Positions 1 through 64,000 of a stretch of DNA of 64,000 nucleotides are shown here, piece by piece; positions within the stretch are counted from its first letter, which is position 1, and each line of letters starts with the position of its first letter. Made by a program: the position numbers and the translations under genes. The notes beneath the pieces were generated by a model, which did not search any database, was not told the DNA's origin, and saw only the letters and a program-made list of their open reading frames with translations. The stretch comes from an uncultured archaeon (GTDB taxonomy: Archaea; Hadarchaeota; Hadarchaeia; Hadarchaeales; WYZ-LMO6), in contig CALJER010000017.1 in the NCBI GenBank assembly GCA_938074535.1, positions 314 to 64,313 of the forward strand. The letters run 5' to 3'.

Positions 1-23
1 CGAACTACGGGGGAGGTAAAACG

Positions 24-1229
24 ATGCCAAGTGTGGAGAGGATAAGAGAGGACTTTCCCCTCCTCCGCTCGGGGATTATCTACCTAGATAATGCAGCAAG
101 TACTCTAACACCCGAACCGGTCTTGGACAAGATGCTAAAGTTCTACCGCGAATGCAGGGCGAATGTGGGGCGGGGAGTCCACAGGCTCTCCATAGAGGCA
201 GGTGAGAGACTCTCCTTAGCTAGGGAGAAGGTGCGAAGGTTCATCGGAGCAAAATCGGAGCGTGAGGTGATCTTCACCAAAAACACCACCGAAGGCATTA
301 ACTTGGTGGCGAAGGGGCTGAAGTGGAAGAGAGGGGATAGAGTGATCACCACCCTCTTAGAACACCACTCCAACCTCCTTCCCTGGCTCGCGCTGGGAAA
401 GCATGGTGTGGAAGTGAGGGTAGTGAGGCCCAGCAAGGAGGGTGTGTTGAGGCCGGAGGACTTCGAAAGGGAAATGGGGAAAAATGCCAAGCTGGTGGCC
501 CTGACCCACGTTTCGAATGTTCTCGGAAGCGTAAGCCCAGTAAGGGAGATTACAAAAGTGGCTCACGAGTACGGGGCCAAGGTACTGGTAGATGCCGCTC
601 AATCCGCCCCACACTTGGCGCTAGACGTGAAAGATCTTGGATGCGACTACCTTGCCTTTTCTGGACACAAGATGTTAGGGCCCACGGGCATTGGGGTGCT
701 CTACGTGAGGGAACAACATTTGGAAGAACTAGAGCCCCTCTGCTTGGGGGGAGGAGCCGTGGAAGAGGTCTCCTCGGAAGAGTACTCCCTTACGAGTTCC
801 CCGGAGCGATACGAGGCGGGCACGCTGCCCATCGCCGAGGCCATAGGACTGGGGGAGGCCGTAGAATACCTTCAGAAGGTGGGATTTGAGACCCTCGCTC
901 AGCACGAGAGGTCAGTGCTCAAACGTCTCCAGGAAGGGTTAGAGGGGATTCCGAAAGCGGAGGTCTATGGTCCCACCGATCCGGAACACAGAGTGAGCAT
1001 CGTTTCCTTCAACATAAAGGGGATGAACCCCCATGACGTGGCCGCCATTTTGGATCATTCCTCCAGCATCATGGTGAGATCAGGCCACCACTGCGCAATG
1101 CCCCTCCACAGGGAGTTGCTGGGTCTTCAAGAAGGTAGCGTCAGAGCCTCCGTATACCTCTACAACACGGCAGAGGAAGTGGAGAAGCTCGTGGAGGTTG
1201 TGGAGAAGATAGCCCGCGAACTCCTGTGA
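24..1229 (+). CDS. sufS: Cysteine desulfurase, SufS/CsdA (group II) type
   Basis: YLDNAAST, EHHSN, DAAQS, SGHK (PLP Lys) and RSGHHCA (catalytic Cys) motifs all intact; GGGGGAGGT SD upstream. Confidence 0.93.
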   Translation: MPSVERIREDFPLLRSGIIYLDNAASTLTPEPVLDKMLKFYRECRANVGRGVHRLSIEAGERLSLAREKVRRFIGAKSEREVIFTKNTTEGINLVAKGLKWKRGDRVITTLLEHHSNLLPWLALGKHGVEVRVVRPSKEGVLRPEDFEREMGKNAKLVALTHVSNVLGSVSPVREITKVAHEYGAKVLVDAAQSAPHLALDVKDLGCDYLAFSGHKMLGPTGIGVLYVREQHLEELEPLCLGGGAVEEVSSEEYSLTSSPERYEAGTLPIAEAIGLGEAVEYLQKVGFETLAQHERSVLKRLQEGLEGIPKAEVYGPTDPEHRVSIVSFNIKGMNPHDVAAILDHSSSIMVRSGHHCAMPLHRELLGLQEGSVRASVYLYNTAEEVEKLVEVVEKIARELL

Positions 1230-1264
1230 GGTTTCTAAAAACCCAGCGTACACAATGCTTATAT

Positions 1265-1277
1265 ATAACACCGTTTT
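1265..1277. promoter_or_regulatory. Candidate operator ATAAC-ACC-GTTTT (1 mismatch) next to TATA box of moeB-iscS-iscU operon
   Basis: Matches ATAAC-N3-GTTAT consensus; abuts TTATATA at 1259-1265, about 25 bp before ATG 1290. Confidence 0.6.
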
Positions 1278-1289
1278 AATTCTTAAGAG

Positions 1290-2339
1290 ATGGTGCTCCT
1301 CACCGAAAAAGAAAAGCAGAGATATTCAAGACAAATCGTCTTTCGAAAAATGGGGGAGAAAGGTCAAGAGATGCTGAAGCAAGCCAAAGTCGCCATATTA
1401 GGTCTAGGAGCGATCGGGAGTCCATTGGCAATTTACCTGGCTTCAGCTGGTGTCGGTTATATAAGGTTAATAGATAGGGATTTGGTAGAACTGAGCAATA
1501 TCCAAAGACAAATCTTGTATGAAGAAAAAGATACCGTGGAATGGAAACCCAAAGCAACCGCGGCCAAAGAAAAGCTGGAAAGGGTTAATTCAGATATAGT
1601 GCCGGAAGCCAGATTTGAGGACTTCAACCCAGCCACGGCCGAAGAACTCGTAGCCGATGTCGACCTCGTTCTGGATGGAACGGATAACCTCGAGGCCAGG
1701 TTCTTGCTCAACGAGGTGTGCGTCAAAAACAACATACCTTTTATCTACGGAGCTGCGATAGAAGACTACGGCGCGGTCAGCTTTATCGTTCCAGGAGAGA
1801 CCCCTTGTTTACGATGCATAATTCCAGAATTGCCTGAACCGGGGAGCTTACCCACGTGCGAAACAGCGGGGGTCCTAGGTCCCGCGCCCGGTGTAGTAGG
1901 TATGATTGAGGCGGCAGAAGCCATCAAATATTTTGTGGGCTTTGGGGAGCTTCTGCGCTCAAAGCTTCTGTACTTCGATCTTTCTTCTCTTTCCTTTGAG
2001 ATCATCGATGTTCATAGGAACCCTAACTGCCCCACGTGTGTTCGCGAGGAATTTCCTCTCCTCAACAGAGAAATAAAACAATCTACCATCAGCACTCTGT
2101 GTGGAAGGAATGCCGTCCAAATCTCCCCCAAAGCTGATTTGGGATTGAACCTGCAGGCCTTGGGGGAAAATCTAAGAAAAAATCCTGAATTCGAGGTTAA
2201 GAAGCTGACTGGGGATTTACTAGTCGTTGAGCACGGCGGACTTTCTATTGCCATAACCCCCTCTGGTAGAGCCATCGTGCGCAACACGAATTCTGAGAAA
2301 AGGGCAAAAAGCGTTTTAAGTAGGATCATAAGTTGCTAG
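1290..2339 (+). CDS. ThiF/MoeB/E1-like adenylyltransferase with C-terminal extension, no rhodanese domain
   Basis: RYSRQ, GLGAIG, DRDLVELSNIQRQ, DGTDN, PCLRC...TCETAGV...CPTC motifs. Confidence 0.9.
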   Translation: MVLLTEKEKQRYSRQIVFRKMGEKGQEMLKQAKVAILGLGAIGSPLAIYLASAGVGYIRLIDRDLVELSNIQRQILYEEKDTVEWKPKATAAKEKLERVNSDIVPEARFEDFNPATAEELVADVDLVLDGTDNLEARFLLNEVCVKNNIPFIYGAAIEDYGAVSFIVPGETPCLRCIIPELPEPGSLPTCETAGVLGPAPGVVGMIEAAEAIKYFVGFGELLRSKLLYFDLSSLSFEIIDVHRNPNCPTCVREEFPLLNREIKQSTISTLCGRNAVQISPKADLGLNLQALGENLRKNPEFEVKKLTGDLLVVEHGGLSIAITPSGRAIVRNTNSEKRAKSVLSRIISC

Positions 2340-2350
2340 AGCCGAGAAAC

Positions 2351-3523
2351 ATGAGAGTTTATCTCGATAATGGAACCACGACACAAGTCGCCAAGGAAGT
2401 TCTGGAGGAGATGCTTCCCTACTTCAGGGAGAAATTCGGTCACCCAACTTTCGTTTATTCGCTTGGACAAGAAGCGGCTGACGCTGTTGAGAGAGCTCAA
2501 GAAATAATCGCAGAATCTATCAACGCGAAACGCGAGGAGATAATATTTACCTCTGGAGCCACGGAAGCCAACGATCTCGCCATCCGGGGTATGGCCTACG
2601 CCAATAAGAAAAGGGGAAACCACATCATCACAACTAAGGTCGAAAATCCTTCCGTTTTACGGGTGTGTGAGAGGTTGGAAAGCGAGGGGTTTAAAGTCGA
2701 CTACCTAGATGTTGACCCGCAGGGGTTCCTAGACCTAAATCAGCTAGAGGACCTCATAAACGATAAAACCATCTTGATCAGCATAATGCACGTCAATGAC
2801 GAAATAGGCACGATCGAACCCATCGAGGAAGTGGGGAAAATACTCCAGGAACTTAGGCAAAGAGTTTATTTTCATGTAAATGCTGCCGCTTCTTATGGTA
2901 GGGTTCCTATCGATGTAGAGAGAATGAACATCGATGCTCTAAGCATAACTGCGCACAAGATCCATGGGCCCAAGGGCGCCGGAGCGCTTTATTTGAGAAC
3001 GAATACGCCCGTAGAGCCGGTGACATGCGGCTATGTCTCCCTCTTTCCCCTTAGGCCAGGCACCGAGAATGTCCCGGCAATCGTGGGATTTGGCAAGGCA
3101 GCTGAGCTGGCCTTCGATGGTTTTGAAAAACACGTGGAACATATGAAAAGACTGAGAGATAAGCTGATGAATGGCATTGAGGAGAAAATTCAACATGTAG
3201 TGCTGCATGGACCAAGAGGTGAGAGGAGAAGTCCTGCGAATGTGAACTATTCCTTCAAGTACGTCGAGGGAGAATCAGTGCTGCTGCACCTGGACTTAAA
3301 CGGCATCTCAGTGGCAACGGGCTCGGCGTGCTCGACGCGGAAGCTGGAACCAAGTCACGTCCTCACCGCCATAGGTGTGAAACCGGAGATCGCGCACGGG
3401 GCCATAAGATTCACGCTGAGCAGATACAACACCAGCGAAGAGATAGACTACGTGCTGGAGGTGCTTCCGAAAGTAATCGAAAATTTGAGGAGGATAAGTC
3501 CGATAAAAGCAGGCCAGTTCTAG
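2351..3523 (+). CDS. iscS: IscS/NifS-like protein with degenerate PLP-contact residues
   Basis: IIFTSGATEAND, AHKIHGPKG, RPGTENV, GSACS (catalytic Cys), IRFTL; but ENPSV instead of EHxAV and HVNAAA instead of HxDAxQ. Start ATG 2351 or TTG 2333. Confidence 0.85.
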   Translation: MRVYLDNGTTTQVAKEVLEEMLPYFREKFGHPTFVYSLGQEAADAVERAQEIIAESINAKREEIIFTSGATEANDLAIRGMAYANKKRGNHIITTKVENPSVLRVCERLESEGFKVDYLDVDPQGFLDLNQLEDLINDKTILISIMHVNDEIGTIEPIEEVGKILQELRQRVYFHVNAAASYGRVPIDVERMNIDALSITAHKIHGPKGAGALYLRTNTPVEPVTCGYVSLFPLRPGTENVPAIVGFGKAAELAFDGFEKHVEHMKRLRDKLMNGIEEKIQHVVLHGPRGERRSPANVNYSFKYVEGESVLLHLDLNGISVATGSACSTRKLEPSHVLTAIGVKPEIAHGAIRFTLSRYNTSEEIDYVLEVLPKVIENLRRISPIKAGQF

Positions 3524-3532
3524 GTGAGGGAA

Positions 3533-3946
3533 ATGCCCGTAGAATATACTGAAAAAAGCCTTCTGAAATACTCGCAGCGTATAATCGAGCTATTCAAAAA
3601 TCCGAAAAATGTGGGAGAAATGGAAAATCCAACGGTAACGGTCAGTGAGGGGGACCCCCAGTGTGGCGACATGATGCAGATGTCACTAAAAATTGAGGGA
3701 AACAAAATCCTTGATGCAAAATTTCTCTCCTTCGGCTGTGCTGCCAACATCGCCACTGGCTCAGCTGTGACCGAAATGATTAAGGGAAAAACCTTGGACG
3801 AGGCAGAGAAGCTTTCTATAAAAGAGGTTTCGGACTCATTAGGGGGCCTTCCCGCTCTTAAAATGCACTGTGCGGTCCTCGCTCACAAAACGCTCCGGAA
3901 GGCGATAAGGGAGTACAGACAAAAAATAGAGGAACTTAAAACCTGA
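3533..3946 (+). CDS. iscU: IscU/NifU-like Fe-S scaffold
   Basis: NPKNVG, PQCGD, FGCAANIA, KMHCAVLA; GGTGA SD before ATG 3533. Confidence 0.92.
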   Translation: MPVEYTEKSLLKYSQRIIELFKNPKNVGEMENPTVTVSEGDPQCGDMMQMSLKIEGNKILDAKFLSFGCAANIATGSAVTEMIKGKTLDEAEKLSIKEVSDSLGGLPALKMHCAVLAHKTLRKAIREYRQKIEELKT

Positions 3947-3954
3947 GAAAGAAT

Positions 3955-4695
3955 ATGGACACGGCCGAGAAGTCCGCTCAATTGATCCTGCCTGGCTTCA
4001 AGGAGAATTGTTCCGTAAGTAGAGGGGTGGAGATTGGAGAACTCTTAAAAATTAGAAAGAATGCCGTGCTTTACATCCAACCGTGCGTCTCTGAAAGAGG
4101 GAAGTTGATAGCCGATGTGGAGCTTAAAAGGGAGGAAGACAAGCCACGGTCCATAGACCCTCCCACACTCTGCTCGATATTAGAAATTCACAAAAGGCGG
4201 TTTGGGGAGTTCAAGTGCAGTAGGAGTCTGGGAGTGGCAAAGCTCAGGTTTAAGGGAAAAGAAATAAGCATATTCAAGAGCGGGAAGCTGAAAATACAGC
4301 GGGTCCTAGATAAGGAAGAGATACTGAAAACAGCGACTTCCATCACCCGCCTCATTTGGGGGGCAGTGGTATGTGACATTTGCGGATATCCTACCATTGC
4401 CTGCGCCTCTGGCAAGTGCGGGAAGTGCATCTCGGAAAGAACTCAACAGGTTACCTTAGAGGAAATTCCCAACGCTGCACCGTTAGTGGAGGGCTATTCA
4501 GCGCTAAAAAAAGCTGAAGAGTTAGGAGGGAAACATCCGGAAGCATTTCAGAAGGCCGTAAACACCGCAGAATATCTAGCGCTCTTTTTCATCGAAGAGG
4601 CTGCGGATAAGGAAACTGCAAGATTGGGATTAATTTTGCTGGGCAAGGCTGAGCAGCTCAAAGAACTCGCATTCAAAAACGTTTTATCTCTATGA
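3955..4695 (+). CDS. Cys-rich hypothetical protein, possibly Fe-S binding (COG4871-like N-terminus)
   Basis: 246-aa ORF in operon; IQPCxSExGK segment and CDICGYPTIACASGKCGKC cluster. Confidence 0.6.
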   Translation: MDTAEKSAQLILPGFKENCSVSRGVEIGELLKIRKNAVLYIQPCVSERGKLIADVELKREEDKPRSIDPPTLCSILEIHKRRFGEFKCSRSLGVAKLRFKGKEISIFKSGKLKIQRVLDKEEILKTATSITRLIWGAVVCDICGYPTIACASGKCGKCISERTQQVTLEEIPNAAPLVEGYSALKKAEELGGKHPEAFQKAVNTAEYLALFFIEEAADKETARLGLILLGKAEQLKELAFKNVLSL

Positions 4696-4707
4696 TAACA
4701 ATGTAAT
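4695..4707. promoter_or_regulatory. Candidate operator ATAAC-AAT-GTAAT upstream of HTH regulator (possible autoregulation)
   Basis: 1 mismatch to consensus; ends 8 bp before ATG 4716. Confidence 0.55.
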
Positions 4708-4715
4708 TCAGTAAA

Positions 4716-5027
4716 ATGAAGCCCCCTTGCGAAAAGGTGTTTAAAAATGCTCTCCCTGCACTAAGAGCTCTTCTAGTGAAGGATCTCATTGAAAGACATA
4801 ACCTAAGCCAACTCGAGATTGCGCGGAGGTTGGGCATAACCCAGCCGGCGGTCAGTCAGTACCTGAGATCCCTCAGAGGAGTCAGCCACAGTAAGATGCT
4901 CCTCAGGAAGAAAGATTTGATGAAGTCCTTGAGAAAGTTCTCCGACCTTATCGCAAAGGAGGAAATAAGCGAAGACGAGAAACTCAAGATGTACTGTAAA
5001 CTCTGTGAAATTTTGAGAAAGAAATAA
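4716..5027 (+). CDS. Stand-alone HTH transcriptional regulator (COG2522 / ThiR N-terminal-like) with PCE and CxxC cysteines
   Basis: MKPPCE...LPALRALL...LSQLEIARRLGITQPAVSQYL...RG...YCKLC. Confidence 0.85.
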   Translation: MKPPCEKVFKNALPALRALLVKDLIERHNLSQLEIARRLGITQPAVSQYLRSLRGVSHSKMLLRKKDLMKSLRKFSDLIAKEEISEDEKLKMYCKLCEILRKK

Positions 5028-5140
5028 CCCTCTTTCCCGCTTCTTATCCCCACCTCCTCTTGAGTGTGTGGTTGTCCCTATATCCCCAAAGCCTCCCTTC
5101 TCACGAACTCATACCAGAGATAACCAGCATATCCCATATT

Positions 5141-5214
5141 TGGAGCCGGGAGCCGGATTTGCACCGGCGTGGGCGGGTCTGCAGCCCGCCGCCTAACTTC
5201 TCGGCCATCCCGGC
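5141..5214 (-). tRNA. tRNA-Cys(GCA), CCA encoded
   Basis: Reverse complement folds: acceptor GCCGGGA/TCCCGGC, U73, anticodon arm GCGGG-CTGCAGA-CCCGC, T arm GCCGG-TGCAAAT-CCGGC. Confidence 0.95.
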
Positions 5215-5222
5215 TCTTATTT

Positions 5223-5237
5223 TATAACGTCGTTATA
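5223..5237. promoter_or_regulatory. Perfect palindromic operator TATAAC-GTC-GTTATA between tRNA-Cys and its TATA-like element
   Basis: Starts 9 bp upstream of tRNA 5' end; TTTTTAAG on minus strand at 5239-5246. Confidence 0.75.
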
Positions 5238-5259
5238 CCTTAAAAAGCTTTCGGAAAGC

Positions 5260-5272
5260 ATAACATAGTTAT
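5260..5272. promoter_or_regulatory. Operator ATAAC-ATA-GTTAT upstream of thiI-like gene
   Basis: Exact consensus, ends about 22 bp before ATG 5295, overlapping a TTATAT element. Confidence 0.7.
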
Positions 5273-5294
5273 ATTTCGAGAATAAATCAAAATA

Positions 5295-5981
5295 ATGCAG
5301 AAGCTCATCTGTTTAGTTTCGGGGGGGATAGATTCACCAGTAGCCTGCGCGCTGATGGCAAAAAGGTTCGAGGTTCTGCCTATGCACTTCTGTCTCTATC
5401 CTTATACGTGCGAAAATGCCTTCTTTGAAGTAGTGAAGGTGCTAAAGCATCTCAGGAGCAAGATAGGCTTCGAAAAAGCCATCGTCTTTCCTTGGGCTTG
5501 GGCTTTGCACACTTTTCTCAAAAATCGGAGAAAAAGCTACGCCTGCCTCGCTTGCAGGGAGGGCATGTTTAGGGTGGCAGAAATTTTCTGCGAGCTGGAA
5601 GGGGCGATAGGCATAGTCACCGGAGAGTCGTTAGGGCAAAAAGCGACCCAGACGTTGGCAAACCTCGTAGCAACTTCCTTTGGAAGAAAGTTCCCGGTTC
5701 TAAGACCACTTTTAGGGCTAGACAAGCAGGAAATAATTGAACTCTCGAGAAAGCTCGGCCTTTGGCACGATACGCATGCGGGTTGCTGTTTTGCCACACC
5801 TAGACACCCATGCACAAAAGCGAGGCTCGGGATGCTCGAAGAGTTCTCAGCTGATGCTGAAGTCAGAAAAGCTATTCGAAAGGGCTTCAAACACTTTCTA
5901 GAGATACGGAGATTCGAGGAGGACTTCGAAAACTATCTAACCTTGCTGGTACAACCGGCAGACGACGATGAAACATTGTGA
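5295..5981 (+). CDS. ThiI-like PP-loop sulfurtransferase, catalytic domain only (no NFLD/THUMP)
   Basis: SGGIDSPVA at residue 9, CLAC, TGESLGQKATQTLANL, RPLLGLDKQEII, GCC. Confidence 0.82.
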   Translation: MQKLICLVSGGIDSPVACALMAKRFEVLPMHFCLYPYTCENAFFEVVKVLKHLRSKIGFEKAIVFPWAWALHTFLKNRRKSYACLACREGMFRVAEIFCELEGAIGIVTGESLGQKATQTLANLVATSFGRKFPVLRPLLGLDKQEIIELSRKLGLWHDTHAGCCFATPRHPCTKARLGMLEEFSADAEVRKAIRKGFKHFLEIRRFEEDFENYLTLLVQPADDDETL

Positions 5982-6796
5982 ATAGCTTGCCTAAGCCTGC
6001 TAAGCATCTCGCTGTGCCTGCGGCAGAATTCCTCCTTCGGCTCCAGTTGGGACTTAATGACCTCCTCTTGCCAGTGGCTGTTGAAGAGTCTGCAAGTCAA
6101 CTTATCGCAAAAAGGATTGCCGAAGACCTGGTAGAAGATTGCCTGCATCGCGTATCCCTTCATTACCTCCGTCAACCTTTCATCCTCATAGTCGATGAAT
6201 CTTCCCCTAAATTTTTCTCTAAGGATCTCAACCGGCAACCCGAGCATCGCATACTGTCTCCTGAGGAAATAGAACTCTCTGGGCATGGCTGGAGCCTCCA
6301 CGACGCCAGTCGTCGAGATGATGGATGGAAAGCCATAAACACTCACTCGCATGTGGTATCTCCGATCACCCTCGTCAAAAGTGGCGAAAAGGCGACCAGT
6401 GAAAATGATATGGATATGCTCGAAACTCAGTTCTCCAGCCGGCAAAAGTTTCCGAAACAACACCTGAAGCTTGAACCCGTCATACAACACCCCAACTCTC
6501 CCAATGCTGGGATTTCGCAAAAGCCTCTTCTCGAATTCCATCTCTGCGGGGAGTGGGTGAAAAAAGGTTTTAGGATTTGTTAAGTCCCTTACCCTTGTCT
6601 CTGCAACTTTGCGAGCGAGGATTTCCTCCAATTCTGGTGGGCTCGACAGGAGGGGGGAAGCTCTAATATCAACGATAGGCTCGCCTAACTTCTCCCTCAG
6701 ATAGGACGCTATCTCCCGGAGCCTGAACGATCGGGAAGGAAAATCCTCGTAAAGGTGGATTTTCGAAGGAACCAACGGCACTACTGACTCCCCCAT
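5933..6796 (-). CDS. Conserved archaeal hypothetical protein (DUF6775-like putative metallopeptidase)
   Basis: HIIFTGRLFATFDEGDRRYH, ISTTGVVEAPA, FCDKLTCRLFNSHWQEE, FCRRH; family recalled from memory. Confidence 0.6.
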   Translation of the reverse strand: MGESVVPLVPSKIHLYEDFPSRSFRLREIASYLREKLGEPIVDIRASPLLSSPPELEEILARKVAETRVRDLTNPKTFFHPLPAEMEFEKRLLRNPSIGRVGVLYDGFKLQVLFRKLLPAGELSFEHIHIIFTGRLFATFDEGDRRYHMRVSVYGFPSIISTTGVVEAPAMPREFYFLRRQYAMLGLPVEILREKFRGRFIDYEDERLTEVMKGYAMQAIFYQVFGNPFCDKLTCRLFNSHWQEEVIKSQLEPKEEFCRRHSEMLSRLRQAIHNVSSSSAGCTSKVR

Positions 6797-6819
6797 TTAG
6801 ACTACCCCCTCACCTTGCT

Positions 6820-7596
6820 TCAGAATCCTTTCAATTTTTGCATGGCGATCTCAGCAGCCTTCCTTCCGCTTAAAATCATGGCACCAAAAGTGGGCCCCAT
6901 CCTCGGTAAGCCATAAGCCGTGGTCACGGCCATCCCAGCCACTATGAGGCCTGGATAGAGTTCACCCGTGTGCTCGACCACAAGATCTTCAGAGCGCTCC
7001 ACCCACATCGCCCCATACCCCGGCACCTTGAGGAGGCCTCGCTTTTCGAGCAACCTCACTACCGCTGCCTCGTGTCCGGTGGCGTCAATCACGAGCTTGC
7101 TTTCTAGGCCAATAGGATCCACACATGTAAGCTCTCTAGGCAACGTGGTCACAGGGGTCCAGTTCACCACCACGCCCGCAACCCGTCCTTCACGTAGCAC
7201 TACATCCTCAATGAAAGTCATGTTGAGAAATTTTGCTCCAGCATCGCACGCAGCAGCTATCAGTTTCGAACATGCATGAGGACCATCTGTTACATAAAGT
7301 CCTCTGACGCTTTCTTTAAAAGGCACGCCAAGCTCACGGAGGACCTCATGCGCTGGAGCTCTTATGGTAACGGGATTGAATAGAAAACCGCCTATCCAAA
7401 AACCTCCACCCAGATAGTTGTTCCTTTCTATCACAAGCACTCTGGCTTTTTTTGCTGCGAGTTCTCTAGCCGCCATCACTCCTGCCGGTCCTGCACCCAC
7501 CACTACAACGTCACTCTCCGCGAAGCTATTGAGAGTGGCCAAAAACTCGGAAGCTATAGCTCTCGTTATTTCCTTTTCCCCAACTGGCTGGAACAT
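6820..7596 (-). CDS. thi4: Thiazole synthase Thi4 (Cys-type)
   Basis: [41 protein letters not shown]. Confidence 0.93.
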
Positions 7597-7626
7597 CGTT
7601 TTATTTTTACTTCTCGCTATATAAAT

Positions 7627-7639
7627 ATAACGTCGTTAT
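7627..7639. promoter_or_regulatory. Operator ATAAC-GTC-GTTAT over BRE region of thi4 promoter
   Basis: Exact consensus next to minus-strand TTTATATA (7618-7625). Confidence 0.75.
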
Positions 7640-7755
7640 TTCTCAGAGAACCCGCAGGAGCCAACAGGTTTACAAGGGAGACACGAGCTGCGCCGCCTTT
7701 GTAGGAGTTTAGGATAAGCTCTTCGAAGTTGGGAGCTCCCAACAGCGAAAGAGGT

Positions 7756-8178
7756 TCATAATCGCACCGTTTTCAAGGAGACCGCCAGTGGGTGACCTTT
7801 GGAAGTCATGGAAAAAATTTTTTCCCATCCAAAGGGGGCTTTGCTCACGGAGTAGTTTAAAGATTTGAGTCCTTCGTAGAGTCCTTCTATTATTCTAGCT
7901 GCTACCTCTGGCGTACTTATTTCATTAGAAAGGTGAACAAAGGGGAATACAACCAAGTTTCTCACACCCAAACGCCTAGCGTAGGAGACAATCTCCTCAA
8001 CACCTTTATTGATTACCCTATTGGGGTCACCACCATCACCTTTTTCGACGGTTACAAAAATAACCAAGACATCTTTGATAGCACAACTCTTACATCCATC
8101 CTGTATCTCCTCAGCCGCTTTAGTTGGCTCGGTGACGAGGAAAGAGAAGTAATCGCAATGCAGGAGCAGGAGCTTCAT
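7756..8178 (-). CDS. Free-standing archaeal ThrRS editing-domain-like protein (DTD-like fold)
   Basis: MKLLLLHCDYF, VTVEKGD, FPFVHLS, KAPFGWEK, KGHPLA; only 140 aa. Confidence 0.85.
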   Translation of the reverse strand: MKLLLLHCDYFSFLVTEPTKAAEEIQDGCKSCAIKDVLVIFVTVEKGDGGDPNRVINKGVEEIVSYARRLGVRNLVVFPFVHLSNEISTPEVAARIIEGLYEGLKSLNYSVSKAPFGWEKIFSMTSKGHPLAVSLKTVRL

Positions 8179-8214
8179 ATGTACCTAATAATGTAGTACC
8201 ACAAGCTTTATAAA

Positions 8215-8229
8215 TATAACGTTGTTATA
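8215..8229. promoter_or_regulatory. Operator TATAAC-GTT-GTTATA at divergent promoter of editing-domain gene and pscS
   Basis: Directly follows palindromic TATA box TTTATAAA (8207-8214). Confidence 0.75.
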
Positions 8230-8247
8230 ATACAATGGGGCGATCAA

Positions 8248-9633
8248 ATGGGTGAGAATGCCGTGAGGGCGACCTTTGAAGCCCTATTTGCTCTAACGGA
8301 TCTAAGGCAAATTTTGCGAGAAACTAAACCTACTCATGACCTCGGCACCGAGCAAAAGAAAAAAGTGAGAGAAATCCTCGAAAAAGTGAAAAGGAGCCTG
8401 GATGTCATCGAACGTGACTTAAACAATTGCCAAGAGGAACTCAGTAAACTCGGGAAGATTGTGAACGGAATTGAAGTCAGGGAAAGGGAAGAACTGTTCA
8501 TCAACATCCATCCCATTCAGCCGGGGGGGCGACTCACGCCTGAGGCTATGAAAGCCCTGATTGCGTATGGCGATGGTTATTCCACTTGCGATTGGTGCCG
8601 AAAACCCTTCAGGCTGGACAAGATCAAGAGACCACCCATCGAGGAATTTCACGCAGAATTGGCAGAGTTCCTTGGGATGGACCAAGCCAGAGTAGTCCCG
8701 GGTGCGAGGAGGGGTTTTCAAGCCGTAGTATCCTCGCTCGTTGAAAGAGGAGATCCGGTAATCGTTTCATCGCTCGCCCACTACACAGAGTTCTTGGCAG
8801 TGGAGGATGCGGGAGGAATCGTCAAAGAAGTCCCGCTGAACGAAAAGAACGTCATAACGGCAGACGCAGTAGCCCGGAAGATAGAGGAGGTTAAGAAAGA
8901 AACCGGAAGATTGCCCAGACTGATAATGATAGATCATTTTGATTACATGCTAGGAAACGAGCACGACGTTCGCGGAATCGCTAAGGTAGGAAGAGAATAT
9001 GGGATACCCTTCTTATACAACGGGGCCTATACAATAGGCATCATGCCTGTAAACGGAAAAGAGATTGGCGCAGATTTCTTGGTCGGATCCGGGCATAAAT
9101 CGTTTGCATCGCCAGCGCCCTCTGGGATTGTAGCCACGAGCAACGAGTGGGCGGAGAAAATATTCAGGACTACTCAAATGGTAGGCGATGTAACACGGAG
9201 AAAGTTCGGGATTAAGGAAGTTGAGATGCTGGGCTGTACCCTGATGGGCGCTAACCTCATCGGCATGATGGCCTCCTTTCCCGCCGTCAAGGAAAGGGTA
9301 AAACATTGGGACGAGGAACTTAAAAAAGCAAACTGGTTAGTGAATGAGTTTTTGAAGATTGAAGGAAACAAAGTCTTGAGTGAAATGCCCAGAAAACATA
9401 CTCTAACGAAGGTGGATACTACCGAAAGCTTTGATAAGGTCGCTCGAACGCACAAAAGAAGAGGATTTTTCCTAAGCGACGAGCTGAGCGCCAGGAAAAT
9501 AGTGGGGGAATTTGCGGGGGCTACAAGGAGTTGGAAATTGAACACATATGGACTGACTTGGAAGCAGGTTGCATATCTTGCTCAGGCCTTCAAGGATATT
9601 GCGAGAAAATACGGAATAAAAGTTCTGGAATAA
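8248..9633 (+). CDS. pscS: Sep-tRNA:Cys-tRNA synthase with N-terminal helical extension (SepCysSN-type)
   Basis: INIHPIQPGGRLT, GDGYSTCDWC, AHYTE, GSGHKS, EMLGCT; about 70-aa extra N-terminus. Confidence 0.93.
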   Translation: MGENAVRATFEALFALTDLRQILRETKPTHDLGTEQKKKVREILEKVKRSLDVIERDLNNCQEELSKLGKIVNGIEVREREELFINIHPIQPGGRLTPEAMKALIAYGDGYSTCDWCRKPFRLDKIKRPPIEEFHAELAEFLGMDQARVVPGARRGFQAVVSSLVERGDPVIVSSLAHYTEFLAVEDAGGIVKEVPLNEKNVITADAVARKIEEVKKETGRLPRLIMIDHFDYMLGNEHDVRGIAKVGREYGIPFLYNGAYTIGIMPVNGKEIGADFLVGSGHKSFASPAPSGIVATSNEWAEKIFRTTQMVGDVTRRKFGIKEVEMLGCTLMGANLIGMMASFPAVKERVKHWDEELKKANWLVNEFLKIEGNKVLSEMPRKHTLTKVDTTESFDKVARTHKRRGFFLSDELSARKIVGEFAGATRSWKLNTYGLTWKQVAYLAQAFKDIARKYGIKVLE

Positions 9634-9676
9634 AACAGGCTACGAAAAAGTCTCCACGGGAACCTGCACTCCTAGC

Positions 9677-10333
9677 TTAAGCCCCGAAGCCTGGGGTGGG
9701 GAGGGCCTCCAGCCCCCTCCTGAAGACCCTCAGGAGGAGGAAGAGGGAGAGGAGGGCGTAGAGGCAGCCGGCGGCCAGGTCCTGCCAGTAGTGCTCGCCG
9801 AGGTAGAGGGTGGAGAACATCAGCAGGAGCCAGCTAAGCCCCCAGACGAAGGCCGGCGCCCTTCCCTGCCTGCGGGCGAAGAAGAGGGCGAGCAAACCGT
9901 TGGCGGCGTGAAGGCTGGGGAAGGCCCCCCAGGGGAAGGCGTTGAACCTCTCCGTAACCCCGAAGAGCTCCCTCCTCACCTCCCTCACCCCCGATACGGC
10001 CATGCGGGGTGGAGAAACGGGAAAGAGGAGCCAGGTGGCAAAGCCCAGGAGCTGGCACAGGCCAAAGACCCAGAAGTACTCCTTGAAGGACCTGCTGTCG
10101 CCGGCGAAAAGGAGGAGCAGGGCCGTGGCGTAGATCAGGAAGAGATAACCGAAGGAGTAAACGGCCACCCACCACCTGTCCGAGAGCTCTCCCGAGAGGT
10201 GCTCCTGCAGGAAGAGGACCTCTTCCCCCCCGAAGCTGTGGGGGGAGGAGGGCGCGGGAAAGGCCCTGGGGAGGGCGTCCAGGACCAGCGTCAAAAGGAG
10301 GAAGAGCAGGAAGGGGGTGGTGAGGCCCCTCAC
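9677..10333 (-). CDS. PAP2/AUR1-like membrane phosphatase or phosphotransferase
   Basis: FPVSPPR, AFPSLH, STLYLGEHYWQD; GTG start overlaps upstream TGA. Confidence 0.8.
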   Translation of the reverse strand: MRGLTTPFLLFLLLTLVLDALPRAFPAPSSPHSFGGEEVLFLQEHLSGELSDRWWVAVYSFGYLFLIYATALLLLFAGDSRSFKEYFWVFGLCQLLGFATWLLFPVSPPRMAVSGVREVRRELFGVTERFNAFPWGAFPSLHAANGLLALFFARRQGRAPAFVWGLSWLLLMFSTLYLGEHYWQDLAAGCLYALLSLFLLLRVFRRGLEALPTPGFGA

Positions 10334-11046
10334 CCTTTTCCGCACCTGCCTCCACCCCCCAAGAAGAGCTTCTCCCTCTGGGCGTACCTCTCCTCCATCT
10401 CCCTCACCAGGGAGTCTAACTCCTCCGCCCTGACCGCTCCCGTCTCCACCAGCGCTTTGGCCAGCTCCCTGGCCTGCACCACCTCCGCCAGCTCCCTGTC
10501 GCACGTCCTCCCGAAGGCGGGTGCCCTGCAGTTCTGCCCCACCCTGAGCCCGAAGTACCTGACGGTGTCCGGGGAGGCGGGCTTCCCCTCCAGAGCGCTG
10601 GAGGCCTCCGCGGTGGAGCCGCAGGGAGATCCCCTCAGGAGCCTCACCTTCGCGATCCTCCCGTTCTCCACCTCCAGCCCGAACCTGGGCCTGCCGAAGA
10701 AGCGGGCGAACTCGTCGAAGACCTTCACCCCCGTGTTCCCCTCCAGGGAGCACATGGTGGGGGGCGCGAGCACGTGCGGGTTCCTCCCCCTCGCCTGGCG
10801 CAAAAAGCCCTCCCCGAAGCTCACCCCCAGGATGGTGGGCACCCCCTTCCCCGCCACCTCCAGCGCCACGTCAGGGTGCCTGGCGTAGGAGAGGTAGAGG
10901 TCGCAGGGCGGAAGCTCCAGCTCGAGCTCGTCCACCACCGGGGAGGAAGGAAAGTCCACCAGGATCCACTCCACCCTGAACCTCTTCCCCACGTTCTCCC
11001 TCGCCCTCTCCCCGTACTTCCCGTCCGAGACGATCCCCACCCTCAG
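10330..11046 (-). CDS. DUF166-like archaeal protein
   Basis: GKYGER, PTMCSL, FGRP, RGSPCGST, NCRA; start CTG 11046 or GTG 11040. Confidence 0.65.
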   Translation of the reverse strand: MRVGIVSDGKYGERARENVGKRFRVEWILVDFPSSPVVDELELELPPCDLYLSYARHPDVALEVAGKGVPTILGVSFGEGFLRQARGRNPHVLAPPTMCSLEGNTGVKVFDEFARFFGRPRFGLEVENGRIAKVRLLRGSPCGSTAEASSALEGKPASPDTVRYFGLRVGQNCRAPAFGRTCDRELAEVVQARELAKALVETGAVRAEELDSLVREMEERYAQREKLFLGGGGRCGKG

Positions 11047-12086
11047 CCCTCTCCCCCCTCGAAAACTTTCCTGAGCCTCGCCGCCAGCTCCTCCGGCACG
11101 GTCTCCACCACGGGTTCGTACTGGAACCTCTCCATGAACCCGCTGTCGCTGGTGTAGAGGGGGCGGAGGGGCGGGCGGGAGATGAGCCTGAGGGTGAGCC
11201 TGTGGTACCCTCTGCTCCCCCCTCCCTCGGGGCCCGAGAAGGAGGTGAGGTTGAAGGTCTCCACCCCCAGGTCCGCGTATCCCTTCAGGAGGAGGGAGAG
11301 CCCCTCGGCCAGCTCCCTCACCTCCTCCTCCCCCACCTCCCCGAAACAGGAGCTCTCCCTGAAGACGGCCCAGACCTCGTTCTGCCCCTGCGGGGCGAAG
11401 GCGGCAAGCCAGCAGATTCCCTCGCCCTCCCCTATCCACCTCTCCCCCCTCCTGCGCTCCTCCCTCAGCAGGTCGAGCCAGAAGTTCCTCCCCGTTCTCC
11501 TCCTGTACCTCCTCCCCCCCTCCATCACCCTCCCCAGCCAGAAGGTGGGGGTGCGGTCGGCGAGGAGCTGGAAGTGCGGGTGCACGATGCTGGCCGCGGC
11601 GGAGGGGAGGTGGTTCCAGTTCAGCATCAGGTACTCACTCCCCGGCTCCACCTCCCTCACCCTCCCGAAGTACTCCAGGGAGAGGCGCAGCGCGTCCTCC
11701 AGCATGCGGGGAGGGAACTCGCGGACGGTGAGGAGGTGCTCCCTGCTCAGGACCACCACGGCGTGGAACTCGGCGAAGGGGAAGAGGTTGGGGAAGAGCA
11801 CTGCCTCCCCCCTCCTCATCCTCTCCTCCCCGAACTCGGGCGGGAGCTTGGGGGTGGAGCGCTCCAGGTTCTCGGGGCAGAAGAAGCACCCGCTGGCCGA
11901 GGCCTTCAGGAGCTCCAGTGGGCTCTCCCCCATCGCCTGCCTCACCCTCTTCGCCCTCTCCAGGTTGATCCTGCTCCACCTTCCCGTGAGGGGGTCCCTC
12001 CTGAACTCCACCCTCTGGGCCACGGGGGTGAATCCCTCCAGGGGGCTGAGGAAGCGGGCTATCCTCACCTCCTTGCGAAAAAACAT
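11043..12086 (-). CDS. Galactose-1-phosphate uridylyltransferase-like (GalT/HIT family)
   Basis: RRDPLTG, CFFCP, FPNLFPF, ASIVHPHFQ. Confidence 0.85.
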   Translation of the reverse strand: MFFRKEVRIARFLSPLEGFTPVAQRVEFRRDPLTGRWSRINLERAKRVRQAMGESPLELLKASASGCFFCPENLERSTPKLPPEFGEERMRRGEAVLFPNLFPFAEFHAVVVLSREHLLTVREFPPRMLEDALRLSLEYFGRVREVEPGSEYLMLNWNHLPSAAASIVHPHFQLLADRTPTFWLGRVMEGGRRYRRRTGRNFWLDLLREERRRGERWIGEGEGICWLAAFAPQGQNEVWAVFRESSCFGEVGEEEVRELAEGLSLLLKGYADLGVETFNLTSFSGPEGGGSRGYHRLTLRLISRPPLRPLYTSDSGFMERFQYEPVVETVPEELAARLRKVFEGGEG

Positions 12087-12125
12087 CGACCAAATATTAA
12101 GGGGGGTAGAAATATAGGTGATGGT

Positions 12126-12692
12126 ATGGGCAGGGGACCCCTTCCCAGGTTCAACGAAGTCCACGTGAGGGCGGCGCTGGAGCTGATCCACAGGATGGGA
12201 AGGGTGGGAAGGCCGGAGCTGGGGGAGAGACTGGGGCTGGGTGAGGGAAGCACCAGAAGCCTTCTCCTTCTCCTGAGAAAGAGGGGGCTGGTCAGGCCTT
12301 CCAGGGGGGGCCATACCCTGACCGAGAGGGGCAGGAAGGAACTGGGGGAGCCCCTGCAGTTCGTGAGGCTGAACTGCGGTGCCCTCACCGTGGGGGAGGT
12401 GGATGTGGCCGTGCTGGTGAGGGGGGCCGCGGAGAAGGTGAGGGGAGGGGTGGAGGAGAGGGATGAGGCCATCAAGGCGGGGGCGGAGGGAGCCACCGTC
12501 CTGATCTTCAGGAAAGGTGCGCTGTGCTTCCCGGACAGCGGAAGGGAAGTGGGCGGAAAAGTGGGGAGGGAACTGGTGAAGAGGCTGAAGCCTGCGGAAG
12601 GGGATGTGGTGATCATAGGGACGGGAAAAAAGGAAGTGGAGGCGGAGATGGGGGCCAGGGCGGCCGCCATGAGGCTGCAGAGGAAGCGGTGA
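12126..12692 (+). CDS. Winged-helix protein, DUF4443/DUF2111-like
   Basis: GRPELGERLGLGEGSTRSLL, GHTLTERG, ERDEAIKAGAEGAT. Confidence 0.7.
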   Translation: MGRGPLPRFNEVHVRAALELIHRMGRVGRPELGERLGLGEGSTRSLLLLLRKRGLVRPSRGGHTLTERGRKELGEPLQFVRLNCGALTVGEVDVAVLVRGAAEKVRGGVEERDEAIKAGAEGATVLIFRKGALCFPDSGREVGGKVGRELVKRLKPAEGDVVIIGTGKKEVEAEMGARAAAMRLQRKR

Positions 12693-12695
12693 TCA

Positions 12696-13124
12696 TCAGC
12701 CGGGCACCTCGTACCTGAACTTCACGTTGTCGCCGTCCCTGAGCTCGTAGGAACCCGCCCCCACGCTGGCGTACTCCCACCTGCTGTTCTCCCATACGTA
12801 GAACATCCAGTATTTGCCTCCAGCGGGGTCGTTGCTGAGCCCGTTGATGGAAGTGATGAACTCCCCCAGCCCCGCGTAGTGCCGGGTCTCCACCGCAGCC
12901 ACCCTTTTGAGGGCCTCCAGGGCCGTGGCACCCTTGGCGAGATGCACCCTGTAGGAGAGCTCCCCCTCCCCGTTGTCCACGACCACACCAGCGTCCACGG
13001 TGATGAGGGTTCCCTCCAGCTCCTTCAGGTCCGCGCGCAGGTCCGAAACTTGGTACCCCAGGTACACCGTTCCCATGGCCAGCACCACCAGCACCACCAA
13101 AATGCCCTTGGTCACCTCTTCCAT
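12696..13124 (-). CDS. Membrane-anchored DUF4430 (transcobalamin C-terminal-like) protein
   Basis: N-terminal TM helix; TALEAL, GEFITSINGL, YWMFYV, VGAGSYELRDGD. Confidence 0.78.
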   Translation of the reverse strand: MEEVTKGILVVLVVLAMGTVYLGYQVSDLRADLKELEGTLITVDAGVVVDNGEGELSYRVHLAKGATALEALKRVAAVETRHYAGLGEFITSINGLSNDPAGGKYWMFYVWENSRWEYASVGAGSYELRDGDNVKFRYEVPG

Positions 13125-13129
13125 CCCTC

Positions 13130-13759
13130 TCACCTCCTCTGAGCTGTGGAAGCCCCCACCCTCACCGGGATGGGGACCTCGAGCCTGACCCTGGTGCTGA
13201 GCTTCAGCAGGCCCACCAGAGGGGGGATGAAGAAGAGGGAGGTGAGGTGGTAGAGGGTGAAGGGAACCTGCAGGACCAGGGCCGTGAGCCAGGTGGAGGG
13301 GGAGGTGAGGGGCCCGTAGAAGCCCGTGAGGGGGCTGCCTATCACCCCCGTCCAGAAGTCGAAGAGGAGGATGGCCGCGGCCGCGGTGAGGGCGGTCCTT
13401 CCCACCAGGCCCCAGAAGCCGGAGAAGGGGGAGAGCCTGTTCCTGGTGGCCACCCACCACACCAGCAGGAAGCCCGACCAGGTGAAGAGGTAGATCCGGT
13501 GGAGGCCCCAGAACAGCAGGTCCGCCAGCAGCACCCCCGCCAGCACCATCAGCCCGAAGCTCCTCCCCAGCTTCCTCTCCGCCCCACCGCCAGCGTTCCA
13601 GAGGTAGGTGGAGCCCGCCACCACCAGGACGGGAATCACCAGCTCCATGTTGGGGAGGGTGAGCCCCCTCAGGTAGAGGAGCTTGCTCATGCCTGCGAGC
13701 AGGAGGCACAACCCGGCGAAAAGCCAGAGCCTCCTCCTCAGTTCCCTCTCCGTGCCCAT
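13130..13759 (-). CDS. Multi-TM protein, ECF S-component-like (DUF6580-like)
   Basis: About 6 hydrophobic segments, LPNMELV motif, TATA-like element about 25 bp upstream. Confidence 0.6.
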   Translation of the reverse strand: MGTERELRRRLWLFAGLCLLLAGMSKLLYLRGLTLPNMELVIPVLVVAGSTYLWNAGGGAERKLGRSFGLMVLAGVLLADLLFWGLHRIYLFTWSGFLLVWWVATRNRLSPFSGFWGLVGRTALTAAAAILLFDFWTGVIGSPLTGFYGPLTSPSTWLTALVLQVPFTLYHLTSLFFIPPLVGLLKLSTRVRLEVPIPVRVGASTAQRR

Positions 13760-13802
13760 CTTATTGGATATACTGTCCAATATAAAAAGCCTTTCCCAAA
13801 AA

Positions 13803-14126
13803 CTAAACCCTCTTGTAGGTGTAGACCCTGAACCACTCCTCGAGCGCCTCCACCAGCTTCTCCCTGAGCTCCTCCCCCCTCGCCCCCTCTTTCCTCAGAG
13901 CGGAGATCCTGGAGGAGAGAAAGGCCAGACCGAAGACCTCCTTTATCCACCTCTCGAAGTCCCCCCTGTAGAGATGGAACTCCAGGGAGTCCGTTCCCAC
14001 CTTCTCCACCGCCTCCCTGAACTCCAGCAGGCTGTGTGCCAGGACTCCAAGGGGTCTGTCCACACCCGAGTAGAAGGAGAAGGGTTTGTCCACCCTACGG
14101 GCGGGATCCATCACTTTCTCTCCCAA
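13803..14126 (-). CDS. DUF5752-like protein
   Basis: PFSFY, AHSLLEF, SLEFHLYRGDFERWI. Confidence 0.7.
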   Translation of the reverse strand: MGEKVMDPARRVDKPFSFYSGVDRPLGVLAHSLLEFREAVEKVGTDSLEFHLYRGDFERWIKEVFGLAFLSSRISALRKEGARGEELREKLVEALEEWFRVYTYKRV

Positions 14127-14225
14127 CCCCGCCTAAAAAGGCTTCCACGGGAAACAGCCCAGCTTACGGAGGGTTCCGGTGCGGAGCCTTCTCCCGTCCT
14201 TCATCCCACCGTTCCTCCGGGAGTC

Positions 14226-15695
14226 TCAACCTCTTCCGTAGAGCTCCGTCAGCTCCTTCAGCCTCTCCACGGCCCCGGCGGTGAGCTGCCAGGGTTCCAC
14301 CCTCCATCTCCAGTTTCCCTCCGCCTTTCCCGGGGTGTTCATCCTGGCCTCTTTCCCCAGCCCCAGCACGTCCTGAAGGGGGAGGACGGCCAGCTCGGCC
14401 ACGGAGCCCAGCGCCAGCCTCATGAACTCCACATGGACCTCCTCCGCCCCGACCTCCCTCCCCACGTACTTGAAGAACCTCCTCCTCACCTCGGGGGAGG
14501 CCTCCTCCTCGAACCACCCCCTCACGGTGTTGTTGTCGTGCGTGCCCGTGTAGACCACGCAGTCCCTCCTGTGGTTGTGGGGGAGGTGGGGGCTGGAGGG
14601 ACCCTCCCCGAAGGCGAACTGGAGCACCCTCATCCCCGGAAAACCGAGCTTTTCCCTGAGCTCCACCACCTCCTCCGTGATGGTTCCAAGATCCTCGGCC
14701 ACGAAGGAGAGGAAGCCCAGCCTCCTCCTGGCCTCCCTGAAGAGCTCCTCCCCCGGTCCCTCCACCCACCTCCCCCTCTCCGCCGTCCTCTCCCCCGCCG
14801 GGACCTCCCAGTGGGCGACGAAGCCCCTGAAGTGGTCCACCCTCACCAGGTCGAACATCCTCCGGGCGTGCTCCATCCTCCTCACCCACCACTCGTAGCC
14901 CTCCTCTTCCATCCTCTTCCAGTCGTAGACGGGCTGCCCCCAGAGCTGGCCGGTGGGGCTGAAGTAGTCGGGTGGCACCCCGGAGACGAAGAGGGGTCTC
15001 CCTCCGCGGTCCAGCTTGAAGAGCTCCCTGTGCGCCCACACATCCGCGCTGTGGTGGTCGAGGTAGAAGGGCAAATCGCCCACCAGCCTGATCCCCCTCC
15101 TGCGGCAGTACCCCCTCACTCCCTCCCACTGGAGGTGGAAGAGGTACTGCAGGAGCTTCTCCTCCTCCACCTCTTCCCTCAGCTTTTCCCCCGCCCCCCG
15201 CAGGGCCCCTGGGTCCCTGTTCCTAAGCCCCTCCGGCCACTCCGTCCAGGGTTTGCCCAGCCTCCTGGAGAGGGCGGCGAAGAGGGAGAAGTCCTCCAGC
15301 CACCAGGAGTTCCTGGCGCAGAACTCCTCAAAGCCCTCCCCCCCTCCCCTCCTGAAGCGCTCGCAGACCTTCTGAAACAACCCGCGCTTGTGGAGGAGGA
15401 CGGAGGGGTAGTCCACCCGGCCGTGGGGGAAGGGAGGGGGAGAGGCCTCCTCCTGCGTGAGCCATCCTTCCCTCACCATCTCCTCGGGGCTCAGGAGGAG
15501 GACGTTTCCCGCGAAGGCTGAGGTGGGGTGGTAGGGGGAGTCACCGGAGGGGGGGAGGAGGGGGAGGAACTGCCAGTACCTCTGCCCGGCTTCGGAAAGG
15601 AGGTCGGCGAAGCCCTTGGCCCAGGGACCCAGATCCCCTATCCCGTGGGGCGAGGGCAGGGAAGTGAAGTGCAGAAGGATGCCGCTCGCCCTCAT
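14226..15695 (-). CDS. malQ: 4-alpha-glucanotransferase (amylomaltase, GH77)
   Basis: GILLHFTSLP, WQFLPL, GVPPDYFSPTGQLWG, RVDHFRGF, AEDLG, YTGTHDN, RMNTPG. Confidence 0.95.
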   Translation of the reverse strand: MRASGILLHFTSLPSPHGIGDLGPWAKGFADLLSEAGQRYWQFLPLLPPSGDSPYHPTSAFAGNVLLLSPEEMVREGWLTQEEASPPPFPHGRVDYPSVLLHKRGLFQKVCERFRRGGGEGFEEFCARNSWWLEDFSLFAALSRRLGKPWTEWPEGLRNRDPGALRGAGEKLREEVEEEKLLQYLFHLQWEGVRGYCRRRGIRLVGDLPFYLDHHSADVWAHRELFKLDRGGRPLFVSGVPPDYFSPTGQLWGQPVYDWKRMEEEGYEWWVRRMEHARRMFDLVRVDHFRGFVAHWEVPAGERTAERGRWVEGPGEELFREARRRLGFLSFVAEDLGTITEEVVELREKLGFPGMRVLQFAFGEGPSSPHLPHNHRRDCVVYTGTHDNNTVRGWFEEEASPEVRRRFFKYVGREVGAEEVHVEFMRLALGSVAELAVLPLQDVLGLGKEARMNTPGKAEGNWRWRVEPWQLTAGAVERLKELTELYGRG

Positions 15696-16294
15696 CCCTT
15701 TTTCCCCCCGCATCCCCCCGAGGCCGGGCAGGAGGTGCACCTCTTCCTCCTGCAGTACTCCAGGCCGAGCCTGACCAGCCTGGGCTCCAGCCCCTTCATC
15801 CTCCCCTCCCCCCTTATGCCCAGCCTTCCCGCCACCTCCCTCGCCAGAGGAGAAAGAGGGGGATCGGCCTTCTCCCAGATTCCCCTGAGCTCCCTGAGGA
15901 AGATGCAGGCGGTGGTGGGGCCTATTCCCCTGAACTCCTGAAGCTTCCTCATGAGGTCCTCAGGGTCGGCGGCCGAAGCGTGAAGCCTCTCCAATCCGCC
16001 CTCCTCCTTCAGCCTCCTGCAGATCTCCAGCAGCCTGTCGGCGGTGGAGAAGTCGTAGCGGACGTAGCCCCCCTCGTCCAGGGCCCTGACCAGCCTGGCC
16101 CATCCGGCCTCCAGTATCCTCCCCGGGCTGGTGTATCCCCTGCGCTCGAACTCCCTGAAGGTCCGGAGGGCTATCCCCGCGGAGATCCTTCTGCCAAAGA
16201 GGAGGGAGGCCAGGAACCACTTGAACCTGTCGCCCGGCTTCCTCAGGTCGAGGCCCAGCTCCTCGGGATAGCTCCTGAGGGGCACCCGAGCCAT
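15692..16294 (-). CDS. HhH DNA-glycosylase-like protein with C-terminal 4-Cys motif
   Basis: WFLASLLFGRRIS, YVRYD, FRGIGPTTACIFLRE, CRRKRCTSCPASGGC. Confidence 0.65.
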   Translation of the reverse strand: MARVPLRSYPEELGLDLRKPGDRFKWFLASLLFGRRISAGIALRTFREFERRGYTSPGRILEAGWARLVRALDEGGYVRYDFSTADRLLEICRRLKEEGGLERLHASAADPEDLMRKLQEFRGIGPTTACIFLRELRGIWEKADPPLSPLAREVAGRLGIRGEGRMKGLEPRLVRLGLEYCRRKRCTSCPASGGCGGKKG

Positions 16295-16354
16295 ACCGGA
16301 CCTCATCCTTTCCAGTGGGAAAACTGTGGAAAAAAGGGGAGGGGGTGAGAAACC

Positions 16355-17218
16355 TCACCCCGAAACGCTCTGGATCAGCTCGGGCATCGCCACCTGCTCG
16401 GCCTGTAGGTGAATCGTCTTCATGGTGACGCCGGTCATGGTGATGGTGGGCAGCAGATGCTTTGAAATGCTCACGATCCACGGGACCGAGCTCCCCCTCC
16501 ACTCCAGGGGTAGCAGACCTATCGCCTTCCCCTTCACGTAGGTGGTGTAAAGGAGAGCGTTCTTCATCTCGATCCTTGGAGAGGACATCACGTAGGAACC
16601 CGCGGACATGGTGACTCCCTTGGTGCTCATGCCACCCGCCTGAATCTTGGTGGCCTTGACACCGCTGTAGGTGGTCCCCACGATGTCGTAGCTGGACATG
16701 GTGCTGGAGCTGGCCTTCACCTCCACCTCGGAGGGGAAGGTTTTTGACAGGAAACCCTGGACGGAAACATTGGTTCCGCGGAGATACAGGGCGTGCATGA
16801 TCACCCTGGGCAACGTGGCCGGATCCCCCAGCGCCTCCTTGAGGGTGAAGACCCTCCCGGTGTAGGGATCCTTCAGGCCCAGCGGCACTTGGTCTCCCGT
16901 CCAGGAGATCCCCCCGCCCCATGCTCCCACGTACACCGCATAGATGCTCACGTTCTCCCACACCAGCTTGGATGCCGTGAGCTCGAAGCCGCTCTGGTAC
17001 ATCCCCGTCACTTCCATGCGCTGGGCGGTGATGAGGGTGCAGGGAATTCCGTTGTAGCTGGATGGAACCATCTCCCACCCCCACATCTTCACTTCGCTCG
17101 CCGTGACCAGATAGCACGCTGTTCCCTGGGCCAGAGCCCCTCCCGCGAAAAGCGTGGAGAGCGGGACCAGGGCCAGCACTAAGCATAGCCCGGTCGAAAC
17201 CGATTTCACCGGAACCAC
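16355..17218 (-). CDS. Exported beta-rich protein with two internal repeats
   Basis: Signal peptide ending ALA; repeats YNGIPCTLITA / YSGVKATKIQA homologous to C-domain of 18883-19767. Confidence 0.75.
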   Translation of the reverse strand: MVPVKSVSTGLCLVLALVPLSTLFAGGALAQGTACYLVTASEVKMWGWEMVPSSYNGIPCTLITAQRMEVTGMYQSGFELTASKLVWENVSIYAVYVGAWGGGISWTGDQVPLGLKDPYTGRVFTLKEALGDPATLPRVIMHALYLRGTNVSVQGFLSKTFPSEVEVKASSSTMSSYDIVGTTYSGVKATKIQAGGMSTKGVTMSAGSYVMSSPRIEMKNALLYTTYVKGKAIGLLPLEWRGSSVPWIVSISKHLLPTITMTGVTMKTIHLQAEQVAMPELIQSVSG

Positions 17219-17222
17219 TTCC

Positions 17223-17735
17223 TCACACTATCTGGATGTAGGCCTTCATGTTGTCGATGGTGATGGTGGCCAGGGACTGCTTGATCACCTTGGCGCTCAG
17301 GTTTTCCATCTGCGCGCTGCCTGCCAGCACGTAGACTCCCTCGGGTATGTCCCTCCCCTCCATGGACATGTTGTTCATGATGGCTTTGCCCGCATTGATC
17401 TGGGTAGCCGTCATCGAGAGACCGCTGCCCGCGGCCGCGTCTCCCAGAATCCAGGCTCTCACCGTGGCCCCTCCCAGGTTGAACTCCCGGAGAATCTTCA
17501 TCTTCTGGATATTGACGGTCTTCATCTCCGTTACCAGCACGGGTTCTATGAGTCCCCCCTGGACTATCGTGGAGCCGTACATCTTCATGTTGTCACCGAC
17601 CACCTTCTCTGCCGTCAAATCGAAGGTGTACCCTGGGAGGCCGAAGACGATGCCCATCGAGAGGCTCAGCACCAGTATCCCCACCATCGAACCCACTCCT
17701 GCCACCGAAGCTGCCAAGAAGACTCCTTTCCTCAT
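17223..17735 (-). CDS. Exported beta-rich protein, DUF6230-like
   Basis: Hydrophobic N-terminus, FDLTAEKVVGDNMKMYG...PVLVT; ATG overlaps upstream TGA. Confidence 0.65.
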   Translation of the reverse strand: MRKGVFLAASVAGVGSMVGILVLSLSMGIVFGLPGYTFDLTAEKVVGDNMKMYGSTIVQGGLIEPVLVTEMKTVNIQKMKILREFNLGGATVRAWILGDAAAGSGLSMTATQINAGKAIMNNMSMEGRDIPEGVYVLAGSAQMENLSAKVIKQSLATITIDNMKAYIQIV

Positions 17736-18886
17736 TCCTTCACCTCTGGGTGTTCTTCGCCGTGGATCGGGGCTCGACCGCTCTCCGGGGTTGCGGGTTT
17801 TTCTCCCCTCCTCTCCACCGACGAGCGCAAGAGGGAATGAATCCTGCCCACCGCCTCCTCCAGCCCACCGCCCCCACCCCTCCTCTCCGTCTGGGCGGGG
17901 AGAACACCCTCCTCCAGGGGTGGGACTTTCTCCTCGCGCCGAACGGGTTCCTCTACTAGGGAGGGGGCCTGCGAAAGCGAGGGGGGCTGCCAGGCCAGGG
18001 CGTGGGCCCCGGCCACGATGGTGAAGAGGGAGGCGAAGACCTCCCCCACCGGCATGGAGAAGAAGGAAACGACGCCCACGACGATGAACACCACCCCTAT
18101 GATGGAGGTGAGGCGGTCCGAACGGAGCCAGAGCATGGCCCCTGCCAGCCCCATGGTGAGGAGGGCCAGGAGAGGGGTGAGGAAGAGGTCGGGGTGGCGG
18201 AGGTAGAGCTGGCCCGGCACCACCCTGCAGGAGGTGAGGATCCAGGCCCCTCCCAGGAAGGCGAACAATATGGCCCAGAAGGGCCACCTCTCCCTGAAGC
18301 GCCTGAGGGAGGAGAGGGAGTTCAGGAAGAAGGGGACGGAGAGGCAGAGAAGGACGAAGAAAAGCAGCCTGAGCAGGCCGCTGGACAGGTACCAGGCCGC
18401 GGCCAGCCCCACCGAGGGGAGGGCCGTGAGCCCCTCCCTGAGGGTGAGGTGGGGCCTGCTTAACTTCACCTCGGGCATGGCCCAGGTGAAGGCCAGGAGA
18501 AAGAAGAGACTCGCGAAGAGGGCTATGCCCAAGGGGGAGCGGGCGAAGAGGAAGAGGGAACCCAGCCCCGGAATCACCCTGTCCACCTTTCCCACCACCG
18601 CGCTCTTTGGCACCGCCCAGGGATCTGGATCGGGATTGGCGTCCCCCTTGGTGGTGAGGGTCTCCTCCCCCACGGAGAGCACCCGGTGACAGATGTTTCT
18701 GTAGACCACCACGTCGCCCTCCCTTATCTCTCCCGCAGGCTTCAGGAGGACCAAATCCCCGTTGGAGATGGAGGGCTCCATGGACCCGCCCTGCATCACG
18801 TACACCCTTCCCTTCAGCAGGAGGGGGACCGCCAGCAGGAGGGAGAAAAAGAGCAGTATCACCGGCAGGAGCTTTCTCAGGCTCAA
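17732..18886 (-). CDS. SipW/ER-type signal peptidase I fused to DUF6114-like membrane domain
   Basis: GGSMEP, GDVVVY..ICHRV, TKGDAN..D; then RERWPFWA...GGAWIL...GAHALAWQP and a Pro/Glu-rich tail. Confidence 0.8.
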   Translation of the reverse strand: MSLRKLLPVILLFFSLLLAVPLLLKGRVYVMQGGSMEPSISNGDLVLLKPAGEIREGDVVVYRNICHRVLSVGEETLTTKGDANPDPDPWAVPKSAVVGKVDRVIPGLGSLFLFARSPLGIALFASLFFLLAFTWAMPEVKLSRPHLTLREGLTALPSVGLAAAWYLSSGLLRLLFFVLLCLSVPFFLNSLSSLRRFRERWPFWAILFAFLGGAWILTSCRVVPGQLYLRHPDLFLTPLLALLTMGLAGAMLWLRSDRLTSIIGVVFIVVGVVSFFSMPVGEVFASLFTIVAGAHALAWQPPSLSQAPSLVEEPVRREEKVPPLEEGVLPAQTERRGGGGGLEEAVGRIHSLLRSSVERRGEKPATPESGRAPIHGEEHPEVKE

Positions 18887-19767
18887 CCCATCTCCACCCC
18901 CCTGAGCGTGATTCTACCCCCCTCCATCGAGACCATGTGCATGGTGACGTCGGAGAAGGTGGTGGGGTTTCCCAGGAGCCCCACCGTCCAGGGTGGAGAG
19001 CTCCCTCCCTTCCAGCCGGACTGTACGCGCATGCCGAAGGCGCTGCCCGTCCCCCTCATGTAGGTGACGTAGGCCTGGAGGTTCTCCACCTCCATGGAGG
19101 AGGCCCACAGCCCCAGCCCCCCTCCCGCCATCTCCTGCCCGGAGATCCTGGCCTTCCTGGCCGTGATGCGGGTGCAGGGCACCCCCTGGTACTCCACCGG
19201 CCCCTCGATGTCATAGTCCCAGAGGGTGACCTTCCCCACCTTCACCCCGTACTCACCGGCGGCCGTGGGGGGTTCGGGTGGCGGCGGCATCGCCATCATC
19301 ACGACCGCCGGTGAGACGAGGAACCAGACCCCCAGAACGATGATGAGAAAAACCGCAACGATGAAGACGGAGAGGAAGGCGTAACGCAGACCGAGCATGA
19401 AGGAGGAGGGAAGGGAGAAGACGATCATGAGGAAGACCAGAAAACCGACCAGGGGCCAGAGAGACCAGGAGGGGAGGCGGGAGAAGAGAACGAGCAGGAG
19501 GATGAGGGAGGAGAGCGCGAGGTCGAAGATCAGCCTGTGCCTGTTCACCCTCATCCAGAGGGAAACGTTGAAGCCGAAGAACTTCGCCCACACCCTGGAG
19601 GGGACAAGCCTCAACCGCTGGAGCCTCCTCTCCTCCTCGGGCGGCGTGGGAGGAGGTACCTTCTCCGGGGGTGGCGGGGGGGGTCTTCCCTCTATCCTCC
19701 GCAGGAGCTCTTCTCTCCACGCCTCCCGGTTCTCAGGGTGTTTCCCCCAGGTCCCCAGACCGCCCAA
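18883..19767 (-). CDS. Membrane protein (3 TM) with Pro linker and external beta-rich domain
   Basis: Pro-rich N-terminus, 3 hydrophobic helices, PPPPEPP linker, YQGVPCTRITA domain. Confidence 0.72.
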   Translation of the reverse strand: MGGLGTWGKHPENREAWREELLRRIEGRPPPPPPEKVPPPTPPEEERRLQRLRLVPSRVWAKFFGFNVSLWMRVNRHRLIFDLALSSLILLLVLFSRLPSWSLWPLVGFLVFLMIVFSLPSSFMLGLRYAFLSVFIVAVFLIIVLGVWFLVSPAVVMMAMPPPPEPPTAAGEYGVKVGKVTLWDYDIEGPVEYQGVPCTRITARKARISGQEMAGGGLGLWASSMEVENLQAYVTYMRGTGSAFGMRVQSGWKGGSSPPWTVGLLGNPTTFSDVTMHMVSMEGGRITLRGVEMG

Positions 19768-19935
19768 CCTTCACCCGCCCCATCTGGCTTGATCCAGCCG
19801 CTGCGTCTCGGAGAGGGATTTCAAGAGGTCCGGTAAAAGCGACTACTGAAGTTTGTTCTGGAAGATTGTTCGGTGGAAACCCACCCCAACGAGCCCCTGC
19901 TCTATCCCCTAGGCTCCCGCTCCCACAGTCTGGGA

Positions 19936-20748
19936 CTAGTAGAGAGCCTGAGCACCTGCCGCATCACCCGGCTCCAGGGAAACCTTGCAGGTCTCCCCGA
20001 AGTCCGCATAACCGTACATGGTCATGGCCCAGTAACACTCATCATAGAGGTCGTCGAGACCCGTGACGTGACCCGCCTCGTGGGTTGCTATGTTCTGGAG
20101 ATCGAAGGCACCGATAAGCGTATATCCAGAACCCTCACCGTCCCGGTCTATCCCCCAGCGGTAGTAGGAGTTGAACACCATATCCGCGTCCACCAGCTCT
20201 CCCGTATCCGTGAGGTACCAAAGGTAGGTTACCGCCACCACCCCCTTCTTCAATCTGCCCCATGTCACCACGTTCTTATAGTCGGGGCGCCTGGTGCTTG
20301 CGCTGGCGAACCTGTCCGTGGTGACCCTGTGGTCGTACAGCTCCACCTCCACCGCCTCGTCCCAGTTCTCGAAGGCCCTCCGGATGGCTCCCACCACCTC
20401 ACCTTCCTTCAACCCGTAGGATCTTACTGCCAGGGTGGGATTCACCACGTAAGGAACACCCTTGGGGTATCTGGAAAGATCCCACCACACCCCTAGGAGC
20501 GCGTAGGCATCCGGATTACCATCGTTATCAGGATCCCCTATTCCCACCACCTCCCCCTGAGCCGAGATCTTTTCCTCCCCCGCATAGCGGATGAGGATCA
20601 ATCTGCTCAGCTTCCCGAAGTGGTCCACAACCTTCCGCTTTCCCTCCCACTCCCCTGGGAAGAGGTCTTCCTCCGGAGGAACAGCCAGAACGGGGGAAGA
20701 GAGAGCCAGGAGGAGGAAAAAAACCAGCGGCAAAGCCAGAACCCTCAT
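19936..20748 (-). CDS. Secreted metzincin (matrixin-like) zinc metalloprotease
   Basis: Signal peptide; DADMVFN, HEAGHVTGLDD, Met-turn MTMYG. Confidence 0.82.
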   Translation of the reverse strand: MRVLALPLVFFLLLALSSPVLAVPPEEDLFPGEWEGKRKVVDHFGKLSRLILIRYAGEEKISAQGEVVGIGDPDNDGNPDAYALLGVWWDLSRYPKGVPYVVNPTLAVRSYGLKEGEVVGAIRRAFENWDEAVEVELYDHRVTTDRFASASTRRPDYKNVVTWGRLKKGVVAVTYLWYLTDTGELVDADMVFNSYYRWGIDRDGEGSGYTLIGAFDLQNIATHEAGHVTGLDDLYDECYWAMTMYGYADFGETCKVSLEPGDAAGAQALY

Positions 20749-21080
20749 TGGAGAAACCTTCAGTGGGGGTAGTTATAAAGTTATGGTAAGCCGTGTTTCC
20801 TCTGAGTATCACTTTTTCATTGTCAGACCTCCAAGCGCCCTCACCCTGCGCTCGTACCTCACGGAAACGTCCGGGACCGGGAAGAGATGCTCCTCACCCT
20901 CGTGTGTGGAAAGCCCCACGTGCAGGACGGGCTTCACCAGACCCTCGGCAATCTTGGCCAGACCCTCCATCTTCTCCACCCGAGCCCCGGGATAAAGGCG
21001 CCCACTGAAAACAGTTCTGGCGCCTTCTTCTGGCGCTAACTCCAGTTCTCCTTTAAGCCATCCCTCACACCAGCTTCTCC

Positions 21081-21335
21081 GTGCCCGGACTCGAGGACTC
21101 CTTCGAGGAGATCAAGAGGAGGCTGGGGGGAAAGTGGGGTGAGGAACTGGCGGAGGAGATCCTCGGGATCCTGAGCGACGGGACCCCGCACTCCCTCACG
21201 GAGCTGGCGGAGCTCACGAAGGCCTCCAGGGAGAGCATAAAGGCCGTGCTGAAGCTGCTGGAGGAGACGGGTTTCGTAGAGAGGGAGTACCGGTTGACGG
21301 AGTTCGGAAAAAGGACGCTGGTCTCCCAGGAGTAG
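21081..21335 (+). CDS. Small winged-helix protein
   Basis: HSLTELAELT...VLKLLEETGFV...YRLTEFG. Confidence 0.55.
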   Translation: MPGLEDSFEEIKRRLGGKWGEELAEEILGILSDGTPHSLTELAELTKASRESIKAVLKLLEETGFVEREYRLTEFGKRTLVSQE

Positions 21336-21336
21336 C

Positions 21337-21600
21337 TCAGCAGAACATCCTCCTTAGCTCCCTGAGCTTCCGCAGCACCCTCCTTCCTTCCTCCGTGATG
21401 CAGTAGACCCTCCGCGAGCTCTCCCCACCATTGAATTTCATCTCCAGCAGCCCCCTCCCCATCAGCTCGTCGATGTACTTCTGGGCCAGCCCGAAGCCCA
21501 AGTTGGTCTTGTAAGCTATCCCCGTCTTCGTCATCCCCCCCAGACCGGCCAGCTCCAGAATCTCCCCTATGATCTCCAGTCTGTTCCTTCTCCCCTTCAT
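21337..21600 (-). CDS. Archaeal wHTH regulator (COG3432-like)
   Basis: RRNRLEIIGEIL, KTGIAYKTNL, YCITEEGR. Confidence 0.8.
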   Translation of the reverse strand: MKGRRNRLEIIGEILELAGLGGMTKTGIAYKTNLGFGLAQKYIDELMGRGLLEMKFNGGESSRRVYCITEEGRRVLRKLRELRRMFC

Positions 21601-21805
21601 GCGCTTTTGCCGTTTTCACACCCCCATCCTAAAAATGGCCCGTGGTCCTTTCCCCCCACACCGTCACACGGTGACCCTTTTTCGAAACATCCTTCCCTTT
21701 TCGTCCCTCAACCTTCCCCCATCCTCCCTGCTTCTTTCCGCTTTTCTTGTGTGATACCAAATTGTTTAAATATGGTGGCGAGGAAGAAATAAGCGGGATC
21801 AGGGG

Positions 21806-22891
21806 ATGAAGGTGGGGGGTCCTAAACACCTACCCATAGGGGCATATCTACCCGGCAGGAAGATCGTCGAGTACCTCGTTCTGACCGAAGACCCTGTGAG
21901 CACCCTCGCAGAAATCACCTGGAGGGCCAAGGAAAAGGGAGTGGAAATCGTGGCGGGGAACCTCACCGCCGAACCCCGATCCCCCCTCAGGCACTTCTCC
22001 TTCTTCGCCGACCTCACCCACTCCGAGACCACGCCCGAGGAGCTGGAGAAGGAACTTGCCAAGGTGGAGGGGGTGAAGGAGGTCTTCTCCCAGCCGGGAA
22101 CCTCCGAGGGCCTGCTGGTGGACAGGCTGCACTTCCCCCTGATGGTGATGGAGGAGAGGGCCATCACCCTCAGGGTGGAGACCTTCGGGGACCTCCTGCA
22201 GAACCTCAACCAGGTGGAGAGCAACAAGCTCTCCTTCTTCAGGCTGGGGGTGAAAGCGGGGCTGAGAAAGGCCAGGAAGGTCTCCCAGCTGGGGCTGAGC
22301 GGGGCACAGGCCCTGGAGCTGGTCCTCACCGAGAGGATAGCGAAGGGCTGGGGTTTCCCCTCCATCAAGAAGTTCAACGGGGAAACGGTGGAGGTGGAGA
22401 TGCAGGACCTCTTCGAGTGCCTGCCCTTCAGGGGGAAGGGAAAGGAGAGCAGGAGCCAGTTCTTCCGGGGCTACCTCTCTGGCCTGGTATCCGGCCTGAT
22501 TGGAAAGGAGGTGATCATGGAGGAAACGAAGTGCATAGCCAAGGGAGACAGAAGCTGCTACTTCGCCTCCATCCCTGGCCCCCTCTCCGAGGTGGGCACC
22601 AAGCCAAGCGAGACCCCCCAGGTGAGGGAGGAGCTTTTCGCCACGGTGAAGGAGATCTTCGGGGAAGAACTGAAGTTCAAGGCCCTGAAGTTCCTGGCCA
22701 GGAAGGGGGTGGCCTCCATCAGGGAGATCGCCAGGAAGATCAACATCGCCCCCAAGAACCTCACCCGCCACCTGGAGCACCTCCTGCAGAAGGGAGTGAT
22801 AGAAACCGTCTACAGCGGGAAGAACATCAAGCTCTACAGGCTCTCCCCAAAGGCGGAGGTGCTGGGGAAGTTCCTGCGCAGCGATCTCTGA
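21806..22891 (+). CDS. ACT-like + V4R + C-terminal ArsR-type HTH protein
   Basis: KGWG, LFEC, FFRGYLSG, ETKCIAKGDRSCYF (V4R); SIREIARKINIAPKNLTRHLEHL (HTH). Confidence 0.78.
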   Translation: MKVGGPKHLPIGAYLPGRKIVEYLVLTEDPVSTLAEITWRAKEKGVEIVAGNLTAEPRSPLRHFSFFADLTHSETTPEELEKELAKVEGVKEVFSQPGTSEGLLVDRLHFPLMVMEERAITLRVETFGDLLQNLNQVESNKLSFFRLGVKAGLRKARKVSQLGLSGAQALELVLTERIAKGWGFPSIKKFNGETVEVEMQDLFECLPFRGKGKESRSQFFRGYLSGLVSGLIGKEVIMEETKCIAKGDRSCYFASIPGPLSEVGTKPSETPQVREELFATVKEIFGEELKFKALKFLARKGVASIREIARKINIAPKNLTRHLEHLLQKGVIETVYSGKNIKLYRLSPKAEVLGKFLRSDL

Positions 22892-22918
22892 CCCTTTTTA
22901 ACCGGGAAGAGTAAGGGA

Positions 22919-23599
22919 GTGATGCTGGAGACCCCTCTGGTCATCGTGAACTTCAAGGCCTACGCGGAGGCCACGGGAAAGAAGGCCGTGGAGCTCTCCA
23001 GGATCCTCTCCTCCGTCGCTGAGAGGGAGGGGGTGTGCGTGGCCGTGGCGCCCCAGGCCCCCGACCTCAGGAGCGTGGTGGAGGTGGGGCTTCCCGTCCT
23101 GGCCCAGCACGTGGATCCCCTCACCCCCGGTGCCCACACCGGCTGGATCCTCCCTGAGGCGGTGAAGGAGGCGGGGGCGGCGGGCTCCCTGATCAACCAC
23201 TCCGAGCGTCCCCTGAGGGCTGAGGAGATAGAGGCCTGCGTGAGGAGGCTGAGGGAGCTTGGTTTGGTGAGCGTGGTGTGCGCGGCGGACCCGGGGCTCT
23301 GCAGGAAGGTGGCCTCCTTCCGCCCCGACTTCGTGGCCGTGGAGCCCCCCGAGCTGATAGGGACGGGAAGGGCGGTCTCCAAGGTGAGGCCGGAGGTGGT
23401 GAGCGAAGCCGTGAAGCTGGTGAAGGAGGTGGACCCGGGCGTGAGGGTCCTGTGCGGGGCCGGGATCTCCACCGGGGAGGATGTGAGGACGGCGCTGAAG
23501 CTGGGGGCGGAAGGAGTGCTCCTGGCCTCCAGCGTGGTGAAGGCCAAAGACTGGAGGGCCGCGGCCGAGGACGTGGTGAGGGGAGCCAGGAGGGACTAG
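22919..23599 (+). CDS. tpiA: Triosephosphate isomerase, archaeal type
   Basis: VNFKAY, INHSER, AVEPPELIGTG, GVLLAS. Confidence 0.95.
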   Translation: MMLETPLVIVNFKAYAEATGKKAVELSRILSSVAEREGVCVAVAPQAPDLRSVVEVGLPVLAQHVDPLTPGAHTGWILPEAVKEAGAAGSLINHSERPLRAEEIEACVRRLRELGLVSVVCAADPGLCRKVASFRPDFVAVEPPELIGTGRAVSKVRPEVVSEAVKLVKEVDPGVRVLCGAGISTGEDVRTALKLGAEGVLLASSVVKAKDWRAAAEDVVRGARRD

Positions 23600-25239
23600 C
23601 CCTCCTCCACCCGAAAGGGCACGTCCCTGAGGGGATCCGAGAGCTCCTCCTCCGTCATGGGCTCGGGCGAGGGAACGGAGAGGCGGAGGATGGGCTGGAG
23701 CCTGCGCTCCACCTCCCTGACCAGACCCTGCATGCGTTTGACCTTCCTGCGGGAGGAAAAGTGGGAGGCCAGGTCGAACCTGGACTCGGAGAGGAGGATG
23801 ACCACCCTCCCGAAGGAGAAGCGTCCCGTTCTCCCCTTGCGCTGGATGTACCTTATCTCCGAGGGAACGGGCTCGTAGAAGACCACCATGTCGACGGAGG
23901 GTACGTCCAGACCCTCCTCCGCTATGGAGGTGCCCACCAGAACCCTGGTCTCCCCCCTCCTGAACCTGTCCAGGACCTCCAGCTGCTCCCTCTGCTTCAA
24001 TCCCGAATCGCGGGCCCTGCTGGACTGCCCCACGAACCTCTCCACCCTCACCCCCTTCAGACCCTGGGAGAGGTACTCCACGAGCCTGGAGGCCGTGGCC
24101 CTGTACTGGGCGAAGACCAGCACCCTGGACTCCCCGGAGGACTCCAGCTGGGCCTTCACCTCCGCCAGCAGCCTCTCCATCTTGGGGTGCTCCGGGAGGG
24201 CGGAGGCCAGCAGCTCCCTGAGCCTCGCGTACCTCGGATCCCTGAGGAGAAGGGAATAGGTCCTCCTCTCGCCGCTCTTCCCCTCCACCCCCTCCAGAAA
24301 GGAGCGGAGGGCATGGGGGCCCTGGGACTCCAGCAGCTCCAGGGCGTGGTAGAGGGTGAGGGAAAGGGACTGGTACCTCATGGCGGTGAAGAGGGGCCCC
24401 TTCTCCCTGGCCGTCCCCAGCTTCTTCCTCAGTTCCTCCCCCACCCCGAGCAGGATCTTCCTGGTCACCCTGCTGGGGGGAACCCTCAGGTAGCCGTGCT
24501 CCCACAGCCACCTCACCTTCTCCCCCGCCATCTCCCTGAGGAGGGAGGAGAGGGGGGAGTACTCAGGAGGAAGGGGCACCCTGTGCCAGCTCACCTCCAC
24601 GGGGTGGACGTAGGGGCTCACATCCTCGTCCAGCTCGGTGCGGTACTCCACGTGCTCTATCCCCAGCGCCCTGCAGACGGCCTCTATCCTCTCAGGGGAG
24701 GAACCCGGCGAGGCAGTGAGCCCCAGCAGCAGGGGATGGGGGCACTCCTGCAGGTAGCGCTGGGCCACCAGCGTGTAGGCATACTCCTTCACCGCCCTGT
24801 GGCACTCGTCGAAGACCAGCAGGACGAACTCCTGCAGGCTCAGCCTCCCCCCCTCCAGGTCGTTCCTCACCACCTCCGGGGTGGCGAAGAAGACCCTTCC
24901 CTCCCTCCAGGCCCTCCCCCTCCTCTCCGGGTCCACCCTCCCCGTCAGGACCCTGAGCTCGGAGGGTAGGAGGCGCACGGAGGCCAGGAAGCTTCTGGCG
25001 TGCTGGACCACCAGGGGACGGGTGGGGGCCATGACCAGGACCCTCCCCCTGCGGTACCTGTGGAGGAGGTGCGCCGCCGCCAGGATGGAGATCACCGTCT
25101 TTCCCAGGGCGGTGGGAAGGATCACCAGGGTGTTCCTCCTCACCGCCTCCTCCACGATCTCCTCCTGGTACCTCCGGTACCTCAGGGTCTTGGGCCTGAG
25201 CAGGGGATGCTCGAAGAACTCCTTCAGATCCTCCTGCAA
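23596..25239 (-). CDS. Hef/FANCM (ERCC4-related) SF2 helicase lacking the C-terminal nuclease domain
   Basis: RRYQ, LPTALGKT, DECHRA, LTASPGS, EEGLDVP, YIQRKGRTGR; ends about 60 aa after motif VI; start TTG 25239 or CTG 25227. Confidence 0.88.
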   Translation of the reverse strand: MQEDLKEFFEHPLLRPKTLRYRRYQEEIVEEAVRRNTLVILPTALGKTVISILAAAHLLHRYRRGRVLVMAPTRPLVVQHARSFLASVRLLPSELRVLTGRVDPERRGRAWREGRVFFATPEVVRNDLEGGRLSLQEFVLLVFDECHRAVKEYAYTLVAQRYLQECPHPLLLGLTASPGSSPERIEAVCRALGIEHVEYRTELDEDVSPYVHPVEVSWHRVPLPPEYSPLSSLLREMAGEKVRWLWEHGYLRVPPSRVTRKILLGVGEELRKKLGTAREKGPLFTAMRYQSLSLTLYHALELLESQGPHALRSFLEGVEGKSGERRTYSLLLRDPRYARLRELLASALPEHPKMERLLAEVKAQLESSGESRVLVFAQYRATASRLVEYLSQGLKGVRVERFVGQSSRARDSGLKQREQLEVLDRFRRGETRVLVGTSIAEEGLDVPSVDMVVFYEPVPSEIRYIQRKGRTGRFSFGRVVILLSESRFDLASHFSSRRKVKRMQGLVREVERRLQPILRLSVPSPEPMTEEELSDPLRDVPFRVEEG

Positions 25240-25622
25240 CCCCTCCCCCTCCTCCCCAGCCACCCGTCCAGCGGCTCCCCGTCCCCGCGCTCCAGCCTGT
25301 AGCTCTCCCCCCCGCTCTTTCTGAGCTTCCCCAGCTCGCACACGAGGGGGGAGGTCCTGCGGAAGCCGAAGCACAGGAGGGGCCTGGCCCCCATTCCCCT
25401 CGCCTCCCTCCTCAGCTCCTCCACCTCCTCGGCGGGCACGTAGAGGCGGTCGCCCATGGTCTTCTTGCACGAGACCAGGAACTGCGGTCTGCCCTTTTTC
25501 GTGATGAGCAGATCGTAGCTTCCCAGGGAGCTCCCGGACCTCCTCCACTCGTAGCCCCAGCGCTCGAACCTGTGGGCCACCCTGTACTCCCACCTGGTCC
25601 CTCTGCTCTTGGGGGTCACCAT
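25224..25622 (-). CDS. Hjc-like Holliday junction resolvase (PD-(D/E)xK fold), variant active site
   Basis: KSRGTRWE, RRSGSSLGSYDLL, VSCKKT. Confidence 0.72.
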   Translation of the reverse strand: MVTPKSRGTRWEYRVAHRFERWGYEWRRSGSSLGSYDLLITKKGRPQFLVSCKKTMGDRLYVPAEEVEELRREARGMGARPLLCFGFRRTSPLVCELGKLRKSGGESYRLERGDGEPLDGWLGRRGRGCRRI

Positions 25623-25643
25623 CCCTTCAGACTTCTCCCTTCT

Positions 25644-26339
25644 CTATAAAGAAGGGAGCATCTCCCCCAGGGTGACGAACTCCACCCCCCTCTCCCCCAG
25701 CCAGAGGAGGAGCTCCCTCAGTCTGCGCAGCGAGGTTTCTCCCGTGGAGAACCCGAGGTCCCACCTCACCCCCCTCATCTCCACCGCCTCCCAGGGATGG
25801 TAGTCCAGCACGGTGAGGGGAAGGTGGCGCACGCACCACCCCAGGATCCTCCGGGAGAGGGAAAGGGGAAGGCGGAGGATGCTGGAGGGGAGGGTGTTGG
25901 GGAACTCCGGGAGGCCGGGAGGCCCGAGGCCGGGATAGGGCTTGTAGAGGGCGAGGGAGGAATCGTAGGAGTACCCCAGCCTCCTCACCTCATCCAGGAC
26001 CTCCGCTGTGGGCCTGAAGTTGGGGGCCCTGAAGCCCCTGGGCCTCCACCCCATCCTCCTCATCCTCTCCGTGGCCTCTCTCACCCTCCTCCTCCCCTCC
26101 GCGGGGGGAAGGCGGTCCAGCCTCTCGTGGCGGAGGCCGTGGCAGCCGACCTCGTGCCCTTCCGGCCTCCCGGGGAGCCTCCCGGCGGCCTCCGCGGTGC
26201 TGAAGAGGGTGGCCCTTATCCCCAGCTCCTCCAGCAGCTCCAGCAGGGCGGGGAGACCCTCCTCCATCCCCCTCCAGGTGCGGAGGAAGGGGGGTGCGTC
26301 CTCCTCCAGGTCCAGGGTGAAGGCCACCTTTCCCCTCAA
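25644..26339 (-). CDS. Polysaccharide deacetylase (CE4-like)
   Basis: FTLDLEED, HEVGCHGLRH, GFRAP, YDSSL, YHPWE. Confidence 0.85.
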   Translation of the reverse strand: MRGKVAFTLDLEEDAPPFLRTWRGMEEGLPALLELLEELGIRATLFSTAEAAGRLPGRPEGHEVGCHGLRHERLDRLPPAEGRRRVREATERMRRMGWRPRGFRAPNFRPTAEVLDEVRRLGYSYDSSLALYKPYPGLGPPGLPEFPNTLPSSILRLPLSLSRRILGWCVRHLPLTVLDYHPWEAVEMRGVRWDLGFSTGETSLRRLRELLLWLGERGVEFVTLGEMLPSL

Positions 26340-27442
26340 GCGATCTCCTCGTAAAGCCTGAGGGTTAGCCTGGCCGTGCGCTCCCAGCTGAACCTTCTGG
26401 CCGTCCTCAGGCCGCCCCGGCGGAGGGTCCTGACCAAGCCCCCGTCGGAGAGGAGCCTGAGGAGGGCCTCCTTCAGGGAAGAGGGATCCCCGGGTTCGAA
26501 GAAAAGACAGTTGTATCCCTCCCTGGCGAACTCCAGGATCCCTCCGGCCCTCGGACAGATCACGGGGGTCCCCACCGCCATGGCCTCTATCGCGGCCAGA
26601 CCGAAAGCCTCCACGGAGGAGGGAAGGACGAAGACATCGGCCCCCGCCATGAGCCTGGCCACCTCCGGATGTGGAAGACGGCCCAGCAGCTCCACCCTTT
26701 CACCCAGCCCCTCCCTCTCCACCTCCCTCCTTATTCCCTCCTCCTCCGGCCCCTCACCCGCCATCACCAGCCTGGCACCCGGGACCTCTCTCCTCACCTC
26801 CTGGAAGGCCCTCAGGAGCAGGTAGGGCCCCTTCCTTTTCACCAGCCTTATGGCCGTGGCCACCAGGGGCTCTCCGTCCCCCACCCCCATCCTCCTCCTG
26901 AGCCCCTCCGCGTCCAGCCCCCGGCGGAAGGTGGAGAGGTCCACGCCGTTGGGGATGACCTCTATCCTCTCCCGCGGCACGCCCAGGAAAGCACAGAAGT
27001 CCTCGGAGGCCCTGCTCACCGCCACCACCCTGCTGGCGCGCCTGAGGAAGAAGGCCAGGGGAAGATGGACCGCCCTCCAGAGCCCGAAGGGGTGGAGGAA
27101 GGAATGACAGGTGAGGACCGAAGGCAGTCCCCTTCCTCTGGCGAAGCGTGAAGCCGCCAGGGCCAGGGGTGAGTACATGTCCGTGCCGTGAACCACGGAG
27201 AAGTCCTCCGAGCGGAGCTGCCTGCGGAGCTCGGAGAAAATGAAGGGGGAGACGGACCTGTTCTTCACGGAGAGTCCCCTGAGACCCCTCACCTCCACCT
27301 CCCCTCTGGCCTCCGCCCCCTCCCTGGTGAAGACCACCACCTCCACCCCCAGCCTGGAGAGGGCGGAGCCCAGCTCCGCGGCATAGGTGGCCGCTCCTCC
27401 CGTCACGGGGGGGTACTCGTCACCGACCAGCGCCACCCTCAT
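26336..27442 (-). CDS. GT4 family glycosyltransferase
   Basis: YPPVTGG, VIPNGVD, FVLPSSVEAFGLAAIEAMAVG. Confidence 0.92.
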   Translation of the reverse strand: MRVALVGDEYPPVTGGAATYAAELGSALSRLGVEVVVFTREGAEARGEVEVRGLRGLSVKNRSVSPFIFSELRRQLRSEDFSVVHGTDMYSPLALAASRFARGRGLPSVLTCHSFLHPFGLWRAVHLPLAFFLRRASRVVAVSRASEDFCAFLGVPRERIEVIPNGVDLSTFRRGLDAEGLRRRMGVGDGEPLVATAIRLVKRKGPYLLLRAFQEVRREVPGARLVMAGEGPEEEGIRREVEREGLGERVELLGRLPHPEVARLMAGADVFVLPSSVEAFGLAAIEAMAVGTPVICPRAGGILEFAREGYNCLFFEPGDPSSLKEALLRLLSDGGLVRTLRRGGLRTARRFSWERTARLTLRLYEEIA

Positions 27443-27467
27443 CCTCACTTCCCCGGAGAGGGGAGAT

Positions 27468-28499
27468 TTAGCCTTTGGGAGGGCGGGCGCGCCTGAGGGG
27501 TGAAGGCCCCGTCAGGCCCAGGTAGGAGAGAACCCCCGCCCCCACCAGCGTGCTGAGGAGGAGGGAAATCATCCTCTCCAGCAGGGTGGCCGCCAGAGCC
27601 GTGGGGAGGGGGACCCTGAAGAAGGTGAAGACGGAGAGCATGGTGGCCTCCACCAGCACCAGCCCCCCCGGGAGGAAGGGCACGAGCCCGGCCAGCGTGG
27701 GGAGGGAGGTGGCCAGGAGGAGCATGGGCAGGCCCGGGCGGTAGCCCAGGGAGAGGAAAACCAGGAAGAGCCGGAGGAGATCGAGGGACCACATGAGGAG
27801 GGAGAGGAGGAGGAGGGGGACCACGCACCTCCAGCTGGAGAGCACGGAGCTGGAGCTCCGGTACATCTCCCGGATGGGGGGGAGCGCTCCCTTCCCCCTG
27901 CCCAGCAGCCTCGCCAGGCGGTTCAGCAGCCTCCCCAGCGCCCCCATTCCCACCTCCTTCCTCACCACCCCGAAGACTAGGAAGGGGGGGAAGAGGAGGA
28001 AGAAGAGCCAGAGCAGGAGGAACCAGTGGAGGGGAAAGGGAAGGGAGATCCCCAGGAGAAGCCCCAGCATCAGGAAGGAAATGACGACGGGGAAGTCGAA
28101 GAGGTGGTCCAGGAAGGTGGTGGAGAGGGCGGAGGAGTAGGGGACCCCCCTGAGCTTCCCCAGCAGGTAGACCCTTCCTAGGGGATCGGCCCCTCCCCTG
28201 AAGAGGGGGGTGACGTTGTTGATGAAGACGCTCCCGGAAAGGATCAGGTAGAGATCCTTCAGGCCCACCCCGAAACCCAGGTAGGAAAGGGAGACCCTCC
28301 AGCGGAGGGCCCAGATCACGATACTCCCGAAGTACAGCAGGATGGCCGCCGCAAACCAGCGGAACCTCACCCCGCGGAGGATCCCCGCCATGGAGTGGAG
28401 GTCGTCCCTCCAGCACACCAGGAGCACCGAGAGGGCGAGGGAGAGGGGGAGGAGAACGAAAAGGGTTCTTCTGAGAGTTCTTCCCATCATCCCCTCCAT
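27468..28499 (-). CDS. Flippase-like / lysylphosphatidylglycerol synthase TM domain protein (UPF0104)
   Basis: ALRWR, FINNVTP..GGADP..R, PFLPGGLVLVE, LLERMIS; multi-TM. Confidence 0.8.
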   Translation of the reverse strand: MEGMMGRTLRRTLFVLLPLSLALSVLLVCWRDDLHSMAGILRGVRFRWFAAAILLYFGSIVIWALRWRVSLSYLGFGVGLKDLYLILSGSVFINNVTPLFRGGADPLGRVYLLGKLRGVPYSSALSTTFLDHLFDFPVVISFLMLGLLLGISLPFPLHWFLLLWLFFLLFPPFLVFGVVRKEVGMGALGRLLNRLARLLGRGKGALPPIREMYRSSSSVLSSWRCVVPLLLLSLLMWSLDLLRLFLVFLSLGYRPGLPMLLLATSLPTLAGLVPFLPGGLVLVEATMLSVFTFFRVPLPTALAATLLERMISLLLSTLVGAGVLSYLGLTGPSPLRRARPPKG

Positions 28500-28529
28500 A
28501 TTTATCTCACCCCTAAAAACTGAAGGAGT

Positions 28530-29918
28530 ATGGCGTCCGTTCTCTTCATCTATCCTCCCCTGAGCTTCGAGGAGAGGGGCGCCCTCTCCGCCTACGCCCC
28601 ACCCCTCGGGATCCTCTACCTGGCCTCCGTCCTGCAGGGAGCAGGACACAGGGTCCAAGTGGTGGACGCGGAAGCCGAGCGCCTCTCCCTGAGGGAGCTG
28701 GGGGAGAGGATCCGGAGGGAGAAGCCCGACGTGGTGGGCCTCACCTGCCTCACCCTCACCCTGGAGTCCTGCAAGCGCATCGTGAAGGAGGTCAGGAGGA
28801 GGTCCGGGGCCTACGTGGTGGTGGGGGGGCCCCACATCTCCGTCTCCCCTCCGGAGTACCTGAAGGAGATAGGGGCGGACGCCTACGTGGTGGGGGAGGC
28901 GGAGGAGGAAATCGTCAGGATCGTGGAGGAGAGGCCCTCCGGGATCATCCGGGCTAGGGAGCCCCAGGACATGGACTCCCTCCCCCTGCCGGCCAGGGAG
29001 CTGGTGGAGCATGTGGAGTACGGGCAGTTCTACGGGATGAAGATGACGGGGAAAATCACGGGGATCCTGACCTCCAGGGGGTGCAGGTACGGATGCACCT
29101 ACTGCAACCGCCCGAAGAAGCTGGGCTTCCGCTCCCGCTCCCCCCGCCAGATCGTGGAGGAGCTGAAGCTGCTGGACAGGGAGGGTTTCGACTCCATCTG
29201 GATCGCCGACGACAACTTCACCAACGATCCCAGGAGGGTGATCAAGCTGGCCGAGCTGATAAGGAGGGAGGGCCTGAAGTTCCACTTCTTCGGGCAGGCA
29301 AGGGTGGACACGCCCAGCAGGGCCCTCTACAGGGCCATGAGGGAAATGGGGGTCCTGGCCCTGAGCTACGGGGTGGAGTCCGTGGTCCCCGAGGTGGTGA
29401 GGTGGTACGCGAAGACCCCGCACCCGGAGCGCTGGCCCCACTACGTGAAGCGCTCGATGGACCTCTGCAGGGAGTACGGGATCATCTTCCTGGGAAGCCT
29501 GATCTTCGGGGCGCCCATGGAGACCAAGGAGGACATGGTGCGCTCCATCGAGTTCCTGGAGAAGGGAGGGGCGGACTTCATCAACGGCAACATCCTGCTC
29601 TACATGGTGGGCTCCGCCATCTGGAACTGGGCCGTGAGGGAGGGGAGGCTGCGTCCGGACCAGTTCGTGGCCACGGCCCCCGAGCTGGGCCTCACCCCCT
29701 ACTCCAAGGAGGAGCTGCAGGAGCTCTGCGACCGCTGCGCCGACTTCTCCAAGAGGGAGGGATGGAAGAGCTCCTTCAGGAAGATCCTGCAGAGGAGGGA
29801 ACTGGGGCTGATATGGATGGGCCTGAGGAGGTACGTGGGGGACTACCTGAAGATCAGGAGGGTGAGGAGGGAGATCTACGGGTACGGGTACGGAAAGAGA
29901 TATACCGCCGGGAGGTGA
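28530..29918 (+). CDS. B12-binding radical SAM protein
   Basis: [33 protein letters not shown]. Confidence 0.9.
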
Positions 29919-29926
29919 GGGAGAAG

Positions 29927-30121
29927 GTGCCCGCCATAAGCAGGGGACTGCTGAGGATCCTCGCCTGCCCGGTGTGCAAGGGGGGGCTGAAACTGGGGAG
30001 GGAGGAGCTGGTGTGCAAAAGGTGCTCCCAGCGGTATCCCATCGTGGACGGCATACCCCATCTCCTCCCTCCCGAGCTGATGCCCGGGGCCCGCAGGGCT
30101 AGAACTCCACCTCGACGGTGA
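29927..30121 (+). CDS. Trm112-like small zinc-binding protein
   Basis: [14 protein letters not shown]...[18 protein letters not shown]; start GTG 29915 or 29927. Confidence 0.8.
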
Positions 30122-30518
30122 TCTCCACCGGCAGGCCCTTTCTGAGGAGGCTCACGAACTCCCGGGAAAGGTCCGAGGCCGACCTGTCCGCCCTCACCGC
30201 CAGCGTCCTCCCGCACACGAAGGAGCTCCTCCTCACCACCATGTCCGTGGGGTGGTCCAGGGTGAGGGAGGGGTGGCCCCAGCCCCGCACGGTCTCCACC
30301 CTTCCCCCCACCTCCATCCTCACCACCACCCTTCCGCCCTTCCTTATTCCCCCCTTCAGTTCCCTCCCCAGGTCGAGCACGGACTTGTCCGCCCCCACGG
30401 CCACGATGCAGTCGCCCCCGGGCCCCACCTCCCCCTCCTTCGTGATCATGAGGGTGGTGGGATGGAGGGCGGTGAGGAGCGGATGGCCCCTGGCCCTCAC
30501 CCTCTCCCTTTTTTTCAT
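30099..30518 (-). CDS. DUF371 family protein
   Basis: ARGHP...HPTT..ITKE...[20 protein letters not shown]. Confidence 0.85.
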
Positions 30519-30573
30519 TCCCCCTCCTAGTTTTTCGGGGGTATTTCTGGGTTTTGAGGAGGAGAGGGAGGAA

Positions 30574-31203
30574 ATGGTGGAAGAGCTGGTGAGGTGGGGG
30601 TACCTCCGCACCCCCTCCCTCATCGAGGCCTTCAGGAGGGTCCCCAGGGAGGAGTTCGTCCCGTCCTCCCTCCGGAAATACGCCTACGAGGACCACCCGC
30701 TTTCGATAGGTTACGGGCAAACCATCTCCGCCCCCAGCATGATCGCCCTGATGCTGGAGTCCCTGGACCTGAGGAAGGGACAGAAGGTGCTGGAGGTGGG
30801 GACGGGCTCCGGCTACAACGCCGCCCTCCTGGCGGAGCTGGTGGGAAGGGAGGGAAGGGTGGTCTCCATGGAGCGCCTCCCCGGCCTGGCCTCCTTCGGG
30901 AGGGAGAACCTGAGGAGAACGGGGTATGGCTGGGTGGAGGTGGTGGTGGGGGACGGCACCTGCGGTTATCCCCCCGGAGCCCCCTGGGACCGCATCCTCA
31001 TCACGGCCTGCTCCCCCGGTTTTCCCCCTCCCCTCGTCGAGCAGCTGAAGGTGGGCGGGAGGATGGGGGCACCCGTGGGGCACTTCTACGGGGGGCAGGT
31101 CTGGAAGGTGGCGGAGAAGAAGGAGGGGGGGGACCTGCGCGTGGAGAACTACTCACCCTGCTCCTTCGTTCCCCTGGTGGGGAAGTACGGGTGGAAGGAA
31201 TAG
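30574..31203 (+). CDS. pcm: Protein-L-isoaspartate O-methyltransferase
   Basis: VPREEF, GQTISAP, VLEVGTGSGYNAA, GDG..G, FVPLVG; start may be CTG 30547. Confidence 0.93.
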   Translation: MVEELVRWGYLRTPSLIEAFRRVPREEFVPSSLRKYAYEDHPLSIGYGQTISAPSMIALMLESLDLRKGQKVLEVGTGSGYNAALLAELVGREGRVVSMERLPGLASFGRENLRRTGYGWVEVVVGDGTCGYPPGAPWDRILITACSPGFPPPLVEQLKVGGRMGAPVGHFYGGQVWKVAEKKEGGDLRVENYSPCSFVPLVGKYGWKE

Positions 31204-31204
31204 C

Positions 31205-32218
31205 TCAGAACCACCTCTCCAGGGAACTCTGCCTCCCCCCCCTCCCCCTGAGCAGCTTCTGGATCCCCGACTGGACCCTGTCCTCCGAGAAGTCGTGCTC
31301 CCCGCAGAGGAACCCCTTTATCCCCTCCACCTCGGGCTGGCCCCACTCTATCCTGTACTCGTCGGAGACCTCCGGTTCCAGGAAGATCCTCCTTATCCCC
31401 TCAAAGTCCTCCACCCTCACCCCTTCCCTCTCTATTCCCTCCAGAGACCCGTGCTTCCTCACCAGCTCCAGCGCCCTCTTGGGCCCTATCCCCTTCACCC
31501 CCTCGTTGAAATCCGTCCCCACCAGGATCCCCACATCCACCAGCTGCTCCCTGGTGATCCCCAGCTCGGAGAGGGCCCTTTCCAGCTCCACCACCTCCGG
31601 CCTCACCTCCACGTACACATCCTTGCCGGGGAGCTTCCTCCTCCCCGTGAGGGCCAGGTTTCTCACCAAAACCGGGGAACCGAAGAGCAGGCTGTCGAAG
31701 TCCTGGCTGGCCACCGCCCAGGCATCCCCCCTCCTCACCAGGTGCGCGGCCTGGGCCTCCCCCTCGGCGGGAGCCTGAACGAAGGGAACGCCCATCAGGC
31801 GCAGCAGGCGCTTGGCATCCTCCACCACCCGCTCCTCCACCGTCGCCGCCTGCGCCGCATACCTCCTGGCCTCCTCCAGCCTCCCCTCCCTCAGCGCCCT
31901 CTCCCACTCCTCCGCCGCCCTCTCCCTCACCACCCTCCTCTCCTCCAGGGTCCTCCTCTTCAGCTCGGGGGGCTTCCCGTCGAACACGTAGATGGGGTAA
32001 ATCTCCGCCTCCAGCAGGTTGGCGGTGCGGTAGAAGAGCCCGGAGAGGTGCGAGGTGATCCTTCCCCTGGAGTCCCTGAGGGGCTCACCATCCCTCTGGC
32101 GGATGATGGCCAGGAACTGGTAGAGGAAGTTCAGGGCGTCCACCGCCACCCTTTTCCCCCTGAGCTCCTCCAGCCCCACCTCCGTCCGCGGGAGGAGGGG
32201 CCCCAGCTGGACTCCCAT
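31205..32218 (-). CDS. fen: Flap endonuclease 1
   Basis: MGV, DALNFLYQFL, EGEAQAA, SQDFDSLLFG, GTDFN.G, PIP box QSSLERWF. Confidence 0.97.
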   Translation of the reverse strand: MGVQLGPLLPRTEVGLEELRGKRVAVDALNFLYQFLAIIRQRDGEPLRDSRGRITSHLSGLFYRTANLLEAEIYPIYVFDGKPPELKRRTLEERRVVRERAAEEWERALREGRLEEARRYAAQAATVEERVVEDAKRLLRLMGVPFVQAPAEGEAQAAHLVRRGDAWAVASQDFDSLLFGSPVLVRNLALTGRRKLPGKDVYVEVRPEVVELERALSELGITREQLVDVGILVGTDFNEGVKGIGPKRALELVRKHGSLEGIEREGVRVEDFEGIRRIFLEPEVSDEYRIEWGQPEVEGIKGFLCGEHDFSEDRVQSGIQKLLRGRGGRQSSLERWF

Positions 32219-32253
32219 CCCAAAGTCCTTGGAGGGGCGAAGCTAAAAGCCCG

Positions 32254-32814
32254 GTGCCCCCGGGGAAAGCGGTGGAGAGGCTCAGGCTGGAGGAGCTGGC
32301 GGGGGAAGCGGAGGAGAAGGAGGACCTGGTGGTGGAGCACGAGCTGAGGGGGGTCGAGCCGGAGATGATCGACTGGTTCTGGACCTACCTCGCCGAGGGT
32401 GGCGCGAAGGGAACGGAGGAAGCAACCAGGAGATACAAACTCTGGCACCCGCGAGACCACGTGTCCTTTGAGTGGGAGGGAGAAACCGTGCACAGGGTGG
32501 TGGAGAGGATAGGGGAAACCCCTCCCGTGGAAATGAGGATGAGGGCCGAACCTCCGGACGAGATACCCATCCCCCGCTCCCCTTCCTACTCCCATGCCAT
32601 GGCCGAGAGCATCCTGGGAAAGGGGGACAAACCCTTGGGGTGGCTCCTCCACGAGTACGAAAAAATGCCCGGAGGGACCAGGATGCGCTCCACCTTCAGG
32701 CTGCCCGCCACCCTCCTCTCCGTGGTCCGGGAAGCCCTGAGGAAACACTGCCTGGAGGAGATGGGGGAGCTCACGAGCCTCCTGCCCGAGCTCTACCGCA
32801 AGGAGAGGGGATGA
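32254..32814 (+). CDS. DAPG hydrolase (PhlG)-like protein
   Basis: MIDWFW, RYKLWHPRDH, HCLEEM...LPELY. Confidence 0.65.
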   Translation: MPPGKAVERLRLEELAGEAEEKEDLVVEHELRGVEPEMIDWFWTYLAEGGAKGTEEATRRYKLWHPRDHVSFEWEGETVHRVVERIGETPPVEMRMRAEPPDEIPIPRSPSYSHAMAESILGKGDKPLGWLLHEYEKMPGGTRMRSTFRLPATLLSVVREALRKHCLEEMGELTSLLPELYRKERG

Positions 32815-33042
32815 TCAGGATTCTCCCGGGGGCTCCCTGAGCACGGTGATGGGGCACACGCCCTTCTCGAACTCGTAGAGGGCGATCTCCACCGAGCTCT
32901 TCAGGTGCTTGGGGACCTCCACGAGAACAGGCGCCCCCATGGAGATCTGGAGGGCGCGGGCCCCTATGATCCTGGCCTTTTCGAATTTGGTGTACTTCCT
33001 TACGGAGAAGATGCCGAACCCCCCCAGCTCAGCTGTCTGCAT
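32815..33042 (-). CDS. rpoK: RNA polymerase subunit Rpo6 (K)
   Basis: [21 protein letters not shown]. Confidence 0.93.
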
Positions 33043-34704
33043 TCAGAACTCCGGTGAGGGGGGAGTCTCTCCCTTCTCTCCCTTCTTTTCTTTTTCTTCC
33101 TTTTCCTCCGTCTTCACCGCGGCGATGACGTCGTCTATCCTCAGGATCATCTCGGCGGCCTCGCTGGCGGATTTTATGGCCTGCAGCTTCACCCTGATGG
33201 GCTCCACCACTCCTTTCTCCATCATGTCCACGATCTGCCCGCTCATCACCTCTATCCCCTTGCCCATCCCATCGGGCTTTTCATGCTCCGCGCGCAGCTT
33301 CACCAGGATGTCGATGGAATCCAGGCCGGCGTTCTCCGCCAGCGTCCTGGGGATGACCTCCATGGCATCGGCGAAGGCGTTGACCGCCAGGGCCTCCCTT
33401 CCCCCCAGCTCCTTGGAGTAATCGCGGAGGGCCTTGGCCACCTCCATCTCGCACGCCCCACCTCCCGGGAGGATCCTCCCGTCCTCCAGGGCCACGCAGG
33501 CCACGGAAACTCCGTCGTGAACCGCCCTCTCCAGCTCATCCACCACGTGCTCCGTTCCGCCCCTCACCAGGATGGTCACGGCCTTGGGGTCCTTGCACCC
33601 CTCCACGAACACCATTTCCTCCCCCGCCACCTTCCTCTCCTCCACGAGCTCGGCCGAGCCCAGGTCGGAGGGGCTCAGGTCCTTCAGGCTCATCACCACC
33701 CTGCCCCCTGTGGCCTCCGCCAGCTTCTGCATGTCGGACTCCTTCACCCTCCTCACGGCCAGAATGCCAGCCTTGGCCAGGTAGTGCTGGGCCACGTCAT
33801 CTATGCCCTTCTGGCACAGGACCACGTTGGCCCCCACCCTCTTCACCTGCTCCACCATGTCCATCAGCATCTTCCTCTCCTCGTCCAGGAAGCTCTTCAG
33901 CTGCTCCGGATCGGTGATGTTGATCTTGGCGTCCGTCTCGGTCTTCTCCACCTCGAACGCGCTGCTGATGAGGGCGATTTTGGCGTTCTTCACCCTCTTC
34001 GGCATGCCCGGGTGGACCACCTCTTTGTCGAGCACGATGCCCCTCACCAGCTGGGAGTCGGAGGAAGAGCCCCCTATCTTCTTCTCCAGCTTGATCTTGT
34101 CCCTGTCCGCCCTGATCTTCCCGTTCTCCTCCTTCGTGATCTGCCTGGCGGCCTCCACGATGAGGCTCACCAGCCTGTCTCCCTTTATCTCGGATCCCTT
34201 GCTGCTTATGGAGGTGGCCACGATCTTCTTCAGCATCTCCACATCATCCTTGGAGATCGGGCGGGCGATCTTCTGCAGGATTTCCTGCGCCCTTGCCGCC
34301 GCCTTCCTGTACCCGCTGGCGATGATGGTGGCATGGATGTCCTGGTCCAGCAGCTCCTCCGCCTTCTTCAGGAGCTCCCCGGCCAGGACCACGGTGGTGG
34401 TGGTCCCGTCGCCGGCCTCGTCCTCCTGGGTCTTTGCGATCTCCACCATCATCTTGGCGGCAGGGTGCTCCACATCCATCTCCTTCAGGATGGTGACCCC
34501 GTCGTTGGTCACCGTGATGTCGCCCAGGCTGTCCACCAGCATCTTGTCCATCCCCCTGGGTCCCAGGGTGGTGCGGACGGCCTCCGCGATCACCCTGGCG
34601 GCCATGATGTTCATGTGCTGGGCGTCCCTGCCCAGGTACCTCATGGCCTTCTCGGGGAGGACCAGCACGGGAGTGCCGCCCAGCTGAGCTGCTGGCGCTG
34701 CCAT
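33043..34704 (-). CDS. Thermosome (group II chaperonin) subunit
   Basis: [26 protein letters not shown]. Confidence 0.97.
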
Positions 34705-34818
34705 CTCGTCACCTCACAAACTCTAGAATCAAATGTGTTAATCAGAGTTCCCATATAAAAGATTTTCTCTCCACCCTCTCCCCGCCCCCAGCTTTAAACA
34801 AGCCGGAGAAAAGAGGAT

Positions 34819-35505
34819 GTGGATCCAAGCGCCCTTTATAAGCTCAGCTACGGGCTGTACGTGCTGACCTCGAGGGACGGGGAAAGGCTCAACGGGCAGG
34901 TCGCCAATACCGTGTTCCAGGTGACCTCGGAGCCCCCTCAGGTGGTGGTCTCCGTGAACAAGAAGAACCTCACCCACGAGTTCATCAGGAAGAGCAGGGT
35001 CTTCGCCGTCTCCGTGCTCTCCAGGGACACCCCCCTGAAGTTCATAGGACACTTCGGCTTCAAGTCCGGGAGGGAGGGCAACAAGTTCGCCGGGGTGAGG
35101 TACAAGGTGGGAAAGACGGGAGCACCCCTCCTGCTGGACCATACCCTGGCCCACATAGAGGCGGAGGTGGTGGGGGAGGTGGATGCAGGCACCCACACCC
35201 TCTTCCTGGGGAGGGTGGTGGAGGCCGAGGTGGTGAGGGAAGGCGAGCCCATGACATACTCCCACTACCGGGAGGTGAAGGGTGGGACCACCCCCAAGGC
35301 CGCACCCTCCTACGTGGAGAAGCCAGCGGAGGTGAAGAAAATGGACAAGTACCGGTGCTCCGTCTGCGGGTACCTGTACGACCCCGAGAAGGGAGACCCT
35401 GAGGGGGGCATACCGCCGGGCACACCCTTCGAGATGCTCCCCGACGGCTGGGTCTGTCCCGTGTGTGGGGCCGACAAGTCCCTTTTCAGGAAGGTGGAGG
35501 GTTGA
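34819..35505 (+). CDS. Flavin reductase-rubredoxin fusion (high-molecular-weight rubredoxin, Hrb-like)
   Basis: YGLYV, GTHTLF flavin reductase domain, then CSVCGY.YDP...WVCPVCG. Confidence 0.9.
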
Positions 35506-36692
35506 TCCCCAGGGAGATAGCCCCCGGCGTCTACGCCGTGGGGGCGGTGGACTGGGAGAGGAGGCTGTTCGACGGTCTCATCCCCCTGCCGCAGGGAACG
35601 AGCTACAACTCCTATCTGGTGAGGGGGCGGGAGGGTACGGTCCTCCTGGACACGGTGGACCCCTCCAAGCAGGAGGTGCTGCTGGGCAACCTCCGTGAGC
35701 TGGGCGTGAAAAGGCTGGACTACGTGGTGGTCCATCACGCCGAGCAGGACCACTCCGGTTCCCTCCCGGCGGTGCTGGAGGAGTACCGGGAGGCGAAGGT
35801 GCTGGCCCACCCGAAGGGAAGGGAGCTCCTGCAGCTCCTCCTCCGCGTGCCCGGCGAGAGGGTGAGGGAGGTCGGGGACGGGGAGGTCCTCTCCCTGGGG
35901 GACAAAACCCTGCAGTTCCTGCACGCCCCCTGGGTGCACTGGCCCGACACCATGCTCACCTACCTGAGGGAGGAGAGGATCCTCTTCACCTGCGACTTCC
36001 TGGGCTCCCACCTGGCCACCTCCTCCCTCCACGCCGACGAGAAGGAGGTCCATCCCGCCGCCAAGAGGTACTACGCCGAAATCATGATGCCCTTCAGGGG
36101 CCAGGTGAGGAAGAACCTCGAGAAGGCCAGGGGACTGGAGGTGAGGCTGATCGCCCCCAGCCACGGCCCCCTGCACCCCAGCCCCGAGTTCATCCTCAGC
36201 GCCTACGAGGACTGGAGCTCCGACGCCGTGAAGAACGAGGTGGTCCTTCCCTATCTCTCCATGCACGGGAGCGTGAAGAGGATGGTGGAGCACCTGACGG
36301 GGGCCCTGGTGAGGAGGGGGGTCGCCGTGAAACCCTTCGACCTCACCGTGACGGACGTGGGTGAGCTGGCCATGGCTCTGGTGGATGCCGCCACGCTCCT
36401 GCTGGGTTCACCCACCGTCCTGGGGGGTCCCCACCCCTTGGCCCTATACGCCGCCCAGCTGGTCGGTGCCCTGCGCCCCAAGCTCAAGTTCTTCGGGGTG
36501 GTTTGCTCCTACGGATGGGGGGGAAGAACGGTGGAGGTGCTCTCTGAAATCCTTTCCAGAACGGGGGCGGAGGCCCTTCCCCCCGTCTCGGTAAAGGGGT
36601 ACCCCTCTGAGGGGGACCTGAAGGCCCTGGAGGAGCTGGCGGAGCTGGTCGCCGCCAGGCACCGGGGGTTGGGGCTGGAGGCGGGCCGTTGA
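35502..36692 (+). CDS. fprA: Flavodiiron protein (FprA, A-type flavoprotein)
   Basis: [24 protein letters not shown], flavodoxin domain; TTG overlaps upstream TGA. Confidence 0.93.
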
Positions 36693-37156
36693 ACCTAGAG
36701 GGGTTCATGAGGGAGATGGTGAAGAGGGAGGAGGAAATCGTGGCCTCCCTGAGGGAGAGCCTGGGGAGGATCTCCCATCCAGCCGTGAGGGGGGTGCTGG
36801 AGGGAATTTCTCTGGACTCCGTGAAGCACGCGCGCATGTACGAGGCCGCCCTGAAGCTCCTCCAGGGGGTGAGGGAGGAGGTGAGGGAGGAGCAGCTCAG
36901 GGAGCAGGAGGAGCTCCTGAGGAAGCACCTGAGGTGGGAGGAGGAGCTGCTGGAGAAGATAGCTTCCGTGCTGCCCGAGACGGAGGATGAGAAGGTGAGG
37001 ATGCTCCTGCAGGCCATCCGCGAGGACGAGAGGAGGCACCACCTCCTGCTGAAGAAGGTGATGGAGCTTCTGGTGAGGAGGGAAACCGTGACGGAGGAAG
37101 ACGTCTGGGACCTCCTCTGGAAGAACGTCCCCTTCCACGGCACCCCCGGGGGGTGA
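36689..37156 (+). CDS. Ferritin/rubrerythrin-like di-iron protein
   Basis: DSVKH and DERRHH ExxH-type motifs in a helical repeat. Confidence 0.75.
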   Translation: MNLEGFMREMVKREEEIVASLRESLGRISHPAVRGVLEGISLDSVKHARMYEAALKLLQGVREEVREEQLREQEELLRKHLRWEEELLEKIASVLPETEDEKVRMLLQAIREDERRHHLLLKKVMELLVRRETVTEEDVWDLLWKNVPFHGTPGG

Positions 37157-37162
37157 ACTCCC

Positions 37163-39280
37163 CTGAGGGAAAGCCACGCCCACCACGGGGCGGGACATGC
37201 ACACCACCCCGGCGACTTCAAGCGCAGGCTGCTGGTTTCCGTCTCCCTCACCCTGCCCGTCCTCCTCCTCTCGGAGATGATCCAGGAGTGGGCGGGCTTC
37301 AGCCTGAGGATACCCCTGCAGGGGGGCATCATGCTGGTGCTTTCCGGGATCATCTACTTCTACGGCGGCTGGCCCTTCCTGAGGGGACTGGCGGAGGAGG
37401 TGGGGGGCAGAAAACCGGGGATGATGACGCTGGTGGGGACCGCCCTCTCCGTGGCCTTCTTCTATTCCTCTCTCACCCTGTTCAGGGAGGGTGAGGACTT
37501 CTTCTGGGAGCTGGCCACGCTGGTGGACCTCATGCTGCTGGGGCACTGGATGGAGGCCAGGAGTCTGCTGGGGGCCTCCAGGGCCCTGGAAAAGCTCGCC
37601 AGGCTGATGCCCTCACAGGCTCACCTCCTCGTGGGGGATGAGGTCAGGGAGGTGGCCGTCTCGGAACTCCGGAGGGGGGACCTGGTGCTGGTCAGACCGG
37701 GGGAGAAGGTGCCCTCGGACGGAAGGGTGGTGGAGGGAGTTTCATCCGTGGACGAGGCCCTCCTCACGGGAGAATCCAGGCCCGTGCCCAAGCGGCCCGG
37801 AGACAGGGTGATAGGGGGCTCCCTCAACCTGGAGGGTGCCCTTAGGGTTGAGATCGAAAAAACGGGGGAGGAGAGCTACGTGGGGCGGGTCATGGAGATG
37901 GTGAGGAAGGCACAGGAGAGCAGGAGCAGGACGCAGGAGCTGGCGGACCGTGCCTCGGCCCTCCTCTTCTACGTGGCCCTGGGGACGGCCCTGCTCAGCT
38001 TCTCCTACTGGTACCTCTCGGGACGGCCTTCCTTCGCCTTCGAGAGGGCCGTGACCGTGATGGTGGTAGCCTGCCCGCACGCGCTGGGTCTGGCCATCCC
38101 CCTGGTGGTCTCCCTCTCCACCACCCTCACGGCCAGGAGGGGGATCCTGGTGAGGGAGAGGAGGGCCTTCGAGGCCCTCAGGAAGGTGGGGGTGGTGGTC
38201 TTCGACAAAACGGGGACCCTCACCTCCGGAACCCTGGAGGTTTCGGACTACCTCTCCCTCCTCCCCGAAGAGGAGCTCCTCTCCCTGACCGCTGGGGTGG
38301 AGAAGAACTCCGAACACCCCATAGGGAAGGCTCTGGTGGAGTTCGCCAAAAAGAAGGGGGCGGCGATACCGGAGGCAGAGGAGTTCCAGTCCCTGCCCGG
38401 GAGGGGCGCCAGGGCCAGGGTGCTGGGGAAGGAGGTCCTGGTGGGAGGGGTCTCCCTCCTGCGGGAGAGGAAGGTGGAACCGGTGGGGAAGGAGGGATGG
38501 AGGGGCAAGACCGTGATCCAGGTGCTGGTGGAGGGCAGACCCGCGGGAGCCTTCGCCCTCTCCGACAGGGTGAAGGAAGAATCCAGGGAGGCCGTGGAGG
38601 GGCTGAAAAAACAGGGGCTCAGGGTGATGATGATCACGGGAGACGGGGAGGAGGCCGCGAGGGAGGTGGCAGAAAAACTCGGTGTGGAGGAGTACTGGGC
38701 CCAGGCCTCGCCGGAGGAGAAAGCCGCCAGGATAGAGGAGCTGAGGAGGAAGGGAGAAACGGTGGCGATGGTGGGAGATGGGGTGAACGATGCACCCGCG
38801 CTGGTGGCGGCGGATGTGGGGATAGCCATAGGGGCGGGGACGGACGTGGCCGTGGAGAGCGCGGACCTCGTCCTGGTCAGGAACGATCCGAGGGACATCG
38901 CCCATCTGATGGAGTTCTCCCGCAAAAGCTACTCCAAAATGGTCCAGAACCTCTGGTGGGCGGCAGGGTACAACGCCCTCACCATACCCCTCGCCTCCGG
39001 TGCCTTCCGGGAGTGGGGCCTCACCCTCAGCCCGGCCCTGGGGGCGCTCCTGATGTCCCTCAGCACCGTCGTGGTGGCTTTAAACACCCAGACCCTGAGG
39101 AGGTACGGGCCCGAGGAGGTGGAGGAGACGGTCGCGGATCCCGTCTGCGGGATGGAGGTGGAGCCCTCGAGCGCCGCCGGCAGGGCGGAGTACGGGGGCA
39201 AAACCTTCTACTTCTGCTCCAAACGATGCGAGGAGACCTTCAGGAAAGACCCGGAGAAGTACTCCTCCAGGGAGAGATAG
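37163..39280 (+). CDS. copB: Copper-translocating P1B ATPase (CopB type) with C-terminal YHS domain
   Basis: [30 protein letters not shown]; DPVCGM...FYFCS; His-rich N-terminus reads from CTG 37163. Confidence 0.9.
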
Positions 39281-39317
39281 CCACAGCCTAAAAGGGGCGA
39301 GGGGGAGAGAGGAAAGG

Positions 39318-39860
39318 ATGACGGCCCTGGGGACCCTCCTCTCCTCCGTCTGGTTCATCCTCCCTGCCTACGCCGCCAACATGACCCCCGTGGTGGCGGG
39401 GGGGGGAAGGCCCATCGACGGGGGAAGGAGGTTCGTGGACGGGAGGCCCCTGCTGGGCCCTGGCAAGACCGTGCGGGGCTTCTGCTGGGGGCTCCTGGCG
39501 GGCTTCTGCGTGGGACTGGTGCAGGCCCTCCTCCACCCCTCTCTGGAGCCCCGCCTCGCCCTCCTCTTCGAGGACCCCTGGGAGACGGTGCTGGGCGGCT
39601 TCCTGCTCTCCCTCGGCGCCATGGTGGGGGATACGGCGGGAAGCTTCTTCAAGAGAAGGGCGGGGGTGGAGAGGGGAGAACCCTTCCCCCTGCTGGACCA
39701 GCTGGACTTCGTGGCCGGGGCCCTCCTTTTCTCCCTGCCCCTGGTCCTCCCGCGCCTGACGCTGGGGGTCCTGGCGGTCCTCTTCCTCCTCACCCCTCCC
39801 CTCCACCTCCTCACCAACTACGCCGGGCACAGGATGGGGCTCAAGAGCAGGCCCTACTGA
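39318..39860 (+). CDS. carS: CDP-archaeol synthase
   Basis: PAYAAN..PV, PIDGG..F.DGR..LG.GKT, GD..GSFFKRR, LLDQLDF. Confidence 0.92.
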   Translation: MTALGTLLSSVWFILPAYAANMTPVVAGGGRPIDGGRRFVDGRPLLGPGKTVRGFCWGLLAGFCVGLVQALLHPSLEPRLALLFEDPWETVLGGFLLSLGAMVGDTAGSFFKRRAGVERGEPFPLLDQLDFVAGALLFSLPLVLPRLTLGVLAVLFLLTPPLHLLTNYAGHRMGLKSRPY

Positions 39861-39892
39861 CACCCTTTTTAGAGGGGGAGGGGAGGAAGGGT

Positions 39893-40468
39893 GTGGAAGG
39901 GTTCCTCCACCTGAGCTGGGGAGAGGTGCAGCACCTCTGCGAGCGGCTCTCCAAAAAGCTCAGGGAAGCGGGGTACCGCCCCGACCTGGTGGTGGCCGTA
40001 AGCAGGGGGGGCTTCCCCGTGGGGAGGATCATGTGCGACCTGCTCGGGGTGGAGGACCTGGCCTCCCTCCAGGTGAGGCACTACGTGAGGCCGGGGGAAA
40101 CGGGGCGGAAGCCGGAGGTCGTCCATCCCCTCAACGCCAGGCTGAAGGGGAGGAGGGTCCTGGTGGTGGACGATGTGGCCGATACGGGGCACTCCCTGGC
40201 TGCCGTCCGCGACCTCCTCTCGGGGGAGGGGGCGGCGGAGCTCAAGGTGGCCACCCTCCACTACAAGCCCTGGAGCATCTTCAGGCCCGACTTCTACGTG
40301 GAGGAGGTGAGGGAGTGGGTGGTCTACCCCTGGGAGGTGAGGGAGACCATCCTGAAGCTGGCCCTGAAGCTCAGGGGGGAGGGAAAATCGAGGGGAGAGG
40401 TGGTCTCCTCCCTCAAGGGATGGGGCTTCGACCCCTCCCGCGTCGAGGAAGTGGTGGAGAGTATTTAA
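39893..40468 (+). CDS. Type I phosphoribosyltransferase (purine salvage-like)
   Basis: VSRGG, VLVVDDVADTGHSL, WVVYPWE. Confidence 0.88.
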   Translation: MEGFLHLSWGEVQHLCERLSKKLREAGYRPDLVVAVSRGGFPVGRIMCDLLGVEDLASLQVRHYVRPGETGRKPEVVHPLNARLKGRRVLVVDDVADTGHSLAAVRDLLSGEGAAELKVATLHYKPWSIFRPDFYVEEVREWVVYPWEVRETILKLALKLRGEGKSRGEVVSSLKGWGFDPSRVEEVVESI

Positions 40469-40492
40469 CCGGGCGGGGACCATTTCTCTCGG

Positions 40493-40663
40493 ATGGGAAG
40501 ACTGACGGGAACCTGCGAGCTCTGCGGTGGAGCCACCTCCGAGCTCAGGAGGTGCAGGATCTGCGGCACGGCGGTCTGCCCCAGGTGCTACTCCGAGGAA
40601 AGCGGGACGTGCAAGAAGTGCCTCTCCAAGGGGCTCTGGGTGGAGGGGGAAGAGGAGGAATGA
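40493..40663 (+). CDS. Small 8-Cys zinc-finger protein (56 aa, absent from ORF track)
   Basis: Translated by hand: MGRLTGTCELCGGATSELRRCRICGTAVCPRCYSEESGTCKKCLSKGLWVEGEEEE. Confidence 0.75.
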   Translation: MGRLTGTCELCGGATSELRRCRICGTAVCPRCYSEESGTCKKCLSKGLWVEGEEEE

Positions 40664-40685
40664 GCCCACGCTGACGGGCGAGGCG

Positions 40686-41063
40686 ATGGAGGAGCTGGAG
40701 GAGGTGCTGGAGGAGCTCAGAACGGAGAGCGGGAAGGGGACACCCGTGCTGGTGGAGGGGATACGCGACAGGAAAGCCCTCTCCTCCCTGGGGGTGGAGG
40801 GGAGGATCCTGCACCTGAACGGGAGAAGGGGGCTCCTGGCCTCCCTGGAGGAGCTGGAGGGGTGCGAGAGGGCGGTGGTGCTGACGGACTTCGACCGCAC
40901 GGGGGAGGAGCTGGCCCGCAGATGCTCCAGGCACCTGAGGGTGATGGGGGTGGAGCCCCTCCTCGAACCCAGGGAAAGACTGAAGAAGCTCCTCAGGAAG
41001 GAAGTGAAGGACGTGGAGGGAATGGCCCGCTTCCTCCTCCGCCTCGCGCCCGGAAAGGAGTGA
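40686..41063 (+). CDS. Small TOPRIM-domain protein
   Basis: VLVEGIRD..AL, VLTDFDRTGEEL, KDVE. Confidence 0.85.
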   Translation: MEELEEVLEELRTESGKGTPVLVEGIRDRKALSSLGVEGRILHLNGRRGLLASLEELEGCERAVVLTDFDRTGEELARRCSRHLRVMGVEPLLEPRERLKKLLRKEVKDVEGMARFLLRLAPGKE

Positions 41064-41500
41064 GCTTGCTCCCCCTCTGGGTTTCCCTCCTCCTCTCAGC
41101 CGTGCCCCTCTTCGAGGGTAGGTACGCCATCCCGGTCGCCATCCTCCTGGGTCTCTCCCCGCCCCTGGCCTACCTCCTCTGCACCGCCGCCAATCTGGCC
41201 GTCATACCGGCAGTGCTCCTGGGCATGGAAGCGGCGGCCCCGCACCTCCGCAGGAGGTGGAAGGGGGTGGACAGACTCTTCAGGTTCATGGTCAGGAAGA
41301 GGCTGAGGGGGAGGCACTTCGCCGCCCTTTTCGCCTTCGTGGCCCTCCCCCTCCCGGGGACCGGGGCCTACACGGGGACGATCCTGGCCTGCATGCTGGG
41401 AATGAAAGGGTGGAGGCCCGCGGCCACCGTGGCCCTGGGGGTGCTCGCCGCCAACGCCCTCACCGCCCTGGCCGCGGCCGGGCTCTCCCTCTGGCTCTAA
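41060..41500 (+). CDS. COG2426 small multi-drug export-like membrane protein
   Basis: P.FEGRYAIP, FVALPLPGTGAYTG. Confidence 0.8.
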   Translation: MSLLPLWVSLLLSAVPLFEGRYAIPVAILLGLSPPLAYLLCTAANLAVIPAVLLGMEAAAPHLRRRWKGVDRLFRFMVRKRLRGRHFAALFAFVALPLPGTGAYTGTILACMLGMKGWRPAATVALGVLAANALTALAAAGLSLWL

Positions 41501-42594
41501 GCCGGCTGGCCGGAGGGCTCCCTCCTCCCGTACTTGTACTCGATGGCGCAGGAACCCTCTGAAGAGACCATGCAGGGACCCACCGGGCTCCTGGGGGTGC
41601 AGACCCTCCCGAAAAGGGGGCAGTCGGGGGGATCCAGAAGACCCCTCAGGACCCTGTCGCACCTGCAGGAGGGGTGCGCTCTGAACTCCTTCCCCTCCAG
41701 CTCCCTCAGCTCGTCCTCGTATCTCTTCCTGGCGTCGTGCTCTTCGAACTCCTCCCGGAGGGCCATGCCCGATCCGGGGATCACGGGAAAGCCCCTCCAG
41801 TCCACATCGACGGGCTCGAAGACCTCGCCCATCGCCTTCAGCGCCCTCACATTTCCCTCCGGCCTCACGGAGCGGGTGTACTCGTTCCTCACTCCCACTT
41901 CGCCCCTCTGGACCATCTTGGCCAGCAGGTACACCCCCATCAGCAGGTCCAGGGGCTCGAAGCCCGCCACCACCTGGGGGATCCTGTACCTCTCCGCGAT
42001 CTCCTCGTAGGGGCGGGTGCCTATCACGGTGGAGACGTGGCCAGGCTCTATCAATCCCTGTACCCTGGTTTCCCCCATGTCCAGCAGGGCCCTTATGGCT
42101 GGAGGGATGTACCGGTGGCAGCAAAGGACGGAGAAGTTGGGCGGAGGGTCCCTCAGGAGGGTGATGGCCGTAGAGGGGGCGGTGGTCTCGAAGCCTATGG
42201 CGAGGAAGACCACCTCCTTCCCCGTTCTCTCCGCCAGCCCCACCGCATCCCTGATGCTGTACACCACCCTCACATCCGCCCCCTCACCCCTGAGCCCCGC
42301 GAGCGAGCCGCTTTCCCCCGGGACTCCCACCATGTCCCCGAAGGTGGCCACCAGCTTTCCCCTCCTGGCCAGCGCCAGCGCCTCCTCTATCTCCCTCTGG
42401 GTGGTCACGCAGACGGGGCAGCCCGGACCCTGCCTTATCTTGATCCCGCAGGGCTCCAGCAGGCGGTCGAGCCCGTACCTCACCAGCGTGTCCTGGTGGG
42501 TGCCGCACACGTGCATCAGGAAGAGGTTCAACCCCATCTTCCTGAGTCCCTCCACGATCCTGCCGGCGGTCTCCCTGTCCCTGAACCTGAACAT
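41497..42594 (-). CDS. hypD: Hydrogenase maturation factor HypD
   Basis: HVCGTH, GPGCPVCVT, GFETT, PGHVS, CMVSSEGSC. Confidence 0.96.
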   Translation of the reverse strand: MFRFRDRETAGRIVEGLRKMGLNLFLMHVCGTHQDTLVRYGLDRLLEPCGIKIRQGPGCPVCVTTQREIEEALALARRGKLVATFGDMVGVPGESGSLAGLRGEGADVRVVYSIRDAVGLAERTGKEVVFLAIGFETTAPSTAITLLRDPPPNFSVLCCHRYIPPAIRALLDMGETRVQGLIEPGHVSTVIGTRPYEEIAERYRIPQVVAGFEPLDLLMGVYLLAKMVQRGEVGVRNEYTRSVRPEGNVRALKAMGEVFEPVDVDWRGFPVIPGSGMALREEFEEHDARKRYEDELRELEGKEFRAHPSCRCDRVLRGLLDPPDCPLFGRVCTPRSPVGPCMVSSEGSCAIEYKYGRREPSGQPA

Positions 42595-42596
42595 GC

Positions 42597-42815
42597 CTAA
42601 CCCTGGGAGAGGAGCTCCTGCCAGAGCCTGAGGCTCTCCCTGGCCTCCTCCTCGTCGAGAACCTGAATGGCGAAACCGGCGTGGACGATCACGTACTGCC
42701 CCACCTCCACCTCCACCAGGGAGACGTCCACCTCCCTCAGGGTGCCGTCCCCGAAGTCCACCCTGGCCAGCTCGCCCCTCTTCTCCACCACCCTACCGGG
42801 GATGGCCAGGCACAT
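42597..42815 (-). CDS. hypC: Hydrogenase chaperone HypC
   Basis: MCLAIPG, VIVHAGFAI. Confidence 0.96.
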   Translation of the reverse strand: MCLAIPGRVVEKRGELARVDFGDGTLREVDVSLVEVEVGQYVIVHAGFAIQVLDEEEARESLRLWQELLSQG

Positions 42816-43316
42816 CTAACCCCTCTCCTCCTCCCGGCATAAATCCCCGAGCAAGGATGAAAGGAAGTCGGCCAGCCTCCCCGCCGCTTCCTCCAGCTCC
42901 TTCGTCATTCCCTCCCCGAAGTCCGTGTCCTTGGGCTGGATGCAGAGGAGGGCCACCTTGGATCCCACCACCTCCCTCACGTAGTCGCAGAAGATCCTGA
43001 GGGGGAGGAGATGGGTGGAGACCGTCTCCACGGGGAGCTCCTCCGAAGTCACCAGCCTGCTCTCCCCTGGCTTCAGTCCCAGGAGGGCCGCGTCGAGGAG
43101 GAGAAGGTGACTGGGGCCTGACCTCTCCACCTCCTCCAGGAAGTTCTCCGCCACCGACTCGCACTCCAGCAGCTCCACTCTCCTGTCCACCCTGCCCTCC
43201 ATTCTCCTCACCACCTCCAGCCCCACCGCGTCGTCCCTCCTCAGGGGGTTGCCTATCCCCATCACCACCACCTTCCTGCAGCCTGAGAGCCACTCCCTGA
43301 GCTCCCTCTCCATCAT
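42816..43316 (-). CDS. hycI: Hydrogenase maturation protease (HycI-like)
   Basis: GIGNPLRRDDAVG, LDAA, STHLLPL. Confidence 0.9.
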   Translation of the reverse strand: MMERELREWLSGCRKVVVMGIGNPLRRDDAVGLEVVRRMEGRVDRRVELLECESVAENFLEEVERSGPSHLLLLDAALLGLKPGESRLVTSEELPVETVSTHLLPLRIFCDYVREVVGSKVALLCIQPKDTDFGEGMTKELEEAAGRLADFLSSLLGDLCREEERG

Positions 43317-43349
43317 ACGGACGGGGAAAGAGGGGAAAAAAGACTTGGG

Positions 43350-44807
43350 TCAGGACCTGGTGAGGGTGCGCAGGAGGTTGCGGTCCTTGTCGTAGATCTT
43401 GACCTCCAGGGGCATCTTCCCCAGCGCGAAGTGGGTGGCGCAGGCGTAGCAGGGGTCGTAGGCCCTGAAGGCCATCTCGATCATGTTCAGGATTCCGTCC
43501 GTGATCTTACCCCCCGAGATGAGGGCTTTGGCCGCGTCCCTTATGGACATGCAGATGGGGGCGGCGTTGTTGGTGGTGGCCACGATCAGGTTGGCCCTCT
43601 TGATCCTCCCGTCCTCGGTGAGCTGGTAGTGGTGGTACAGGGTCCCCCTGGCCGCCTCCACCACCCCCACGCCCTCCCCGGGGGCCCCCACGGGGTTCCT
43701 CACGTCCTTGCTGGTGATCTCCGGATCCTGAGCCAGCTCCAGCGTCCTCTCGCAGGCGTAGAGGAGCTCTATCAGCCTGGCCCAGTGGAAGGCCAGGGTG
43801 GAGTGCACGGGCTTCCCCCCCAGCGTCTCGTACATCCTCCCGTACTCCCGCTGGGCGAGGGGGGTGGCCATGCCGTCGGCGGCGTTCAGCCTGGCCAGCG
43901 GACCCACCCTGTACACCCCGCTGTCGGGACCGTCCACCAGCCCCTTCCACCCCACCTTCTTCAGGTAGGTGAACTTCACGTAGGTCCACTCCTCCACGTG
44001 CTCCCCTATCACGTCCAGGTACTGGGAGGGGGCGAACTTCACAAATTCCCTCCCGCTGGGGTCCACCACCCTGATCTTCCCGTCGTAGAAGTTCACGCGG
44101 TTCTTCTCATCCACCATCCCCATGTAGTAGGTCTTCAGGGTGTAGGCGTCGCTCTTTATCAGCTCCACGTACTTCTGGTTCTTCAGGACGACCTGGTCAA
44201 AGATCTGAAGGGCCTTCTGGGCGAACTCCACGCATGACCTGGCCATCCTCTCTATTTCCCTCCTCTCCTCCTCGCTGAGGGACTTGCTCACCCCTCCCGG
44301 CAGCCCGCAGACGGGGTGGGTGGCCTTCCCGCCCAGGATCGCCGTGATCTTCTGACCGTAGGCCCTGTGCTTGATCACTTCCTTCCCCACCTCCAGGCCG
44401 GCCTTCCTGATCACCCCCAGGACGTTCCTCTCGGCGGGGGGAGCATCGGGGCCCACCACGAAGTCCGGCCCCCCGAGGTAGAAGAAGTGCAGGATATGGT
44501 CGTAGATGTAGTAACCCGAGTAAATCAGCTCCCTGAGCTTCTTCGCCGCCGGGGGGGGATCCACGTGGAAGGCAGCGTCCAGGGCCTTCGTTGAGGCCAT
44601 GTGGTGGGCCACGGGGCAGACCCCGCAGATCCTGGAGGTGATCTGGGGCATCAGCTCCGCCCTCCTCCCCTCGGAGAAGCGCTCGAAGCCCCTCAGCTCG
44701 GGCACCTGCAGGTAGGCGTTGGCCACGTTCCCCTTCTCGTCCAGGAAGATCGAGATCTTCCCGTGGCCTTCCAGCCTGGTGATGGGATCTATGGTGATGA
44801 CCCTCAT
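43350..44807 (-). CDS. mvhA: [NiFe]-hydrogenase large subunit, group 3c (MvhA)-like
   Basis: TRLEGHG, ELRGFE, RICGVCPVAH (L1), RAYDPCYACATH (L2) plus cleavable tail. Confidence 0.9.
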   Translation of the reverse strand: MRVITIDPITRLEGHGKISIFLDEKGNVANAYLQVPELRGFERFSEGRRAELMPQITSRICGVCPVAHHMASTKALDAAFHVDPPPAAKKLRELIYSGYYIYDHILHFFYLGGPDFVVGPDAPPAERNVLGVIRKAGLEVGKEVIKHRAYGQKITAILGGKATHPVCGLPGGVSKSLSEEERREIERMARSCVEFAQKALQIFDQVVLKNQKYVELIKSDAYTLKTYYMGMVDEKNRVNFYDGKIRVVDPSGREFVKFAPSQYLDVIGEHVEEWTYVKFTYLKKVGWKGLVDGPDSGVYRVGPLARLNAADGMATPLAQREYGRMYETLGGKPVHSTLAFHWARLIELLYACERTLELAQDPEITSKDVRNPVGAPGEGVGVVEAARGTLYHHYQLTEDGRIKRANLIVATTNNAAPICMSIRDAAKALISGGKITDGILNMIEMAFRAYDPCYACATHFALGKMPLEVKIYDKDRNLLRTLTRS

Positions 44808-45796
44808 TTCTTCTTCACCCTCCTTCCCAGCACCGAGGCCGGGAGGGTGTACATGTAGAAGGTTCCCACGGGATCCACCACCTGGTCCACCAGCTTCTGG
44901 GGATCGTAGCCGGCCTCCCTTTCCCCCTCCACCCCCAGGATGGAGGAAAGGGCGCTGATCATGGCCGCTCCCTGGTCGATCTCGTTGGGGCAGGGGCCCT
45001 GGCAGCCCGTGCAGGGCATGTTGCCGTCCACGCACCTGGCATCGCACCCGCCCCTGGTGGCGGGACCCAGGCAGATCACCCCCTGCGCCAGGAAGCACTT
45101 CTCAGGGTCCAGCTCCGCCTCGTGCGGCCTCTTCAGCTGGGAGATGGAGAGCTTCTCCGGCTTCGTCTTGTTCCTCTCGCACTCATCGCACACGGACTTC
45201 AGGGGGGCCAGCACCGAACCCTTCGGGGGCAGCTCGCCCTTCGCTATGGCCTCGACCGCCTTCAGGATGAGGCCGGGGGCGGGGGGGCATCCAGGAAGGT
45301 AGTAGTCCACCTCCACCGTCTGGTCCAGCGTCTTCACCGCGTCGTAGAACTCCGGAAGCCTCAGCTCACCCTCCTTCACCCTCGTGGAGGTCTTCGGAAC
45401 CACGCGCTGGGGGTTCTCCGTGGAGGGGGATTCCAGGTACGCCCTGGCGAAGATCTCCTCCCTGTCCGCCAGGTTGGCCAGACCAGGCACCCCCCCCGTG
45501 TGGGAGCAGGCGCCGAAGGCCACCAGCACCTTCGCCTTCTTCCTGAGGAGCTTCGCCAGATGCTCCTGCTCCTCCGTCCTTATCGCCCCGTTGAAGAAAC
45601 AAACGTCTATGGACCCATCCGGCATGGCCTCCACATCCTTGTACTTCACGTCCAGGGCTACGGGCCAAAAAACGATGTCCGCCAGCTCCACCACGTCCAG
45701 GATCTTCTCGTCGATATCCAGAACCCCTATCTCACACCCGCCGCAGCTGGCCGCCCAGTAAAAGGCGAACTTCAGCTTTTGCTTCGGCCCGGCCAT
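44804..45796 (-). CDS. mvhG: [NiFe]-hydrogenase small subunit, MvhG-like
   Basis: SCGGCE, GAC..TGG, PGCPP, CDEC, CLGPAT..GC.A.C....PCTGC. Confidence 0.9.
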   Translation of the reverse strand: MAGPKQKLKFAFYWAASCGGCEIGVLDIDEKILDVVELADIVFWPVALDVKYKDVEAMPDGSIDVCFFNGAIRTEEQEHLAKLLRKKAKVLVAFGACSHTGGVPGLANLADREEIFARAYLESPSTENPQRVVPKTSTRVKEGELRLPEFYDAVKTLDQTVEVDYYLPGCPPAPGLILKAVEAIAKGELPPKGSVLAPLKSVCDECERNKTKPEKLSISQLKRPHEAELDPEKCFLAQGVICLGPATRGGCDARCVDGNMPCTGCQGPCPNEIDQGAAMISALSSILGVEGEREAGYDPQKLVDQVVDPVGTFYMYTLPASVLGRRVKKK

Positions 45797-45862
45797 TCGC
45801 TACCCCAACCCAATTTTAACGCAAATTTTCTCCAATCCTTCTTTTAAGCTTTATGGTGGGCC

Positions 45863-46861
45863 TCAGGAGATGTCGTTCATGTAGAGAAGCTTGTTCTGGG
45901 GCAGGTAGGAGATGGTAATGGCGTCGCCTATCACCAGGGGGTCCTTCATCCAGAACTCCAGCACGTCCCCGGGGGAGAAGTCGTAGACCTGGGACTGGAC
46001 GTAGGACATCCTCAGGTTCCTCACCCTGTGCTCGTTGGTGAGGCCCCCCGTCCTGGCCCCCCAGCCGAAGAGAGTTTTGTTCTTCCTGCCGCCGGCCTGG
46101 TAGTCGATGTACCTCAGCCTGCTCGCGTACTCGTTGTCTATGTACATCTCTATGACCTTGTCGTCGAAGACGATCCTCGCATCGTGCCACCTGCCGTCGT
46201 CCATGCCTGTCTTTCTCACGGAATACAGGAGGGTTCCGTTGTAGTAAAGCTCTAAATTGTCGCTATACTCGTTGTAAGCGAACACGTACCCCCCCGCCTG
46301 GCTCGACTCCCAGAGGGGAGTACTCCCACAGTAGGCGTAGAACCAGGTCGCATTTCCCCCCGTGCCTCCCCCAGCCCAGAGCTGGAACTCCACCACGAAG
46401 CTTGCTGGGGGGGTGCCCAGGACGTACTCGAGCTGGCCGTTCTCATTGCTTGCGGCGCGGGTGAGCCTGACCCATCCGTTCTCAGCCTGGTAGGTGGCCG
46501 AGTTCTTGAGCGTGCCGGAGGGGGCGGAAGTCATGTCCTCGTAGATGAGATAGCCAAGACGCTTTCCGTTGAAGCGCAGGTTAAGGGGCTCCACCTCCCT
46601 CCCCGTCCTCTTCACCACCAGGTCCTTCCACCTGAAGCTTCCCTCCCTGCTCTCGAAGGCCTCCCTGATCACGTCCCCCCCCAGATGGTAGATGACCAGC
46701 CTCTGGCTGCCCCACTCGAACCCATCCACCCCCAGCTTGGCGTCCAGGGTCCTGACGGAGAAGCTCACCCCCCCCAGCACCACGATCACCGCCGTGGCGA
46801 TGGAGAAGACTGCGGCGATGAGGATGATCTCGGCTATGAGGGGTGAAACTCCCTTCTCCAC
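45863..46861 (-). CDS. Archaeal type IV pilin-like protein with inserted ConA/L-type lectin-like domain
   Basis: Class III signal MEKG/VSPLIAEIILIA; HLGGD; lectin-like VRLT...DGRWH...FGWGARTGG..NEH. Confidence 0.75.
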   Translation of the reverse strand: MEKGVSPLIAEIILIAAVFSIATAVIVVLGGVSFSVRTLDAKLGVDGFEWGSQRLVIYHLGGDVIREAFESREGSFRWKDLVVKRTGREVEPLNLRFNGKRLGYLIYEDMTSAPSGTLKNSATYQAENGWVRLTRAASNENGQLEYVLGTPPASFVVEFQLWAGGGTGGNATWFYAYCGSTPLWESSQAGGYVFAYNEYSDNLELYYNGTLLYSVRKTGMDDGRWHDARIVFDDKVIEMYIDNEYASRLRYIDYQAGGRKNKTLFGWGARTGGLTNEHRVRNLRMSYVQSQVYDFSPGDVLEFWMKDPLVIGDAITISYLPQNKLLYMNDIS

Positions 46862-46923
46862 ATTTTTAGCTGATTCCTACCAGAATTAGAAGTTTTTTAT
46901 AGGGTAAATTCAAAGGGGGGGAG

Positions 46924-48645
46924 ATGAGCGGGCTGAGCTACAGCGACCGCCCGTGGCTCAAGATTTATGAGCAGATAGGCCTTCCCTACCAGTTCGAGTA
47001 TCCCAAGATACCCCTCTTCGAACTCATCGATCGGGCGGCCGCGGAATACCCCAACAGCAGGTCCATGGTGTACTTTGACAGGGAGTTCACCTACGCCGAT
47101 CTCAAGTCCTGGGTGGACCGCCTGGCCACGGCCCTGAGCGGGAAGATGGGCATAAGGAAGGGAGACGTGGTGGGAGTGCAGCTCTTCAACTCTCCCCAGT
47201 TCCTGATAGGCGTCTACGGGTCCCTGAAGGCCGGGGCCACCGTGGCCCTCATGAGCCCTCTCCTTCCCGCCCAGGAGCTGGAGTACGAACTGAGCACCTC
47301 CGGCGCCAGGGTCCTCCTCACCGACGAGTCCAGGCTGGAGGAAGTGAAGGCCCTGAGGAGCCGAACCAGGCTGGAGCATGTCATCACCACCTCCGTGAAG
47401 GATTTTTCACCCATGGAGGATCCCGTGCCACCCAAGACGGAGGGGGCCCTCCAGCTGCGTGACGTGCTCTCGGGAACCGAGGCCGATCCCCCCAAGGTTG
47501 ATATAAATCCCGTGGAGGATGTGGCCCTCCTCTTCTTCACGGGGGGGACCACGGGCATCCCCAAAGGAGTGATGCTGACCCACTACAACCTGACCACCAA
47601 CATCATCCAGACTTTCGGCCCCACCGCCGCGGGGATGCTGGAACCCAACAAGGGGAACTTCTCGGTGATGGGGTGCCTCCCCTTCTTCCACATCTACGGC
47701 TTCACCTGCGCCATGAACGTGGCCCTCTACTGGGCAGGGTGTCTTCTGCTGGTCCCGGATGCCAGGGACGTGAAGATGATTTACGAGCTGCTGGTGAAGT
47801 ACCGCCCCCTCCTGATGCCAGGAGTACCCACCCAGTTCATGAGGCTCCTCCGAGAGAGGGGGGTGGACCTCTCAGAGCTCAAGGGGTGCGTCCCCTACAG
47901 CGGTGCCGCGGCCCTTCCGCCGGAGATCTCCAAGGAGTACGAAGAGAAGGCAGGGGTGCTGGTCAGCGAGGGCTACGGCCTCTCGGAGACCAGCCCGGTC
48001 ACCCACTCCAACTTCGTGGCCATCCTGAAGGGGGCGGGGCTCGACCTGGGCCTGCCGGTGAAGGTGGGATCCATAGGAATCCCGGTGCCCGACACCGACG
48101 TGAAGATAGTGGACATAGAAACGGGGACCAGGGAAATGCCCGTGGGAGAGCCGGGGGAGATGATCATCAAGGGACCGCAGGTGATGAAGGGCTACTGGCC
48201 CACTCCGGGAAGCGGCCTGAGGGACGGATGGCTCTACACGGGGGATGTGGCCAAGATGGATGAGGACGGGTACTTCTACATCGTGGACCGCACCAAGGAC
48301 ATGATCAACGTCTCCGGCCTGAAGGTGTACGGCAGGGTGGTGGACGACATCCTGTACGAGCACCCGGCCGTGGCCAAGGCGGCGGCCGTGGGGATACCCG
48401 ACCCCGAGCGTCCAGGAAGCGAGAGGGTGAAGGCCTTCATCGAGCTCAAGGAGGGGTACGAGCCCACCGAGGAGCTGAAGGAGGACATCCTAAGGCACTG
48501 CAGGGAGAGGCTTCCTCCCTACGCCGTGCCCAGGTTCGTGGAGTTCAGGAAGGAGCTTCCCCTGACGGTGACCGAAAAGATCTTCAAGAGGAAGCTCAGG
48601 GAAGAGGAAATAGAGAAGATGAAGAAGGCTGGGCTCCTCAAGTAA
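46924..48645 (+). CDS. Long-chain acyl-CoA synthetase (AMP-forming)
   Basis: FTGGTTGIPKG, EGYGLSET, GPQVMKGY, TGD, DRTKD. Confidence 0.92.
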   Translation: MSGLSYSDRPWLKIYEQIGLPYQFEYPKIPLFELIDRAAAEYPNSRSMVYFDREFTYADLKSWVDRLATALSGKMGIRKGDVVGVQLFNSPQFLIGVYGSLKAGATVALMSPLLPAQELEYELSTSGARVLLTDESRLEEVKALRSRTRLEHVITTSVKDFSPMEDPVPPKTEGALQLRDVLSGTEADPPKVDINPVEDVALLFFTGGTTGIPKGVMLTHYNLTTNIIQTFGPTAAGMLEPNKGNFSVMGCLPFFHIYGFTCAMNVALYWAGCLLLVPDARDVKMIYELLVKYRPLLMPGVPTQFMRLLRERGVDLSELKGCVPYSGAAALPPEISKEYEEKAGVLVSEGYGLSETSPVTHSNFVAILKGAGLDLGLPVKVGSIGIPVPDTDVKIVDIETGTREMPVGEPGEMIIKGPQVMKGYWPTPGSGLRDGWLYTGDVAKMDEDGYFYIVDRTKDMINVSGLKVYGRVVDDILYEHPAVAKAAAVGIPDPERPGSERVKAFIELKEGYEPTEELKEDILRHCRERLPPYAVPRFVEFRKELPLTVTEKIFKRKLREEEIEKMKKAGLLK

Positions 48646-48664
48646 AAAGAAAAAAGAGAAAAAG

Positions 48665-49234
48665 TTACACGTACTCGTCCACGAAGATGGTTGGAACCTG
48701 CGAGGCTACCTTGCCCATCTGCTGGGTGGCCTTGATGTACCTCATCACCTTGCTCATGTCCCCCTGCAGCTTCATCTTCCCGGTCAGCACCAGCTTGGTG
48801 GCATCGGTCTCCGCCTTGGCCAGCTTCTTCCAGGACTCGTACCCGCCTATGAGTTTGAAGCCCGCCTGAACCTCGTTGGGATCCTTGAGCAGGCGCATGC
48901 CCGTGCACTTCCCGTCCCTAAGACCAACGTACGTGTAAATGGTCTTGCCCTTCAGGTACTCCCTCATAACCGTCTTGAACTCTTCCTGAATCTTCTTTGC
49001 TTCCTCCACCGGAACTCCAGCCTTCTCGGCCAGCTGCTTGAGCTCGTCCTCCGACATCGTCTCGGCCTTCTGCAGCTTCTCCACCGGTACCTCATCTATC
49101 TGGAAGATGAAGTCTCCGTTCCAGCCCACGCCCCAGCCCTTGCCGGCCTCCTGCATCACCGGATCGCTGTTCAGCTTTCTGACGTACTCCTCGTTCCAAG
49201 CCTGGGTTCCGAAGGCAAACTTAGCCAAACTCAT
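48665..49234 (-). CDS. SCP2 sterol-carrier-domain protein, paralog 1
   Basis: LRDGKC, DATKLVLTGKMKLQGDMSKVMR. Confidence 0.82.
   Translation of the reverse strand: MSLAKFAFGTQAWNEEYVRKLNSDPVMQEAGKGWGVGWNGDFIFQIDEVPVEKLQKAETMSEDELKQLAEKAGVPVEEAKKIQEEFKTVMREYLKGKTIYTYVGLRDGKCTGMRLLKDPNEVQAGFKLIGGYESWKKLAKAETDATKLVLTGKMKLQGDMSKVMRYIKATQQMGKVASQVPTIFVDEYV
48722..48841. repeat. 120-bp near-identical copy of 49379-49498 (SCP2 paralogs)
   Basis: Direct comparison shows one mismatch; also 49095-49155 is identical to 49692-49752. Confidence 0.85.
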
Positions 49235-49321
49235 CCCCCCTTCTGCTGGAGGCTTCTCCCAATAAATAACCTTCGGTGGACGCGCTGGCGATCCTGGGAA
49301 AAAAGAAGAGAAGAGTAAATT

Positions 49322-49819
49322 TCAGACCAGCTCGTCCAGGAACTCAGTGGGAACCTGCGAGGCTATCTTGCCCATCAACTGGGTGGCCTTGATGTACCTC
49401 ATCACCTTGCTCATGTCCCCCTGCAGCTTCATCTTCCCGGTCAGCACCAGCTTGGTGGCATCGGTCTCCCCCTTGGCCAGCTTCTTCCAGGACTCGTAGT
49501 CCCCCACCAGCCTGAAGCCAGCCTGAACCTCGTTGGGGTCCTTCAAAACTTTCGCACCGGTGCACTTCCCATCCTTCAAACCTATCCAGGTATATACCGT
49601 GGTGCCTGCAGCGTACTTCTCCACCATCTCTTTCATGTACTTCTTCAGATCACCCTCAGGAAGCTGCTCGATCTTCTCCACCGGCAGTTTGTCTATCTGG
49701 AAGATGAAGTCTCCGTTCCAGCCCACGCCCCAGCCCTTGCCGGCCTCCTGCAGTTCCTTGCTCTCATTCAGTTTTTTCACGTACTCCTCAAGCCAGTCCG
49801 GCGTCGGAAACGGTACCAT
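49322..49819 (-). CDS. SCP2 sterol-carrier-domain protein, paralog 2
   Basis: FPTPDW, same C-terminal SCP2 signature. Confidence 0.85.
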   Translation of the reverse strand: MVPFPTPDWLEEYVKKLNESKELQEAGKGWGVGWNGDFIFQIDKLPVEKIEQLPEGDLKKYMKEMVEKYAAGTTVYTWIGLKDGKCTGAKVLKDPNEVQAGFRLVGDYESWKKLAKGETDATKLVLTGKMKLQGDMSKVMRYIKATQLMGKIASQVPTEFLDELV

Positions 49820-49861
49820 CGATTCACCCCTTTTTTACCCTTTGCTTTTCGATTCCATCCG

Positions 49862-50494
49862 TTATAAGGCTTTCCCCCCAGCTTCCCCCTGAGGCCTCCT
49901 GCCAAGCAACCTGGGGAGGAGCTTCATCAGGGGGGCCAGCCTCATCGCGTCCGCCACCTTCCCCTTCACCCTGTACCTTCCGCTGAGGGCGCCCCAGATG
50001 GGGTCGAGCCTGCCCGTGAGGAGCCCCACGAGATCGGAGGTTGAGGCCGAGACCGTGAGGTCCGCCCTCATCGCCGTCTTTCCTCCTCCCGAGAGCCTCC
50101 CCCCGCTCACCCTGAAGTGCCCAACCATGGGAGAATCCTCGGCCCTGAAGTTCACGGTGAGGGGCTCCATCTCCAGCAATTTTTGCCTGATCTCCGGGTC
50201 CTGCTCCGCCAGAATCCCCACGCCCTCCCACATGACCTCCAGAAACCTGGAGGAGGCCTGCGGCGCCTCCCTCACGAAGCTCGCCAGGTCCAGCGACTCC
50301 ATCTTCCCCACCATCCTGGAGAGGAGGTCCGGGACCGCCTTCAGGAACTCCCCGATCCCCACGCTCTGGATGGCATCCAACAGGAAGGGGAGGCTGGCCT
50401 TCAGCTCCTCCTCCGAGAGGCTCAGGGCATTTTCCACCACCGACCTCAGGCTCTCCCCCACTCTCCCCGATAGGGTTAATTGCCCCTCACCCAT
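49862..50494 (-). CDS. Protein with helical N-terminus and C-terminal SCP2 domain
   Basis: ADLTV...LLTGRLDPIWGALSGRYRVKG; start ATG 50494 or GTG 50461. Confidence 0.72.
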   Translation of the reverse strand: MGEGQLTLSGRVGESLRSVVENALSLSEEELKASLPFLLDAIQSVGIGEFLKAVPDLLSRMVGKMESLDLASFVREAPQASSRFLEVMWEGVGILAEQDPEIRQKLLEMEPLTVNFRAEDSPMVGHFRVSGGRLSGGGKTAMRADLTVSASTSDLVGLLTGRLDPIWGALSGRYRVKGKVADAMRLAPLMKLLPRLLGRRPQGEAGGKAL

Positions 50495-50503
50495 TTTACT
50501 TTT

Positions 50504-51715
50504 GTGGAGAAGGGCAGGCTGGGCGCTCTGCTGATGTGCGCGGCCATCTTCGCAGGGGGAGGGACTATAGGCTCCCTCGCCCCCACCTTCCTCCTCATGA
50601 TGGAGGATTTGAAAACCGATCCTCTCCGGATGGGTTTTCTGGCCTCCGCCCCCCTCCTGGGTCTTTCCCTGCTCGGCCTCTCCCTCATGCTCTGGTGGAA
50701 AAGGCTCGTCACAAGAGAGGGCTTCGGAAGGATGGTGGCCCTGCTGATGGCGGGCACATCCCTCTCCGGGTTTTCCGCTCTTTCCAAGAACCTCTGGGTT
50801 CTGGGTGTGAGCAGGATCCTGCTGGGGACCTGCAGCATGGGCCTCGTCCTCCTCCTGCTGGTGCTGAGCCTGGAGTGGTTCCTGGAGGAGGTGAACCTGA
50901 CGGTGGTCATGGGCCTCGTTTCCCTGCTGCTGGGAACGCTCGTCTCCTCCTTCTTCGGCTCCCTGCTCACCCAGCTGCTGGGTGGGTGGGAGAAGATTCC
51001 CCTTCTCTTCGGCGTGCTGGCGGGAGGATCCCTCCTCCTCTGGCTCCTCCTGGGGCCCTTCCTGCGCCCCTCTCTCCAGGATGGTGGAACCCCTGAGGGG
51101 GGGGCCTTCCGGGTGCTCAAGAACCCCGCCCTCCTCTTTTCCTCCCTCATCCTCTACACCCTGCTGGCCTATCTCGGGGCCTTCTCTTTCATCTTCGTGG
51201 TGCTCCCGGGAAGCTGGGACCTCGCCCTCACCAGCAAGGAGATGACCTTCTCCGCTCCCTTCTACGTAGCCGCGGGGGCTCATTCCCTGCTGGTGGCCCT
51301 CGCCGCTCCCCTCTTTCTTCTCCTGAGCAGGGACAGGGGAAAGAGAAGGCTGATGTGCCTGGGTTCCGGTCTGCTGTCCCCCCTCTTCGGCCTCCTCGCC
51401 TTCAACCTCCCCTTCTCGGGAGGATGGATGGTCCTCTCCTTGGAAGCCGTGGCTCTGGCCCTCCTCCAGCTCTCCGTCCTCCTCCCCTTCTGGGTGCTGC
51501 AGCTCCAGGAGCTCCCCGGAGTGGACCTGGAGAACTTCGTCCCCTCGATGGGGGGCATCCTGCTCCTCTCCGGAGCGATGGGGGGTCTGGCCACCTTCGC
51601 CACGGGGTGGGCTCTTCACCACAGCTGGCTCGCCTTCAGGATTGTGGTGAACCTTCTCGTCCTCAGCTGGGGAGCGAGTGCCCTGGGGGGGTACCTTCTC
51701 AGAGGGGAGGAGTAA
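50504..51715 (+). CDS. MFS-like transporter
   Basis: About 12 hydrophobic segments, SRILLG, LEWF. Confidence 0.7.
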   Translation: MEKGRLGALLMCAAIFAGGGTIGSLAPTFLLMMEDLKTDPLRMGFLASAPLLGLSLLGLSLMLWWKRLVTREGFGRMVALLMAGTSLSGFSALSKNLWVLGVSRILLGTCSMGLVLLLLVLSLEWFLEEVNLTVVMGLVSLLLGTLVSSFFGSLLTQLLGGWEKIPLLFGVLAGGSLLLWLLLGPFLRPSLQDGGTPEGGAFRVLKNPALLFSSLILYTLLAYLGAFSFIFVVLPGSWDLALTSKEMTFSAPFYVAAGAHSLLVALAAPLFLLLSRDRGKRRLMCLGSGLLSPLFGLLAFNLPFSGGWMVLSLEAVALALLQLSVLLPFWVLQLQELPGVDLENFVPSMGGILLLSGAMGGLATFATGWALHHSWLAFRIVVNLLVLSWGASALGGYLLRGEE

Positions 51716-51752
51716 ACTTTTTTATCTACGCTCCGCAAGAAGGAAGGTCGAG

Positions 51753-53609
51753 TTGTTCGGCTGCATGGGAAAAATCCTGAGGGTGGACCTCTCCCTGGGC
51801 AAAGTGGTCGAAGAAGAAATAAAGGAGGGAGAGGTCAGGAGGTTCCTCGGCTGCCGGGGACTGGGGGCCCGCTACCTCTTCGAGGTGAGAAAAGGCGTGG
51901 ATCCCCTGGGGCCGGAAAACAAGCTCATCTTCATGACCGGCGTCCTCACCGGCACCGGCTTCCCCACCGCAGGGAGGTACGATGTGGTGGCCAAATCCCC
52001 GCAGACCGGCTTTTACGGCCACGCCAACTCCGCGGGGCTCTGGGGAGTCGACTTCAAGCGCACGGGTTTCGACGGGATCATCTTCGAGCGGATCTCCCCC
52101 AGGCCCGTCTACCTGCTGGTGGAGGACGGAAGGGCAGAGCTCAGGGATGCGGGGCACCTTTGGGGCAAGGGGGTGCACGAGACCACCAGGATGCTGAAGG
52201 AAGAACTGGGGGAGAAGTTCAACGTGGCCGCGATAGGGCCCGCCGGGGAGAACCTGGTGAGGTACGCCTCCATCCTCAACGACTACAACAGGGCGGCCGG
52301 CAGGTGCGGCATGGGAGCGGTGATGGGTGCGAAGAGATTGAAGGCGGTGGCCGCGAGGGGTTCGAGGAAGGTGGAGGTGGCGGACCCGGAAAAGCTGAAG
52401 GAGCTGACCAGGGAGGCCATAGAGTCGGCCAACCAGAGCATGCTGAAGACCAGCTTGGAGACCTTCGGAACCAACTCGGGCTTCGACCTGGTGAACGCCG
52501 TGGGTGGAATGCCCACCAGGAACTGGCAGGAGGGGGTTTTCCCCGCAGGGGACAAGATCAACGGACCCTCCCTGGCCGATAAGGTGCTGGTGGGGACGAA
52601 AGGATGCTACGTCTGCCCCATCCACTGCGCCAGGCTCTCGGAGGTGAAGAGCGGCCCCTACGCCTGCAAAACGGAGGGACCGGAGTACGAATCGGTGGGG
52701 GCCCTTGGATCCATGTGCGGGGTGGACAGCATGGAGGCCATCACCTACGCCCACAACCTCTGCAACGATTACGGGATGGACACCATATCCGCGGGCAGCA
52801 GCATAGCCTTCGCCATGGAGTGCTTCGAGAAGGGCATCCTGACGAGGGAGGACACGGGAGGGTTGGAGCTACGGTTCGGGGACGCGGACCTTCTGGTCAG
52901 GCTCGTACACATGATAGCCCGCAGGGAGGGAATAGGGAACCTGCTGGCGGAGGGGACAAAGAGGATGTCGGAGAAACTGGGGAAGGGATCGGAGAGGTTC
53001 GCCATGCACTCCAAGGGGCTGGAGCTCGCGGCCTACGATCCCAGGGCGGCCAAGATCGTGGGGCTCTCCTACGCCACCTCCAACCGGGGAGGGTGCCACA
53101 TCAACGCCTACGTGCAGCTCCAGGCCTTCATAGGGGCACCCCAGCCCCTCCTCCCCGAGGATATAAGGGATCCCTTCTTCGATCCGCTCTCCGAGGACCC
53201 CATCCTGGGGAGGGTGGTGAAGGAGACGGAGGACGCATACGCGGCCGTGGAGGCCCTGGGGATGTGCAAGTTCCTGGGCTGGATGCTCACGGCCGACAAG
53301 GTGGCGGAGGTCGTCTCCGCCGCCGCGGGCTGGAAGGACTTCGACGAGAGGGAGTTCAGGAAGTGCGGGGAGAGGATTTACAACCTGGAGAGGATGTTCA
53401 ACGTGAGGGAGGGCCTCAACCGTTCCCACGACTCCCTCCCCAAGCGCCTGCTGGAGGAGCCGCAACCCTCGGGACCCGCCGCCGGACAGGTGGTCCATCT
53501 CGAGCCCATGCTGGACGCCTACTACCGGTACCGGGGATGGGACAGGAACGGGATACCCACCAGGGAGAAGCTGGCCGAACTGGAGCTGCTGGACCTGCCC
53601 ATGGGCTGA
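51753..53609 (+). CDS. Aldehyde:ferredoxin oxidoreductase family (tungsten)
   Basis: GKILRVDLS, KSPQTG, IGPAGE, AAGRCGMGAVMG, CYVCPIHC, GPEYES, RGGCH; TTG start. Confidence 0.93.
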   Translation: MFGCMGKILRVDLSLGKVVEEEIKEGEVRRFLGCRGLGARYLFEVRKGVDPLGPENKLIFMTGVLTGTGFPTAGRYDVVAKSPQTGFYGHANSAGLWGVDFKRTGFDGIIFERISPRPVYLLVEDGRAELRDAGHLWGKGVHETTRMLKEELGEKFNVAAIGPAGENLVRYASILNDYNRAAGRCGMGAVMGAKRLKAVAARGSRKVEVADPEKLKELTREAIESANQSMLKTSLETFGTNSGFDLVNAVGGMPTRNWQEGVFPAGDKINGPSLADKVLVGTKGCYVCPIHCARLSEVKSGPYACKTEGPEYESVGALGSMCGVDSMEAITYAHNLCNDYGMDTISAGSSIAFAMECFEKGILTREDTGGLELRFGDADLLVRLVHMIARREGIGNLLAEGTKRMSEKLGKGSERFAMHSKGLELAAYDPRAAKIVGLSYATSNRGGCHINAYVQLQAFIGAPQPLLPEDIRDPFFDPLSEDPILGRVVKETEDAYAAVEALGMCKFLGWMLTADKVAEVVSAAAGWKDFDEREFRKCGERIYNLERMFNVREGLNRSHDSLPKRLLEEPQPSGPAAGQVVHLEPMLDAYYRYRGWDRNGIPTREKLAELELLDLPMG

Positions 53610-53619
53610 GGGACGAGCG

Positions 53620-55536
53620 ATGACCCCCTTTCCCACCCTCTTTTCTCCCCTCTCCATAGGCCGAATGACGGTCAGGAACCGCATCGTGATGCCCGCCCTC
53701 ACCACCGGCTACGCCTTCGGGGAGGTCACGGATCAGCTGAAGCGCTACTTCGAGGCCAGGGCGAGGGGAGGGGCGGGACTGATCGTGGTGGGGATAGTCG
53801 CGGTGGAAAAGGGGATGGAGTACGTGATCTCCGCTGCCGACGACTCCTACCTCCCCGGGCTGAGGGAGCTGGCGGAAGCCATCCACGCCCACGGCGCCAG
53901 GGCCGCCCTGCAGCTCTGGCACCCGGGAAGGTACGAGTTCGTGGAACTCACGGGGAGGGAACCCGTTTCCGCCTCCGATGTTCCTCCCCCCATCTTCAGC
54001 CGTGCGAAGCCCAGGGCCCTCACCGTCCCGGAGATCAGGAGGATAGAGGAGGAGTTCGCGCAGGCGGCAGGGAGGACGAAGGAGGCCGGCTTCGACGCGG
54101 TGGAGTTCATAGGCTCCGCGGGCTACCTGATAAGCCAGTTCCTCTCCCCCGTCACCAACCGGCGGACCGATGGGTACGGCGGGTCCCTGGAAAACAGGAT
54201 GAGATTCCTGCTGGAGATCGTGGACCTCACCAAGGAAACCGTGGGAAGGGACTTTCCGCTCATGTGCCGCCTCTCTGGGGACGAGCTCATCCCGGGGGGC
54301 AATACGCTGAGGGAGATGAAGGTGGTGGCCAGGGCGCTGGCGGAGGCAGGCATCTCGGCCATCAACGTGACCGCAGGGTGGCACGAGTCCAGGGTCCCCA
54401 TGATCACCATGGAGGTTCCCAGGGGAGGATACGTGTATCTGGCGGAGGGGATCAAGGAGGCCCTGAAGGGGACGGAGGTGAGGGTGGCCGCCAGCAACCG
54501 GATCAACGAACCCGCCCTCGCCGAGAGAATCCTGAGGGAGGGAAGGGCGGACCTGATCTCCATGGGAAGGGCGCTGGTGGCTGACCCCGACTTCCCCAGG
54601 AAGGCCCAGGAGGGGAGGACGGATGAAATCGTCACCTGCATCGGATGCTGCCAGGGATGCTTCGACAGGCTCTTCGAGGGCAGGCCCCTGACCTGCATGG
54701 TCAACCCCGGGGTGGGGAGGGAGGGGGAGGTGAGGATGGAGCCCGCGGGAAGGAAGAAGAGGGTGCTGGTGGTGGGGGGAGGACCGGGAGGGCTGAAGGC
54801 CGCGGAGACGGCCGCCCTCCGGGGACACCAGGTGATCCTGTGCGAGGAGGATGGAGAACTGGGGGGGCAGCTCAACCTGGCCTCCGTCACCCCCGGGAGG
54901 GAGGAACTGGGAACCGCGGTGAGGGAGCTGGCCCTGCGTGTCAGGAAGGCTGGGGTGGAGGTGAGGCTGAGAACCAGGGTGGATGCCGGGATGGTGGAGG
55001 AAGTGGGGCCCGATGCCGTGGTGGTGGCCACCGGTGCCCTGCCCATCGTGCCTCCCTTCCCTGGCGTGGACCTCCCCCACGTCTCGCAGGCCTGGGAGGT
55101 CCTGGCGGGGAAGGAAGTGGGAAAGAGGGTGGTGGTCGTGGGGGGAGGCGGGGTGGGGTGCTACACCGCGCACTACCTCTCCTCGAGGGGGAGGGAGGTG
55201 ACGCTGGTGGAGATGCTGGAGAAGGTGGCGGGAGATGTGGGGATTACCACCCGCTGGATCCTGAGGGAGAACCTGAAGAAGGGAGGGGTGAAGATCTTCA
55301 CCTCGACCAAGGTGAAGGAAATCAGGCCGGAGGGGGTGGTGGCCACAAGGGGTGAGGGGGAGGAGGTCTTCCCCGCCGACTCGGTGGTGCTGGCCGTGGG
55401 CTCCAGGCCCAACTCCGCCCTGGCGGAGGAGCTGAAAGGGAGGGTGGAGGAGCTCTACCTCGTGGGGGACTGCTCCCAGCCCAGGAAGGCCCTGGAGGCC
55501 ATCCAGGAGGGGTGGGAGGTGGGTCTCAGGCTCTGA
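53620..55536 (+). CDS. FadH-like 2,4-dienoyl-CoA reductase (OYE-like + Fe-S + FAD/NADPH)
   Basis: NRIVMP, GSAGYLISQF, GWHESRVP, CIGCCQGC...CMVNP, two GxGxxG motifs. Confidence 0.85.
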   Translation: MTPFPTLFSPLSIGRMTVRNRIVMPALTTGYAFGEVTDQLKRYFEARARGGAGLIVVGIVAVEKGMEYVISAADDSYLPGLRELAEAIHAHGARAALQLWHPGRYEFVELTGREPVSASDVPPPIFSRAKPRALTVPEIRRIEEEFAQAAGRTKEAGFDAVEFIGSAGYLISQFLSPVTNRRTDGYGGSLENRMRFLLEIVDLTKETVGRDFPLMCRLSGDELIPGGNTLREMKVVARALAEAGISAINVTAGWHESRVPMITMEVPRGGYVYLAEGIKEALKGTEVRVAASNRINEPALAERILREGRADLISMGRALVADPDFPRKAQEGRTDEIVTCIGCCQGCFDRLFEGRPLTCMVNPGVGREGEVRMEPAGRKKRVLVVGGGPGGLKAAETAALRGHQVILCEEDGELGGQLNLASVTPGREELGTAVRELALRVRKAGVEVRLRTRVDAGMVEEVGPDAVVVATGALPIVPPFPGVDLPHVSQAWEVLAGKEVGKRVVVVGGGGVGCYTAHYLSSRGREVTLVEMLEKVAGDVGITTRWILRENLKKGGVKIFTSTKVKEIRPEGVVATRGEGEEVFPADSVVLAVGSRPNSALAEELKGRVEELYLVGDCSQPRKALEAIQEGWEVGLRL

Positions 55537-56704
55537 TTTTCCCCACCCTGGAAAGGAAAGCGGAGAAGAGAGAAATCAGGCAGAAAGCGGCCCCCAGGAA
55601 GAGGAAGGCCGGGTCGTGTCCCCTCTTGGAGAGGGGGCTGAAGATGGCCACCGTCAGGAGGAGGCCTCCCAGATTGCCGGAGGTGAGGACCACGCCGGAG
55701 GCCCCCCCGCTGTACCTGGGCCCCACCTCGGGGAGGAGAGGGGGATAGGCCAGCAGGAGGGGGGGAATGCCGCCTGCCATCAGCCCTCCCGCGAACACCA
55801 GCAGCCAGGTCTGGAGACCGTAGGCCTCGAACCAGGCCAGGAAGAGGAGGGGACCGGAGGTGAGGGAACACAGGACGAGGAAGGTCCTGAACCTGCCCGT
55901 CCGGTCGGCGAGGGGAGGCCATACCAGGTTCCCCACCACCATCCCCACCACGGCGAGGGCGGAGAGGGCTCCGGCCTCACCGGCGCCCACCCCGAAGACT
56001 TCCTGAACGGCGTGGGTGAGGCCCCCCGTGTAGGAGACGAAGGCCCCCAGGAAGAAGAACTGGGAAAGGGCCAGCAGCCACACATTCCTGCTCCTGGCGG
56101 CGCGGGAAAGGCTCTCCCGAAGGGGCACTCCCCGGTGCCTTCCCTGCGGGGGCTCCCTGGCGAAGAGGAGCCAGAAGAGGGAGGAGAGGAGCATTCCCAT
56201 TCCCGTGCAGAGGAAAGCCCATTTCCAGGAGGGGAAGAGGGCCCCCGTGAAGAGCCCGGCCGAGATCCCCAGCCCCATGGAGCTGACGTAAATCCCCGAG
56301 GCCGCACCGGTCTCCCCCTCGGGGAACCACTCCCCCACCATCTTCGGGAGGTTGGGCACCACCAGGCCCATGGAGGCCCCCACCAGGAAGGTCAGGGACC
56401 AGAGGAGGGGGAAGCCCGTGGAAAGGGCCCTCGCCGTCCCCACCACCGAGCCGAGCAGGATGCCCGCCAGAACCGTCCTCCTCACCCCAAGCCTGTCCCC
56501 CACCGCTCCCCCCGGTATGCTGCTCAGGGCGGCCGCCAGCGTGGGAGCGGTGAGGAGGAGATAGAGCTGATCGGTGGAGAGGCCCAGGGAGGAGGAGAGC
56601 TCCTCCTCCAGAGGGGGGAGGATGTACCAGCCGTAGTTCACGAAGAAGATCACGAACCAGGCCACCGCCAGGATGACCCACCGGTAGGGTGAAGCTTTCA
56701 ACAT
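55526..56704 (-). CDS. MFS transporter (CynX-like)
   Basis: YRWVIL, GGAVGDRLGVRR, LADRTGR. Confidence 0.88.
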   Translation of the reverse strand: MLKASPYRWVILAVAWFVIFFVNYGWYILPPLEEELSSSLGLSTDQLYLLLTAPTLAAALSSIPGGAVGDRLGVRRTVLAGILLGSVVGTARALSTGFPLLWSLTFLVGASMGLVVPNLPKMVGEWFPEGETGAASGIYVSSMGLGISAGLFTGALFPSWKWAFLCTGMGMLLSSLFWLLFAREPPQGRHRGVPLRESLSRAARSRNVWLLALSQFFFLGAFVSYTGGLTHAVQEVFGVGAGEAGALSALAVVGMVVGNLVWPPLADRTGRFRTFLVLCSLTSGPLLFLAWFEAYGLQTWLLVFAGGLMAGGIPPLLLAYPPLLPEVGPRYSGGASGVVLTSGNLGGLLLTVAIFSPLSKRGHDPAFLFLGAAFCLISLFSAFLSRVGKIRA

Positions 56705-56768
56705 TACCCCCTGGGTCTGCTCCCTTTTATCCGATGTCCTCGAGCTTTAACCTGGGAGGGGGAAGGGC

Positions 56769-57134
56769 GTGAGGTCCTTCAGGTACAAGCAGGTGGTGGT
56801 GGTGAGGGAGGACCTGCCCATGAGCAGGGGGAAGCTCGCCGCACAGGTGGCCCACGGCGCGGTGCTGGGGGCGGAGGAGTGCAGGAGGAAGAGGGAGGAG
56901 TGGTTCAGGGAGTGGATGGGGGAGGGACAGAGGAAGGTGGTGGTTTCGGTTCCGGGGGAGGGGGAGCTGAGGGAGCTCCTCAGGGAAGCCCTGGAGCTGG
57001 GGCTGCCGGCGGGGCTGGTGGAGGACGCCGGGCTGACGGAGCTCCCTCCCGGGACGGTCACGGTGCTGGCGGTGGGGCCGGCGCCCTCCGAGCTGGTGGA
57101 CAGGGTGACGGGAAAACTTCCCCTGCTGAGGTGA
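56769..57134 (+). CDS. Peptidyl-tRNA hydrolase Pth2
   Basis: KQVVVVR.DL.MSRGKLAAQVAH, DAGLTELPPGT, TGKLPLL. Confidence 0.95.
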   Translation: MRSFRYKQVVVVREDLPMSRGKLAAQVAHGAVLGAEECRRKREEWFREWMGEGQRKVVVSVPGEGELRELLREALELGLPAGLVEDAGLTELPPGTVTVLAVGPAPSELVDRVTGKLPLLR

Positions 57135-57137
57135 GGA

Positions 57138-58100
57138 ATGAGGCTCAGAGAGGTGGGGGAGAGGAAACTGCTGGAGAGGGTGAGGAGGCTCTTCCCCCCC
57201 GCCCCCTGGGTGGAGGTGGGGGTGGGGGACGACGGGGCGGTCCTGAGGTGGGGGAAGGAAAGGGTGGTGGTGTGCTCGGACATGCTCACCTCCAGCAGGG
57301 ACCTTCCCCCCGGACTCGACCTCTTTTACCTGGGGTGGAAGGCGGTGGTCTCCAGCCTCAGCGATCTTGCCGCCATGGGGGCCAGGCCCCTCGCCCTCCT
57401 CTTCTCCCTCGGTCTTCCCCCTGACCTGGAGGAAGGAAGGGCGAACAGGCTCCTGCGGGGAATAGAGAGGGCCTCCTCCCTCCACGGGGTTCCGGTGGTG
57501 GGCGGGGACTTCAGCGGCTGCGAGGAGGTGGTGGTGGGAGGGACCGGGATCGGGAGGGCGAAGAGGGTCATGCTGAGGAAGGGGGCCTCCCCCGGCGAGC
57601 TCCTGGCCCTCACGGGGGAGGTGGGGAACGCAGGAGCCGGTCTGGAGGTCCTCAGGAGGAGGAGGAAAGGACATGAGAGGCTGGTGAGGAGCTTCCTGCA
57701 GCCAAGGGCCAGGGTGAGGGAAGGGGAGAGGCTGGTGGAAAGGGGTGCCACCTCCGCCCTCGACCTCTCGGACGGGCTGGCGCGGGGGCTGTGGAGGCTG
57801 GCGGAGGAAAGCGGGGTGAAGCTCAGGGTGGACCCGTCCTCCCTCCCCCTTTCCCTTCCCCTCACCAGGTTCTGCAGGGAGGAGGGTCTCTCCCCCCTGG
57901 ACTTCGCCCTCTACGGAGGGGAGGACTTCGAGCTCCTCTTCACCCTCCCCCCGGAGCGCTGGCAGGGGGTGAGGAAGGCCCTGGAGGGGGTGGGATGCAG
58001 GGCCCGCCTCATAGGAAGGGTGGAGAGGGGGAGGGGAGTTCTGCTGGGGGAGAAAAAACTTCCGGACAGGGGATACGAGCACTACCGCAGCGGCCCCTGA
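57138..58100 (+). CDS. thiL: Thiamine-monophosphate kinase
   Basis: GDDGA, SDLAAMGA, GGD, DLSDGL, GGEDFELLFT. Confidence 0.93.
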   Translation: MRLREVGERKLLERVRRLFPPAPWVEVGVGDDGAVLRWGKERVVVCSDMLTSSRDLPPGLDLFYLGWKAVVSSLSDLAAMGARPLALLFSLGLPPDLEEGRANRLLRGIERASSLHGVPVVGGDFSGCEEVVVGGTGIGRAKRVMLRKGASPGELLALTGEVGNAGAGLEVLRRRRKGHERLVRSFLQPRARVREGERLVERGATSALDLSDGLARGLWRLAEESGVKLRVDPSSLPLSLPLTRFCREEGLSPLDFALYGGEDFELLFTLPPERWQGVRKALEGVGCRARLIGRVERGRGVLLGEKKLPDRGYEHYRSGP

Positions 58101-58990
58101 TCCCTCCAGGCCCTGCGGTAGACCGCCCTGTACTTCCCGTGCTTCCTGGGCCTGGGGACGCGGCGCCCGAAGCTCCTCCGGCACTCCGGGCAGAGGAGGA
58201 GGGGCTCCCCCTCCAGCTCGTAGAGGGAGAAGCATGGGGAGGAACAGACGAAGCACTTTCCACCCAGGGACTCGGTGAACTCCTCCCCCAGAGAGAGCAT
58301 CTCCACCGCCCCAGGCACCTCCCGCACGGAGGGAACCACGGCATCCGCTTCGACCCCCTCGGGGGTTTGCCGGCTGAGGAGGACGAGGCGCATCCCCACC
58401 CCCCTCGCCCCCTTCCCGTCCGTGTCGGTGCGGTCGCCCACGTGCACGGCCTCCCCCGGGGAAACCCCCAGCTCCCTGAGGGCCCTCAGGAAGATCTCGG
58501 GATGGGGCTTGCGGTACCCGACCTCACCCGACACCAGGATGACCCCGAAGTACCTGTCGAGCCCCCTCTCCTCCAGGAACCTCCTGGGAGCAGGGCTCAT
58601 GGAGTTGGAGATGACCCCAAGCCTGTAGAGGCCGGCCAGCTCCTCCACCACCCTCCCGGCCCCTCTCTTCAGCCTGCGGGGAAAGGAGGAGAGGTAGAGG
58701 GAGAGCATCTCCTCCAGCAGCCAGGGGACCGGCTCCACCCCCGCGCCGGAGAGCTGGAGGGAGGAGAACTCCTGGAAGGACATCTCCCTTCCCTCCTTCC
58801 TCCTCCGTGCGAGCTCGGAGAGGGCGGCGGAGGTCGCCTTCCCCCACTCCTCCTTCCCCACCCCGAAACCGAGGGAGGCGAGGCGCGAGAGGACCCTCTC
58901 CTCATAGAGCCGGTGGTCCGGCTTTCCCTCCGCCAGCACCCCTCCCACGTCGAAGGTGATGGCCTTTATCCCCCTCTCCCCCGCTTCCAT
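58082..58990 (-). CDS. HAD-family hydrolase with C-terminal CxxC...CxxC domain
   Basis: FDVGGVL, ISN, KPHPEIF, HVGD..D; CFVC...CPEC. Confidence 0.8.
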   Translation of the reverse strand: MEAGERGIKAITFDVGGVLAEGKPDHRLYEERVLSRLASLGFGVGKEEWGKATSAALSELARRRKEGREMSFQEFSSLQLSGAGVEPVPWLLEEMLSLYLSSFPRRLKRGAGRVVEELAGLYRLGVISNSMSPAPRRFLEERGLDRYFGVILVSGEVGYRKPHPEIFLRALRELGVSPGEAVHVGDRTDTDGKGARGVGMRLVLLSRQTPEGVEADAVVPSVREVPGAVEMLSLGEEFTESLGGKCFVCSSPCFSLYELEGEPLLLCPECRRSFGRRVPRPRKHGKYRAVYRRAWRDQGPLR

Positions 58991-59697
58991 GCCTCGTACG
59001 CCCTCTCGTATCCCCTCTCCACCACCAGGTCCACGAACCTCAGGTGCTCTCTCACCAGCTCCCTCACCTCTTCCTCCCCCAGCCTCCTCCCCCCCATCAT
59101 CTCCTCCCTCACCCTTCCCAGCAGGAGATCGAGCGGCCTGCAGGGCGGGTCAACCGTTCTCACCTCCGTCTCGAACCCCAGCTCGGAGAGGAGGCGGACC
59201 AGCTCGGGTGGAGCATCCAGGCAAACATTTTCCTCCCCGGCCCTGGAGGCTATGAAATCGGCCTCCAGCCCTGCGGCCTCGAACCTGTTGAGCACCTCCC
59301 TCCTGAGCGCTTCCTTCCACTCCTCCGCCTTCACCCTCCCGAGCTTCGCCCTCATGGTCAGACGCAGGAGGACCACGGCCGTCTCCCTGGAGATCCTGTA
59401 GGAGGAGAGGTCCCTGTACCCGAAGAGCCTGATGGCCCTGCCCCTGACCGCGCTCAGGAGGGGTCCCAGCGCCCTGAGCTCCTGCAGGTCCTCCGGCACC
59501 CGGACCTTTCCCCTCCTCTCCATCTCCTCCACCACCTTCTCAGGCTTCTCCCCCCTCGCCATCCTCCCCAGGTACTCGGTGTGGTCCATGGGAAGGTCGA
59601 GGAAGAGGCACTCGCAGGAGGGGCGGAGGAGGGACCCCGCTCTCTCCTTCGAGGAAAGGGTCTCCGCCGTCACCAGCACCTCCATCCTCCTGGCCAA
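58966..59697 (-). CDS. Hypothetical protein
   Basis: 243-aa ORF with host-like codon use, in line with flanking minus-strand genes. Confidence 0.6.
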   Translation of the reverse strand: MARRMEVLVTAETLSSKERAGSLLRPSCECLFLDLPMDHTEYLGRMARGEKPEKVVEEMERRGKVRVPEDLQELRALGPLLSAVRGRAIRLFGYRDLSSYRISRETAVVLLRLTMRAKLGRVKAEEWKEALRREVLNRFEAAGLEADFIASRAGEENVCLDAPPELVRLLSELGFETEVRTVDPPCRPLDLLLGRVREEMMGGRRLGEEEVRELVREHLRFVDLVVERGYERAYEAWKRGRGG

Positions 59698-59745
59698 GCC
59701 TCTCCCCTTTCTTCCCTCTCTCCTTCCTCCTTCAAAAAGTTGGGG

Positions 59746-60774
59746 TCAGGGAAGCTCACCCACCACCGGTATCTCCCTCCCGCACCTCGGGCACCTCTTC
59801 CCCTTCAGCCTGCACTCCTCCAGGGAAAGACCGAAGCGCCTGAGGAGGAGCTCCCCGCAGGAGGGGCAGTAGGTGTGCTCGTACCTGTGTCCTGGAACGT
59901 TTCCCACGTAGACGAACTCCACCCCCTCCTCCACCGCCAGGTCGTGCGCCCTCTCCAGCGCGGAGACGGGCGTGGAAGGGGCCGTGAACCTGAAGGAGGG
60001 GTAGTAGGCGGTGAAGTGCAGGGGGGTTTCGGCTCCCGCCTCCTTCAGGTGGCGGCGGATCAGGGAGAGCAGCTGGTCCTCCCGGTCGTTCACCCCCGGG
60101 ATGACCAGGTTCACCACCTCCACATGCAGACCCAGACGCCTGGCCAGACCCACGTTCCTCCAGACCTTCTCCAGGTCGGCCCCGCACTGCGTCCTCACCA
60201 CCTCCCCGTCCCCCTTCACATCGATGTTGATGGCATCGAGCCCCGCCTCCGCCAGGGCCCTCAGGGCCTCCTCCGTCATGTAGCCGTTGCTCACGAAGGT
60301 GTTGTACAGCTTCTTCCTCCTGGCGAGGGGGAAGACCTCCAGGGCCCACTCGAAGAGGAGGGTGGGCTCGTTGAAGGAGAGGGAGGTCCCCCGGCACCCC
60401 TCCCTGAGGGTGAGCCTCACGAAGTCCTCCGGGCTCAGGTAGTTCGCCCTCTCGGGCCTTGGCCTGGCCTTCGAGAGGGTCCAGTTCTGGCACCACCCGC
60501 AGGTGAAGTTGCAGCCCCAGGTCCCCACCGTCAGGGCCGTGGATCCAGGCCAGAAGTGGTAGAAGGGTTTCTTCTCTATGGGGTTGGCGGAAAGGGAGGA
60601 GATGTCGCCGTACACCAGGGTCCTGAGCTCTCCCCCCACGTTCCTCCTGGTCCCGCAGAAGCCCTCCCCGCCCTCCTCCACCCGGCACCTCCTCTCGCAC
60701 AGCCCGCACCTCACCCTCCCCCCTTCCAGTCTTTCCCAGAGGAGGGCCCTTCTCACCGTGGGAAGGAGTTCCAT
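59746..60774 (-). CDS. AmmeMemoRadiSam-system radical SAM enzyme (AmrS-like)
   Basis: CGLCERRC, PIEKKPFYHF, GCNFTCGWCQNW, TYCPSCG, CPRCG. Confidence 0.9.
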   Translation of the reverse strand: MELLPTVRRALLWERLEGGRVRCGLCERRCRVEEGGEGFCGTRRNVGGELRTLVYGDISSLSANPIEKKPFYHFWPGSTALTVGTWGCNFTCGWCQNWTLSKARPRPERANYLSPEDFVRLTLREGCRGTSLSFNEPTLLFEWALEVFPLARRKKLYNTFVSNGYMTEEALRALAEAGLDAINIDVKGDGEVVRTQCGADLEKVWRNVGLARRLGLHVEVVNLVIPGVNDREDQLLSLIRRHLKEAGAETPLHFTAYYPSFRFTAPSTPVSALERAHDLAVEEGVEFVYVGNVPGHRYEHTYCPSCGELLLRRFGLSLEECRLKGKRCPRCGREIPVVGELP

Positions 60775-60805
60775 CCACCCTACTCGGAGGGAGGGGTATA
60801 AGCGG

Positions 60806-60911
60806 TGGCGCCCTGGCCGGGATTTGAACCCGGGGCACAGGCTCGACAGGCCTGTATGTTTGGTCTCGGGAACTCCTCGCCCCCGATTAGACCGGGCTAC
60901 ACCACCAGGGC
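60806..60911 (-). tRNA. tRNA-Asp(GUC) with 28-nt intron at position 21/22 (intron 60860-60887)
   Basis: Removing ATCGGGGGCGAGGAGTTCCCGAGACCAA gives a 78-nt cloverleaf, anticodon loop CT-GTC-GA, CCA encoded; BHB-like junction. Confidence 0.92.
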
Positions 60912-60958
60912 GCCAAACTTTCTTCCCCCCCGCCGTTAAAGTAATTTTCCCGTCCGGG

Positions 60959-61792
60959 CTAGGCCATCTCCCTCCTCCTGAACCTCCAGACGCTGAAGCC
61001 CAGGAGGCCCATCCCGTATCCGGTTAGGAGGAGGGAGGCCACCACCGGATCCCCGCTCGCCCTCACCATCCTACCCATCGCCTGGCCTCCGCCCACCATC
61101 TCCCCGAAGGCCTCCTCGAAGGAGATGCCGTAGGTGGAGGCCATGGCATCGCTCGCCCGATCAGGCATGAACCAGGGTTCGTGCCCCGCGTGGCTCAGGC
61201 CGGTCGAAACGGTGGAGAAGAGCACCATGTAGGTGAGGAGGGTGGCCAGCGTCGCACCCGTCCCGCCCTTCAGGGCCGAGCTGAAGGCAAAGGCCATGCC
61301 GTTCACGAAGACCGCTATGGCCAGGGTCACGCCGAAGGAGCCCGCCATTCCAAGCGGCACCCTCCCGTAGAACGCCAGCGTCAGGAGAGCGGAGAGGAGG
61401 AAGCCCGCCCCCAGCACCAGGACGGTGGCAAGGAGGCAGGCCAGGTACTTCCCCAGCACCAGCGTGCCCCTTCCCACCGGGTTGGGGAAGAGGAGGTAGC
61501 CCGTCCCGCGCTCGAACTCGGAGGCGAGGACATCCCCTGAAAAGAAAACGGCGGCAAGGAGGGCGAGGGCGCTCATGGAGGAGACCCAGAGGGCGAAGAG
61601 CTCGGCCCCCTTCTCCTCCAGCAGCCGGGCGGGAAGCCCCATCCTCGCCAGGAGGTCCCACCCCTCGCACATGGCGGCCGAGAGGACCACCGCCAGCACT
61701 ACCACCACCGTCGCCCCGTAGAACCTCCTCCTCCGGTACTGCTTCAGGAACTCGTACCTCACCACCACCCCAAGCCTGTCCAGCTCCCTCAT
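60959..61792 (-). CDS. ABC-2 type exporter permease
   Basis: EFERGT...PVGR..LVLGK; FRRRE C-terminus; ATGA overlap. Confidence 0.88.
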   Translation of the reverse strand: MRELDRLGVVVRYEFLKQYRRRRFYGATVVVVLAVVLSAAMCEGWDLLARMGLPARLLEEKGAELFALWVSSMSALALLAAVFFSGDVLASEFERGTGYLLFPNPVGRGTLVLGKYLACLLATVLVLGAGFLLSALLTLAFYGRVPLGMAGSFGVTLAIAVFVNGMAFAFSSALKGGTGATLATLLTYMVLFSTVSTGLSHAGHEPWFMPDRASDAMASTYGISFEEAFGEMVGGGQAMGRMVRASGDPVVASLLLTGYGMGLLGFSVWRFRRREMA

Positions 61793-62511
61793 ACCGCTCC
61801 CCCCGTGAGCCCGAGGTACGCCTTCTCCAGGGACCCGTACTTCCTCCTGAGGGAAGAAAGGGACCGGTGAGCGACCAGCCTGCCCCGGTGGAGGATGGCC
61901 ACCCTGCCGCAGAGGTGGGAGACCTCCGTGAGGAGGTGCGAGGCCAGGAGCACGGTCTTCCTTTTTCCCGCCTCCCTCAGGATCCGCCTGAACTCCAGCA
62001 TGCCCCCGGGATCCAGGCCGGAGGAGGGCTCGTCCAGGAGGAGGATGGGGGGATCGTGCAGGAGGGCCTGGGCCAGGGCCAGGCGCTGCTTCATCCCCCT
62101 GGAAAAGCTGCCTATCCTGGTCCTCCTCCGCTCCCCCAGGCCCACCAGCTCCAGCACCTCCTCTATTCTCTCCTCGAGCCTCCCACCGTCCATGCCGCGC
62201 AGGAGGCCCAGGTACCTCAGGGTCTCCTCGGGGGTGAGGAAGGAATAGAACTCCGGGGTCTCCACCATGACCCCCACCCTGGCGACCGCCTCCTCCCTCT
62301 CCTCCACCACGTCGAAGCCCGCCAGCCAAGCTCTCCCCGCCGAGGGGCGCAGCAGCCCGCAGAGGAGCTTCAGGGCGGTGGTCTTCCCGGCGCCGTTGGG
62401 TCCCAGCAGGGCCACCTTTTCCCCTTCCCCCACCCGGAGGGAAAGACCGTCCAGGGCGAGGAAACCACCGTAGCGCTTCGTCAGCCCCTCCATCACGATG
62501 GGTTCCTTCAC
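61789..62511 (-). CDS. ABC transporter ATP-binding protein
   Basis: GPNGAGKTT, FSRGMKQR, LLDEP, SH. Confidence 0.93.
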   Translation of the reverse strand: MKEPIVMEGLTKRYGGFLALDGLSLRVGEGEKVALLGPNGAGKTTALKLLCGLLRPSAGRAWLAGFDVVEEREEAVARVGVMVETPEFYSFLTPEETLRYLGLLRGMDGGRLEERIEEVLELVGLGERRRTRIGSFSRGMKQRLALAQALLHDPPILLLDEPSSGLDPGGMLEFRRILREAGKRKTVLLASHLLTEVSHLCGRVAILHRGRLVAHRSLSSLRRKYGSLEKAYLGLTGGAV

Positions 62512-62534
62512 ATCCCCCCTCCCGCGCCGGGCCT

Positions 62535-62540
62535 AAAAAA
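62535..62540 (-). terminator. Oligo-T terminator after 5S rRNA
   Basis: T6 on minus strand just past the 3' end of 5S. Confidence 0.55.
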
Positions 62541-62542
62541 GC

Positions 62543-62664
62543 GGTTGGCGGCGTCCTGGAGTTCCCGTCCGCTTCCGCAGGACAGTACCGTCCAGATCGC
62601 TGGCGGGCTTAACTTCCGGGATCGAACGAGACCGGGTGTTTCCCCGCCGCTATGGCCGCCAACC
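62543..62664 (-). rRNA. rrf: 5S rRNA (stand-alone)
   Basis: Reverse complement GGTTGGCGGCCATAGCGGCGGGGAAACACCCGGTCTCG...GAAGTTAAGCCCGCC...GCCGCCAACC; complementary ends, 122 nt. Confidence 0.93.
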
Positions 62665-62704
62665 AAGAAAAAAGGGGAGGAAGAGTTATTAACCTTACGA
62701 GGGG

Positions 62705-62956
62705 CTACGGCTCCACCTCCACCCTCACCAGCTCCCTCAGCTTGTCGGGATGGGCGGAGCTGAGGTGGTGGAGGGCGATGGAGAAGAGGACCACCTCCCG
62801 GGCGAAAGAGGGGTCCTGCCAGCTGACCTCCCTGAGGAGCCCCAGCGCCTCCGAAAGCTGCTTCCTCACCTCCTCCGGCAGCTCCTGGAGCCAGGAGAGC
62901 TGGGAACCCCTGAAAAGCACCTGACCGCAGACTCCGCACCTCACCACTATCTCCAT
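62705..62956 (-). CDS. Small hypothetical protein with N-terminal CxxC
   Basis: ATG with GAGGG SD; MEIVVRCGVCG. Confidence 0.45.
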   Translation of the reverse strand: MEIVVRCGVCGQVLFRGSQLSWLQELPEEVRKQLSEALGLLREVSWQDPSFAREVVLFSIALHHLSSAHPDKLRELVRVEVEP

Positions 62957-63024
62957 CCCTCTAACTCGGACCGCCCCCTTATTAGCTCCCCCAGCTTCAA
63001 AAATCCGTGAAAATATCGGTCTTG

Positions 63025-64000
63025 ATGAGGCTCCTGGTAACGGGGATGGGGGGTGAAGGGGAGGGACTGGCCGAGTGGGAGGGAAGAACGGTGAGGGTGC
63101 TCCACGCCCTGCCGGGGGAAGAGGTGGAGGCCGAGCTGCTCGCGGAGGGCAGGAACCCCGTGGCCCTGGTGAAAGAGGTTCTCACCCCCTCCCCGGACAG
63201 GAGGAGTCCCCCCTGCCCCCTCTTCACGCGCTGCGGGGGCTGCCAGCTCCAGCACCTCAGGTACCCCAGGCAGCTGGAGCTCAAGAGGGAGTGGGTGGAA
63301 AAAGCCCTGAAGGCGAAGGTGGAGCCCACCCTCAGCGCTGGGGAGTTCGGCTACCGGAACCACGCCAGGCTCACCGCCAGGAGGGGGGAGGTGGGCTTCA
63401 GGAACAAGCACACGGGAGAGTTCGTGAGGGTGGACCGCTGCCTCCTCATGTCCCCTCCGGTGAACGAGCTGCTCTCCAGGGTGCAGGGAAGGTGCTTCAG
63501 CAGGATGGTCTCCATCAGGACGGGGATCAGGACGGGGGAGTACCTCATTCAGCCCAGTCTCTTCCTGGAGGATCTGCCCACCGGACAGCCCTTCTACCAC
63601 GAGGTCCTGCTGGGGAGGAGGTTCAGGGTCTCCGCCTCCTCCTTCTTCCAGACCAACACGGAGGGCGCGGAGGAGATGGTGGGGATGATCAGGGAGTGGA
63701 TAGGAAGCGCGGACAGGGTCCTGGACGCCTACGCCGGGGTGGGAACCTTCGCCTCCCTCCTCTCCGACCTGGCCTCGGAGGTGCTGGCGGTGGAGGCCTC
63801 CCCCTCCGCGGAAAGGGATGCCCTCCACAACCTCCAGGGACTCCCCAACGTGAGGTTCGTGAGGGGGAGGGTGGAGGAGGTCCTCCCCGTGGAGGGCCTG
63901 GACGTCCTCCTGCTGGACCCTCCCAGGAAGGGATGCTCGAAGGAGGTAATCGAGGCCATCAACCGCTCCCCTCCGAAGAGGATCGTCTACGTCTCCTGCA
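63025..64000 (+). CDS. RlmD/TrmA-family RNA (uracil-5)-methyltransferase with TRAM and Fe-S motif, 3'-partial (absent from ORF track)
   Basis: Hand translation: GEGLA...ALPGEEV...PPCPLFTRCGGCQLQH...SFFQTN...DAYAGVGTF...LDPPRKG...IVYVSC; runs off the window. Confidence 0.9.
   Translation, partial: MRLLVTGMGGEGEGLAEWEGRTVRVLHALPGEEVEAELLAEGRNPVALVKEVLTPSPDRRSPPCPLFTRCGGCQLQHLRYPRQLELKREWVEKALKAKVEPTLSAGEFGYRNHARLTARRGEVGFRNKHTGEFVRVDRCLLMSPPVNELLSRVQGRCFSRMVSIRTGIRTGEYLIQPSLFLEDLPTGQPFYHEVLLGRRFRVSASSFFQTNTEGAEEMVGMIREWIGSADRVLDAYAGVGTFASLLSDLASEVLAVEASPSAERDALHNLQGLPNVRFVRGRVEEVLPVEGLDVLLLDPPRKGCSKEVIEAINRSPPKRIVYVSC

Follow-up and report, generated by a model that had tools for sequence, protein, structure and literature searches.

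The window analysed here is a stretch of 64,000 nucleotides from the genome of an uncultured archaeon of the phylum Hadarchaeota. A gene on its minus strand (7756-8178) encodes, from an ATG start, a stand-alone ThrRS-editing-domain protein of 140 aa ('tRNA-Thr-ED', class A; ED below). The first-pass annotation had read this ORF as an editing domain with neither a synthetase nor an anticodon-binding domain, and the profile searches bear this out. Its sole domain is a full-length match to Pfam PF08915, tRNA-Thr_ED (E 3.2e-39; 134.6 bits, curated cut-off 30.2), in which residues 1-137 of ED align with profile positions 1-136 of 137. The NCBIfam ThrRS model is covered at positions 1-138 of 613 only, and NF011500, the model for the Ser-tRNA(Thr) hydrolase, at positions 1-130 of 387 only, with 93.5 bits against a cut-off of 362. 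Therefore, ED is neither a synthetase nor the crenarchaeal ThrRS-ed; the latter identity is ruled out by the score below cut-off together with the lack of an anticodon-binding part. The Pfam profile search gave no DTD2 (PF04414) match for the ORF. The gene is genuine and not a chance ORF: there are 33 related protein clusters (134-156 aa, 39-99% identity), relatives are found at 13 genomic and 51 metagenomic loci and the median dN/dS of the family is 0.12 (21 pairs with computable dS). Directly 3' of the ED stop codon is a stem-loop (inverted repeat I12, 7722-7749, minus strand; fold -16.6 kcal/mol, z -3.16), so ED appears to be a separate transcription unit.

On the other strand, head to head with ED, lies a gene for a 461-aa SepCysS (8248-9633, plus strand; TIGR02539, 418.6 bits, cut-off 365.25). 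The first reading of this locus placed one palindromic TATA box and one operator between the two genes, and both are there. The divergent promoter region of 69 bp (8179-8247) contains the palindromic TATA-like sequence TTTATAAA (8207-8214), at a distance of approximately 32 nt from the start codon of ED and 37 nt from that of SepCysS, followed by the near-palindromic operator ATAACGTTGTTAT (8216-8228), which was recovered both by motif search and as repeat family D1. Against the solved SepCysS structures (PDB 3wkr/5x6b) the partner scores 318.8 bits over residues 81-452, and this core retains C114, C117, C330 and K284, all in invariant columns. The core is preceded by some 70-80 aa of helical N-terminal extension, which makes the protein equivalent to the fused 'SepCysSN' form of Mukai et al., as far as their main-text account defines it; in six other loci the N-terminal piece is a separate ORF of 60-62 aa. 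A search with the whole SepCysS (up to E = 10) found no SepCysE chain among the best 60 of 87 matches.

The remaining neighbours to the left of ED begin with a SufS-like desulfurase (24-1229), a ThiF/MoeB-like E1 (1290-2339), a NifS/IscS-like desulfurase (2333-3523), IscU (3524-3946) and a conserved 246-aa protein with no assigned function (3955-4695), all on the plus strand. In the protein atlas the 246-aa protein falls in a Hadarchaeota-centred cluster. A 103-aa helix-turn-helix (HTH) protein (4716-5027, plus strand; HTH Pfam hits) is followed by a second copy of tRNA-Cys(GCA) (5141-5214, minus strand; G37, U73, encoded CCA), the native copy being on contig C9. Then come a ThiI-like PP-loop ATPase of 228 aa (5295-5981, plus strand; PF02568, 127.4 bits), a DUF6775 protein that is probably a metallopeptidase (5933-6796, minus strand; PF20565, 304.5 bits) and the sulfide-dependent thiazole synthase Thi4 (6820-7596, minus strand; PF01946, 237 bits; TIGR00292, 252.5 bits).

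These genes form an island of about 49% GC in a Hadarchaeota genome of 64% GC. Its right-hand border falls at 9634-9680, with about 49% GC to the left and 63-68% to the right. The class-A ED gene is absent from all four same-genus genomes examined. The best explanation is that the ED island was acquired horizontally. A chimeric assembly is an unlikely cause of the jump in GC. In run X1 a Logan contig that runs from 9328 to 12000 crosses the border near 9650, a second one covers 7000-9228, and their depths are similar (7.0 vs 8.7); positions 9229-9327, inside SepCysS, are covered by none of the listed Logan contigs. X1 is probably the source sample, so the Logan support does not amount to independent data; runs X2 and X3 yielded no contig for this stretch.

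The operator is not confined to the ED-SepCysS spacer. A second TATA-plus-operator copy (7616-7639) lies 20-43 nt upstream of the Thi4 start, its operator (7627-7639) being the perfect palindrome ATAACGTCGTTAT, and a third copy of the element (5213-5236), again with a perfectly palindromic operator (5224-5236), sits between tRNA-Cys and the ThiI-like gene. The operator has the form ATAACG-N-CGTTAT. The motif search returned two matches where none was expected, and the four copies in the 1.2-Mb genome are all inside the island. Among other loci, the operator occurs 27 times in 258 kb around stand-alone EDs vs once in 504 kb around fused ThrRS genes, and at 21 of 51 metagenomic loci a copy precedes the ED gene by no more than 80 nt. 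A candidate for the protein that binds it is the 103-aa HTH protein, whose three invariant Cys, namely C5 and the two of a YCxxC at the C-terminus, are conserved in 12/12 homologues; the genes of the homologues have operators immediately upstream. On this basis the whole island is a candidate for a single conserved regulon, in which the 3-Cys HTH protein would be paired with the palindromic operator.

What does the host already possess? The first-pass annotation had asked whether its ThrRS is equipped for editing, and it is: the enzyme is full length (615 aa; NF003068, 715 bits) and has its own editing domain. So do the ThrRSs of 7/7 genomes of the phylum that carry class A. SepRS is present, as is a native SepCysS with 66.8% GC, and no CysRS was found in the host genome (best score 29.3 bits, cut-off 340). 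A DTD2 gene (PF04414, 170 bits) is on contig C9. U73 is present in the two tRNA-Cys and the two tRNA-Thr genes detected. These tRNA calls are from ARAGORN at normal length only, the intron mode having given many implausibly long calls. At two other loci (L016 and L019), 93-nt calls of 'tRNA-Leu' and 'tRNA-Ser' upstream of SepCysSn may be intron-bearing tRNA-Cys genes.

The linkage of ED with SepCysS is recurrent, as the first reading required. A SepCysS of this type is found at 7/13 genomic class-A loci (eight if one N-terminal piece is counted) and at 28/51 metagenomic ones, and tRNA-Cys at 6/13 and 29/51, respectively. SepRS scores above its cut-off in 11 of the 13 genomes that carry class A. 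Stand-alone EDs of other types are located 9-12 nt downstream of tRNA-Cys in five loci. Linkage to tRNA-Cys, to SepCysS and to the common operator recurs across phyla. The association is not strict, however. Among 66 genomes of the phylum this SepCysS type occurs in 14 and class A in seven, five of which have both, and there are more than 120 clusters of close SepCysS relatives vs 33 ED clusters. At 5/13 genomic loci ED adjoins IscS-IscU or ThrC-like/ThiS/ThiF genes and no SepCysS is visible nearby. The class-A gene always sits amid sulfur-transfer genes, sometimes without SepCysS.

The nearest solved relatives of ED are the N-terminal editing domains of archaeal ThrRS, PabNTD (108 bits) and MjNTD (106 bits). 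The motifs picked out at first, FPFVHLS, FGWEK and GHPLAV, are all in the translation, and the residues of note are C8, C29-x-x-C32, P79-F80-V81-H82, G117-W118-E119-K120, H129 and V133. In PabNTD seven side chains lie within 6 Å of the scissile bond, and functional roles have been assigned in PabNTD and ApNTD to His83, Lys121 and the Pro80-Phe81 backbone segment (Ahmad 2015, PMC4491819). Residue mapping shows that P80, F81, H83 and K121 of PabNTD are retained as P79, F80, H82 and K120 of ED, so that the Lys called invariant at the outset is indeed kept. All four are invariant across a 33-sequence alignment, and His82 and Lys120 are kept in 32/32 complete class-A sequences. The serine pocket is different: E119 and V133 replace its side chains Tyr120 and Glu134. 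These two differing positions are also the two at which PabNTD tolerates Ala, since the Y120A and E134A mutants stay active and specific, making both side chains dispensable in the experiments described (Ahmad 2015, PMC4491819). At several stand-alone EDs beside tRNA-Cys (L026, L027 and L040) the Lys121 equivalent itself is absent, the motif being GWYN or GWSN.

What sets class A apart is a pair of changes. Every complete class-A sequence has both the CxxC (C29, C32) and Glu119, as does L022, a 44%-identical relative adjoining tRNA-Cys. Among the rows examined, none of the fused ThrRS domains has the pair. Outside class A the CxxC loop is variable, whereas within it the Tyr120 position is an invariant Glu. 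The PabNTD equivalents of C8, C29 and C32 are absent from the seven side chains near the scissile bond. In the ED tree class A is one tight clade on a long stem (SH-aLRT 98, stem 0.46). Outside this clade 64 of 143 forks are open, so no origin from a particular ThrRS lineage is claimed. On at least four contigs class A is accompanied by another type of ED whose pocket is canonical, a pairing that hints at non-redundant jobs.

The first-pass annotation had suggested a proofreader for the Sep/Cys-tRNA route. The host ThrRS has its editing domain, linkage to SepCysS recurs and tRNA-Cys adjoins; therefore, the best reading is that ED acts on tRNA(Cys) within the Sep route. Judged from sequence and gene context, there is about an even chance that ED is a free-standing deacylase with a DTD-like fold that acts on tRNA(Cys) instead of tRNA(Thr). 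Under this proposal the host would make Cys-tRNA(Cys) solely via SepRS and SepCysS, and Ser-tRNA(Cys) might arise in two ways, by loss of phosphate from Sep-tRNA(Cys) or by addition of water, in place of sulfur, to the aminoacrylate intermediate of SepCysS. Free ED would bind the CCA-aminoacyl end of the U73 tRNA and hydrolyse the wrong ester before it reaches the ribosome. It would do so as part of a horizontally acquired, self-regulated island with tRNA-Cys, SepCysSN-SepCysS, two cysteine desulfurases, IscU, ThiF, Thi4, the ThiI-like protein and the 3-Cys HTH protein. One palindromic operator is common to the promoters, so the proofreader would be made along with extra Cys-tRNA and the sulfur-mobilising machinery. 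Two observations do not fit so easily. Class A and this SepCysS type do not always go together, only five genomes of the phylum having both, and with Glu for Tyr120 and its CxxC it departs from every fused ThrRS domain examined. These changes may leave room for another substrate or role.

What if the editing fold has been repurposed? Class A might then have a role in sulfur or redox chemistry while tRNA(Cys) still docks on it by its 3' end. Cys-tRNA synthesis could pass through a sulfur-linked intermediate, be it a mixed disulfide, a persulfide or a thioester, which the CxxC would reduce or resolve; alternatively, the CxxC could hand sulfur on to SepCysS from the desulfurases or ThiS. Where there is only a short SepCysSn/N piece, ED might take over part of the role of the tRNA-binding half of SepCysE. 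The diagnostic pair of changes and their distribution, the single long-stemmed clade, the constant company of sulfur-transfer genes even where SepCysS is missing and the co-occurring canonical-pocket ED all fit such a role, as does the conserved CxxC in the HTH protein of the regulon. Nevertheless, we regard it as rather doubtful. All of the hydrolytic scaffold (His82, Lys120, PF.HLS, GHP) is retained, as expected of an active deacylase, and the three Cys have no equivalent among the seven PabNTD side chains within 6 Å of the scissile bond. A joint reading goes further and is, in our judgement, unlikely: class A would be a redox-active non-proofreader, the canonical second ED would edit serine, and a mobile regulon that responds to sulfur starvation or Fe-S status would be under the control of a hitherto undescribed 3-Cys HTH repressor. 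The CxxC loop and pocket Glu would mark the redox variant, which would hold the tRNA(Cys) 3' end and resolve or deliver a sulfur intermediate. The repressor would act through ATAACG-N-CGTTAT on a module of tRNA-Cys, SepCysS, desulfurases, ThiS/ThiF and ED.

Other readings keep closer to known activities of the fold, or give up hydrolysis altogether. ED could be an ordinary back-up trans-editor of Ser-tRNA(Thr), similar to the crenarchaeal one, that ended up in a sulfur island by chance. Its fold and key residues are those of a Ser-tRNA(Thr) editing domain, and since the tRNA-Thr genes here have U73, tRNA(Thr) could be within reach of a free domain that recognises this base. However, fused editing domains in the host ThrRS and in all seven class-A genomes of the phylum, the missing anticodon-binding part of ThrRS-ed and the cross-phylum linkage to tRNA-Cys, SepCysS and the operator make this quite unlikely. 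A non-hydrolytic tRNA(Cys) binder, which might protect or carry Cys- or Sep-tRNA(Cys) or sense charging and feed into the regulon, would be in keeping with the co-regulation of ED with tRNA-Cys. The loss of the Lys121 equivalent in three stand-alone EDs also indicates that hydrolysis is not always conserved in the wider group. Class A itself, however, has kept Lys120 and His82 without exception in its complete sequences, and we consider this reading very unlikely. Finally, the DTD-like fold (Ahmad 2015, PMC4491819) raises the idea that ED retains the ancestral activity of the fold as a D-aminoacyl-tRNA deacylase. This is extremely improbable given that the genome already has a DTD2 gene and that the surroundings of the ED gene relate specifically to sulfur and tRNA-Cys.

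Organisms that rely on Sep-tRNA alone need a way to keep serine and phosphoserine out of cysteine codons, and to our knowledge no proofreading factor has been demonstrated for this route. The ED gene family is a published candidate. The present analysis defines a tight subfamily by two diagnostic changes, the CxxC loop and Tyr120 to Glu, and finds it alongside a ThrRS competent for editing and, in some cases, another free ED. An operator and a likely regulator were identified as well; they are candidates for switching on ED in step with the dedicated tRNA-Cys and the enzymes that mobilise sulfur. Should the CxxC be functional, an editing fold would have gained a role in sulfur chemistry, with consequences for the unsolved question of which sulfur donor SepCysS uses in vivo.

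How does this locus compare with known systems? The statement of the first-pass annotation that no trans-editing factor had been described for the Sep/Cys route was wrong. Methanogens and MSBL1/Hadesarchaea are described as having small tRNA-Thr-ED genes that are coupled to SepCysS of clade VII as well as to tRNA-Cys and sulfur genes, and trans-editing of Ser-tRNA(Cys) has already been proposed (Mukai 2017 mBio, PMC5424206; Mukai 2022 Front Genet, PMC8762117). Thus both the ED-SepCysS pairing and the editing hypothesis are known from print. The arrangement here is identical to that in their main-text account, and the proposed function, serine editing on tRNA(Cys), is the same: a single-domain ED of 140 aa is 69 bp from SepCysS, and the cluster has tRNA-Cys (5141-5214) and sulfur genes (SufS-like, ThiF, IscS, IscU, ThiI-like, Thi4). 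The fused SepCysSN form is described there only for clade VII (Mukai 2017, PMC5424206), and the relatives of ED include Hadarchaeota/Hadesarchaea. These two points would be in keeping with a partner from clade VII and an ED from the MSBL1/Hadesarchaea clade. Relative to that main-text account, what is added is the CxxC and GWEK signature, the operator with its candidate 3-Cys regulator, the foreign origin of the island and the observation that ED often adjoins IscS-IscU or ThiS/ThiF without a neighbouring SepCysS. A search of the literature found no activity data for any stand-alone tRNA-Thr-ED.

An accessory of the SepRS-SepCysS route that also handles tRNA(Cys) is SepCysE, which Chen and colleagues reportedly presented in 2017 as the scaffold of the methanogen transsulfursome. 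It has no sequence relation to ED, and a SepCysE-like scaffold role for ED is speculation. Mukai et al. do relate the short N-terminal piece of SepCysS to the N-domain of SepCysE in the account referred to above. The archaeal ThrRS N-terminal editing domains (PabNTD, 1Y2Q/2HL0; MjNTD, 4RRF) belong to the same Pfam family over their full length and are dimers of DTD-like fold whose active site is built across the two subunits, and ED keeps the equivalents of Pro80, Phe81, His83, Lys121 and His130 of PabNTD. Unlike PabNTD, ED is unfused and has Glu for Tyr120, Val for Ala82 and Val for Glu134 (the last in this ED only), and its CxxC falls at the positions of Met30 and Gly33. Crenarchaeal ThrRS-ed, or ThrRS-2 (A. 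pernix 4RR6; NF011500), is likewise trans-acting and has the same editing domain. However, it is a protein of about 387 aa with an anticodon-binding part and is found where the catalytic ThrRS lacks editing, whereas ED has 140 aa and its host ThrRS has an editing domain. A parallel in recruitment is bacterial SepRS, which carries an N-terminally fused tRNA-Thr-ED whose serine motif is reportedly kept in full (Mukai 2022, PMC8762117). The same domain has been recruited to the Sep/Cys-tRNA route in both cases, in cis there and free here, with Glu in place of Tyr120.

The gene under study (window 7756-8178, minus strand) is an intact ORF with an ATG start that encodes a 140-aa protein, here called ED. 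A Pfam search placed PF08915 (tRNA-Thr_ED, the archaea-specific ThrRS editing domain) on ED from end to end (E 3.2e-39, 134.6 bits) and returned no other domain. NCBIfam models are matched in part: of the ThrRS model (613 positions) ED spans just the first 138, and of the model for the crenarchaeal Ser-tRNA(Thr) hydrolase (387 positions) it spans 130. Against PabNTD (1y2q), the editing domain of archaeal ThrRS, it scores 108 bits. RNA folding places a stem-loop 3' of the stop codon (z -3.16).

Its neighbor on the opposite strand (8248-9633, plus) is a SepCysS (TIGR02539, 418.6 bits against a cut-off of 365.25). The core of this enzyme, residues 81-455, aligns with SepCysS proteins of known structure (3wkr/5x6b and 2e7i), and an N-terminal extension adds about 70-80 aa. 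In the 69-bp spacer between the two genes, the palindrome TTTATAAA (8207-8214) stands about 32 nt from the ED start and about 37 nt from the SepCysS start, adjoined by the near-palindrome ATAACGTTGTTAT (8216-8228). The TATA-like box and operator that the first-pass annotation had put between the genes are therefore both there, and its pairing of a stand-alone editing-domain gene with SepCysS is confirmed by the ORF, PF08915, TIGR02539 and the spacer sequence.

The N-terminal piece of SepCysS is fused in the window, and fused forms of 441-481 aa are known from other loci. Its first ~60 aa (8248-8460) correspond to a separate 60-62-aa ORF in L010, L011, L012, L016, and L019 (loci with ED relatives). 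The split ORF lies in another frame, with a 4-nt overlap with the SepCysS start where the long ORF starts cleanly. L015 has a 60-aa ORF too, next to a possibly fused 456-aa SepCysS. The available text of Mukai et al. (2017, PMC5424206) describes a SepCysE-like N-terminal piece that is fused to SepCysS (SepCysSN) or split off (SepCysSn).

The host genome (1.2 Mb, 53 contigs, completeness 93.6%; the window lies on contig C17) encodes SepRS (534 bits), a second SepCysS that fits the family model better (507 bits) and, on the contig with SepRS, another tRNA-Cys. A profile search of the whole genome did not find CysRS (best match 29.3 bits, cut-off 340). SepRS and SepCysS therefore appear to be the host's only route to Cys-tRNA.

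ED and its SepCysS stand at the right side of a low-GC island at the contig end (C17:1-9960). GC content is 47-52% (about 49%) from window position 1 to about 9650 and about 64% both in the remainder of the window and in the genome. The ED gene has 44.4% GC and its SepCysS 48.0%, against 66.8% for the native SepCysS, 63.8% for SepRS and 68.4% for the editing-domain region of ThrRS; the loci of ED relatives have 43-54%. Neither the free ED nor the island type of SepCysS occurs in four other genomes of the same genus. Our reading is that the island was horizontally acquired. From left to right it encodes a SufS-like desulfurase, a ThiF/MoeB-like E1, a NifS/IscS-like desulfurase, IscU, a conserved 246-aa protein (3955-4695, plus), a 103-aa HTH protein (4716-5027, plus), tRNA-Cys(GCA) (5141-5214, minus) with G37, U73 and an encoded CCA, a ThiI-like PP-loop protein, DUF6775 (a probable metallopeptidase), Thi4, ED and SepCysS. 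The tRNA gene is a second copy beside the native one on contig C9; aligned without gaps, the two agree at 47 of 74 positions. The 246-aa protein has no Pfam or NCBIfam match and belongs to an unnamed atlas cluster centered on Hadarchaeota.

An assembly chimera was considered as the source of the GC jump and judged unlikely. In the one Logan run that holds the region, probably the source sample, a contig covering 9328-12000 bridges the right border at a depth similar to that of the contig covering ED. A 99-nt stretch inside SepCysS (9229-9327) falls between the ends of these two contigs and is uncovered.

The operator, ATAACG-N-CGTTAT, ties the island together. With one mismatch allowed, the whole genome holds four sites, all inside the island and each next to a TATA-like box: before the SufS-like operon just left of the window (C17:262-274), between tRNA-Cys and the ThiI-like gene (5224-5236), before Thi4 (7627-7639) and between ED and SepCysS (8216-8228). 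The palindrome is present 27 times in 27 stand-alone-ED loci from several phyla (258 kb) as opposed to once in 53 fused or contig-cut ThrRS loci (504 kb). Its typical place is shortly before ED, tRNA-Cys, IscS or the HTH gene, and in loci other than the window it is often found 10-17 nt ahead of the 5' end of tRNA-Cys. Homologues of the 103-aa HTH protein are encoded directly downstream of operators in other loci, and three cysteines are invariant in 12 of 12 of them (C5 in a PPCE near the N-terminus and a C-terminal YCxxC). This protein is likely a repressor that acts through the operator, and may control the regulon by sensing Fe-S status or thiols.

Among 1.84 billion representatives searched, 1185 matched ED at E<=0.001. 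The tight stand-alone subfamily that includes ED, class A, is a single 50%-identity representative (222.8 bits; the next match has 169.8). In a phylogeny with ThrRS-fused domains (146 domains in all), the 12 class-A rows group together as a single clade (SH-aLRT 98, stem 0.46), with the rest of the tree unresolved. C29-x-x-C32 and G-W-E-K are present in every complete class-A sequence, and neither occurs in any fused ThrRS domain of the compared table. A relative in L022, 44% identical and beside a tRNA-Cys gene, has both. Class B, the other stand-alone EDs, are 37-44% identical to ED, about 150 aa long, and have a canonical GWYK pocket and no CxxC. They start 9-12 nt downstream of tRNA-Cys on the same strand in L024, L027, L028, L030, and L040 (also L025 and L022). 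At least four contigs carry class A and a second stand-alone ED of this canonical-pocket kind, which hints that the two do different jobs.

Is the class-A active site still fit for hydrolysis? Its surroundings are otherwise canonical (P79, H82-L83-S84, F116-G117, K120, K127-G128-H129-P130). Equivalents in PabNTD are Ser8 for C8, Met30 for C29, Gly33 for C32, Ala82 for V81, His83 for H82, Tyr119-Tyr120-Lys121 for W118-E119-K120, His130 for H129 and Glu134 for V133. According to the accessible text of Ahmad et al. (2015, PMC4491819), the only PabNTD side chains within 6 A of the scissile bond are Pro80, Phe81, Ala82, His83, Tyr120, Lys121 and Glu134', the tRNA 2'-OH does the catalysis, H83A and K121M abolish activity, and Y120A and E134A keep activity and specificity. 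The three motifs that the first-pass annotation called deviant are all in the ED translation; given these residue and mutant data, as far as that text goes, they are no argument against hydrolysis.

The genomic survey covered the best 80 of 220 relatives' loci, 13 of which hold class A (57-67% identical to ED; 12 are 140-aa ORFs and one is broken). An island-type SepCysS (76-86% identical) is present in 7 of the 13, and L023 adds the N-terminal piece alone. The same 13 loci hold IscS-IscU followed by the 246-aa protein in five cases, ThiF in five, a SufS-like gene in four and tRNA-Cys in six. The metagenomic set of 51 class-A loci includes many short ones and some near-duplicates; SepCysS of the island type occurs in 28 of them, tRNA-Cys in 29, ThiF in 26, the HTH gene in 14 and an operator within 80 nt upstream of ED in 21. 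Across 66 genomes of the phylum, class A is found in 7, the SepCysS type in 14 and both in 5; one further genome has an ED remnant next to the SepCysS. From these counts, the linkage to SepCysS does recur, but is not obligate. SepRS scores above its cut-off in 11 of the 13 genomes with class-A loci; no SepRS turned up in the L011 and L023 genomes, which may be incomplete.

What might ED do? The published reading, that ED is a free deacylase which hydrolyzes Ser-tRNA(Cys) in the Sep route, has roughly an even chance of being right. ED would then be produced as a member of a mobile regulon for sulfur and Cys-tRNA. With a carboxylate in its side-chain pocket, the protein would probably disfavor the Sep phosphate and a Cys thiolate and still accept the Ser hydroxyl. 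The main rival, appreciably less probable, has the class-A variant act in sulfur or redox chemistry at the 3' terminus of tRNA(Cys). Its CxxC sits in a loop that is variable among canonical domains, at positions whose PabNTD equivalents are outside the 6-A list. A ThrC-like PLP enzyme with ThiS and ThiF adjoins ED in L014 and L019. More broadly, in L014, L116, L119, L019, and L118 this enzyme plus ThiS and ThiF, or ThiS and tRNA-Cys, adjoin the class-A ED or run divergently from it; the set resembles a protein-thiocarboxylate sulfur-incorporation pathway, and the DUF6775 metallopeptidase is also in the window's island.

A plain back-up factor for Ser-tRNA(Thr) editing is unlikely. PF08915 is a ThrRS editing domain, and the host ThrRS, when checked, proved to have its own at the N-terminus (615 aa; NF003068, 715 bits over 1-612 of 613), with canonical PYAHLS, FGWYK and KGHPLSE motifs. 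The free ED is therefore no substitute for an editing-less ThrRS. The fused form is likewise kept in 7 of 7 phylum genomes with class A. Slightly less probable still is a non-hydrolytic binder; in some class-B proteins Asn replaces the essential Lys (GWYN, GWSN), and class A keeps K120. A D-aminoacyl deacylase is very improbable, and the host has a DTD2 gene.

The first-pass annotation knew of no trans-editing factor for the Sep route. However, the parts of Mukai et al. (2017; 2022, PMC8762117) at hand already propose one. They describe small tRNA-Thr-ED genes coupled to clade VII SepCysS, to tRNA-Cys and to sulfur genes. The searched literature yielded no experimental test of a stand-alone tRNA-Thr-ED or of its Ser-tRNA(Cys) editing. 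The available 2017 text separates a methanogen clade of tRNA-Thr-ED proteins from an MSBL1/Hadesarchaea clade. That of 2022 repeats the earlier statements, adds bacterial SepRS proteins fused to the same editing domain and argues that the domain reads U73, common to tRNA(Cys) and tRNA(Thr). The arrangement of ED with SepCysS is thus already known. Measured against the accessible parts of these papers, what may be new is the subfamily signature, the operator with its three-Cys regulator, the island status and the frequent sulfur contexts that are free of SepCysS.

What the first reader, a model, noticed from the sequence alone, without database searches (positions are those of the whole stretch)
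16355..19767. Four-gene export module: dedicated SipW-type peptidase-DUF6114 fusion plus three beta-rich exported proteins, a candidate new surface fibre or lipid-handling system
Seen: four minus-strand genes joined by TTGA and ATGA overlaps and a 4-bp gap. They encode a membrane-anchored beta-domain protein, a Ser-His signal peptidase fused to a multi-TM domain, a DUF6230-like exported protein and a two-repeat exported protein. Known: operons with their own SipW-type peptidase (Bacillus tapA-sipW-tasA, archaeal bundling pili) build extracellular filaments. From memory, DUF6230 and DUF6114 form an uncharacterised gene cluster in Actinobacteria. Inference: the peptidase fusion links DUF6114 to processing or anchoring of these subunits, which suggests an undescribed polymer with anchor, major and tip/minor subunits. 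A lipid-binding beta-groove conduit is the alternative.
Basis: partly seen in the sequence, partly recalled or inferred. Interest (0 to 1): 0.85.

Follow-up and report, generated by a model that had tools for sequence, protein, structure and literature searches.

The report
Archaeal peptidase-linked surface beta-protein module
A heat-loving archaeon from an alkane-eating lineage carries a swappable four-gene set: a membrane protein fused to its own signal peptidase, plus three exported proteins with an unsolved beta fold whose only studied bacterial relatives are switched on by long-chain alkanes.

Summary
Four overlapping minus-strand genes (16355-19767) encode:
- A: a three-TM anchor plus one beta domain.
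- B: archaeal signal peptidase I fused to DUF6114.
- C: a DUF6230-like protein.
- D: a two-repeat protein.

New here:
- A's beta domain is the same ~125-aa domain as D's two repeats. It has no Pfam model, gave 19 credible hits among 1.84 billion representatives, and is remotely DUF6230-like.
- Both AlphaFold models are confident and built of very long strands. Neither has a convincing PDB match; weak Lpt-like hits recur.
- The genome has other signal peptidases and a paralogous cluster without the peptidase.
- The same A-B-C-D order recurs in two metagenome contigs and partly in one relative. A variant cassette fills the same site in another relative, and two relatives have an empty site.
- The only studied DUF6230 proteins, Geobacillus P21/P16, are alkane-induced, leader-cleaved and recovered in the membrane fraction.
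- The host encodes MCR-type genes and belongs to a Hadarchaeales family in which all six genomes do.

Best reading (0.4): a surface assembly matured by its own peptidase that captures hydrophobic substrates. A fibre remains a live rival. Function is untested.

The parts
18883..19767 (-). Gene A (294 aa): cytoplasmic Pro-rich N-terminus, three hydrophobic stretches, Pro-rich linker, one extracellular 'AD' beta domain (residues 167-294, nt 18886-19269)
   Evidence: ORF and translation. Hydropathy. AD-domain HMM hit 3e-43. blastp to both halves of D. Orthologues at 70-90% identity in L027, L030, L035 and P0033.
17732..18886 (-). Gene B (384 aa): N-terminal anchor plus archaeal signal peptidase I domain (residues 13-129, nt 18500-18850), about seven further hydrophobic stretches including DUF6114 (residues 195-300, nt 17987-18304), and a charged C-terminal tail of about 80 aa
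   Evidence: TIGR02228 68.6 bits against cut-off 51.85. PF19609 31.9 bits against 27.9, and 35.9 bits. Ser35, His67 and Asp82 kept. Hydropathy. Three full-length orthologues at 79-83% identity carry both Pfam domains.
17223..17735 (-). Gene C (170 aa): hydrophobic N-terminal leader (about 3-38), then a DUF6230-like long-strand beta domain
   Evidence: PF19741 23.8 bits, below the 27.5 cut-off. Orthologues P0012 and P0013 carry PF19741. Atlas: 23 of 30 hits share PF19741. AF2 model pLDDT 77.8, pTM 0.73.
16355..17218 (-). Gene D (287 aa): signal peptide (about 1-31, ...ALA/QG), then two AD domains (residues 30-159, nt 16742-17131; residues 159-284, nt 16367-16744)
   Evidence: Translation. Domain HMM hits 3e-40 and 8e-39. 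AF2 model pLDDT 88.1, pTM 0.81. No Pfam or NCBIfam family.
19936..20748 (-). Exported matrixin-like (Peptidase_M10) protein, 168 bases upstream of A. It lies in the same strain-variable island; membership in the module is unproven.
   Evidence: PF00413 31.5 bits against cut-off 24. Adjacent to A in L027, L030, L035 and L036. Missing together with the cluster at the syntenic site of G001 and G004.
21337..22891 (.). Two regulators inside the same variable island: HTH_45 winged-helix protein (21337-21600, minus) and V4R + winged-helix protein (21806-22891, plus). A link to the module is unproven.
   Evidence: Pfam HTH_45 70.7 bits; V4R 37.8 bits plus HTH_24. Both are absent at the empty site of G001. 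G004 keeps only a V4R C-terminal remnant.

Best explanation
The four genes form one strain-variable envelope module.

B is a polytopic DUF6114 membrane platform that carries its own archaeal-type signal peptidase I on the outer face. C (DUF6230-like) and D (two 'AD' domains) are made with N-terminal hydrophobic leaders. After Sec export, B's peptidase domain cleaves those leaders at the platform. A stays in the membrane through three helices and displays a single AD domain outside, to which C docks.

All three products are built from one superfamily of amphipathic, Met- and Thr-rich, very long-stranded beta domains. I propose that they make a cell-surface assembly that captures hydrophobic substrates, most likely long-chain alkanes or lipids, and hands them over. 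This would be the archaeal counterpart of the alkane-induced P21/P16 proteins of Geobacillus.

Shown: gene layout, domains, catalytic residues, paralogy, synteny and cassette variability, predicted folds.
Inferred: co-transcription, topology, cleavage by B, the A-C contact, and the hydrophobic ligand.
For: 1. Layout and domains. The gene starts and stops overlap, which suggests the genes are translated together. B combines a signal peptidase above its cut-off, with Ser/His/Asp intact, and a DUF6114 above its cut-off.

2. The peptidase is an extra copy. The own genome gives 4 of 4 scored TIGR02228 hits; C44 is also above the cut-off.

3. The DUF6114 + DUF6230-like pairing recurs in four layouts.
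- Window: A-B-C-D.
- C16 paralogue: up114, AntTM-DUF6114, DUF6230-like, beta184. It is conserved at 52-90% identity in G002-G005.
- G002 variant: A, 157-aa hybrid, AntTM-DUF6114, DUF6230-like.
- G023: 150-aa hybrid, AntTM-DUF6114, three DUF6230-like genes.

4. One fold family.
- hhalign of the C family against the AD domain gives 72% probability, E 3.5e-5, over 41 columns.
- Hybrid proteins hit both HMMs.
- P0026's AD domain gives a weak PF19741 hit.
- Both AF2 models show N-terminal helices followed by strands of 18-28 residues.

5. Experimental precedent, from passages read in PMC2676291. Geobacillus P21 and P16 are induced transcriptionally by long-chain alkanes, are recovered in the insoluble/membrane fraction, and have had leaders of 38 and 45 residues removed.
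- PMC10867098 places the P21 orthologue GK2770 beside the alkane monooxygenase GK2771, and describes its AlphaFold model as a large beta-barrel with an N-terminal helix.
- The Atlas cluster nearest to C is auto-named 'P21' (score 0.96, 85% PF19741, Bacillota).
- By eye, the mature P21 N-terminus and a C-terminal P21 peptide share the x-P...F-x-[IL]-x-A and S-x-x-[ST]-ITI-x-x-MK patterns of C.

6. Weak fold hints. Lpt lipid-groove jellyrolls recur in both lists:
- D: LptD 3.6, LptC 3.5, LptA 3.5, LptF/G 3.5 and 3.3.
- C: LptG Z 4.3 (rmsd 2.4, 57 aa), LptC 3.7, LptA 3.4, 3.3 and 3.0.

7. Composition. Met is 5.1-7.2% in the three beta parts against 1.9% in 1019 crude gene calls; only 8 of those 1019 reach 5%.

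8. Host. G000 has MCR beta and gamma and two truncated MCR alpha genes. MCR_beta is in 7 of 66 Hadarchaeota genomes (all 6 of family f1 plus G048). The AD domain is in 5 of 66, all in f1.

9. A-C contact. Complex prediction gave 'weak support': score 0.56, best of 3 controls 0.00.
- The mark was reached by 58 of 80 solved complexes and 2 of 110 mismatched pairs. At 0.60 or under it was reached by only 7 of those 80, and by both mismatches that passed.
- The runs agree in at least 94% of contacts, and the partner's pLDDT is at least 86.
- My own alignments were used.

10. Extracellular context. Elsewhere the AD domain sits behind the archaeal type IV pilin N-terminus (P0025, P0035) and beside CARDB, Big_1, PPC and TSP3 domains.
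Against: - No ligand, cavity or groove was seen. The tools gave me no coordinates.
- All Lpt hits are below the noise level the tool states (Z under 8).
- The link from C to P21 rests on an automatic cluster name, a sub-threshold Pfam hit and peptide patterns compared by eye. I could not fetch the P21 sequence.
- In Geobacillus no knock-out exists, and the authors say so.
- The co-distribution with MCR is confounded by descent (one family) and is imperfect. G001 (92% complete) and G048 (79%) have MCR but no module. G023 (87%) has a DUF6114/DUF6230 cluster but no MCR.
- Whether these MCR genes are alkyl-CoM reductases was not tested here.
- No transporter or ATPase lies in the cluster.
- DUF6230 is widespread in Actinomycetota and Bacillota, so a general envelope role is as plausible as an alkane role.
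- The beta-oxidation genes near the C16 paralogue (3-hydroxyacyl-CoA dehydrogenase, thiolase) are not kept next to it in the family-level relative L033.
- The A-C prediction is only a weak pass.
Confidence: 0.4

Rival explanations
1. Surface fibre or sheath. After cleavage by B, C and/or D polymerise by strand addition or strand exchange, with A as the membrane anchor. This would resemble tapA-sipW-tasA or archaeal bundling pili. The role would be structural or adhesive rather than ligand transfer.
For: - A dedicated signal peptidase lies in the operon.
- Several same-fold paralogues sit beside a membrane-anchored one.
- Mature P21 and P16 are abundant and insoluble although their leaders are removed.
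- The strands are long and amphipathic, with a free hydrophobic face in the single-domain proteins.
- The predicted A-C contact has weak support: 0.56 against 0.00 in controls, with the counts as given under the best explanation.
- The strain-variable cassette fits an exposed, abundant surface structure.
Against: - No TasA/camelysin or pilin family was found in A-D.
- No fibre subunit appears in the fold lists shown, though absence from a list is not exclusion.
- In other archaea the AD domain is a passenger behind a type IV pilin N-terminus or beside adhesin-type domains. That looks like a displayed module rather than a self-polymerising subunit.
- No homo-oligomer was modelled.
- The conserved C16 paralogue works without a peptidase fusion.
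Confidence: 0.25
2. Variable surface adhesin or decoy set. The beta domains bind other cells, minerals or viruses. The cassette swapping reflects an arms race with viruses, and the link to hydrophobic substrates is coincidental.
For: - The site holds different cassettes or none. A-B-C-D is in G000, L035 and L036, with A-B in G003. A variant set is in G002. The site is empty in G001 and G004.
- In hot-spring runs one 3,646-letter contig spans exactly 16352-19873. The flanks lie on other contigs, and there are loose ends at 16282 and 19819.
- The domain partners CARDB, Big_1, PPC and TSP3 are typical of adhesins.
Against: - No defence or phage family matched A-D: 0 PADLOC hits for the four, and only two marginal S24-type PHROG hits for B.
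- This reading does not explain the conserved DUF6114 platform.
- It does not explain the alkane induction of the bacterial relatives.
Confidence: 0.15
3. Lpt-like continuous conduit. A, C and D join edge to edge into a bridge with a continuous hydrophobic groove running from the membrane to the outer envelope layer, and move lipids or alkanes along it.
For: - Lpt jellyroll proteins recur in both weak fold lists.
- The set has one membrane-anchored and two soluble members of one fold.
- The A-C contact has weak support: 0.56 against 0.00, counts as above.
Against: - All Z values are 4.3 or lower.
- No ABC ATPase or other energy source lies in or next to the cluster.
- The envelope architecture of these archaea is unknown to me.
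- No groove was inspected.
Confidence: 0.1
4. The genes are neighbours without a common function, and B is merely a second housekeeping peptidase.
For: None beyond the lack of any experiment.
Against: - The gene junctions overlap.
- The same order recurs in L035 and L036 at about 79% identity.
- The DUF6114 + DUF6230 pairing recurs in four layouts.
- A and D share one domain.
Confidence: 0.03

Closest known systems
Geobacillus thermoleovorans B23 P21 and P16 (orthologues GK2770 and GK3040 of G. kaustophilus), most likely DUF6230 members
   Same: - About 200-aa proteins with a long hydrophobic leader that is removed.
- The rest is all-beta: 'large beta-barrel with N-terminal helix'.
- Recovered with membranes.
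- The Atlas cluster nearest to C is named P21 and is 85% PF19741.
- N-terminal and C-terminal sequence patterns are shared by eye.
   Different: - They are bacterial.
- No peptidase-DUF6114 fusion or AD-domain partner is reported in the passages I read.
- The Geobacillus gene neighbourhood could not be inspected here.
- Their function is itself unproven (no knock-out).
- C scores below Pfam's DUF6230 cut-off.
Bacillus tapA-sipW-tasA and archaeal bundling pili (recalled, not retrieved here)
   Same: An operon-encoded extra signal peptidase of the Ser/His (archaeal/ER) type lies next to exported beta-rich substrates and an anchoring protein.
   Different: - B scores 38.3 bits against the SipW equivalog cut-off of 190.
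- The peptidase is fused to an eight-helix DUF6114 membrane protein.
- The substrates have no TasA/camelysin family or fold match.
- Polymerisation is not shown.
Lpt lipopolysaccharide bridge (LptC/LptA/LptD N-terminus, LptF/G jellyrolls)
   Same: One anchored and several soluble copies of one beta fold. Lpt proteins recur in the weak fold lists of both models.
   Different: Z is only 3.0-4.3. The strands are two to three times longer. There is no ABC transporter. The host is an archaeon with no outer membrane known to me.
DUF6230-DUF6114 gene pair as annotated in Actinomycetota
   Same: The same two Pfam families lie side by side.
   Different: Here DUF6114 is fused to a signal peptidase or to a three-helix 'AntTM' domain, and the set is joined by a new AD domain. 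The actinobacterial synteny could not be checked.

Membership tests
Archaeal signal peptidase I (TIGR02228; peptidase S26B type) | Score above the curated cut-off | tested here: met
   68.6 bits against 51.85, residues 13-129; 70.6 bits in the genome search.
Archaeal signal peptidase I (TIGR02228; peptidase S26B type) | Catalytic Ser (box B), His (box D, HR[VI]) and the conserved Asp of GD[AS]. The residue roles are recalled knowledge. | tested here: met
   GGS35MEP, H67RV and GD82AN, aligned with the genome's other peptidases. The paralogue C23b lacks the Ser.
Archaeal signal peptidase I (TIGR02228; peptidase S26B type) | N-terminal membrane anchor that places the catalytic domain outside | tested here: met
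   Hydrophobic stretch 1-31, preceded by R4 and K5. The orientation is inferred.
SipW (NF046067 equivalog) | Score above the curated cut-off | tested here: not met
   38.3 bits against a cut-off of 190. B works like a SipW-type dedicated peptidase but is not a SipW orthologue.
DUF6114 (PF19609) | Score above the gathering cut-off | tested here: met
   31.9 bits against 27.9; 35.9 bits. The paralogue on C16 scores 46.8 bits.
DUF6230 (PF19741) | Score above the gathering cut-off | tested here: inconclusive
   C itself scores 23.8 bits against 27.5. Its 87% and 79% identical orthologues carry the precomputed hit. 23 of 30 Atlas hits share the family.
TasA/camelysin or donor-strand filament subunits | Family or fold match of the exported subunits | tested here: inconclusive
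   No Pfam or NCBIfam hit. None appears in the rows shown by Foldseek or VIA.
TasA/camelysin or donor-strand filament subunits | Self-polymerisation | not tested
No homo-oligomer was modelled.
Lpt/OstA-type lipid-groove jellyroll | Clear structural match | tested here: inconclusive
   Best Z is 4.3 (LptG, rmsd 2.4, 57 aa) for C and 3.6 for D. Both are below the tool's noise guide of about 8.
Lpt/OstA-type lipid-groove jellyroll | Partner ABC transporter that powers transfer | tested here: not met
   No ABC domain in A-D or in the six neighbours scanned.
Archaeal type IV pilin-like proteins (Pilin_N, PF07790) | Pilin_N N-terminus on the window's proteins | tested here: not met
   No hit in A-D. 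The domain is present on the AD-domain relatives P0025 (43.1 bits) and P0035 (40.6 bits).

The most novel reading that the evidence does not exclude
The module is the first candidate apparatus by which alkane-oxidising archaea seize long-chain alkanes at the cell surface and pass them to the membrane. It is built from a previously unsolved long-strand beta fold (DUF6230 plus the new AD domain). It is matured by a signal peptidase fused to its own DUF6114 platform. It is shared in principle with alkane-induced P21/P16 of Geobacillus and with the DUF6230-DUF6114 pairs of Actinomycetota.
Probability: 0.25. Interest if true: 0.9.

Novelty: new variant of a known kind. Interest (0 to 1): 0.66.

Why it matters
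- DUF6230 and DUF6114 have no described function. One full-text search for both names found a single passing mention.
- The peptidase fusion is the first mechanistic clue for DUF6114. It ties that family to leader removal from DUF6230-type proteins. This fits the N-terminal processing measured for P21 and P16.
- The AD domain adds an unmodelled extracellular domain with a confidently predicted fold that has no solved counterpart.
- How archaea that activate long-chain alkanes with MCR-type enzymes get hold of an insoluble substrate was not addressed in the two Hadarchaeota culture papers, as far as six search terms show. This module gives a concrete, testable candidate.
- The cassette-like variability of the site is a useful marker of surface exposure.

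Tried and rejected
Searches that gave nothing useful:
- A profile of the C family against PDB sequences gave only two chance-level hits, E 0.08-0.1.
- tblastn of C against 72,556 plasmids, meant as a route to annotated actinobacterial neighbourhoods, gave one E=3 hit.
- A word-index search with the C-family profile reached only Hadarchaeales relatives: 12 proteins.
- The genome-contig scan with the DUF6114 alignment returned 5 loci. Four were Hadarchaeota or Hadesarchaea. The fifth matched only the peptidase domain.

So the actinobacterial DUF6230-DUF6114 synteny stays untested.

Metagenome scan with B: 28 of the 30 loci matched only B's peptidase domain, at 29-45% identity, and 27 of these 28 have 66-73% GC. 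In the 9 of them that I inspected, the neighbours were TasA-like proteins carrying '...GSGATFTS...' leaders and about 600-aa proteins. None of the 28 had a DUF6230-like or DUF6114-like hit with my HMMs. These are ordinary SipW-type clusters and not relatives of this module.

Defence or phage origin: no PADLOC hit for A-D. There were only two marginal S24-type PHROG hits for B.

Fold lists: TasA, bundling-pilus, thread and type V pilus subunits do not appear in the rows shown. This is not exclusion.

Beta-oxidation neighbourhood of the C16 paralogue: not conserved in L033, so I dropped it as evidence.

Rows dropped before a count: of the 22 representative-library hits to D, I judged three (P0020, P0023, P0029) by eye to be low-complexity repeat proteins and left them out. 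That leaves 19.

Expression: no RNA holder is listed. Two runs labelled metatranscriptomic are marked 'probably DNA' and are kept as contigs. In one of them (X2) the contig over A, B and part of C has a word depth like the flanks, whereas in the other three runs it is about 10-25 times lower. Contig depth cannot rank genes, so I draw nothing from it.

Because of this the organisms behind P0015-P0035 are unknown. Paper supplements were closed. Expression tables of the two Hadarchaeota culture papers may bear on this claim and were not seen.

Full report
**Observation.** The window's minus strand carries four consecutive ORFs:
- A: 18883-19767, 294 aa.
- B: 17732-18886, 384 aa.
- C: 17223-17735, 170 aa.
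- D: 16355-17218, 287 aa.

Read directly in the sequence, A's stop and B's TTG start overlap as TTGA, B's stop and C's ATG overlap as ATGA, and four bases separate C from D.

B passes the archaeal signal peptidase I model (TIGR02228, 68.6 bits, cut-off 51.85, residues 13-129) and Pfam DUF6114 (31.9 bits, cut-off 27.9, residues 195-300). It is far below the SipW equivalog cut-off (38.3 against 190). Ser35, His67 and Asp82 are in place when B is aligned with the genome's other peptidases.

C matches DUF6230 just below the cut-off (23.8 against 27.5 bits). A and D have no family. A Kyte-Doolittle scan gives three hydrophobic stretches in A, about eight in B, and one N-terminal stretch each in C and D.

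**One domain family in A, D and, remotely, C.** A 168-290 aligns to both halves of D (E 2.6e-13 and 1.7e-11). An exhaustive HMMER search with D over 1.84 billion representatives found only 22 proteins at E<=0.001. I set three aside by eye as low-complexity repeats. In the remaining 19 plus A and D, the ~125-aa 'AD' domain occurs once, twice, four or six times.

Relatives place the domain in these contexts:
- behind an archaeal type IV pilin N-terminus (P0025, P0035);
- beside CARDB, Big_1, PPC or TSP3 repeats;
- behind the same three-helix 'AntTM' N-terminus as A (P0034).

Evidence that AD and DUF6230 are related:
- A profile-profile comparison of the C family with the AD domain gives 72% probability, E 3.5e-5, over 41 columns.
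- Short proteins in relatives hit both HMMs.
- One AD domain gives a weak PF19741 hit.

I take AD and DUF6230 to be one superfamily. This is likely but not proven.

**Predicted folds.** The AlphaFold2 models are confident:
- D: pLDDT 88.1, pTM 0.81.
- C: pLDDT 77.8, pTM 0.73.

Each has an N-terminal helix followed by a meander of strands 18-28 residues long.

Fold searches found nothing convincing:
- Foldseek's best row for D (E 9.7e-4) has TM about 0.1. For C there was no row at E<=0.001.
- The full VIA scan of 48,161 chains peaks at Z 3.8 for D and 4.3 for C. That is below the level the tool calls meaningful.
- In both lists the Lpt lipid-groove jellyrolls (LptA, C, D, F, G) recur. This is a hint only.

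The three beta parts contain 5.1-7.2% Met against 1.9% in 1019 crude gene calls of this genome. I had no coordinates and could not inspect a groove or cavity.

**The peptidase is not housekeeping, and the module has paralogues.** The genome has three further TIGR02228 hits, one of them above the cut-off (C44). On contig C16 lies a second cluster:
- a 114-aa cytoplasmic protein;
- a 328-aa AntTM + DUF6114 protein without a peptidase domain;
- a DUF6230-like protein;
- a 184-aa beta protein.

This cluster is conserved at 52-90% identity in G002-G005. A third stand-alone D-like gene sits on C37.

**Synteny and variability.** B has three full-length relatives at 79-83% identity that carry both domains. 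Comparing the syntenic site across sources:
- Two metagenome contigs (L035, L036) hold matrixin, A, B, C, D, the HhH-like gene and malQ in the window's order.
- G003 holds matrixin, A and B at a contig end, and a D fragment at another contig end next to the HhH-like gene.
- G002 has, at the same site between the same flanks, A followed by a 157-aa hybrid, an AntTM-DUF6114 protein without peptidase, and a different DUF6230-like gene.
- In G001 the HhH-like gene is followed directly by the triosephosphate isomerase gene. In G004 only a C-terminal remnant of the V4R regulator lies between them. In both, the module, the matrixin and the two regulators are missing.
- In four hot-spring runs of one study, a 3,646-letter contig covers exactly 16352-19873. 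The flanks are on other contigs, and loose ends at 16282 and 19819 run into unlike sequence.

The site therefore holds exchangeable cassettes. G023, in another family, has a fourth layout: a 150-aa hybrid, AntTM-DUF6114 and three DUF6230-like genes.

**Distribution in the phylum.** Among 66 species genomes of the phylum:
- The AD domain is in 5 (G000, G002-G005).
- DUF6114 above the cut-off is in 6 (the same five plus G023).
- MCR_beta is in 7 (G000-G005 and G048).

G000 has MCR beta and gamma on C53 and two MCR alpha N-termini cut by contig ends. The overlap is striking, but it rests on one family. It has exceptions both ways: G001 and G048 have MCR only, and G023 has a module only.

The names of close homologues place the genome in Candidatus Hadarchaeales. 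Two papers report thermophilic Hadarchaeota growing on long-chain alkanes. I saw them as search listings with abstract starts. In them, six search terms about uptake, transporters and surface structures returned a single passage, and it was unrelated.

**What is known about the families.** A full-text search for DUF6230 or DUF6114 found one paper, which lists a DUF6230 gene as a moderately expressed Streptomyces promoter source.

The Atlas cluster nearest to C is auto-named 'P21' (0.96; 85% PF19741; Bacillota). It is followed by DUF6230 clusters of Actinomycetota and Thermoproteota. That led to Kato et al. 2009 (PMC2676291, passages read):
- P21 and P16 of Geobacillus thermoleovorans B23 rise with long-chain alkanes at the transcript level.
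- They are found in the insoluble fraction.
- They start after leaders of 38 and 45 residues.
- Their N-termini resemble those of the Streptomyces lavendulae 'cholesterol esterase'.
- Knock-outs failed.

A 2024 paper (PMC10867098, passages read) places the P21 orthologue GK2770 next to the alkane monooxygenase GK2771 in an alkane/beta-oxidation cluster. It calls the AlphaFold models large beta-barrels with an N-terminal helix.

By eye, the mature P21 N-terminus and one internal peptide share sequence patterns with C, just after C's leader and at C's C-terminus. I could not fetch P21 itself.

**Mechanism proposed.**
- Shown: layout, domains, catalytic residues.
- Inferred, step 1: B sits N-in with the peptidase outside, DUF6114 forming the last four helices, and an 80-aa tail inside.
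- Inferred, step 2: C and D are exported and lose their leaders at B. For D the site is after ...ALA; for C it is just before L-P-G-Y-T-F, by analogy with P21.
- Inferred, step 3: A remains anchored and shows one AD domain outside.
- Inferred, step 4: single-domain A and C pair up.

On step 4, the one complex job gave 'weak support':
- Score 0.56, best of 3 controls 0.00.
- The mark was reached by 58 of 80 solved complexes and 2 of 110 mismatched pairs. At 0.60 or under it was reached by only 7 of the 80, and by both mismatches that passed.
- The runs agree in at least 94% of contacts, and the partner's pLDDT is at least 86.
- My own alignments were used.

The most likely job of the assembly is to bind hydrophobic substrates at the cell surface. 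A fibre or sheath, a variable adhesin set, and an Lpt-like bridge are not excluded.

**Comparison and novelty.**
- The peptidase domain is a member of the archaeal SPase I family.
- DUF6114 membership is met. DUF6230 membership of C is borderline.
- SipW, TasA, Lpt and pilin memberships are not met or are inconclusive.
- The kind of system, a dedicated signal peptidase beside its exported substrates, is known. The peptidase-DUF6114 fusion, the AD domain, the fold and the cassette behaviour are new variants of it.
- No defence or phage family matched A-D.

**Verdict.** Confidence in the best explanation is 0.4, and interest is 0.66.

Noticed in passing
G000 contig C16:8291-10703 (L005, L012, L085): A paralogous four-gene cluster: a 114-aa cytoplasmic protein, AntTM + DUF6114 (328 aa, no peptidase), a DUF6230-like protein (163 aa), and a beta protein (184 aa). 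It is conserved at 52-90% identity in G002-G005. A 3-hydroxyacyl-CoA dehydrogenase lies 1.7 kb upstream and a thiolase 7 kb upstream on the other strand, but not in the family-level relative L033.
   Followed up: yes
G000 contig C37:3665-4489 (L018, L026): A third, stand-alone D-like gene with two AD domains (286 aa), with no cluster partners on its 5.6-kb contig. Similar lone genes occur in G002, G003 and G005.
   Followed up: partly
window 16307-22918 compared with G001:C22 (L087) and G004:C180 (L088): The module, the matrixin and both regulators are missing in two same-genus genomes. In G001 the HhH-like gene abuts the triosephosphate isomerase gene. G004 keeps only residues 299-361 of the V4R regulator, which points to deletion rather than insertion.
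   Followed up: yes
window 21806-22891 (+) and 21337-21600 (-): A V4R + winged-helix regulator and an HTH_45 regulator lie inside the variable island. From memory, Pfam describes V4R as a small-molecule, possibly hydrocarbon-binding, domain. A regulatory link to the module was not tested.
   Followed up: no
G000 C53:1-3668 and C21:28927-29298: MCR beta, MCR gamma and two MCR alpha N-terminal pieces, both cut by contig ends. The MCR alpha genes in relatives also sit at contig ends, so these paralogues seem to break assemblies. Whether they are alkyl-CoM reductases was not tested.
   Followed up: partly
window 17873-17985 (B's C-terminal tail): In the hot-spring contigs, 111 bases of B's cytoplasmic tail are replaced by 132 other letters. 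In the protein alignment the tail is the least conserved part of B, apart from a shared G-G-L-E-x-A-V motif that is also present in G002's DUF6114 protein.
   Followed up: no
L027:11309-13210 (G002) and L028:3427-5334 (G003): A 633-635-aa protein with a signal peptidase domain in its middle (residues about 263-407) lies 2-3 kb upstream of gene A in two relatives. No counterpart was found in G000 by the TIGR02228 search.
   Followed up: no
G000 C23:16192-16383: One of two adjacent small signal-peptidase paralogues lacks the catalytic Ser in the alignment (G in its place), so it is probably inactive.
   Followed up: no
L086 (G023:C64:449-8191): The DUF6114/DUF6230 cluster of this 45% GC Hadarchaeon is flanked by two CheY-like response-regulator genes. 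It also includes a 196-aa repeat-domain protein and a 106-aa small membrane protein.
   Followed up: partly
L014 (G005:C7:18132-18998): the genome search reported two TAA stops inside the D-like match, yet my ORF scan found an intact 279-aa two-domain ORF at L023:8163-9002. The stops probably lie in the flanks of the match.
   Followed up: partly
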